From Candidatus Jordarchaeales archaeon (GTDB lineage: Archaea; Asgardarchaeota; Jordiarchaeia; Jordiarchaeales; Freyrarchaeaceae): DNA of 32,000 nucleotides. Below, piece after piece: positions 1 through 32,000 of the stretch (position 1 is its first letter; every line of letters starts with the position of its first letter). The translations under genes were made by a program, and so were the position numbers. The stretch lies in the NCBI GenBank assembly GCA_038889235.1, contig JAWAHN010000002.1, positions 224,356 to 256,355 of the forward strand. The letters are read 5' to 3'. Under the pieces are notes generated by a model. It was not told the origin of the DNA. It was given only the letters and a program-made list of their open reading frames with translations, and did no database searches.

Positions 1-406
1 CGTCGGAAACCCACCGCTAGGCCAAACATTCCTAAGACCTCCTCTCTACAGGTTCCTCGGAGCAAGGCTTGGCAAAGCAACCTCTCTGGACGAAGTCACC
101 GACCCGTACCTCTTAGAAATGGATGACGGCGCAATTGCAGGCGGCCGCTCCTTTATAATAACACACATCTCGAGGAACGGTGGGCTTTACCTTAAAAAAG
201 TGAAAATAGGTCGCGGCGCGCTCGTAGGGGTGTCTTCGATAGTAATGCCAGGAGTTGAAGTAGGTGAGGGAGCAGTAGTAGCAGCCGGCTCTCTCGTTCC
301 AGCGGACACAAAAATACCTCCATACACCTTATGGGCTGGTGTACCGGCAAAACAAGTAAAATCACTAAAAAGTGAACAGAAGACGTGTGAAGGAGACGTC
401 GCCTAG
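1..406 (+). CDS. Hexapeptide-repeat (left-handed beta-helix) acyltransferase, 5'-truncated by window edge
   Basis: The frame stays open from position 2 (VGNPPLGQTFLRPPLYRFLGARLGK...) into the listed ORF. It has LbH hexapeptides (KVKIGRGALVG, VMPGVEVGEGAVVAAGSLV) and a C-terminal WAGVPAK motif. Confidence 0.8.
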   Translation, partial: VGNPPLGQTFLRPPLYRFLGARLGKATSLDEVTDPYLLEMDDGAIAGGRSFIITHISRNGGLYLKKVKIGRGALVGVSSIVMPGVEVGEGAVVAAGSLVPADTKIPPYTLWAGVPAKQVKSLKSEQKTCEGDVA

Positions 407-1104
407 TGGGGGATGTGTTCGAAGTGAAACCAATAAAGGTTATTGAAGGTGTATTCCTGGTCGGCGGTGCAGGACTTTCTGACGACGCTGATTGCTGTGT
501 CTACCTAATAGATGCGGATGGACGCCTCGTATTAATTGACTCTGGTGTCGGGGTAAACACTGAATTGATAGTTGAAAACATAGAGGATATCGGTTACAGC
601 CCTGAAAACATAGAATATTTGGTAGGAACGCATAGGCACATAGATCATATCGGCGGAAATAGGTTCTTCAAAGATTCCTTCGACTGCAAAATAATCATGC
701 ACGAATTGGACGCTGAAGCCGTGGAGTCCGGAGACCAATTTACGACTGGAGCAATGCTGTACGGCGTAAAACTCAACCCATGCAGAGTTGACGTGAAAAT
801 CAGCCAGACGGTAAGCCTACCGGTCGGTGATCTAGAACTCAAATTAATTCACACCCCAGGGCATACGCCGGGAAGCATAAGCGTACTCCTAGAGAAAGAA
901 GGTAAGCGAATACTTTTCGGCCAAGATATACACGGGCCGATAGACCCTTCATGGGGATCAGACATCAAGCAATATTGTGAATCGATGAAACTCTTGCTCT
1001 CCCTCAATGCCGACATACTGTGCGAGGGTCATTTTGGCGTTTTCAGCTCTCCTGGAAAAGTCAAGTCATTTATAGAACGGTACATGCACATCTATGGATG
1101 TTAG
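406..1104 (+). CDS. Metallo-beta-lactamase-fold hydrolase
   Basis: THRHIDHIGG (HxHxDH), TPGHTPGS, LFGQD and LCEGH motifs. The GTG start overlaps the upstream TAG (TAGTG). Confidence 0.9.
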   Translation: MGDVFEVKPIKVIEGVFLVGGAGLSDDADCCVYLIDADGRLVLIDSGVGVNTELIVENIEDIGYSPENIEYLVGTHRHIDHIGGNRFFKDSFDCKIIMHELDAEAVESGDQFTTGAMLYGVKLNPCRVDVKISQTVSLPVGDLELKLIHTPGHTPGSISVLLEKEGKRILFGQDIHGPIDPSWGSDIKQYCESMKLLLSLNADILCEGHFGVFSSPGKVKSFIERYMHIYGC

Positions 1105-1131
1105 TGGGCGCCTGAGAGATTTTCTCGTGCA

Positions 1132-2223
1132 TCACTTCCCGCTTTTTTCGGCATACTTTTCTATGGCTTCGAAGTTAACCTGTACCCCTAATCCCGGTTC
1201 TTTTGGTACTAAGGCGTATCCATCACGCACCTCTATAGGCTTCTCCAGCAGGTAGAATTCGTCCGGGTAAAGTGGGTACTCCATATAGTTCGAATTATAC
1301 GTTGCTGCAATCACTTGGAGATTCGCGGCCATAACTAATCCGAACCCGAAGATGTGTGGAATAGACTGCACTCCGTAGGCTTCAGCTAAAGCCGCTATCT
1401 TCTTGCACTGAAGTATCCCCCCACACCTCGTGGCGTCAGGCTGAACTATGTCGTAAGCCCCCATGTCTAGAATTTCCTTAAACCTGAAAAGTGAAAAGTC
1501 GTTTTCCCCTCCAGCTATCTCTACAGCTGAACGCGCCCTCAGCTCGGAAAGCGCCGCTAAATTGTCTGATGGAAGCGGCTCTTCGAGCCACCTCACATCA
1601 TACCTGTCACATATTTCGGAGAGTTTCACAGCCTCTCTTATCTCGTTGTAAGCCGAGTTCGCGTCAACCATTATCTCGAGGTCTGGGTGCTCCTCCCTGA
1701 CAGTTTTTATGATTTCCTCATCTTTCTTCAATCCCTCGCCTATCCTGAGCTTAACCGCCTGGAAACTCCTCTTCCTGGCAGTTTCAGCCATCTGGCTTGC
1801 CGCCTTCGGCGTCAGAGCAAACGGAAAACTAGCATACGCTTTAACTTTCTCCTTAAATCCTCCAAGTAGCCTGTAGACAGGTGTCTTTAGGGCTTTCCCA
1901 ACTACATCCCACAACGCGCACTCCACGGCGCTCGTAGCCTGAGCAATACCCAGCAAAATCCTGTTACAAGTGTTGTACATATCCCTCCAGATAGCCTCAA
2001 TCATGAACGGATCTTTACCCACAACTATCTTACTGAGAACTTCCTCAATGTACCTCGCTAGGGACCTATCGGAAAACGGGAAGTGCGTCATGGAGTACCC
2101 AACTATTCCTTCGTCCGTCTCTACTTCGACTAAAGTCCCCGACGCATTAAAACGAGGCATGGCACCAATCTTGATGGAGAAAGGTAGCCTAATAACCGTT
2201 GCTTTCACAGACTTAACAATCAT
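1132..2223 (-). CDS. Mandelate racemase/muconate lactonizing enzyme family protein (enolase superfamily)
   Basis: AVECALWD in the capping domain, KxR (AVKLRIG), metal ligands in VDAN, WLEEP and GGEN, and IPH. Start moved to MIVKS at 2223. Confidence 0.88.
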   Translation of the reverse strand: MIVKSVKATVIRLPFSIKIGAMPRFNASGTLVEVETDEGIVGYSMTHFPFSDRSLARYIEEVLSKIVVGKDPFMIEAIWRDMYNTCNRILLGIAQATSAVECALWDVVGKALKTPVYRLLGGFKEKVKAYASFPFALTPKAASQMAETARKRSFQAVKLRIGEGLKKDEEIIKTVREEHPDLEIMVDANSAYNEIREAVKLSEICDRYDVRWLEEPLPSDNLAALSELRARSAVEIAGGENDFSLFRFKEILDMGAYDIVQPDATRCGGILQCKKIAALAEAYGVQSIPHIFGFGLVMAANLQVIAATYNSNYMEYPLYPDEFYLLEKPIEVRDGYALVPKEPGLGVQVNFEAIEKYAEKSGK

Positions 2224-2510
2224 TTTCCCCACACTCCTCCTTAACCAAAAATGGTATGAATCACGCAAATATAACTCTTAACTTTATTCGACTCCGCGCA
2301 GTGTACCGCCGTCCACACGTTCAACTGCCGCAAACTTTCAATTTTTAAAACTCAAAAGCCTAAAACTTAGACTTTCTTTAGAGAAAATCTCGCATAGCAT
2401 CCCTCGGCTCCTCTAGGTTAACTTTTCTTCTGCGGCTCTAAGCGTCAAAGCAAGTGGGGAAAACTATTTTCTCTAGCTGTTCTATTAAAGGTTACCGGAG
2501 GGGAGAGGGG

Positions 2511-4823
2511 ATGGTAAAATTGTTTAGCGTTAAAGTCCCTGTCCTTACAGATTTATCTCTACTTTTAGGCTCTTTCTTCTCTTTCTCTTCAGCTCTTACT
2601 GTAAGTTCACACGTCGAGTCATTGCTCCCCCTTATTGTCTCGTCAACTGTTTCTCCCCTTACCCTCCTGCTCCTGTCCCTTTCTGCAGCCTTCTTCACTT
2701 TCCCTTTGGTGGCCGATGGCCGGAAAAACCTCAACTACATGGTTCCTGCAGGAACACAAATAGCCCTGTCCTACATGGCGGCTTTAACAGGACGTACAGT
2801 GCTCCTGAAAACTCAAAACTTTTCCCTAACTCTATGGGATGGATTCACGGGACAAATCTTATGCTTCACGTCCGTGTTCATCTACTTCGTAAGCTGGCTT
2901 CACTCTACGAAAGGGTTCTCCTCTGTGAAAGGATACCTCCCGCTAGCCGCAGCAGCCTCCCTTCTTCTCCCCCTATCACTCCACAAACCCGTCCCGGTAA
3001 TTGTTCCTGGTGTTGAGTCATACCTCCTCATATTCCCTTCAACCGCTCCCCCCTCCAGTATGGTAACATCTCTCCTGGTTTTCGCCTGCATACTCGTGGG
3101 GATCAACCCTCCAACGGGAAGCCTGTTAGGAAAAGTCTCTACGTTTTTGACGTTTACCCCAACAATTTTCCTCTTGCTCTCCACACCTTCGCTTGCTGGA
3201 AGAGCAGCCTCAATCCTAGGAGAATACGACCACTTAATTCACTCAGCATTCCCCCTCCACTTCAACTTCTTCACCTGTCTCTCACTTACCGCGCTTCTAG
3301 GAGGGGTAGCCATACTTTCGAGCGGGAAAACTGAAAGGCTTGTCCTCCTATCCTGCGCAGCATACGTGCTTTCATACCCAGTATTATACCGGACTTTTAC
3401 CCAACCACTTGAACAATTAGCCGTGGAGCCAGCCCCCCTCGTATGGATTACAGTCCCCCTCGCCACCATAATTCTCCTCGCTCGCCCCTCCATTCGTTCT
3501 CTCAAAACTTTTCCAAAGTTACTCCTAGCTCTTTCACTTCTAGTCCCCTGCATTCTCCCTCCCCTCTATGCTCCACCGCCTTATGCTACAAACTCGCTAA
3601 ACGTCATAAACGAGGATGACCGAATAGATCCAGCTATTCTGGCGATAGAAGGCATACCTACACAACTACACGTGATACTACGCTTTACATCTCTCACAGA
3701 TGACGCTCTGAAAAAACTGAACGAAACACCCTACTTTAAAATATCATACCACGACGGCAAACCTGCAGTATACAGAGGCCAAGTCAACATGGTTTACGGA
3801 GTACTAAACGCGTCCACAAGCAACTGGAAGGACTTAGCTAGAATGCTGGTGCGCGACTTTAACCTAAAATACCTCCTCCTCGACAGAACCCCATCAGAAA
3901 AGCCGACATTCAACGCCGACCCGGCAGTCTACTCTGTTGATGCTGATGTTCTTCACGCTTTGAATGTGACTGGGCGTGGGGTGACGGTCGCCATAATAGA
4001 CTCCGGAATAAACGACCTAGACCCAGAAATAGCCGGAAAAACCGAAGGAAGAATAATATACCAAGTAAACCTCATAACAGGAAAAGAAGGAGACCCACTA
4101 CTAGTAGGAGAATTAACACCAACGGACTCTAAGCTTCACGGAACTTTTGTTGCTAGAACCATTGCTGGAGTTAGGGGTATAGCACCACACGCAAACATAA
4201 TAGACCTAAAAGTCCAGCTCGAAATGGGAGAAATGTACCATGACACGTACCTACGTATAGTTGAGGCTATAGAGTGGTGTATAAGGAACAAGGAGAGGTT
4301 TAACATATCCGTGATAAACCTAAGCATGGGCAACAGAGAGGGGACGGGTGGCGTCATAGACGAAGCGGTGAATAGAGCAGTCCTAGCAGGGATAACCGTA
4401 GTCGCCGCTGCTGGAACATGGCTTAACCCCGCTGAAATTCGTGTCAACTCCATTTTCACGCCAGGAACGGCGGCGCTTGCAGTAACTGTTGGAGCAACGC
4501 AGAGCCATGACAATGACATTTGGGCTTACCTACCGGCAAGCGCCATAGGGCCAGGGCGGTCGGCATTTAAACCAGACGTCGTTGCGCCGGGACCCTACAC
4601 TAGTGGTTCAACACCAATCGTTGCAGGCGTGGCAGCTCTCTTGCACCAAGTTGCCGCTGAGCTTAACATACCGCAAAGCATCAGAAGTCTTGCGGTGAGG
4701 CAGGCACTAATACAGGGTGCAGCCTGCCACGATCTTGGGCCACCAGGTTACGACCCCTTCTACGGGTGGGGCAAAGTCAACGCCCTTTCGTCATACATTG
4801 TGATGAAAAAGAGTTTCTCATAG
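2511..4823 (+). CDS. S8 subtilisin-like serine protease with N-terminal multi-pass membrane domain (paralog 1)
   Basis: AIIDSG (Asp), HGTFVA (His), INLSMG, KPDVVAPG, YTSGSTP (Ser) and YGWGKVNA motifs. The first ~360 aa are hydrophobic. A GGAGGG RBS precedes the ATG at 2511. Confidence 0.85.
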   Translation: MVKLFSVKVPVLTDLSLLLGSFFSFSSALTVSSHVESLLPLIVSSTVSPLTLLLLSLSAAFFTFPLVADGRKNLNYMVPAGTQIALSYMAALTGRTVLLKTQNFSLTLWDGFTGQILCFTSVFIYFVSWLHSTKGFSSVKGYLPLAAAASLLLPLSLHKPVPVIVPGVESYLLIFPSTAPPSSMVTSLLVFACILVGINPPTGSLLGKVSTFLTFTPTIFLLLSTPSLAGRAASILGEYDHLIHSAFPLHFNFFTCLSLTALLGGVAILSSGKTERLVLLSCAAYVLSYPVLYRTFTQPLEQLAVEPAPLVWITVPLATIILLARPSIRSLKTFPKLLLALSLLVPCILPPLYAPPPYATNSLNVINEDDRIDPAILAIEGIPTQLHVILRFTSLTDDALKKLNETPYFKISYHDGKPAVYRGQVNMVYGVLNASTSNWKDLARMLVRDFNLKYLLLDRTPSEKPTFNADPAVYSVDADVLHALNVTGRGVTVAIIDSGINDLDPEIAGKTEGRIIYQVNLITGKEGDPLLVGELTPTDSKLHGTFVARTIAGVRGIAPHANIIDLKVQLEMGEMYHDTYLRIVEAIEWCIRNKERFNISVINLSMGNREGTGGVIDEAVNRAVLAGITVVAAAGTWLNPAEIRVNSIFTPGTAALAVTVGATQSHDNDIWAYLPASAIGPGRSAFKPDVVAPGPYTSGSTPIVAGVAALLHQVAAELNIPQSIRSLAVRQALIQGAACHDLGPPGYDPFYGWGKVNALSSYIVMKKSFS
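3929..4336 (+). repeat. Direct repeat copy A: three exactly identical tracts (3929-4096, 4125-4210, 4250-4336) shared with copy B
   Basis: Base-by-base comparison gives a constant offset of 2461 bp to copy B. Confidence 0.92.
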
Positions 4824-4959
4824 GGCGATTTTCTCATGGATTGTGTTGTTGTTATTTCTGCCCAACATCATTTGTCTTTTCAACTAAATTTAATAATATC
4901 ATGAGTCAATCAAGTAATTTTGGTCAACTAGGTTTTTGGGTGGGGGGCTTTAAGCTTTT

Positions 4960-7278
4960 ATGGAAACACCTTTTAACAATGGGCTCAAAAGTCTCATTCA
5001 AAAACCCATATACGCCGTGGTCCTCGCTTTTCTGGGCTCCTTTTTCGCTCTGCTCTCCATTTTAAGCTTTAGTACTCATTTCGACTCCTTTAATCCTCCT
5101 ATCTTGGTCTCATCAGCTCTGCCGTTCTCTCTTCCCCTACTCGCCATTTCTATAATCTGGTTATCTCTCTTGCTGGCCTTTACAGTTCGACCCAACTTAG
5201 CTTACATATTATCTTCTGCTACACAACTAACTGTACTGCAATTTGCAGCTCTTTCAAACACTACAACACTGCTTCACATGCATACCTTTTCTTTCGTCAT
5301 ATACAATGAGGGCGCGCAAGACATACTTCTCACTCTCCCCGCCACAATCTACTTTTCCTCTTGGCTTCGAGCTACAAGGAAATTTTTCAGCCTAAAAGAA
5401 TGCCTACCCACAATGGCGTCAGCTTTCCTTCTCTTAACTCCATGTTTTTACAACGCTCAGCCTTTAACCCTAATGTGGTTTGACACGACTCTCAGCTCGC
5501 TTCCCGGGCTCGTTCCCCCGTCTGTCACTACAGGGGCAATGTTTACTGCTTCATCAGTTCTTATTGGTCTGAGCCTTACTCGAAAAGCCCCGAAACGTAC
5601 TCTTATCTTCACGTCGATGCCTGCTCTCTTCATAGCTTTGTCCGGCTCCGCTGTTGCTAAAAAAGCTGCTTTCATCACAGGATACTACGACCATATGCTC
5701 CACTCTCTCTTCCCCCCACACTTCAACCTCTTTACGTTTCTTTCAATATTCTCTTTCATGAACGGAATGGCTCTCCTTTCTAACAAGAGAGTGGAGTTTG
5801 TGGCAACACTCTTCTGTATGTCTTTCGCCGCTTCATACCCTGCATTACACCGCGTGACTACTAGAATTCTCACCCCAGTGGCGCTAGATCCCGCCCCTCT
5901 TGTGTGGATCTCTGTAGTGTTCGTTTCCCTAGTTTTTCTTCGTTCACGCTTCTTTGTTAAAGGTTCTCTCTTAGCAATGTTATTCGCTGCCTTAGTGCTC
6001 CAGCCCATAGGGATAGCTCATGCCTCAGTAATGGCAAGCTTTCCTGTTACGTTAACTAGTGAAACCAGAATTGATGACAGAATAGACTCATCAATTTTGG
6101 GGATGACACAACCGCCAGAAAAAATACCAGTAATACTGCGCTTCCCTTATCTAGTGAGCGAAGAAGTGCTCTCTAGGTTAAACGTCATCCCGTTCTTCGA
6201 AGTCTCAAAGCACAACGGAGCCCCCGCAGTATACAATTCACATGTCTGTTTCGTCTACGGAGTGATAAAGACGCAATTTTGCGACTGGCGTGAGGCATCC
6301 AGATTCCTCGTGAAAGAGTTCAACCTCAAATACCTAATCCTAGATAGAGGAATTGACCCCTCACAGCTCCTTAAAGTTCACCCAATAACCTACTCTGTTG
6401 ATGCTGATGTTCTTCACGCTTTGAATGTGACTGGGCGTGGGGTGACGGTCGCCATAATAGACTCCGGAATAAACGACCTAGACCCAGAAATAGCCGGAAA
6501 AACCGAAGGAAGAATAATATACCAAGTAAACCTCATAACAGGAAAAGAAGGAGACCCGCTCGTAACGGGGGATCTGACACCTGCAGACTCTAAGCTTCAC
6601 GGAACTTTTGTTGCTAGAACCATTGCTGGAGTTAGGGGTATAGCACCACACGCAAACATAATAGACCTAAAGGTCCAAGTTGAGACAGGTGAAATGTGCT
6701 ACGTGGACAGCCTACGTATAGTTGAGGCTATAGAGTGGTGTATAAGGAACAAGGAGAGGTTTAACATATCCGTGATAAACCTAAGCATGGGCAACAGGGA
6801 AGGAGGAAGAGGAATCGTGTGCCGTGCCGTCGAACGTGCCAGCCTGGCGGGGATAATTGTAGTTACTGCAGCAGGCTCATATTCAAACCCATTTGAAAGC
6901 TTTACAAACCCTGTCTTCACGCCCGGAGTAAGTAGCCAAGCAGTAACTGTTGGAGCAACACAGAGTTATGTCCACGACTTTTGGGCCTGCTTTCCAGCGA
7001 GCGCTGTGGGAGACTGGGCCAAGCTCAAGCCAGACCTAGTGGCGCCAGGACCTTATACTAGTGGCTCAACACCCATCGTTGCAGGCATAGCTGCCCTCCT
7101 TTTCCAAGCCGCTGAGGAATTAGGTATACCTAAAAGCGTGAGGAGTATTGCCGTAAAGCACGCCTTATTAAATGGTGCTGCGCGAAACGACTTAGGAATG
7201 CCGGGGTTTGACCCGCTATATGGTTACGGTAAGGTTAATGCTCTTGCATCATACCTTGCCCTAAAGAATTTCTCGTAA
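4960..7278 (+). CDS. S8 subtilisin-like serine protease with N-terminal multi-pass membrane domain (paralog 2)
   Basis: Same triad motifs (IIDSG, HGTFVA, YTSGSTP) and collinear with paralog 1 over nearly its whole length. Confidence 0.85.
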   Translation: METPFNNGLKSLIQKPIYAVVLAFLGSFFALLSILSFSTHFDSFNPPILVSSALPFSLPLLAISIIWLSLLLAFTVRPNLAYILSSATQLTVLQFAALSNTTTLLHMHTFSFVIYNEGAQDILLTLPATIYFSSWLRATRKFFSLKECLPTMASAFLLLTPCFYNAQPLTLMWFDTTLSSLPGLVPPSVTTGAMFTASSVLIGLSLTRKAPKRTLIFTSMPALFIALSGSAVAKKAAFITGYYDHMLHSLFPPHFNLFTFLSIFSFMNGMALLSNKRVEFVATLFCMSFAASYPALHRVTTRILTPVALDPAPLVWISVVFVSLVFLRSRFFVKGSLLAMLFAALVLQPIGIAHASVMASFPVTLTSETRIDDRIDSSILGMTQPPEKIPVILRFPYLVSEEVLSRLNVIPFFEVSKHNGAPAVYNSHVCFVYGVIKTQFCDWREASRFLVKEFNLKYLILDRGIDPSQLLKVHPITYSVDADVLHALNVTGRGVTVAIIDSGINDLDPEIAGKTEGRIIYQVNLITGKEGDPLVTGDLTPADSKLHGTFVARTIAGVRGIAPHANIIDLKVQVETGEMCYVDSLRIVEAIEWCIRNKERFNISVINLSMGNREGGRGIVCRAVERASLAGIIVVTAAGSYSNPFESFTNPVFTPGVSSQAVTVGATQSYVHDFWACFPASAVGDWAKLKPDLVAPGPYTSGSTPIVAGIAALLFQAAEELGIPKSVRSIAVKHALLNGAARNDLGMPGFDPLYGYGKVNALASYLALKNFS
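6390..6797 (+). repeat. Direct repeat copy B: identical tracts 6390-6557, 6586-6671, 6711-6797
   Basis: Base-by-base comparison with copy A. Confidence 0.92.
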
Positions 7279-7299
7279 ACTGCACTGAACGTTTTCGTA

Positions 7300-7995
7300 G
7301 TGAGTTTCTTAGTGGGAGGAATAAGTTTGGGGGACGTGAACTTAATTTTTGGAGGCGGTCGATTTGGCTGTGTGGCTGCACGCCACCTCTTACGCCAGTC
7401 AAAACCATTCATAGTGGTTGATGAAAACGAAAGTTGTCTCGCGGCAAAGCACCTTCCACTAAAGAAAATCAGTCCAAGTGAAGTCATTCACACGGAACTT
7501 CAAGGAGGCTACTTTTTGAAAGGGAACGAAAAGCTTGCCCTACACTTAATCGAAAAGCTTGAACCGAGGTTGGTGTTCCCAACGGCTCCAATACATGTAG
7601 TTGCATCGCTAGTGGCGGAAAAGTGTGGCATGTTGGAATGGAGAGAAGCATTGGAATCCCTAGCTTCACGCATTCCTCCATCTGTCATAGTGTCTAAGGA
7701 AAAAGCGACTCTTGTAACATCCTATAATAAGGGTGCTGTTTGCAAGCCTAAGTGCACAGCGCCGGAAGTTTGCCCAGTCACAGGACTTAAAAAGCCTTGC
7801 ACAATGTACGAGTTGTTGAAGTCAGCTGTCCCCGAAGGAATAATTCTCAGAAGCTACCAGTTAGAGCCAGGGCTGGGCGCCTTGCGCGGCGATGAACTAC
7901 TCGAGACTCTGAAAACGTGTGAGCGAAACGATAGGGTAATCATAGGGACAGCATGTGAGTGCCATGGCGTAATAACTGCTCTCAGAAAAATTTAG
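7300..7995 (+). CDS. Uncharacterised protein with N-terminal Rossmann-like dinucleotide-binding motif and Cys-rich C-terminus
   Basis: IFGGGRFG...VVD (GxGxxG with an acidic residue ending beta-2), CKPKCTAPEVCP and TACECHG. Confidence 0.65.
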   Translation: MSFLVGGISLGDVNLIFGGGRFGCVAARHLLRQSKPFIVVDENESCLAAKHLPLKKISPSEVIHTELQGGYFLKGNEKLALHLIEKLEPRLVFPTAPIHVVASLVAEKCGMLEWREALESLASRIPPSVIVSKEKATLVTSYNKGAVCKPKCTAPEVCPVTGLKKPCTMYELLKSAVPEGIILRSYQLEPGLGALRGDELLETLKTCERNDRVIIGTACECHGVITALRKI

Positions 7996-8074
7996 GAGAA
8001 TTCCCTCTCAGCCGCACGGTAAGTTAAAAAATAGGTCCTTTTCAAATTGTAGTTGTCCTCGGAGGGAGTCCTCT

Positions 8075-8317
8075 ATGGGTCTTTTGTCACTAACACTACT
8101 AGCCATACCTTTGCTGGTGCTCTTTGGTCTTTACAAGAAGTTTGGCAACCCATTTAACCCTAAAAACGTGGATTGGCGAGTTACCGCCGCCATACTTGCG
8201 TCCATAGTGGGCGTGCTTTTGCTCGCCTTCTTCGGCCACCCTGTAAACCAGCCTAAATGGCTTACCGACCTACTGGAAGCCTACGACTTTCTTAGTAAAA
8301 TCCAAGGACTCATCTGA
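8075..8317 (+). CDS. Small membrane protein (two hydrophobic segments)
   Basis: 80-aa ORF with a GGAGGGAG RBS. Hydrophobic stretches LLSLTLLAIPLLVLFGL and VTAAILASIVGVLLLAFF. Confidence 0.6.
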   Translation: MGLLSLTLLAIPLLVLFGLYKKFGNPFNPKNVDWRVTAAILASIVGVLLLAFFGHPVNQPKWLTDLLEAYDFLSKIQGLI

Positions 8318-8642
8318 CTTAATTCGCTTTCAATCGTCTCGATACGTTCAGTCTCGTGTTCAGCGAAACACTTGCCCGATCTTTTCCTGAAAAATTAGTT
8401 GTCTTTCATAAGTAAAGCATGGTGGCGTTCTCTATGCCTTTAAGCATAGCTCCCCTTCCCGACCAGCGACAAGCTTTTCAGAGAGGCGTGTAAACCCGTC
8501 TCACCCCTCCCCCGAGAACGTGCCCTTCGCGGCTTTCAGATGGTGCCCACAAGCACCGAAATAGACAATGCTCTTTTTCCTCTAACATTCGGGTGAGAGA
8601 CTTTCCACAAAGTTTTGAACAAAGTGAGAGGGAGTGTAGGTC

Positions 8643-9662
8643 TTGACTGAGCTGAGACGCGACTACTTAACTGAAAGATGGGTGGTGATTGCTAAGGAGA
8701 GGGCCATGCGTCCATCGGACTTAAAAGAAAAGGTGCAACTTGCTTCGAGCCGAGTGTGCCCTTTCTGCCCGGGAAATGAATACATGACCCTCCCAGCCAC
8801 GCTCTTATACCTCGAAAAGAATGGTAGACTTGTTGCCGAGGTTGAACACGGTGATGAAAGGTTGAAGAATTGGCTCGTTCGCGTTATTCCAAACATGTAT
8901 CCAGCACTTAGACCTAATGTAAACCCTGCTGTACACTTCAACGGGCTTTACTTTCGCGCTGTAGGGATAGGTGTGCACGAGGTTGTAATTGAAACACCAG
9001 ATCACAACCTTAACTTCTGCAACCTAGACGACCACCAGCTGAAGCTCGTTTTCAAAGCGTACACCGAAAGGTTCAGAGCCCTCGCTTCTCTTCCCTTCGT
9101 GAAGTATGTCAGTCTATTCAGGAACTATGGTGAGATCGCTGGGGCAAGTCTCTCACACCCACACTCGCAAATAATCGCCCTACCCATAGTTCCCCCAAGA
9201 ATATCTGAAGAAACCGCGTCGTTTAAGGAGAAGTGGGATGGCTCATCGTGCATCCTCGATGAAATTCTCGAGCTGGAAGCCAGCTCTGAAAGGTTCATAG
9301 AAGAAAATCACGCCGCAGTTGCTTTCTGCCCATTCGCCCCAATAACCCCATTCGAGGTTTGGGTCACCCCTAAAAGACACGTAAAAAACATGCTCGACCT
9401 TTCTGAAGGAGAAATATTCTCGTTTGCACGCTTAACGCGGAGAGTTTTGAAAGCTCTTCACGTAATCCTTGGCGACCCACCCTACAACTATGTCTTTCAC
9501 CAGTCCATTTCGGATGAAGAGTACCACATGCACTTGCGCATCCTTCCAAGACTCTCGATTTTTGGAGGGCTCGAGTTGAACACGGGAACCAGCGTAGTTA
9601 TAAACACAGTGCCACCGGAGGAGGCCGCCTCTCGTATTAGGGAGTTTCTGGAAAAAATGTAG
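8643..9662 (+). CDS. galT: Galactose-1-phosphate uridylyltransferase (class I, HIT superfamily)
   Basis: ELRRD...WV, CPFCPGNE, VIPNMYPAL, HEVVIETPDH and GASLSHPHSQ (catalytic HxHxQ). Confidence 0.9.
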   Translation: MTELRRDYLTERWVVIAKERAMRPSDLKEKVQLASSRVCPFCPGNEYMTLPATLLYLEKNGRLVAEVEHGDERLKNWLVRVIPNMYPALRPNVNPAVHFNGLYFRAVGIGVHEVVIETPDHNLNFCNLDDHQLKLVFKAYTERFRALASLPFVKYVSLFRNYGEIAGASLSHPHSQIIALPIVPPRISEETASFKEKWDGSSCILDEILELEASSERFIEENHAAVAFCPFAPITPFEVWVTPKRHVKNMLDLSEGEIFSFARLTRRVLKALHVILGDPPYNYVFHQSISDEEYHMHLRILPRLSIFGGLELNTGTSVVINTVPPEEAASRIREFLEKM

Positions 9663-9664
9663 CT

Positions 9665-11398
9665 TTAGTCCTGTAGGAAATTCTTGTCGGGGTCAAAACA
9701 TCTGAGCATATACAGCTCCTTTACCGATAGCAAACCCGCTTCCTTCACACGGTCAGAAATCCTTAGGTTCCATCCGGTCTCAGACTTTATCCTCTCTATT
9801 ACCTCTTCCCTTCCCAGCCCTTTCTGGGGGAAATATTCTGTAAGAACGAGCTCCCCACCCACTTTCTCGAGAACACCCATCGTAGTCACAACCATCGTGA
9901 CCTTTCTCCCGGGGGCAGTTATGTAGGGCACTTTCTCTACTAGTCTTAACGGTGAGTGTTTTACAAGAACAACAATCTCCTCCGCCGTTGACGCAACGTC
10001 ATTAGCGCCCCCCGAACCAACCAAGTACATCACTCCGGGTATCAACGTTGAATTTATATTACCGTATTTATCCACCTGTCCCGCTCCCAAGACACCCATG
10101 CCCTTATTATTCTCCCTCCCCATGATCGCCCCGAGAACCTGCATGCTTCCGAAAAGCCCTTTACACGTGTGGATGTTCGTCATGTTGAAAACGAACGGGT
10201 TTGCTGGGCGTGGCAGGTAGCCGTAGAATCCCACCTCTGCAACCAAGTCCACATTGTAACCTCTCTCCCTGAGCATATACGCAGCCATCCAAGCAGCGAG
10301 GTTCGCTCCGCCTATCCCAGCCAGCACAACTCTGTAACCTTTTTCGACGCATTTCTCAGCTATCTTTCTTGCCCCCACAAGTATCATTCTTTCAACGCTT
10401 GTCGGCTCCTCGCTCTTAGAAATCAACTTCTCTTTCGCCCTTAATTCATGTTTCCACGAATCGCTCTTAGCCTTCCCCACAAGGTAGAAAAGTCTTTCAA
10501 AACCGAGCTTCTTCAAGTACCCTTCGTGGTCAACGCTTAAAATCCACTCTTCAACCCACTTGTGTAGCTTTTCCTCGCTCTCCGTAGCCCTCCTAAAGTC
10601 AACTATAAAGTCATAATCCTCAGCGTATCCTCCCCCGAAGCTCTCTGGTACGTAGAAAGCTGATGGGTGTGCACCAAAAGGAGCCTCCACGACAGCCCTC
10701 ACCAAATATCCCGGTATGCGAACTAAATGTGCGTTCCGCATTATAAACTCTCTCTCAACGATCTTCTCGACAGTAACTATGACACCACCTTTGCTCGCGT
10801 AAGCTCCCCAGGGAATAACCCCCTCGGCAGACGGGGGAAACATGATGGTGTTCCCTTCGCGGTCAGCACACCACCCATGATACACCGAAACGTCCGGTTT
10901 GATCCCCCTAACAACCCCAACCGCTCTGCCAGTAAATGGGTCCTTAACGAACTTGAACCCCTCGTTTTCCTCCATACTTGAACCTGCTATTGATTTAGTT
11001 GGCATAAACTCCAAGTCGAGAGCGCCGGCCATCAAACTTTGACATATAGTTAGGATAGACCAGTTCTCGAACTTAACACTACCGCTAATGTAGCTCTTTT
11101 GAATCACAGGTGATGGTGCTGGAGACGGGTAAACGTGTCCCGCGTAAGAAGTTATCACCTCGCTTACTAATCCTCCATAAACTGGAAGCTCAATGTTTAT
11201 CCCTCCGCCAAGCGTGAGCAGCCTGAAACCCGGCTTCTTCCCCCAGAAAACCCTGCACAACTCGTAGCAGAAACAGTATGGTAAAGTATTAGTGGCTCCA
11301 ATATGGATAAGTGAACCGGGCTTAACGAAACTTTCCACGGCATCCTTAATACTCATCAACTTGTTTTCTCCTTCAAATTCCACTTTAAATAAGTCCAT
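9665..11398 (-). CDS. Family I CoA-transferase, fused alpha+beta (glutaconate CoA-transferase-like)
   Basis: Alpha half: FENWS, LDLEFMPTKS, HGWCADREGN, TVEKIV, EAPFGAHPS. Beta half: AEVG (candidate catalytic Glu), GAGQVDKYGNINST, GSGGANDVAS. Start set at MDLFK behind a GGGGTG RBS. Confidence 0.85.
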   Translation of the reverse strand: MDLFKVEFEGENKLMSIKDAVESFVKPGSLIHIGATNTLPYCFCYELCRVFWGKKPGFRLLTLGGGINIELPVYGGLVSEVITSYAGHVYPSPAPSPVIQKSYISGSVKFENWSILTICQSLMAGALDLEFMPTKSIAGSSMEENEGFKFVKDPFTGRAVGVVRGIKPDVSVYHGWCADREGNTIMFPPSAEGVIPWGAYASKGGVIVTVEKIVEREFIMRNAHLVRIPGYLVRAVVEAPFGAHPSAFYVPESFGGGYAEDYDFIVDFRRATESEEKLHKWVEEWILSVDHEGYLKKLGFERLFYLVGKAKSDSWKHELRAKEKLISKSEEPTSVERMILVGARKIAEKCVEKGYRVVLAGIGGANLAAWMAAYMLRERGYNVDLVAEVGFYGYLPRPANPFVFNMTNIHTCKGLFGSMQVLGAIMGRENNKGMGVLGAGQVDKYGNINSTLIPGVMYLVGSGGANDVASTAEEIVVLVKHSPLRLVEKVPYITAPGRKVTMVVTTMGVLEKVGGELVLTEYFPQKGLGREEVIERIKSETGWNLRISDRVKEAGLLSVKELYMLRCFDPDKNFLQD

Positions 11399-11485
11399 CA
11401 AGCGAGAACACCCCACTTTCGAAAATCAAAAACTACTTCGTGTTAGAGTCGTTTCGCAAAAAGTCGACTCCAGTCTGAGCGCTAT

Positions 11486-11779
11486 CTAAATTCTAAACTC
11501 GCACCTACAGGGCTTTTGATTGCAGCGAGGGCACTTCATAGGGTACTTCTTTATAGCGGCTTCCTCGATATCCACGTTCAAGACGTTGGCTAGTGACGCA
11601 AGCCAAGCAAAGACGTCAGCGATCTCTTCCTCAATTTTACCCTTGTCGCCGCTCTTGATAGCTCGTGCTAGCTCGCCTACTTCGCTGACGAGCCAAATAA
11701 AATTCTGCGGAACCCCTCTTCTAGAATCATTCTCAAAGTATAACTCGTACATTAACCTTTGAAACTCTTTGATCTCCAA
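11486..11779 (-). CDS. MazG-like nucleotide pyrophosphohydrolase
   Basis: WLVSEVGELA...EEEIADVFAWL, C-terminal CPRC..PCRC typical of short archaeal MazG-like proteins, GGAGGAG RBS. Confidence 0.85.
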   Translation of the reverse strand: MEIKEFQRLMYELYFENDSRRGVPQNFIWLVSEVGELARAIKSGDKGKIEEEIADVFAWLASLANVLNVDIEEAAIKKYPMKCPRCNQKPCRCEFRI

Positions 11780-11930
11780 GAGATCTCCTCCTGCACCTTT
11801 CTCCTAAAGTCCAGAAAGCACACAAAACTTTTAGTTCTTTATCCTACCAGAGTCACACGGCCACCGACACAAGCTTTACTCTTCCCCTCAGGGAAGGATT
11901 TCAGGTGACACTGCTCAATAAAATTGGGTG

Positions 11931-12857
11931 TTAGAGTGTTTCAAACGCTTTCTGCAGTGGTGGGATCACTTCTTTTTTCCTCGACATGACGCCCTCCAAA
12001 TATACTGAACCATCCTTAACTTTCTTTCCAAATGCTTTCTCAACCATGTCGAGCCTTTCACCTACGGCTAACAGCTCTGTACCTTCCTTTATGATGTCTG
12101 TGAGCATCATTAGGACCAGTCCATATTTTCCTTCGCGCATCTTTTTCTCCATTTCCTCGAGAATCTCTTTCTTCATTTCCAGCGCTTCCTGCAAGTCGAA
12201 CACTTCAACCTGCCCGACGCCTACCTTCACTCCTTTGAACTCATAATCTTTAAAGTCTGCCATTAATACTTCCGCAGCGCTTTTACCCTTGAGGCTGGCC
12301 TTAGCTTTCTTAACCTCAATCCCAAACTTTTCTGGGTCCACTTGAACTATCTCAGCAAGCTTTAATGCCATCTCTTTGTCAATCGGAGTACAAGTAGCCG
12401 ACTTAAATACAACGGTATCAGATAGTATCGCGGCAAGCAATATTCCCGCTATTTCGCGCGGGATTTTAATCCCTCTCTCAAAGTACTTTTTCGCTATCAA
12501 CGTAGCTGTCGCTCCAACAGGTTCAACGTGGAACAGTATGGGCTCACGGTACCTGAAATCTATCTTATGGTGGTCGAGAACTTCAACTATTTCCGCCTCC
12601 TCTATTCCATCAACAGCCTGAGCGAACTCGTTGTGGTCTACGAGAATAAGCTTCTTCCCTTTCGCGCTCCTCAAAAGAGGCGGGACTTCAACCTTGAAGT
12701 ACTTTAGAACGTACTCGGTTTCAGGATTTATTTCGTCAGCCCTAACCGCTTCAGCTTCTATACCTTCAACGTCCCTCTTGAACCTAGCGTAGGCTATCGC
12801 CGAGCACACAGAGTCTGTATCTGGAGCCTTATGCCCCACAACGTAAATATTCACCAC
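11931..12857 (-). CDS. ppaC: Manganese-dependent inorganic pyrophosphatase (family II, DHH)
   Basis: GHKAPDTDS, LVDHNE, VLDHH, AILSDT and GVMSRKK motifs. Confidence 0.95.
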   Translation of the reverse strand: MVNIYVVGHKAPDTDSVCSAIAYARFKRDVEGIEAEAVRADEINPETEYVLKYFKVEVPPLLRSAKGKKLILVDHNEFAQAVDGIEEAEIVEVLDHHKIDFRYREPILFHVEPVGATATLIAKKYFERGIKIPREIAGILLAAILSDTVVFKSATCTPIDKEMALKLAEIVQVDPEKFGIEVKKAKASLKGKSAAEVLMADFKDYEFKGVKVGVGQVEVFDLQEALEMKKEILEEMEKKMREGKYGLVLMMLTDIIKEGTELLAVGERLDMVEKAFGKKVKDGSVYLEGVMSRKKEVIPPLQKAFETL

Positions 12858-12900
12858 CCGAGACCCCTCCTAACAATCTAAAAAGCACTCGCTTCTACGT

Positions 12901-14352
12901 CTATAAATTAGTTTTCATTCCGTCGACATTGGACTTGGAGTAGGCTGAGCTTCGGCCGATTCTTTCCTCAGCCTCACCCTTAAGTCTCAAGGCCTTGATC
13001 ATCTGCACTGCCTCTTCAACTGTGTGAGCAACGGGGATCCCGTTCAACTCAAACCCTTCAACAATCATCTGGTATTTCTGAACCCACGGCACGTAAGCGA
13101 CGACGGGCTTCCTATACTTTCTGACTATGCTTGCAGCCCTACGGCCAAGCTGCATGCTGATAGTTGGCGGATAGGGTAACATCAACAGTATGACTGCTTC
13201 GACCTTTTCATTTTGCATAAGATACTCTGTCACTTTCTCAACGTCGTTGTCAACCAGGCTGCCTGTCAGATCTATGGGGTTCTTTAAGCTAGCTATCGGG
13301 GCCGCTGAGGGGTTCAAAAGTCTTCTCATTTCCTCCTGTTCTTCCTCCGTGAACTCAACGAGTCTCAACCCGTACTTCGCGCACAGATCCGCGCAAAGCA
13401 CTCCATGACCGCCGGAGATTGTTAGTATCGCTACATCCCCTCTTTTTATCGACGGTAGCCTGAATGAAAGCACCTTGCTGAACGTTATTATTTCGTACTC
13501 GTTTTCCGCCTCTATTATCCCCCACTGTTTAAACGCTGCCGACGCAATGCCTGAGGATGACAACATGGAGCCCGTGTGACTGGCAGTTGCCCGCTTCCCA
13601 TACTCACTTTTACCCGCCTTAAAAACTATAACGGGCTTCTTCTCGAAGCATTCCGCCGCCTTTCTGAGAAATATCGTTCCCTCGCCCTCCCTGAACCCTT
13701 CAAGGTACACTGTTATTAGCTTTGTTCTAGGGTCGTCTTTGAGGTAATCTAGTAAAACGTTTTCATCTACCACCGCCTTGTTTCCAACGCTCACCGCCAC
13801 CGAAACCCCTATCTTCCTCTCAGCATACTTGCTGAAGAACTGGTCTACGAGCACTCCTCCAGACTGACTGATGACGGCGACATTTCCAGGTGGGGGCGCG
13901 ACAAGCCTCTCGCTTGGAAGGAAAAACGTGTCAACGAAAGGGGGACTGTAAACTCCTACACAGTTTGGCCCTATCACCGCCATATCGTACTTCCTAGCTA
14001 TTTTGACGAGCTTGTTCTGCCTCTCAACACCTTCTCCTCCGACCTCAGCGAACCCTCCTGAAACGACCACAGCACCTTTAACACCCACCTCACCGCACTC
14101 CTCCAATACATCGTTGACGAGCTCGGCGGGTAGACATACAACGGCGAGGTCTATGTCCTCTGGCACATCTGCAATTGAAGGGTAAATTTCCTTATCGTCA
14201 AGGGTCCCCCCACGAGGGTTGACACCGTAGACGCGCACCTCCATTTCGTACAAATTCTTGTAATAGATTACCGTCCCAGGGCTGAGTGGATTGGTCAGCG
14301 AGACGCCTATCACACACAGGGTCCTAGGTTGGAAGACCGCTCTCAGGTCCAA
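12901..14352 (-). CDS. ADP-forming acyl-CoA synthetase (acetate-CoA ligase) alpha-type subunit
   Basis: N-terminal CoA-binding domain (VIGVS, SGGFAE, IGPNCVG), SQSGG, ASHTG (phospho-His), ISGGHG and NPIDLTG. No ATP-grasp beta domain. Confidence 0.88.
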   Translation of the reverse strand: MDLRAVFQPRTLCVIGVSLTNPLSPGTVIYYKNLYEMEVRVYGVNPRGGTLDDKEIYPSIADVPEDIDLAVVCLPAELVNDVLEECGEVGVKGAVVVSGGFAEVGGEGVERQNKLVKIARKYDMAVIGPNCVGVYSPPFVDTFFLPSERLVAPPPGNVAVISQSGGVLVDQFFSKYAERKIGVSVAVSVGNKAVVDENVLLDYLKDDPRTKLITVYLEGFREGEGTIFLRKAAECFEKKPVIVFKAGKSEYGKRATASHTGSMLSSSGIASAAFKQWGIIEAENEYEIITFSKVLSFRLPSIKRGDVAILTISGGHGVLCADLCAKYGLRLVEFTEEEQEEMRRLLNPSAAPIASLKNPIDLTGSLVDNDVEKVTEYLMQNEKVEAVILLMLPYPPTISMQLGRRAASIVRKYRKPVVAYVPWVQKYQMIVEGFELNGIPVAHTVEEAVQMIKALRLKGEAEERIGRSSAYSKSNVDGMKTNL

Positions 14353-14448
14353 ATAAGCACACCACCTGAAATCTAGGAGACCTGAGTACCCAGGAGAACA
14401 TAAGGTTTAACCCATCTTCTTTTGAATATTGCCTGGTGGTGTGCTCAT

Positions 14449-15192
14449 ATGCCTACTGAAATCCTTGTAGGGTGTTGCGGTTTTCCTTCGGGAGTAAAAC
14501 GTTACGTGAAAGAGTTCAAACTAACCGAGGTACAGAAGACGTTCTACAAGCCTCCTTCACCCGAAACTCTTAAATCGTGGCGGGCACTGGCGCCGTCAGA
14601 CTTCGAGTTCACGGTTAAAGCGTGGCAGGTGATAACACACCCTCCAACCTCCCCAACCTATAAGAAGGCTGGGTTAAAGTTTGACCCAAAGTCGGAAGTG
14701 GGCTTTTTCAAGCCGACGCGCGACGTTTTCGAAGCTTGGGAGAAAACGCGTGAATCTTGCAGCATTCTGGAGGCAAAGGTCTGCGTTTTTCAGACCCCGC
14801 CGAGCTTCAAAGAAAGCCAAGAAAACATAAACAATATGAAAGAGTTCTTCTCATCCATAAATTCCAAAGGAATTACACTCGCATGGGAACCCAGAGGGTG
14901 GAACGCCGAAACCGTTAGAAGCCTGTGCGTCGAGCTCGGTTTAATCCATGTCACAGACCCATTCGCCTCCATGCCATCTCTAGAGCGCGAAATATCTTAC
15001 TTCAGGCTTCATGGTTCGCCTCCGGGGGAAAAGCTCTACAACTACCGTTACACGAAAGACGACCTTAACCAGCTCGCCGAAAAATTGAAACTTCTGAGGG
15101 GACGCGTCTACGTGCTTTTCAACAACATCTGGATGCGTGATGATGCCTCAGCGTTCATGGAGGTTCTCAAGGAAAGATTTGGCGTGAACTAG
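14449..15192 (+). CDS. DUF72 family protein
   Basis: VGCCGF, EVQKTFY, FEFTVKAWQVITH, FQTPPSF, AWEPRG, YFRLHG and YVLFNN. Start at MPTEI behind a GGTGGTG RBS. Confidence 0.9.
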   Translation: MPTEILVGCCGFPSGVKRYVKEFKLTEVQKTFYKPPSPETLKSWRALAPSDFEFTVKAWQVITHPPTSPTYKKAGLKFDPKSEVGFFKPTRDVFEAWEKTRESCSILEAKVCVFQTPPSFKESQENINNMKEFFSSINSKGITLAWEPRGWNAETVRSLCVELGLIHVTDPFASMPSLEREISYFRLHGSPPGEKLYNYRYTKDDLNQLAEKLKLLRGRVYVLFNNIWMRDDASAFMEVLKERFGVN

Positions 15193-15283
15193 CGTCGCGC
15201 AGCCCGCCACCACGGCACCGACTCTTTGCCTCAAGGTGGTATGACTCGCCATCCCTCATAGGACAATCTGTCACTCTGCGCTC

Positions 15284-16453
15284 CTAAAAGCTAAAGTCAA
15301 GTTTAACTTGCTTTGGCATGCAAGGTGTCATGCACGAGTCACAGTTTCCGTAGCAGTTCTCAATAGGCGTAAATTTACCATCTTTTCTCTTAACTGGCGG
15401 GAAAGAGAATCCTTCACACTTGTCTCCTATCCAAAGGTCATTCATGCCTTCCATGCAAAGTCCGTAAGTGGTTTTTGCGCCTGACTCTACGATGATATCC
15501 CTTATCAGCTTAAGTTTTTCAAACCTGTACCTCCAGTCTACCACACGGTAACCTGAAATAACGCCGCCTCTGGCGAAAAGCTCCTCATACTTTTCGACGA
15601 GCCACCCGGCATCGTTCTCCCTAAACCAGAAGTAGAGGTACTCTTTGTGGCTCGTTGACGCCACTCTTATCCCCACGAAGCTCCCAACGACATGGTCTAC
15701 CCCTAGGTCTAAAGCTAGCCACGTTAGCTCCTTCACCTGCTCAGCACTGTCGGTTAGGAAAGGCAAATGTGGGTCCTCCCTAAGAACGGTGAACACCCCG
15801 TAGTCCTTCGCCTTCTCGATGTTTTTCACTCTTTGCTTAGGAGAAGGCGCATTTGGCTCGATGAAGCGGGAGACTTCCTCATCCAACGTGTTAAGAGAGA
15901 CTTGTAAAGCGAAAAACGGGTACCCTTCGACCACTTCGAGGAGTTTAAGCGGCACAATTCCCTTCGTCACTATATAAAATGGTATCTGCTCGTTGACAAA
16001 GAACTCTGCCAGTTTAACGGTTAGCTCCGCCAGCTCCCTTGTAGCAAGGGGGTCACTCACCGGAGACATATAGACTGGCTTTACGACGCGTGCGCTGCGA
16101 ACAAACCTCTTAACGCTCTCCAGAATCCCCCTCCTCGAAAAGAAGATACCGTGAGGTGGGGATGAAGGCATAGCCCTAGCGTAGCAGTAAACACACTCAT
16201 GGGGGCAGCCGTCTGTAAGGTTAAGCGAATACCTGCTTCTCAAACACTTCATGTTCGCAGTCTTCAACGGTTCTCCCTCAAAATTTCTTTCAACACACAG
16301 AAACGGAATCTGCCCCTCTCTCCTCCAGTAGTTCAAAAAACACTCAGAGTGAAGACCAAAACTAACATCGCCGACCTTAACAGGCTTATCCAAAACCCCA
16401 CCACAGACATAGCACTCATCCGGAACAAAGCGCCAAACCCAGCTAAGGCGCAT
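15284..16453 (-). CDS. Radical SAM protein, spore-photoproduct-lyase-like (COG1533-type)
   Basis: SLNLTDGCPHECVYCYA (CxxxCxxC), MSPVSDP, IVTKG and IEPNAPSPKQR. Confidence 0.8.
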   Translation of the reverse strand: MRLSWVWRFVPDECYVCGGVLDKPVKVGDVSFGLHSECFLNYWRREGQIPFLCVERNFEGEPLKTANMKCLRSRYSLNLTDGCPHECVYCYARAMPSSPPHGIFFSRRGILESVKRFVRSARVVKPVYMSPVSDPLATRELAELTVKLAEFFVNEQIPFYIVTKGIVPLKLLEVVEGYPFFALQVSLNTLDEEVSRFIEPNAPSPKQRVKNIEKAKDYGVFTVLREDPHLPFLTDSAEQVKELTWLALDLGVDHVVGSFVGIRVASTSHKEYLYFWFRENDAGWLVEKYEELFARGGVISGYRVVDWRYRFEKLKLIRDIIVESGAKTTYGLCMEGMNDLWIGDKCEGFSFPPVKRKDGKFTPIENCYGNCDSCMTPCMPKQVKLDFSF

Positions 16454-16566
16454 ACTTCACCAGGAAACCTCCCTAAAGCTCAACGACATGTACTCTACAA
16501 CTAAACAAAAGTAAATCGACGCTTTAAATTAAACCCTAAGAAGCCCCTTAACCTAAAAGCGGAAAA

Positions 16567-17298
16567 TTAGTAGATGTATGTCTGGAATTCTCCCTCGCTC
16601 CTCCCGCACTCCTCTCTTACGTTTTCCTCTACTTCCTCCTCGTCCACTTCCACAGGCAAGCCGAGGTAGTTTTTAAGCGTGCTTAGAAGCAACTTAGCCG
16701 CTTCAGTGTCAGCTTTTCCTGTCATGGCAGCCTTACTATCAACCTTCGAAAGAAGAATTACCCCATCAATCCCGTATCTTTCCTTAGCTATCACAGGAAC
16801 CAAGCCATTCGCTCCCACTATTTCCCCCTTCGGCATTTTTTCAAGCTTCTCCATGTCAGGCAACTCAAGCCCACTTGTACTGGTGAAATAAATTTTTCTT
16901 TCGCCATTCTCACAGTCTGAAAGGTATCCTCCCAAAGTTACCAGGAATTTAACTTTAAAGTCAGCCATCAGCTTAGCTATTTGCTCGGAGAGAGCGTATA
17001 TGCCCGGCGCAGTCATCGGCTGGTCGTCTCCCGTAACGAGAAGCAAGCTTCTCCCATTATCGGGACTATTCCAGATGTAAACCTGAACCTGAGGAGGCCT
17101 TACGACGCCATCCTCTACTATAACCATCGGCGGCATGTCCGTGAACTCCATTTCGATTATCTTCTCAGCGTTTAGCTTCTTGACCAGCTTTTTAACAACT
17201 ACAGCTCCGACCTCTGTTATGTCTGGAAGAGCATGGACGCATATAGCTCCCTCAACCTTTCGCTTCGGGTTAACTTCCTTCACGGTTATTTCATACAT
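16567..17298 (-). CDS. PAC2 family proteasome assembly chaperone
   Basis: ALPDITEVG (degenerate GLPGxGxVG), LLVTGDDQP, LVTLGGY, GEIVGANGL and ADTEAAK, plus an acidic tail. Confidence 0.8.
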   Translation of the reverse strand: MYEITVKEVNPKRKVEGAICVHALPDITEVGAVVVKKLVKKLNAEKIIEMEFTDMPPMVIVEDGVVRPPQVQVYIWNSPDNGRSLLLVTGDDQPMTAPGIYALSEQIAKLMADFKVKFLVTLGGYLSDCENGERKIYFTSTSGLELPDMEKLEKMPKGEIVGANGLVPVIAKERYGIDGVILLSKVDSKAAMTGKADTEAAKLLLSTLKNYLGLPVEVDEEEVEENVREECGRSEGEFQTYIY

Positions 17299-17504
17299 GA
17301 CTCCTCACCGTTCCAGTGGAAATAGACCCAAACTACCAAAATAACTTTTTAATATTTTCATTATTTAAGCCCACCTATTACCAGAGTATTATAAGTTTCG
17401 CTTGAATTTAGAGTCAACACGAGCGGAGCATGTAATCCAACCTATTTAAAAAATGACACTTTCAGTAATAGTAGCCAGAAAATACTAACAGAACTGGGGG
17501 TTAA

Positions 17505-18032
17505 TTACTGGACCACAACGTTCTCCGCAACTTTAAACTTCTTTATAGCCTCTCTAGCGGCAAGCTCGAACGCTGCCCCCACGTTCACATTGTTTTTTGC
17601 GCTCGTCTCAACGTGATGGGCAACCCCATACTTCTCCATAAAATCTGCCACATCTTCAACAGAAACCCTTCTTTCCAGGTCACATTTTGATCCAACTAAG
17701 ATAACCGGTATATCCCCCGCGTTATTCCTCGTCAGTAAGAGCCATTCCTTCAGATTTAAGAAGGACTCAATCCTGGAAACATCGTATACGAGTAGGGCGA
17801 CATGTGCTCCCTTACAGAAGTCGGGAAGAATTTCCCTGAACCGCTCCTCCCCACCAAAATCCCATATCATGAGGGTAACGTTTTCTCCATCGATTTCAAG
17901 CGTTTTCTTATCGAAAGCCACGCCTATAGTCATCTTCGTATCAGTATAATTCCCGTCGCAATACCTTCTCACGAGACTGGTTTTTCCAACTCCTCCATCT
18001 CCCTCCACAAGAACTTTAACTATAACCGCCAC
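17505..18032 (-). CDS. Ras-superfamily small GTPase, Rab-like
   Basis: G1 GDGGVGKTS, G2 TIG, G3 WDFGGEERF, G4 GSKCD, G5 ETSAK. GAGGTGG RBS. Confidence 0.92.
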   Translation of the reverse strand: MAVIVKVLVEGDGGVGKTSLVRRYCDGNYTDTKMTIGVAFDKKTLEIDGENVTLMIWDFGGEERFREILPDFCKGAHVALLVYDVSRIESFLNLKEWLLLTRNNAGDIPVILVGSKCDLERRVSVEDVADFMEKYGVAHHVETSAKNNVNVGAAFELAAREAIKKFKVAENVVVQ

Positions 18033-18288
18033 AATACCACCTCAAAGACAGCGACCCTACTACCGACAATCACGGCGTGATGCATTATATGATATAGTCA
18101 CTGACTCATTTAAAAATTTTTGTTTAAGGCACTATAAGAATGAATTTTTTCGCAATATAAATCAAACTTACCGCAAAAATGAGCTTAAAACAAGGTGTTA
18201 ATCGAAATATTCTTAACAAAAATAGATTCAAAAGGAAACTCTAAAACATTTATGGAAGAAGTCCCTTATTTTAGGAGCGGTGGTCTAA

Positions 18289-18435
18289 TTGAGTGAATGT
18301 CCAAGATGTAAATCAAACAGCGTGAAGCTTGGAAGCAATGTTATAATACAGATTGGAAAGACGCGCTCGAAGAAAGTTGATGTACTAGAATGTACGAAGT
18401 GCGGTTTAGTCTTCTACGAATCCTCAAAGGAGTGA
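18289..18435 (+). CDS. Small Zn-ribbon protein (48 aa), not in ORF track
   Basis: Manual translation gives MSECPRCKSNSVKLGSNVIIQIGKTRSKKVDVLECTKCGLVFYESSKE (CxxC...CxxC). GGAGCGGTGG RBS before the TTG start. Confidence 0.75.
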   Translation: MSECPRCKSNSVKLGSNVIIQIGKTRSKKVDVLECTKCGLVFYESSKE

Positions 18436-18463
18436 AACTATCAAAGCAGCTTAACTTTCGCTC

Positions 18464-18481
18464 TTTTTTTTTTAAAAAAAA
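18464..18481. terminator. Probable bidirectional oligo-T terminator (T10 followed by A8)
   Basis: Lies between convergent genes (Zn-ribbon + and crotonase -) and gives an oligo-T run on each strand. Archaeal intrinsic termination uses oligo-T. Confidence 0.55.
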
Positions 18482-18512
18482 GGAAATATAGTTTGGTGGT
18501 TTGAAGGCTTGA

Positions 18513-19292
18513 CTATTCTCCCTTGAACTGTGGTTGTCTCTTTTCTAGGAATGCCCGCATGCCTTCCTTCTGGTCTTGTGTTGCAAAGCAGAGGCTGAAA
18601 GCTGAATTCTCTGTTTCGATTCCGGCGTCTAAGCTACACTCTAACCCCTTCCTTATTACTTTCTTGGCTAGCTTTACAGCTATTGGCGGCTTGTTGGCCA
18701 GTTTATCAGCAAGCTCTTTAACTGCTTCTTCCAATTTATCTTCTGGAACGACTTTGTTGACGAGACCTATCTGTAAAGCTTCTTGGGCGCTGATTCTATC
18801 CCCTGTGAGTATCAACTCCATTGCTTTAGCTGCCCCGACAAGTTTTGGTAGGCGTAGACATCCTCCCCACCCTGGAATTATGCCCAAGTTTATTTCTGGC
18901 TGTCCAAGCCAGGCTTTTTCACTTGCTATTCTTATGTCGCATGCTAGTGCCAGTTCACACCCTCCTCCCAGAGCGTAGCCGTTTATCGCGGCAATGACTG
19001 GTATGTCTAGTTCTTCCAGCATTCTAAACACCTTGTGTCCTCGCAGCGACGCCTCTTTAGCTTGGAGAGGTGTAGCTTCCACCATAGCCCCAACGTCTGC
19101 TCCAGCTGAGAAAGCCTTACCCGACCCTGTTATCACGAGCACCCTTATGTCCCTGTCAGACTTAACCTCCTCTATTGCCTTTCCCAGCTCCTCTATTAGT
19201 TCGGGGTTCAATGCGTTAAGCTTGTCAGGTCTGTTCAAAATTATCCTCGCAATTCTCCCTTCCTTCCTAAGTATGATGTTTTTGTAGCTCAT
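18513..19292 (-). CDS. crt: Enoyl-CoA hydratase (crotonase)
   Basis: LNRPDKLNAL, FSAGAD, AINGYALGGGCELALACD and QPEINLGIIPGWGG (both catalytic Glu). Start at MSYKN behind a GGTGAGG RBS. Confidence 0.93.
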   Translation of the reverse strand: MSYKNIILRKEGRIARIILNRPDKLNALNPELIEELGKAIEEVKSDRDIRVLVITGSGKAFSAGADVGAMVEATPLQAKEASLRGHKVFRMLEELDIPVIAAINGYALGGGCELALACDIRIASEKAWLGQPEINLGIIPGWGGCLRLPKLVGAAKAMELILTGDRISAQEALQIGLVNKVVPEDKLEEAVKELADKLANKPPIAVKLAKKVIRKGLECSLDAGIETENSAFSLCFATQDQKEGMRAFLEKRQPQFKGE

Positions 19293-19471
19293 TCGCCTCA
19301 CCTTTTCCTTCATCCTACAGTGGCACTTACCGAAGAGAATCCTTCTCCTTATAAAATGTTATGCCCAAACTGCTTTTAGAAAAGTCGAGTACAGTAATTC
19401 TTCAATGTTTTGGGATGATTCTAAGAAAAGTCTTTTGAATTTCACGTCCTTCCTTTTATTTTGGTGATTCT

Positions 19472-20074
19472 TTGCCATCCTTGGATGATAGGCGAAGCGA
19501 GGTTGCAAGGGAAGCGGCGCGCCTCCTCTACTTTCGGTTGGCGTCGGAGTATTACGAGGCGAAACGCCAAGCTGCCAGGAATCTTGGAGTGCGCGTGCTT
19601 CCAGCAAACAAGGAAGTTGCAATAGAGCTTGACAAGCTTGCAAGCCTTTTGGAAGGAGAGCAGAGAATTGAAAGGTTGAAAGAGCTGAGAAAGGAAGCGT
19701 TGGAGGTCATGGTGATGCTTGAGCGCTTCAACCCGGTTCTCATAGGTTCAGTGTGGAGGGGGACTGCAAGGGTTGGAAGTGATATAGACATCAGGGTTTT
19801 CGCAGAAGACCCCCAGGAAGTTGTTGAAGAGCTGGTTCGTAGGGGAGTAGATGTGAAGGTGAAACTTCTAGGAAAAGACAAGTCAAAAAAGTATGTTCAC
19901 ATATATTTCAAGACCAAGAGGGGAAATGACGTTGAGGTTGTTGTCCGCCCAATGGAAGAAAGAAGTCTGAGGGAGACGTGCGACATATTTGGAGACGTGA
20001 TTAAAGGGTTAACTATAAACGAGCTGAAGAAGGTTCTTGAAGAAGACCCGGCTAAGAAATTCGTCCCCGAGTAA
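19472..20074 (+). CDS. Nucleotidyltransferase (pol-beta/MNT-like) domain protein with N-terminal helical domain
   Basis: LIGSVWRG...SDIDIRVF (GS...DxD) and a third acidic residue in DVEVVV. Confidence 0.8.
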   Translation: MPSLDDRRSEVAREAARLLYFRLASEYYEAKRQAARNLGVRVLPANKEVAIELDKLASLLEGEQRIERLKELRKEALEVMVMLERFNPVLIGSVWRGTARVGSDIDIRVFAEDPQEVVEELVRRGVDVKVKLLGKDKSKKYVHIYFKTKRGNDVEVVVRPMEERSLRETCDIFGDVIKGLTINELKKVLEEDPAKKFVPE

Positions 20075-20107
20075 CTCGGGTATCGCTGCATGTGGCTGGT
20101 GGTTTAA

Positions 20108-21385
20108 TTGAAAGCTGTCGTCCTCGCCGCCGGTGAAGGGACAAGAATGTTCCCGCTAACTTACGCGTGCCCTAAGCCACTCCTCCCCGTCTCCGGAAAA
20201 CCAGCTTTAAAACACATTCTTGAAGGGTTGAAAGAGAGCGGGGTAAGCGAAGTGCTAGTGGTGGTGGGTAGACGCCAAATAGACCTTGTGAGGGAAGCGT
20301 TAAGTGACATTAAACTAAAACTAGAGTATGTGGTCCAGGAAGAGCCTAAGGGGACCGCTCACGCGGCAAGCCTTGCTGAAACTTTTGTTGGGGGAGAAGA
20401 CTTCCTGCTTATAAACGGCGACGTTCTTGTACCAAAAAACTTCTACAAGAAAGTGTTGGAAGTTTTCCGCGACAGTGGGGGAAACGTGGTCTCATTAGCG
20501 AGGGTGGAAAATGTATCCAACTATGGTTTAGTTGAAGTCGAGCGGGGGCGTGTGGTTCGCATCGTGGAGAAGCCAGAAAGGGGGGAAGGGGGTCTGGTGA
20601 ACGCCGGGATTTACGCTTTTACCAACGAGGTCTTCGAAGAACTTAAAAGGACGCCTGTCTCGAAGCGGGGGGAGTACGAGCTAACTGATACTATACAGCG
20701 TATGATAGACCGAGGCTTGCCCGTTGTGCCGTGCGAAGTCGAAGGGTGGTGGGTGGATTTAGGTTACCCTTGGGATCTCCTACGTGCAAACGAACTAGTA
20801 ATGGAAAATAGTAGAGGGGAACTTGTAGTCCATGAGGGGGCTAGAGTAGAGGGCGGGGCAACCATACACCCGCCAGTGCATGTTGGAGATGGAAGTGTTA
20901 TCAAGGCGGGTGCCTACATTGAGGGGCCAGTCTATATAGGGCGGAACAGCGTCATAGGGCCGAACTGTTACATCAGGCCGTACACCTTTATAGGAGATCG
21001 TTGTCACATAGGTAACGCTTGCGAGGTTAAAAACTCAATAATAATGGATGGCACGAACATAGCCCACCTCTCATACGTTGGGGACAGCATAGTTGGGAGA
21101 AACGTGAACTTGGGAGCTGGAACTATAACGGCAAACCTTCGTTTCGATGAAAAAACTGTCAAGTCGACAGTTAAAGGAAAAAGAGTTGATACGGGGAGAA
21201 GAAAGATGGGCGCTGTCATAGGAGATAACGTAAAAACAGGGGTGGGAGCGATGTTCATGCCGGGCGTCATAGTGGGGCCAGATTCCATCATAGGGCCAGG
21301 AGTGGTAGTAGCGGAGAATATTCCGCAAGGTGTCACGGTCCTAGTGAAGCAGGAGCTCCAAGTGGTGCGGAGAAACTTCCAGTAA
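20108..21385 (+). CDS. glmU: Archaeal GlmU-type bifunctional sugar-1-phosphate nucleotidyltransferase/acetyltransferase
   Basis: LAAGEGTRM.P...PKPL, QEEPKGTA, NGD, EKP and RGEYELTD, followed by an LbH domain with HLSYVGDS and GAGTITANLR. Confidence 0.88.
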   Translation: MKAVVLAAGEGTRMFPLTYACPKPLLPVSGKPALKHILEGLKESGVSEVLVVVGRRQIDLVREALSDIKLKLEYVVQEEPKGTAHAASLAETFVGGEDFLLINGDVLVPKNFYKKVLEVFRDSGGNVVSLARVENVSNYGLVEVERGRVVRIVEKPERGEGGLVNAGIYAFTNEVFEELKRTPVSKRGEYELTDTIQRMIDRGLPVVPCEVEGWWVDLGYPWDLLRANELVMENSRGELVVHEGARVEGGATIHPPVHVGDGSVIKAGAYIEGPVYIGRNSVIGPNCYIRPYTFIGDRCHIGNACEVKNSIIMDGTNIAHLSYVGDSIVGRNVNLGAGTITANLRFDEKTVKSTVKGKRVDTGRRKMGAVIGDNVKTGVGAMFMPGVIVGPDSIIGPGVVVAENIPQGVTVLVKQELQVVRRNFQ

Positions 21386-21578
21386 CACGAACTTCATCAA
21401 CCCCACGGAGGGCTTGCAGCCGGTGTAAAAAAAAGCGGTTAAGCTGGAAATATTGCGATCCCTCTCCAGGAGGAGGGTTTACTTCTTGCGGTGTAATTCA
21501 TACATCTTGAATTATAAACGAAATCCTTTAATTTTGGTTAAGAACTAAGATATTTAGACAAGTAGTGAAGGTGTTTGT

Positions 21579-21878
21579 GTGATGATAAGTTCGAAAGTTT
21601 TCCAAAGAACGTTGCAAGAGCTCCAAAAACATCCGGGAGTTAAAGGGGTTATAGTCACAAGTAGCGAGGGACTCCCAATAAGTACAACACTTGACCCACA
21701 AAAAACTGAAACGATTTCAGCACTCGTAACATCACTGGTGGGAAAAGCTAGGAGTGTTGTGAAAGAAATGGGCGAAGGCACTTTGAAATTTCTCACTTTA
21801 GACGCAGGCAAGAGTGAAATTCAGATAGCTCCAGAGCAAGAGTTCGTGTTGATAGTTCTCAGAGAGAAACCAGAATAG
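21579..21878 (+). CDS. Roadblock/LC7 domain protein
   Basis: [17 protein letters not shown]...ISALVTSL; 99 aa in the DYNLRB-like size class. Confidence 0.88.
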
Positions 21879-21952
21879 TGGTTAATGCGAAAATCAAATA
21901 TATGTAACGTTCTCTTAAAGTGTAGTTGAAACTCCCCGGGGGAACAACTGCC

Positions 21953-22420
21953 ATGACGGTAGATGTGAAAGCGTTCGAGCGCATATTAGCTGATGTGATT
22001 AAAGCGGAAAGTGGTATAAAGAAAGTGATTCTTGTCGACCGCACTGGTCTCACGATAGCTTACACGTCGAGGTTCAGTTATTTCAAAGTAGATGTTGAAG
22101 GGATAGGTGCGATAGCGTCTGCAGTGTATTGTGCCAGTGAAGAGCAAGGAAAAAGCCTTGAGCTCGGCGAGCTCCAGATAGTAACTTCGGAATTTGAGCA
22201 AGGAAAGATATTCGCCTCCAGCTGCGGGAAAGGGATACTCTGTGTCATAACGGACGAAACAGTAAACATTGGGATGGTTCGCCTATTAATGAAGAAAGCA
22301 TCAGAACAGCTCAAAGCGATCCTAGACGAATTCCTGGCAGAAAAGCCCGTGATGCCGTTAACTGAAGGAGAAGAAGAGGAAGAATTGAAAGCTGCTTTCG
22401 GAGAACTAGAAAAAGTCTAA
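21953..22420 (+). CDS. mglB: Roadblock/LC7 protein, MglB-like
   Basis: VILVDRTGLTIA, GAIASA, ILCVITDETVNIGMVRLLMKKASEQL match the MglB pattern. Acidic C-terminal extension; lies directly upstream of the MglA-like gene. Confidence 0.8.
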   Translation: MTVDVKAFERILADVIKAESGIKKVILVDRTGLTIAYTSRFSYFKVDVEGIGAIASAVYCASEEQGKSLELGELQIVTSEFEQGKIFASSCGKGILCVITDETVNIGMVRLLMKKASEQLKAILDEFLAEKPVMPLTEGEEEEELKAAFGELEKV

Positions 22421-22605
22421 ATAATGGTCCTACAGTGATGAAAATATTCTTAAAAAGGAAAGGTGTTGCATGATCAAAAACAGGTATACAAAAGAAAACC
22501 TGCAAGTAATTTATCAAAAATGTTAAAAGATCCACTATTAAAGTAGAAAGGAATGAAAATGCCGTACGGCGCCACTACAATACAAACTAATTAAAGGTGT
22601 AAAAA

Positions 22606-23169
22606 ATGCGGCGCGACGCCCAAGGGCGGTTGAGGTTTAAAATAGTTTTGTGGGGGCCCTCTCTTTCAGGGAAAACAACTTGCTTGCGCTGGATATACGA
22701 AGAACTGACGGGGCTCAACAAAGGTGGTTTTACTTCTGTGGAAGACCCCACGGGGCGAACACTGTACTTTGACTACACTCCGATTTCAGCAACTGGAAAA
22801 GTGATTTTTGACGTCTTTACCACAGCAGGTCAAAAGAGGCACCGCCACCAGAGAAAAATAGTTCTCCAGGGAGCTGATGGTGTGATGTTTGTTGCTGACT
22901 CCTCTCGGAGCCAACTTCAGAACAACATTGAAAGTTTGGAAGAGTTAAAAGGCCTCTTGGGCGACAAGCTAGGCAAAGAGATACCAATGCTGGTCCTGCT
23001 CAACAAAAGAGATCTACCCGACGCGATGCCAAGACAGGAGCTTATATCTGCTTTGAAGGTTGAAGGCTTCCCAGTTTACGAGTCCATTGCTATAAGAGGT
23101 TTGGGTGTTAAGAGGGCTTTCCAGGCAATAGCTAGGGAGGTCCTTTTAAAACACATGTACAAGGTTTAG
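22606..23169 (+). CDS. mglA: MglA-like small GTPase
   Basis: KIVLWGPSLSGKTT, GRTLYFD (MglA RTLFFD), TTAGQ (MglA TVPGQ), VLQGADGVMFVADS and NKRDLP. Confidence 0.88.
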   Translation: MRRDAQGRLRFKIVLWGPSLSGKTTCLRWIYEELTGLNKGGFTSVEDPTGRTLYFDYTPISATGKVIFDVFTTAGQKRHRHQRKIVLQGADGVMFVADSSRSQLQNNIESLEELKGLLGDKLGKEIPMLVLLNKRDLPDAMPRQELISALKVEGFPVYESIAIRGLGVKRAFQAIAREVLLKHMYKV

Positions 23170-23256
23170 TTGAACTCGCTTAAACTGCAGAACATTTAAA
23201 AATGTTTTATAACTCTCCACTTTATGTATTCGTTGAAGGATGGTGAGTGGGCTGGC

Positions 23257-23628
23257 ATGTTGCTGGGGAAAAGTGAGGAAATCGAAAATGTTTTGAGGAA
23301 GCTTCTGGAGGAGGTCCCGCAAATAGAAGGAGCGGCCGTCGTCAGCGTTGAGGGCTTACCTATAGCTTCAAGTTTGCCTCCCGAGATTGATGATGTGAGG
23401 CTCGCAGCTATAACCGCTGCCATACTCAGCTTAGGTGAGAGAGCTGTTCAGGAGTTCGAGAAGGGTTTTGTTGACGAGGTATACGTTAGAGGGAGTGAGG
23501 GTTACATACTCGTTATGGGCGCTGGGCCAAACGCTGTATTGACGGTGAGCGCTTCGAAGGATGCGAACCTTGGTGTGGTCCGCCTTTACATGAAACGGGC
23601 TGCTGAAAAACTAGCAGAGTTAATCTAA
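23257..23628 (+). CDS. Roadblock/LC7 domain protein
   Basis: IEGAAVVSVEGLPIAS, RLAAITAAILSLGERA, EVYVRGSEGY and NLGVVRL. Start placed behind a GGTGA RBS. Confidence 0.92.
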   Translation: MLLGKSEEIENVLRKLLEEVPQIEGAAVVSVEGLPIASSLPPEIDDVRLAAITAAILSLGERAVQEFEKGFVDEVYVRGSEGYILVMGAGPNAVLTVSASKDANLGVVRLYMKRAAEKLAELI

Positions 23629-23640
23629 GCGCGTTTAGAC

Positions 23641-24183
23641 CTAGCAATTAGAGTAAAGCGTCCTGTTTATCCTCGGTATCATGGCCATGATGACCGATAT
23701 CTCGGTTAGTCTCCTCCTGTTTATCACACCATGAGTTAGATACCCTATTGCTCCTTGCTTCCTCCCTAGGTTCTCAATCCCTGTTATTCGGCTCATAACC
23801 TCCCCAACCTCCATTTTCTCTCCAAGTACCATGGCAACCACACGGGGAGGGTACTCAAACCCCGGCCCGCAACCTATAGTTATCCATCCGTCCTTGTCAA
23901 TTATCGCGCAGTACTGGAAATCCATGTAACCCGTCATCGTTGCCGGGACCTTTACGAGTCCCGCCTCTATACCGACTCCTAAGTCTGCACCAGTTCGAGT
24001 GAGTGCCTCACGTGCCCTGTTAATTGCCCCTTTAATTGTTTCTTCAGCCCCCACCGGCTGTCTGGAGACTCCGGGGTCGACTTTAACGGAGACCACCTTA
24101 ACGTGCCCAATCAGTTTATGCATTACACGCTTCACGGCCTCTACTTTAACTGGGTTCTCAGAGCCTACGGCCACGATGACCAT
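23641..24183 (-). CDS. yjjX: Inosine/xanthosine triphosphatase (non-canonical purine NTPase)
   Basis: VGSENPVKVEAV, SRQP...ETIKGAINRA, GVGIEAG, KQGAIGYLT and R...T motifs. Confidence 0.92.
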   Translation of the reverse strand: MVIVAVGSENPVKVEAVKRVMHKLIGHVKVVSVKVDPGVSRQPVGAEETIKGAINRAREALTRTGADLGVGIEAGLVKVPATMTGYMDFQYCAIIDKDGWITIGCGPGFEYPPRVVAMVLGEKMEVGEVMSRITGIENLGRKQGAIGYLTHGVINRRRLTEISVIMAMIPRINRTLYSNC

Positions 24184-24334
24184 GCGCTTCGACCTTCTGC
24201 TCCTGCTTGAGGTCTCTTAAATCGAAGAAAGATTTAACCCTTTAGTGGTAAAGAGCTCATGTCTAGTGATGCCAGAACCTGGAGTATTAAAAAGATTTTG
24301 CGTAAAAGCTCTAAAAAAGACAAAGGTGTTTACC

Positions 24335-25390
24335 TTGCACGAACAACGTCTCAAGAGTTTAAGGAACGTGATGAACGATCTCGATGCCTTTCTCACAACT
24401 AGCAGCGCTAATATATGGTACTTGACAGGCTTCTTCCCCGGCTTTCCCTCCCTCCTCTTTGTTCCTAAGGATGGTGAAGTTGCGCTTTTAGTGTCCAAGG
24501 CTGATGCCGCCCCAGCCGAGGAGAAGTGCCGCTTCAGGATCGAAGTTACCGGTAGCGAAGGCTTCACCGGGAAACTCAAAGAGTTCATCAAACCCGAGTT
24601 TAAGAAGGTAGGTGTCGAAGAAAGTCTTGAAGCAGGCACACTTTCACGTCTAATGAAAGAATTTCCTACTATTTCATTCGAACTTTTTAATGGCTTGCGC
24701 AGTATTAGGAGTGTTAAGTCTCCAAGTGAAATCAAAGAAATTCAGAAGTCCGTAAAGATAGCCGAAGCGGGGATGAAGGCGGCTATTGAATCGGTAAATG
24801 TAGGGGTGCGAGAGTGCGATGTAGCTGCAGAGGCAGAATATGAGATGAGAAGGCTGGGGGCAGAAGCTTTCCCCTTCGACACGATAGTCGCCTCTGGGAA
24901 GAAGGCCGCACTCCCACATGCAACCACTAGCACTAAGAAAATAGAGCGCGGGGACGTTGTAGTCATAGATCTTGGGGCAAAATATAGGTACTACTGCTCG
25001 GATATCACAAGGACAGCCATAGTAGGAAGAAACGATAAAATGGAGAAAGTGTTAAGGTCAGTTATAAGGTCTCAGGAAGCCGCTCTCAGTATGGTTAAAC
25101 CGGAAGTGGCCTGTAACGAGCTGGATTCCGCGGCGAGGAAAGTTCTAGAAGCTGACGGCTACGACAAGTATTTCCCCCACAGTCTAGGGCATGGCATAGG
25201 GCTGGATGTCCACGAGCTCCCTTCATTAAACCCGACAAGCAGGGATAAATTGAAAGAGAATATGGTCTTTACCGTGGAACCGGGCGTCTATATATACGGG
25301 ACCGGAGGGGTGCGCGTAGAAGATATCGTAGTAGTTGAGAAAAAAAGAGGAAAAACCCTTACGAGGATTCCTAAGGAAATCTTCATCTGA
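24335..25390 (+). CDS. Xaa-Pro aminopeptidase/prolidase (M24B)
   Basis: PHA, IDLGA...YCSDITRT, HSLGHGIGLDVHE, TVEPGVY and GVRVED. Start likely the TTG at 24335 (GGTG RBS) rather than 24245. Confidence 0.92.
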   Translation: MHEQRLKSLRNVMNDLDAFLTTSSANIWYLTGFFPGFPSLLFVPKDGEVALLVSKADAAPAEEKCRFRIEVTGSEGFTGKLKEFIKPEFKKVGVEESLEAGTLSRLMKEFPTISFELFNGLRSIRSVKSPSEIKEIQKSVKIAEAGMKAAIESVNVGVRECDVAAEAEYEMRRLGAEAFPFDTIVASGKKAALPHATTSTKKIERGDVVVIDLGAKYRYYCSDITRTAIVGRNDKMEKVLRSVIRSQEAALSMVKPEVACNELDSAARKVLEADGYDKYFPHSLGHGIGLDVHELPSLNPTSRDKLKENMVFTVEPGVYIYGTGGVRVEDIVVVEKKRGKTLTRIPKEIFI

Positions 25391-26158
25391 GTTCCACCAT
25401 AACGTGAACTCGTAAGCTCTACTTTCTAATAAAGTCTCTTATCCTCAAGCTTAAATCCATCTAAACCCCTCAATTCTATTTGCTTGCAACCGTGAACCTT
25501 CAACCACCCTCCTTGAACTTCTGCTTGAAAGTCTGATTATTGCTATCGGTGAATACTATTCGTGCCCAGGCTACTCTCACACGCCAGCAGCCAAGAAGTT
25601 ATGATACAGAGGACATGTTTTTGTTTATTAGCACAAAATTACCGTGCAACTTTACAGGCAACTGCCCTTTTAGCGTAACGGCGCTTAATTAGGAATTAAG
25701 GAGCTCTCAACGAAGTTTTTCCAACCTTTCCTGCTCAGCATTGTTCTACTAAAAATAGTTTCATACGCGTAATTATAACTGTAAAGATTTACTTGAAATA
25801 ACTATTTTCGCGTTTTTAATCCCAAGACGTCTCTTTTTTGATGGAGACGAGCAACCTATCCTGGGAATAACTCCTGTAATCTGGTGCTACTCCGTCTTCC
25901 CCCTCCTTAAGGCCGGCTCCGCATGCGGCTAAATTTCCTTTTCCTAACTCAAGAACAGCTTCACTAACTTTCTTGGAAATCGAAACTAGAACACAAACTT
26001 GCCCTTCAGCTTTTCAGTAAAAATTTCCCTCTCTACTAAGGCGGGAAACTATGAGCTGGAGGGAAACATTAATAAAGCCTTTACATATGATTGGATAACC
26101 AATGCTTGATTTAGACCTATGTAATTTCAGAGCTTTAAAAATGTAAAGGTGAAAATTA

Positions 26159-27343
26159 ATGGTCGAAGTCTATATATGTGACACGACACTTAGAGACGGA
26201 AGACAAATGCCTGGAGTGTACTTCACTCTCTACGAGTGCATTGAAATAGCTAGGATGCTCGACGAGATCGGAGTCGAACAGATAGAAGTGTTCTCGCCGT
26301 CATACTTGATCAAAGACTACTACTTGATCAGGGAGCTCAATAAGTACGGCTTAACAGACAAGCTCCTGGTCTGGCACAGAGGACTAAAGAAGGATCTGGA
26401 AAAATCCATTGGAACAAAGCTAGACTTCAAGGCAGTTGCTCTCTCAATAGCCACAGAAAAAGAGCACAGAGAGAAAAAGTTGCGCATGACAAAGGAACAA
26501 ATTATAGAAACGATGTGTGAAGCGGTAACATACGCCAAGGAACACGGTCTCTACGTATCGGTTAACGCGGAGAAAAGTGTCGGAACAGAGCTGGACTACT
26601 TGGTGGAGTTTGCTAACAAAGTTGCAGAAGCGGGTGCTGACAGAATAAGGTTCTGTGACACGTTAGGCGAGCTAACTCCACATGAAACCTATGAAATAAT
26701 CTCCCAACTGGTCAAAATGGTCAAAATACCCATAGAGTTCCATGGACACGACGACCTAGGACTGGCTGTAGGAAACGCCCTTGAAGCTCTCAGAGCTGGA
26801 GCCAAGTGGATTGACACCAGTGTGTGCCGCTTAGGTGAAAGAGGAGGTTTCGCCTCGCTCGAAGCAATAATCTACAACCTCTATAAGCACTTCAACGTAA
26901 CAAAGTACAAAATCAACATGCTCGCCAAAATAGCGTCCTTTGTCGAGAAAGCCTCAGGGATAAACCTACCGCCAAACACTCCTATAGTTGGAAGAAACAT
27001 AAGCCGCCACGAAAGTGGAATACACGCCCACGGCGTTCTCAGAGATATCTCACTCTACGAGAGAGTTAGAGCCGAGGAAGTCGGCCTATCCCAGTACGGG
27101 AATCTAAAGGAAAGGATAGTTATAGGAGAAACTAGTGGAAGAGAAAGCATACTCTTCGTACTGAACAACGCAGGGATAAACATAGATAAGGATGACCCCA
27201 TACTAGGCAAGCTAATCCGTAAGATACAGGAGCAATACCTGTTCGGAAGAAAGACCAACGTCTCACATGAAGAAGTAATTGAACTCTACAGACTGATATC
27301 AAACAACAAGATATCAGCGCCAATGATCGAAGAAATGATATAA
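26159..27343 (+). CDS. Homocitrate synthase-like DRE-TIM metallolyase (NifV/AksA/LeuA family) lacking C-terminal regulatory domain
   Basis: DTTLRDG, IRFCDTLG, EFHGHDDLGLA, LGERGG and HESGIH. At 394 aa it has no LeuA allosteric domain. Confidence 0.8.
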   Translation: MVEVYICDTTLRDGRQMPGVYFTLYECIEIARMLDEIGVEQIEVFSPSYLIKDYYLIRELNKYGLTDKLLVWHRGLKKDLEKSIGTKLDFKAVALSIATEKEHREKKLRMTKEQIIETMCEAVTYAKEHGLYVSVNAEKSVGTELDYLVEFANKVAEAGADRIRFCDTLGELTPHETYEIISQLVKMVKIPIEFHGHDDLGLAVGNALEALRAGAKWIDTSVCRLGERGGFASLEAIIYNLYKHFNVTKYKINMLAKIASFVEKASGINLPPNTPIVGRNISRHESGIHAHGVLRDISLYERVRAEEVGLSQYGNLKERIVIGETSGRESILFVLNNAGINIDKDDPILGKLIRKIQEQYLFGRKTNVSHEEVIELYRLISNNKISAPMIEEMI

Positions 27344-27361
27344 CATAAAAATCCTCTTTTT

Positions 27362-27598
27362 TCACTCAACTATTTTACGCAGTATAATATGTGTATAAAA
27401 GTTTGTGTTTAGTTCTATTTTTCGTGTAACTTCCCAATATGCTGGGTGCTTTATTTTTAAGGAATACTTGCCTTTGGGTAACTCTATGGAAAACTTTCCT
27501 TCCTCGTTTGTCATGACGATTCTACCTCCAATCTCTACTGGACACATGGGTATTGGTTTCTGATTTTCGTCAGTTATCTTCCCCTCGAGAACCGGAAT
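27362..27598 (-). CDS. Stand-alone carboxypeptidase-regulatory-like (prealbumin-like beta-sandwich) protein, probable ATT start
   Basis: The frame extends 17 codons upstream of the listed ATG, giving xPVLEGKITDENQKPIPMCPVEIGGRIVMTNEEGKFSIELPKGKYSLKIKHPAY, which fits the domain pattern. Confidence 0.6.
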   Translation of the reverse strand: MPVLEGKITDENQKPIPMCPVEIGGRIVMTNEEGKFSIELPKGKYSLKIKHPAYWEVTRKIELNTNFYTHIILRKIVE

Positions 27599-27758
27599 TT
27601 TACCACCCCACCCAGCTAAAGTTTCTCAATATAATACTTCAACTTTTTTTGATAAAAACTTTATTAATAATGAAGAAAAAGAGAAAAAATTATTGGTTAC
27701 TGTCTTCACAAAGTTGATAGTAAGAGAAAACCTTCCACTTGCATGTGACGGTGTTATT

Positions 27759-28868
27759 ATGGAGCGCAGCGGTGTCGCCGAACTTGTTCTCCACGACGGT
27801 ACTGCACCACGGTGGCTGTTCGAGCGTATGGTTAAGCTTGCGAAGCCCATAGTGTCAATCATAGTACTAGAGTATGGCGAAGAAGAGTTCCTGAGAAGAA
27901 TAGCTGACCCCTTCTGGTTTCAGGCATTGTCGTGCGTGCTTGGTTTTGACTGGCACAGTTCTGGTACAACTACAGTTACATGCTCTGCTTTAAAGTCAGC
28001 GTTGGATCCTAAGGAGCACGGGCTGATTGCTACTGGAGGCAAGGGAGCGGCTTCGCTCAAGACACCCGAAGAGATAACACGCGCGGGCGAAGTTTTCGGC
28101 TTCTCTGAAGGTGAAGTCGAAAGACTTGTTTATTCAAGCAGAATGGCCGCCAAGGTCGACAATGTGGCTATTCAAAGCGGCTACACCCTCTACCACCATG
28201 TAATGTTCATTTCTGAAAGTGGTAAGTGGGCGGTTGTCCAGCAAGGAATGAACCCCACATTCAAATCCGCTAGGCGGTATCACTGGCTCTCCGAGAAGGT
28301 TGCATCATTCGTAAATGAACCACACTCTGGCATAATCGGCGACATGGTGCATGAGCGTGTCCTGAATATGACCGCCAAAGAGAGCGAAGAGTGCAGGAAG
28401 ATCTCTCTCGACCTTGTCAAAGACAATCCTTTGCACCTCAAAAGCTACTTTTCAGCGGGAGACACGCAGAGAAGCCTTTCTGAATGGATTCCTAAAATAA
28501 ACGTGCCAAAACGGCTTAACATGCGTGTCAGCGTCAATTGGGAGGCCCTAAGAAAGGCTTATGAAGCGCAGCCAGAAAACTACGAACAACTCCTTGCAAT
28601 AAGGGGGATTGGTCCTGGAACTGTAAGAGCTTTAGCCTTAGTATCTGAACTAGTGTTTGGTGCCCCGCCAAGCTGGAAGGATCCCGTAAAATACTCTTTC
28701 GCTTTTGGCGGAAAGGACGGGGTTCCCTACCCAGTTGACAAAAAACGCATGGATGATGTGACCTCTTTCCTTGAAAGGGTAGTAGAGGAGGCGAAGATCG
28801 ACGTAAAAGAAAAAGTGGAACTTCTAAAGAAACTGAGAACACTTAGCGGCAGATATTTACGACTCTAG
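27759..28868 (+). CDS. DUF763 family protein
   Basis: LHDGTAPRWLFERM, DPFWFQA, DWHSSGTTT, LYHH, ARRYHW and FAFGGKDGVPYPV. Start at MERSG behind a GGTG RBS. Confidence 0.9.
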   Translation: MERSGVAELVLHDGTAPRWLFERMVKLAKPIVSIIVLEYGEEEFLRRIADPFWFQALSCVLGFDWHSSGTTTVTCSALKSALDPKEHGLIATGGKGAASLKTPEEITRAGEVFGFSEGEVERLVYSSRMAAKVDNVAIQSGYTLYHHVMFISESGKWAVVQQGMNPTFKSARRYHWLSEKVASFVNEPHSGIIGDMVHERVLNMTAKESEECRKISLDLVKDNPLHLKSYFSAGDTQRSLSEWIPKINVPKRLNMRVSVNWEALRKAYEAQPENYEQLLAIRGIGPGTVRALALVSELVFGAPPSWKDPVKYSFAFGGKDGVPYPVDKKRMDDVTSFLERVVEEAKIDVKEKVELLKKLRTLSGRYLRL

Positions 28869-29714
28869 TCGCTCAACCTCCTTAGCCACCACGTCCACTA
28901 GTAATGAAAACTCTTCAGCAATCTCCTCATAGCTGCTTATCTTGTTTGAGGGAAGTGGAGGAAGTTTTATCACAGTGTTCTTTTTAAGATAAGGTTCTAT
29001 GTTGACCGCCCTTATGCTGCCAGACGGAACCCCCTGCTTGACACACGTATTCACGCCCGTCCTGAAGCTTTTCGCATCAAATAAGACTGCTACCCCGGGG
29101 GCTACACCGATCGTAACATCGAAGGTTATCGATGGAATAGGGCAAACCATATCTTTATGCCCCTCGACTATGACGTGGTCGTATTTCTCCTTCACGAAAC
29201 TATAGCAACTCTCGATAGCACTCGGAGTCATCGAATCTCGTGTCCTCCTAAATTGTTCTTCGCTACTAAATCCGACGATTTTGGCGGCATACCCTTTCAA
29301 CTTAGCAATGAATTCTGGGTCAAGAGTTTTTGAAGCCAGTAGAGTGTTAACGTTCAAAATGTTAAATACTTTCTTGCTCTTAGAAATGGTGTACCTCTCA
29401 ATGACCACCTTCGAGCAAACACTCTCCTCGGAGATCTTAAGCAACTCCAACCTGTCAACCGGGTTAGTTACTTCGTATGGCAAATCGTCTAACATCGCAG
29501 CTTTATGAAGCTTTACGATGTCACCGCAAAAAAGGCGTCCCTCACTCTTACACATAAGATAAACGTCGTAGTCATACCACAAGTCGTGCTCCGAGAAAGC
29601 CTTGAAAACCCCTAAGTCAACCCCCCGCTTAACCAACCCTCTAGCTATAGCAGAGGAGACTACAGTTTTACCTGCATCTCCACCCACAAGCCCAAAGACG
29701 AAAATCGATACCAT
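28857..29714 (-). CDS. Predicted P-loop NTPase (dethiobiotin-synthase-like fold, COG4028-like)
   Basis: GGDAGKTVVS, VFKAFSEHDLWYD, NPVDRL and VIVEG. Overlaps the convergent DUF763 gene by 12 bp. Confidence 0.6.
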   Translation of the reverse strand: MVSIFVFGLVGGDAGKTVVSSAIARGLVKRGVDLGVFKAFSEHDLWYDYDVYLMCKSEGRLFCGDIVKLHKAAMLDDLPYEVTNPVDRLELLKISEESVCSKVVIERYTISKSKKVFNILNVNTLLASKTLDPEFIAKLKGYAAKIVGFSSEEQFRRTRDSMTPSAIESCYSFVKEKYDHVIVEGHKDMVCPIPSITFDVTIGVAPGVAVLFDAKSFRTGVNTCVKQGVPSGSIRAVNIEPYLKKNTVIKLPPLPSNKISSYEEIAEEFSLLVDVVAKEVERLES

Positions 29715-29815
29715 AAATCCACCCGTAAACGCAACATCCAGCTCCTATATAAAAGTAGATACAAAGAGAAAGTATTAACTTTAACTTCATAATTTGCCAT
29801 AGTTTTTCAGACAGA

Positions 29816-30817
29816 TTACCTCGTCCCATATATGTAATCTGCGAGCCTAACTATCCTCTTCAATATATTCGGGTGTGTACTGAAGATTTCTGCAATTCTA
29901 CTCCCCAACCCTATGGCTTTCTTTGCTCTCTCTTTCAGTAACAGAAGTTCATAAGAGTCTAATCTCCCATCCCTGTTAATATCCGCCTCCATTAGCAAGC
30001 GTAGCTCTTTCGAAACAGCATAAGATGGACTTACTGCGAGGAATGCCTTAATGTATTCAAGTTTCTTAACTTCCTCTCCTAGCATTTCTTTCCTTGCAAC
30101 ATTGTAGCGTGCTAGCTTGTAGAGGGCAGTAGCCATCACTTCCGGTCGACCAGTGAGTTCAACGCTCCTAGCGTCAGCATAGTACTCTCTGATCCTACTA
30201 AGGTACAGCAGGATGAGCTCCGTTACGTAGTACATGACCAGCGCGCCAAGCCCTATAAGCAAGGCGGCAGGTCCTCTTTCTCTATTACTATAACCGAAGA
30301 AGATCGTTGAAAGATAAATGTAGTAGCACATCAGAGGTATAACACTCAGCATGGTCATGATCAGCATATCCCTATGCTTTATGTGCCCTATTTCATGCCC
30401 TATAACGGCTTCCAGCTCGTCTTCACTGAGCATCTCCAACAAGGGCCGCGTAACACAGACACGCGCACCGCGCATAGTCCTCCCATAGGCAAATGCGTTT
30501 GGAACACTAATATCCGAAATCCCCACGCGTGGCATGGGAACGCCTGCTCGAGCTGCAACTCTCGCCACGATATTATATAATCGCGGGTTTTCATGTGGAC
30601 TGATATATCTTACTTTCATTACAAAGTCGACTGTTCTAGGACCTAGTATGTATTGTATCGCCATGACCATTACTGCAACTGCTAAGTAGAGCAACGGGAT
30701 CTCTATACCAACAAGGTACATGAGTACTGCTATCAATGCGTTAATAAGTGCAAACATTAACGTGACAACTAACAGCATACGTAGCTTGAGCCCCAACGTC
30801 CTCAAAAAGACCACCAT
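29816..30817 (-). CDS. htpX: HtpX family membrane zinc metalloprotease (M48)
   Basis: PNAFAYG, ELEAVIGHEIGH (HExxH), LSRIREYYAD and FSTHP, with four hydrophobic segments. Confidence 0.93.
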   Translation of the reverse strand: MVVFLRTLGLKLRMLLVVTLMFALINALIAVLMYLVGIEIPLLYLAVAVMVMAIQYILGPRTVDFVMKVRYISPHENPRLYNIVARVAARAGVPMPRVGISDISVPNAFAYGRTMRGARVCVTRPLLEMLSEDELEAVIGHEIGHIKHRDMLIMTMLSVIPLMCYYIYLSTIFFGYSNRERGPAALLIGLGALVMYYVTELILLYLSRIREYYADARSVELTGRPEVMATALYKLARYNVARKEMLGEEVKKLEYIKAFLAVSPSYAVSKELRLLMEADINRDGRLDSYELLLLKERAKKAIGLGSRIAEIFSTHPNILKRIVRLADYIYGTR

Positions 30818-31325
30818 GTAATTACTCCAATCAAATTCTTTTTATTCTTTTCTCTTTTATTGCATAAAAAAGGCTTTTTTTCCGTTACTTAATGTTTTAC
30901 TTATTTTTTGGTTAAATGGTTTCATTTCCTGGTTGATTTTGGATAAGTGAGGCGCAAAATGCTTCAACAGCCTGGCAGCAGGCTAAAACCTAGATTGAAA
31001 GCCATTAAGTGAACAGCAGTGTTACGTTGGCATTTACTTGTTGGTTTTTTCATAGACACTTTAAGTCAACTGTGCCCCTCTAAAGACACATTTTTCGATT
31101 TACATTGTAGCAAGCCTTTACCAGTCTGGGCAGCATCTATGTGGCTTCAGAGCCATCTAAAAACCCGCCAGACACGCTTTAAAACACTTGTGTAAGCCCA
31201 CAAAACCTAGCTTCCCGCATGGTTTGCTCAAAATGTTTTTTAAGTTAAGATATCCATTATTAATGGAGAGGATCTAGGAAGAATTTTTGAAGTGAATGTT
31301 GGTTTAAGAAAGGGCGGTAAGAGAG

Positions 31326-32000
31326 ATGCTAGAATTCGTTGAGAAGGGCTCTGGTCTTTCACATAAGATTTATGTTGTCGATGCACATCACCATCTAGGT
31401 GCCGATAGAGATGGTCAGAGTAACCGTAACCCAGCTGCTCCAGGAGGCACATTCGACTTTTGCGTTAGACTGAGTAGCCACGTCGCAAAGATGCTTGCAG
31501 ACGGAAAAGTTGACCTTAAATTTCAACCACACGGCTTCCTAAAAGAGCTCTTGGAAAGCGAGGAAAAGTGGAGGGATACGCTTAACGGAACTTGGGTGAT
31601 AGATAAAACCGTTGTTTTTCCTTTCAACGACGAGTTTAAATGGAAGGAGGGGGATGAGGGAAAAGCAACTTACTGGAGATCGAATGACAACATTTACAGG
31701 TGGGTTTCACGAGCCCCTTACTCGTTGAAGCTGATAGGTTACCTGCGCCTAGTCCCTCATGAAGGTGAGCTAGCCATAAGAGAACTTCACAGGGCGGTCA
31801 AACAACTTGGTTTAAGGGGCGTAAAGCTACATCCACGTTCCGATGGCTGGAGTAACGAAATAGACTCCGAGCCTGTTGAAAACCTCCTCGTCGAGGCGGC
31901 CAAACTGGGGGTTCCCGTGATATTCGACACTCGTGGATTCAACCAAGTGGTAGACATAGCATCGGTAACTGTTAAAGCGAGAGCCAGGCTTGCAAGAATT
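31326..32000 (+). CDS. Amidohydrolase-family (TIM-barrel metallohydrolase) protein, 3'-truncated by window edge; absent from ORF track
   Basis: Manual translation gives MLEF...VVDAHHHLG...VVFPF...LGLRGVKLHP...VPVIFDT, with the frame open to the window end (225 codons). Confidence 0.8.
   Translation, partial: MLEFVEKGSGLSHKIYVVDAHHHLGADRDGQSNRNPAAPGGTFDFCVRLSSHVAKMLADGKVDLKFQPHGFLKELLESEEKWRDTLNGTWVIDKTVVFPFNDEFKWKEGDEGKATYWRSNDNIYRWVSRAPYSLKLIGYLRLVPHEGELAIRELHRAVKQLGLRGVKLHPRSDGWSNEIDSEPVENLLVEAAKLGVPVIFDTRGFNQVVDIASVTVKARARLARI

Follow-up and report, generated by a model that had tools for sequence, protein, structure and literature searches.

In mtrA-1 and mtrA-2 of Methanococcales and Methanomicrobiales, one domain has been repeatedly homogenised by gene conversion (Wang et al. 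2015, PMC4632066). A survey of concerted evolution in prokaryotes listed 26 genes, including tuf; seven of these were archaeal, all from methanogens. The survey scored whole-gene trees and termed the pattern 'exceedingly rare' (PMC6053082). In Sulfolobus acidocaldarius, homologous recombination is short-patch and discontinuous, with donor tracts that are tens to hundreds of bases long and broken up by recipient-marker blocks (Mao & Grogan 2012, PMC3367456). A literature search for 'gene conversion' together with 'Asgard' gave no report of interparalog conversion among the ten best-ranked of 49 matches. Here we describe a tandem gene pair, A and B, from a hot-spring Asgard archaeon. The pair very probably undergoes recurrent, segment-limited gene conversion between old paralogs, with a hotspot that is probably set by homology and a patchiness that may come from heteroduplex handling.

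The two genes and their predicted products

Both genes lie in a window of 32,000 nucleotides, which is the whole stretch of DNA that was analysed, and positions in A and B are given in its coordinates.

Gene A: 2454..4823, + strand, ORF of 789 aa from GTG 2454, alternative start ATG 2511
Gene B: 4960..7278, + strand, ORF of 772 aa, tandem paralog of A with the same architecture

The products are 51% identical overall and have the same domain order, a polytopic membrane domain, a prodomain-like domain and a Peptidase_S8 domain. Amino acid identity is 33% in the membrane part, close to the ~30% estimated in the preliminary description, 42% in the prodomain and 63% in the catalytic domain past the identical tracts. 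The PF00082 scores of the two genes (95.5 and 97.6 bits) are both above the curated cut-off of 21.8, with E=4.7e-27 for gene A. Alignment to Tk-SP and BPN' gives the triad in the order Asp, His, Ser (D516/H562/S717 in A, D501/H547/S701 in B); among 22 family members the Asp and His are invariant and the Ser is nearly so. The closest solved structures by sequence are pro-subtilisins including Tk-SP (E=3e-21). A moderately good AF2 model of A residues 400-789 (pLDDT 74) gave Foldseek matches to ProN-Tk-SP (3afg) and to pro-subtilisin E (3whi), with E=1e-17. These pro-forms rank top in the fold search, and the search of Pfam gave no propeptide match.

Subtilisins read AAGN at the oxyanion-hole site. 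In both copies the Asn (BPN' N155) is replaced, the site reading AAAG-T in A (4416-4418) and AAG-S in B (6877-6879), and the protease activity of A and B is therefore putative. The N-terminal membrane domain has ~10 helices. It matched no family in Pfam and gave no usable match in the ESM-Atlas, and its AF2 model, built on a 16-sequence alignment, had a pLDDT of 50, too low for a fold search. Our data place A and B in a family of predicted membrane-anchored pro-subtilases that has so far been seen in no organisms other than Jord-/Freyarchaeia-type Asgard archaea.

Identical tracts within and between species

A and B were compared in G000, the species under study, by a repeat search and by ungapped alignment at the constant offset of 2461 bp. 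The first part of the catalytic domain is divided into the following features.

Linker, copy A: 3888..3928, + strand, paralog-specific, joins the prodomain to the catalytic domain; 5' border of the tracts
Tract 1: A 3929..4096 = B 6390..6557, + strand, 168 nt, 100% identical, dS=0; start of the catalytic domain
Catalytic Asp codon: A 3999-4001, B 6460-6462, + strand, within tract 1
Patch 1: A 4097..4124 vs B 6558..6585, + strand, 13/28 mismatches; 7-residue insertion loop preceding the catalytic His
Tract 2: A 4125..4210 = B 6586..6671, + strand, 86 nt, 100% identical, dS=0
Catalytic His codon: A 4137-4139, B 6598-6600, + strand, within tract 2
Patch 2: A 4211..4249 (QLEMGEMYHDTY) vs B 6672..6710 (QVETGEMCYVDS), + strand, 18/39 mismatches; island of kept divergence
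Tract 3: A 4250..4336 = B 6711..6797, + strand, 87 nt, 100% identical, dS=0; helix after the loop, through SMGN
Catalytic Ser codon: A 4602-4604 (YTSGSTP), B 7060-7062, + strand, outside the converted segment

The preliminary description had reported the offset, the three zero-difference tracts and the gaps between them, and all were reproduced exactly. It had also regarded the underlying divergence as old and the conversion as recent and patchy, and had proposed dS and GENECONV-type checks between the paralogs. Across the 79 synonymous sites of the three tracts, Nei-Gojobori dS is 0, whereas all remaining parts of the genes give values that are >1.5 or saturated. Concordant runs of variable sites in the tracts (59, 38 and 32) exceeded the maximum of 18 in 10,000 permutations (Sawyer-type), and the same test in the sister species found a run of 111 in G003 and of 49 in G001. 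These results, together with the species-wise grouping given below, agree with both readings. At the 3' end, the description had placed the end of identity at a second cleft loop. Divergence does follow there, but protein identity between A and B runs on through SMGNREG (BPN' 125-131) and diverges only beyond, so that this cleft wall is shared.

Perfect identity could come from a collapsed or chimeric MAG or from polishing, the real copies being different, and assemblies do stumble at this locus. The G001 assembly has a 21-N scaffold gap inside the tract, two MAG contigs end within the tract, and one has a 492-nt chimeric end. However, Logan k=31 contigs from three hot-spring metagenomes of two studies stop exactly 30 nt inside the tract borders (3958, 4307, 6419 and 6768) and hold no alternative version of the tract. 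The depth of the shared tract is ~2x that of the flanks, at 182.7 vs 95.7 in X1 and 45.2 vs 26-27 in X2; for X2, a value of 44 is expected if 2x shared words are mixed with 1x patch words. Contigs X2 and X3 cover 6390-6797 with 0 mismatches and with both B patches contiguous. The X1 bins at 6436-6663 are without cover among the contigs listed and carry no weight as evidence; k=31 contigs do not link patches to flanks, and the phase of patch 1 in G000 rests on the assembly. Five separate MAGs of a G003-like species either contain a 290-nt tract or end inside it, and patch 2 of either copy matches its own orthologs. The ~2x depth and the border-exact contig breaks in two studies therefore indicate that the tract is not a MAG artefact, and we give an assembly origin almost no credence. 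In practice, short-read assemblies break or turn chimeric at the A/B locus.

Four species were compared: G000, its sister species G003 and G001, which belong to the same genus and also have the A/B pair, and G002. Homogenisation within related genomes, which the preliminary description had made a point to check, was found in both G003 and G001. The homogenised tract is 290 nt in G003 and about 149 nt in G001, the latter length spanning the scaffold gap; each has its own sequence, and the 5' border is at 3929/3930 in all three species. Across 3930-4078, the A and B copies of any one of these three species are 100% identical, and identity between species is 82-86%. In the flanks, paralogs are 52-67% identical and orthologs 69-85%. 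Sequences group by species in the tract, and by paralog in patch 2, the prodomain and the downstream part. Patch 1 was converted in G003, where the 290-nt tract runs through it, and not in G000 or G001. Tract 3 was converted in G000 only, A/B dS being saturated there in G003 and G001. Patch 2 stays paralog-specific in 3/3 species with the pair: that of A is 74-85% identical in nucleotides to its A orthologs and 54% to B, and that of B is 72-77% identical to its B orthologs. The earlier view of the gaps as retained divergent segments thus stands for patch 2 and fails for patch 1. Patch 2 contains the sole fixed A/B residue differences in 3929-4336, four across three species (M/T, Y/[CS], D/[VA], T/D), and the linker has 11 fixed differences among the 14 codons of 3888-3929.

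A constraint at the nucleotide level, such as an embedded RNA, a regulatory element or extreme codon selection, might also keep the tracts identical without any copying, and this segment is indeed better conserved than any other part of the protein (ortholog pN 0.04-0.10). However, about half of the synonymous sites in the tracts vary between orthologs (pS 0.46-0.77; dS 0.7-1.3), each species has its own version, and tract 3 is identical in G000 only. Such a constraint is a most improbable cause of the identity.

In a tree of the non-converted parts, a B clade (100/99), which includes the B-types of G003 and G001, is sister to an A clade (90/97), which includes a single-copy gene of another genus. 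The analysis shows that A and B were already separate genes when at least two genera split, or that B diverged very fast. G002 has a single gene, which is A-type to about 4566 and B-type at 8/8 diagnostic sites from 4644, and its locus is without B. This gene is an A/B chimera, which probably arose by the same recombination, with loss of one copy. Among distant Freyarchaeia-type homologs, conversion was not found in the two copies on contig L042, which are ~73% identical throughout with a longest exact tract of 38 nt.

Patchy conversion and a putative substrate-cleft loop

Our data show that A and B recombine with each other by homology, and that this has overwritten the start of the catalytic domain more than once, over a ~400-bp stretch that takes in the Asp and the His and ends with SMGN. 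The hotspot would be set by homology, as this is the most conserved segment (about 78-80% nucleotide identity where unconverted), and it would start where the unalignable paralog-specific linker stops. We propose that a conversion event, by making the copies identical again, raises the chance of a further one. The patches are the least similar segments (54-70% vs about 78-80%), and they may have been left out of the heteroduplex or restored by uncoordinated short-patch repair. A fixed identity threshold is too simple an explanation, since patch 1 was converted in G003 but in neither G000 nor G001. Genes for RadA/Rad51 and NucS/EndoMS are present. Third-position A makes up 90% in patch 1 of A vs 30% in B, and the run of A-ending codons of tract 1 continues there, which points weakly to A as the source of tract 1; judging from residue patterns, the directions of conversion may form a mosaic.

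A second, unrelated paralog pair of the same genome (C3:338880-339294 vs an inverted copy), whose genes encode ~320-aa membrane proteins, has exact tracts of 115, 110 and 67 nt that are separated by diverged patches. Because this pair has the same three-tract patchiness, the patchiness looks mechanistic and is by itself no sign of selection on the active site.

Patch 2 aligns to BPN' about 96-104, the loop past 'KV', with a 3-residue insertion (HMMER; BPN' and Tk-SP). This agrees with the earlier assignment of the second gap to a subtilisin loop, and the loop is paralog-specific in three species. In subtilases this loop reportedly forms one wall of the S4-S2 cleft (Siezen & Leunissen 1997), and patch 2 would be the equivalent substrate-cleft loop, judging from the alignment. 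It is possible that the whole segment is converted and that alleles with an overwritten patch 2 are purged, because A and B need different clefts; the island would then be adaptive. The four fixed differences of patch 2, kept across three species despite saturated dS, and its alignment to the cleft loop are consistent with this idea. So are the strongly paralog-specific linker just 5' of the tract and, in G000, the return of perfect identity beyond patch 2, and the escape of patch 2 in three species is also expected if converted alleles are selected against. However, the unrelated membrane-protein pair has the same pattern and needs no active-site story, the patches are simply where A and B are least alike, patch 1 was converted in G003, and A and B do not differ in the other cleft wall, SMGNREG. 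The cleft placement comes from alignment, the AF2 model of A having a pLDDT of 58 in the patch 2 loop and <50 in the linker, and A and B are putative proteases in which the oxyanion Asn is Thr or Ser. We therefore regard purging of overwritten alleles as the less likely origin of the island. Purifying selection on the cleft loop may contribute to a pattern that is explicable without it, and a neutral, self-reinforcing hotspot explains the uniformity of the scaffold as well as adaptation does.

If selection did act, each paralog may need to fit its own prodomain tail or linker for self-processing. In the strictest form of this idea, the linker (3888-3928) and patch 2 would co-evolve as lock and key, selection acting on the recognition by each pro-protease of its own prodomain tail while the core is freely homogenised. 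We consider this form improbable. If true, it would make the locus a natural experiment that marks the few specificity-setting residues in an undescribed Asgard protease family.

The preliminary description had further proposed a cassette-like way to diversify protease specificity, possibly across a larger family of copies. Neither proposal was borne out. A search of the 2.14-Mb genome with the 408-nt segment found only A and B, plus one 39-nt chance match, and self-BLAST showed that both copies are full-length genes. The two copies are accompanied by no silent donors, conversion has affected the conserved parts, and the loop differences are old and conserved per paralog. Programmed diversification of the pilE/pilS or vls type, or by diversity-generating retroelements, was also considered and rejected: silent donors are absent, the variable loop is untouched, and the patch mismatches are of all kinds and not adenine-specific. 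The same patchiness in an unrelated pair, the presence of two copies only and the conversion of conserved parts indicate that this is not a cassette system. The A/B pair illustrates gene conversion clearly but is otherwise unremarkable, and it reveals neither a new mechanism nor a system for switching specificity.

Comparison with known systems

As proteins, A and B resemble Tk-SP of Thermococcus kodakarensis (3afg, 9ues) and pro-subtilisin E (3whi) in their putative prodomain, subtilisin fold and Asp-His-Ser triad. Unlike in these proteins, a polytopic membrane domain of ~400 aa that belongs to no known family precedes the rest, Thr (A) or Ser (B) takes the place of Asn155, ~15 residues before the Ser motif are absent, and there are insertions before the His and in the 96-104 loop.

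As a case of conversion, the pair is similar to mtrA-1/mtrA-2: old archaeal duplicates at the same locus, conversion of one domain in separate lineages, and membrane parts that differ (PMC4632066). In contrast to mtrA, A and B are predicted Asgard pro-subtilases with a polytopic membrane domain, and their converted segment is a discontinuous ~400 bp that omits the putative cleft loop. The time depth also differs, with three species of one genus for A/B and billions of years for mtrA (PMC4632066).

The interrupted tracts of S. acidocaldarius are matched by the 168, 86 and 87 nt of A/B and by the 115, 110 and 67 nt of the second pair. The Sulfolobus data come from experimental transformation of a crenarchaeon with marked DNA, whereas ectopic conversion of A/B is natural and deduced from the genome sequence of an uncultured Asgard archaeon. 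Although Sulfolobus is a distant archaeon, a similar short-patch repair may by analogy lie behind the patchiness. Together, A/B and the second pair suggest that conversion in this lineage leaves short, interrupted tracts like those measured in Sulfolobus. The locus is a clean, well-controlled natural case of recurrent segment-limited conversion in Asgard archaea, for which no recombination data were found.

As in the survey of prokaryotic concerted evolution, the paralogs of one species repeatedly resemble each other more than they resemble their orthologs. The A/B case differs in being limited to a segment, and the survey list has no protease and no Asgard gene (PMC6053082). A whole-gene tree would miss such conversion, since the tree of the non-converted parts separates A from B. 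The converted ~400 bp must therefore be omitted when trees are built or orthologs assigned in this protease family. Partial conversion of this kind would escape whole-gene trees, the basis on which the survey called concerted evolution in prokaryotes exceedingly rare.

Genes A and B and their protein family

The window carries two tandem subtilase paralogs:

2454-4823, gene A, ORF of 789 aa, co-directional with B
4960-7278, gene B, ORF of 772 aa, co-directional with A

In each gene, Pfam matches only a C-terminal Peptidase_S8 domain. For residues 400-789 of A, the AlphaFold prediction (pLDDT 74) has its best Foldseek matches among subtilase pro-forms, ProN-Tk-SP of Thermococcus kodakarensis (3afg) and unprocessed pro-subtilisin E (3whi), with E ~1e-17. 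These pro-form matches point to a predicted architecture of a polytopic membrane domain of ~400 aa, a prodomain-like domain and a subtilisin domain. The deposited gene calls are shorter than the ORFs (P0003, 704 aa; P0009, 553 aa; window 2454-2700 and 4960-5600). Orthologs retain the N-terminal stretches of these ORFs, so the starts on deposit probably miss transmembrane helices.

The catalytic triad falls at D516/H562/S717 in gene A and at D501/H547/S701 in gene B. At the site of the oxyanion Asn155, every A gene has Thr and every B gene has Ser, a difference fixed between the paralogs (4416-4418 in A; 6877-6879 in B). The Ser motif (4590-4620 in A) is YTSGSTP, and about 15 residues are absent between APG and Ser. 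This non-canonical active site, at the oxyanion position and the Ser motif, is common to both paralogs and their relatives. The family is small, with at least 22 members at E<=1e-20 in a search of 5.8 billion proteins, in which the 8000 candidates that had the most words in common with the query were scored. The named members among the matches listed are all from Jordarchaeales, Freyarchaeota or 'Lokiarchaeia' MAGs. A Freyarchaeia-type locus, L042:355-8466, has two homologs, ~73% identical and 3.6 kb apart, which enclose genes for a GT2 glycosyltransferase and for a membrane protein of DUF2079 and adjoin sugar epimerase, dehydrogenase and glycosyltransferase genes. This neighbourhood is a hint of a function at the cell surface or envelope.

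Gene conversion between A and B

When A and B are compared at a fixed offset of 2461 bp, three tracts match without a difference: 3929-4096 (168 nt), 4125-4210 (86 nt) and 4250-4336 (87 nt). The two gaps, here called patch 1 and patch 2, have 13/28 and 18/39 mismatches. The A and B proteins share 33% identity over the membrane part, 42% over the prodomain and 63% over the catalytic domain 3' of the tracts. A repeat search and an ungapped comparison at this offset reproduced all figures of the preliminary description on tracts and gaps. Its proposed checks, dS along the paralogs and a GENECONV-like test, gave the same picture. Nei-Gojobori dS was 0 in the tracts (79 synonymous sites) and >1.5 or saturated in all other parts. 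The tracts form concordant stretches of 59, 38 and 32 variable sites, while no stretch exceeded 18 in the 10,000 shuffles of a Sawyer-type permutation. Conversion between A and B is thus real. In gene A, ~35 codons at 4020-4124 are nearly all A-ending (A3 73-90%); this run spans the border of tract 1 and patch 1 in A and ends at that border in B (patch A3 30%).

The assembly was checked with Logan contigs (k=31) from three metagenomes of two studies. At every tract border, the contigs stop exactly 30 nt into the tract (3958, 4307, 6419 and 6768). In one hot-spring run, X1, the contig of 3929-4094 has a depth of 182.7 vs 95.7 in the flank. In a second, X2, a contig covers 6390-6797 with both B-type patches and 0 mismatches at a depth of 45.2 vs 26-27; the depth calculated for two-copy words mixed with one-copy words is 44. 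Three SNPs separate X2 from the window in the unique contig of 2.1 kb that lies between the tracts, and none was seen in the tract. The border-exact contig ends and the depth of the shared tract ruled out an artefact. Public MAG assemblies break at the repeat.

Two congeneric species, G003 and G001, have the A and B pair as well. In G003, A equals B over 290 nt (window-equivalent 3930-4219). Five separate MAGs of the G003-like species have this same tract or contigs ending 127 or 58 nt inside it (L052 and L053), and one has a chimeric end. In that one, the last 492 nt of the contig (L054:5441-5932) follow the A copy, which makes P0010, deposited as a 'partial' B protein, a probable chimera. 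In G001, the identity covers ~149 nt (3930-4078, spanning a 21-N scaffold gap at L035:3678-3698 with a frame change in gene B), with 50 and 23 nt further downstream. The homogenised sequence is 82-86% identical between species at the nucleotide level, with ortholog dS of 0.7-1.3 within tracts. Because it is species-specific, each lineage converted independently and recently. Because no difference is seen at the 79 synonymous sites, the conversions in the present genome would be no older than a few per cent of the age of the species split.

In identity matrices, the tract sequences group by species; those of patch 2, of the prodomain and of the part downstream group by paralog. In the ML tree of the non-converted parts, the B genes form one clade (100/99), sister to an A clade (90/97) that takes in the single-copy gene of another genus (G004). 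This topology suggests that the duplication is old, or else that B diverged fast. A fourth species, G002, has a single subtilase gene; single genes were found at two syntenic loci, L038 and L039 (G002). The G002 gene (L039:5001-6416, a JGI contig; also L036:4255-6558) is A-type as far as window-equivalent ~4566; beyond 4644 and to its end, all diagnostic residues (8/8) are B-type. It looks like an A/B fusion that arose by unequal crossover of the tandem paralogs, the second copy being lost.

Diverged patches and the substrate cleft

Within 3929-4336, only four residue differences between A and B are fixed, all in patch 2 (4211-4249 in A; 6672-6710 in B): M/T, Y/(C or S), D/(V or A) and T/D. 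By HMMER, the patch 2 loop (QLEMGEMYHDTY in A) aligns to L96-Y104 of subtilisin BPN' with a three-residue insertion, and to the corresponding loop of Tk-SP. Residues 100-104 of subtilases are one wall of the S4-S2 cleft, as reportedly described by Siezen and Leunissen in 1997. By sequence alignment, the earlier mapping of this gap to a substrate-cleft loop is therefore borne out; the AlphaFold pLDDT of the loop is 58.

Patch 1 (4097-4124 in A; 6558-6585 in B) is a seven-residue insertion loop ahead of the catalytic His; its place just before this residue had been noted. The G003 conversion runs through it uninterrupted, so it is not a protected segment. The end of identity after SMGN had likewise been assigned to a cleft loop; protein identity extends through SMGNREG (BPN' 125-131), so that this wall is common to A and B. 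All three species share one 5' tract border, which coincides with the end of a paralog-specific linker; in the 14 codons of 3888-3929, 11 differences between A and B are fixed.

The preliminary description also proposed a cassette-like way to diversify protease specificity. A genome search found two copies of the segment only and no donor cassettes. The variable loop of patch 2 is old, is kept within each paralog and is not diversifying; A/B mismatches are of all types, and no such conversion tract was found in the L042 homolog pair. Therefore a cassette device is unsupported, and we rejected it. Overall, the observation stands and its interpretation is retained in part.

Possible mechanism and comparison with known conversions

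No part of the genes is better conserved than the converted segment, with ~78-80% A/B identity where it is unconverted (tract 3 of G003 and G001); the patches have 54-70%. A process that depends on homology would begin and extend in the conserved segment; in the patches it would stall, or the original sequence would be restored. Each event would remake perfect identity and so favour the next. In Sulfolobus acidocaldarius, discontinuous recombination tracts arise via uncoordinated short-patch heteroduplex processing (PMC3367456). The present genome encodes RadA/Rad51 paralogs and NucS/EndoMS; a MutS-like match is weak only.

Self-comparison of the genome revealed a second patchy conversion, between two inverted genes for membrane proteins of ~320 aa without a Pfam family, either side of a 636-aa ORF:

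C3:338880-339294, first copy
C3:341992-342455 (near), inverted copy
L055:654-1616, minus strand, and L055:3913-4866, plus strand, the two genes

Exact tracts of 115, 110 and 67 nt are split by diverged patches against a background identity of 55-65%. Therefore the three-tract patchiness is not special to protease loops. Selection on A- and B-type loops would account for the escape of patch 2 in all three species, but the data do not require it; selection may add to the pattern and is unlikely to be its main cause.

Other repeats were seen in this genome. A 76-nt exact repeat (C2:8797-8872 vs C2:9616-9691) with flanks ~60% identical lies within one Cdc48/p97-type gene (L056:645-2816, minus strand; CDC48_N, CDC48_2 and two AAA domains), and looks like conversion between its D1 and D2 ATPase domains. 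Long arrays of ~76-nt period at two contig ends (C2:1-3900 and C3:466355-470057) are ~70% self-similar at many offsets, match each other inverted and are probably CRISPR or other tandem arrays.

Among the top-ranked literature combining 'gene conversion' and 'Asgard', we found no interparalog conversion in Asgard archaea. A survey by whole-gene trees found recurrent concerted evolution, which it termed exceedingly rare, in 26 prokaryotic genes, of which 7 were archaeal, all from methanogens (PMC6053082). Judging from the tree of the non-converted parts, whole-gene trees would be expected to miss partial conversion like that of A and B. The A/B pair is a further case of an already known phenomenon, gene conversion, and resembles mtrA-1/mtrA-2, for which recurrent, domain-limited conversion between old archaeal duplicates has been described (PMC4632066).
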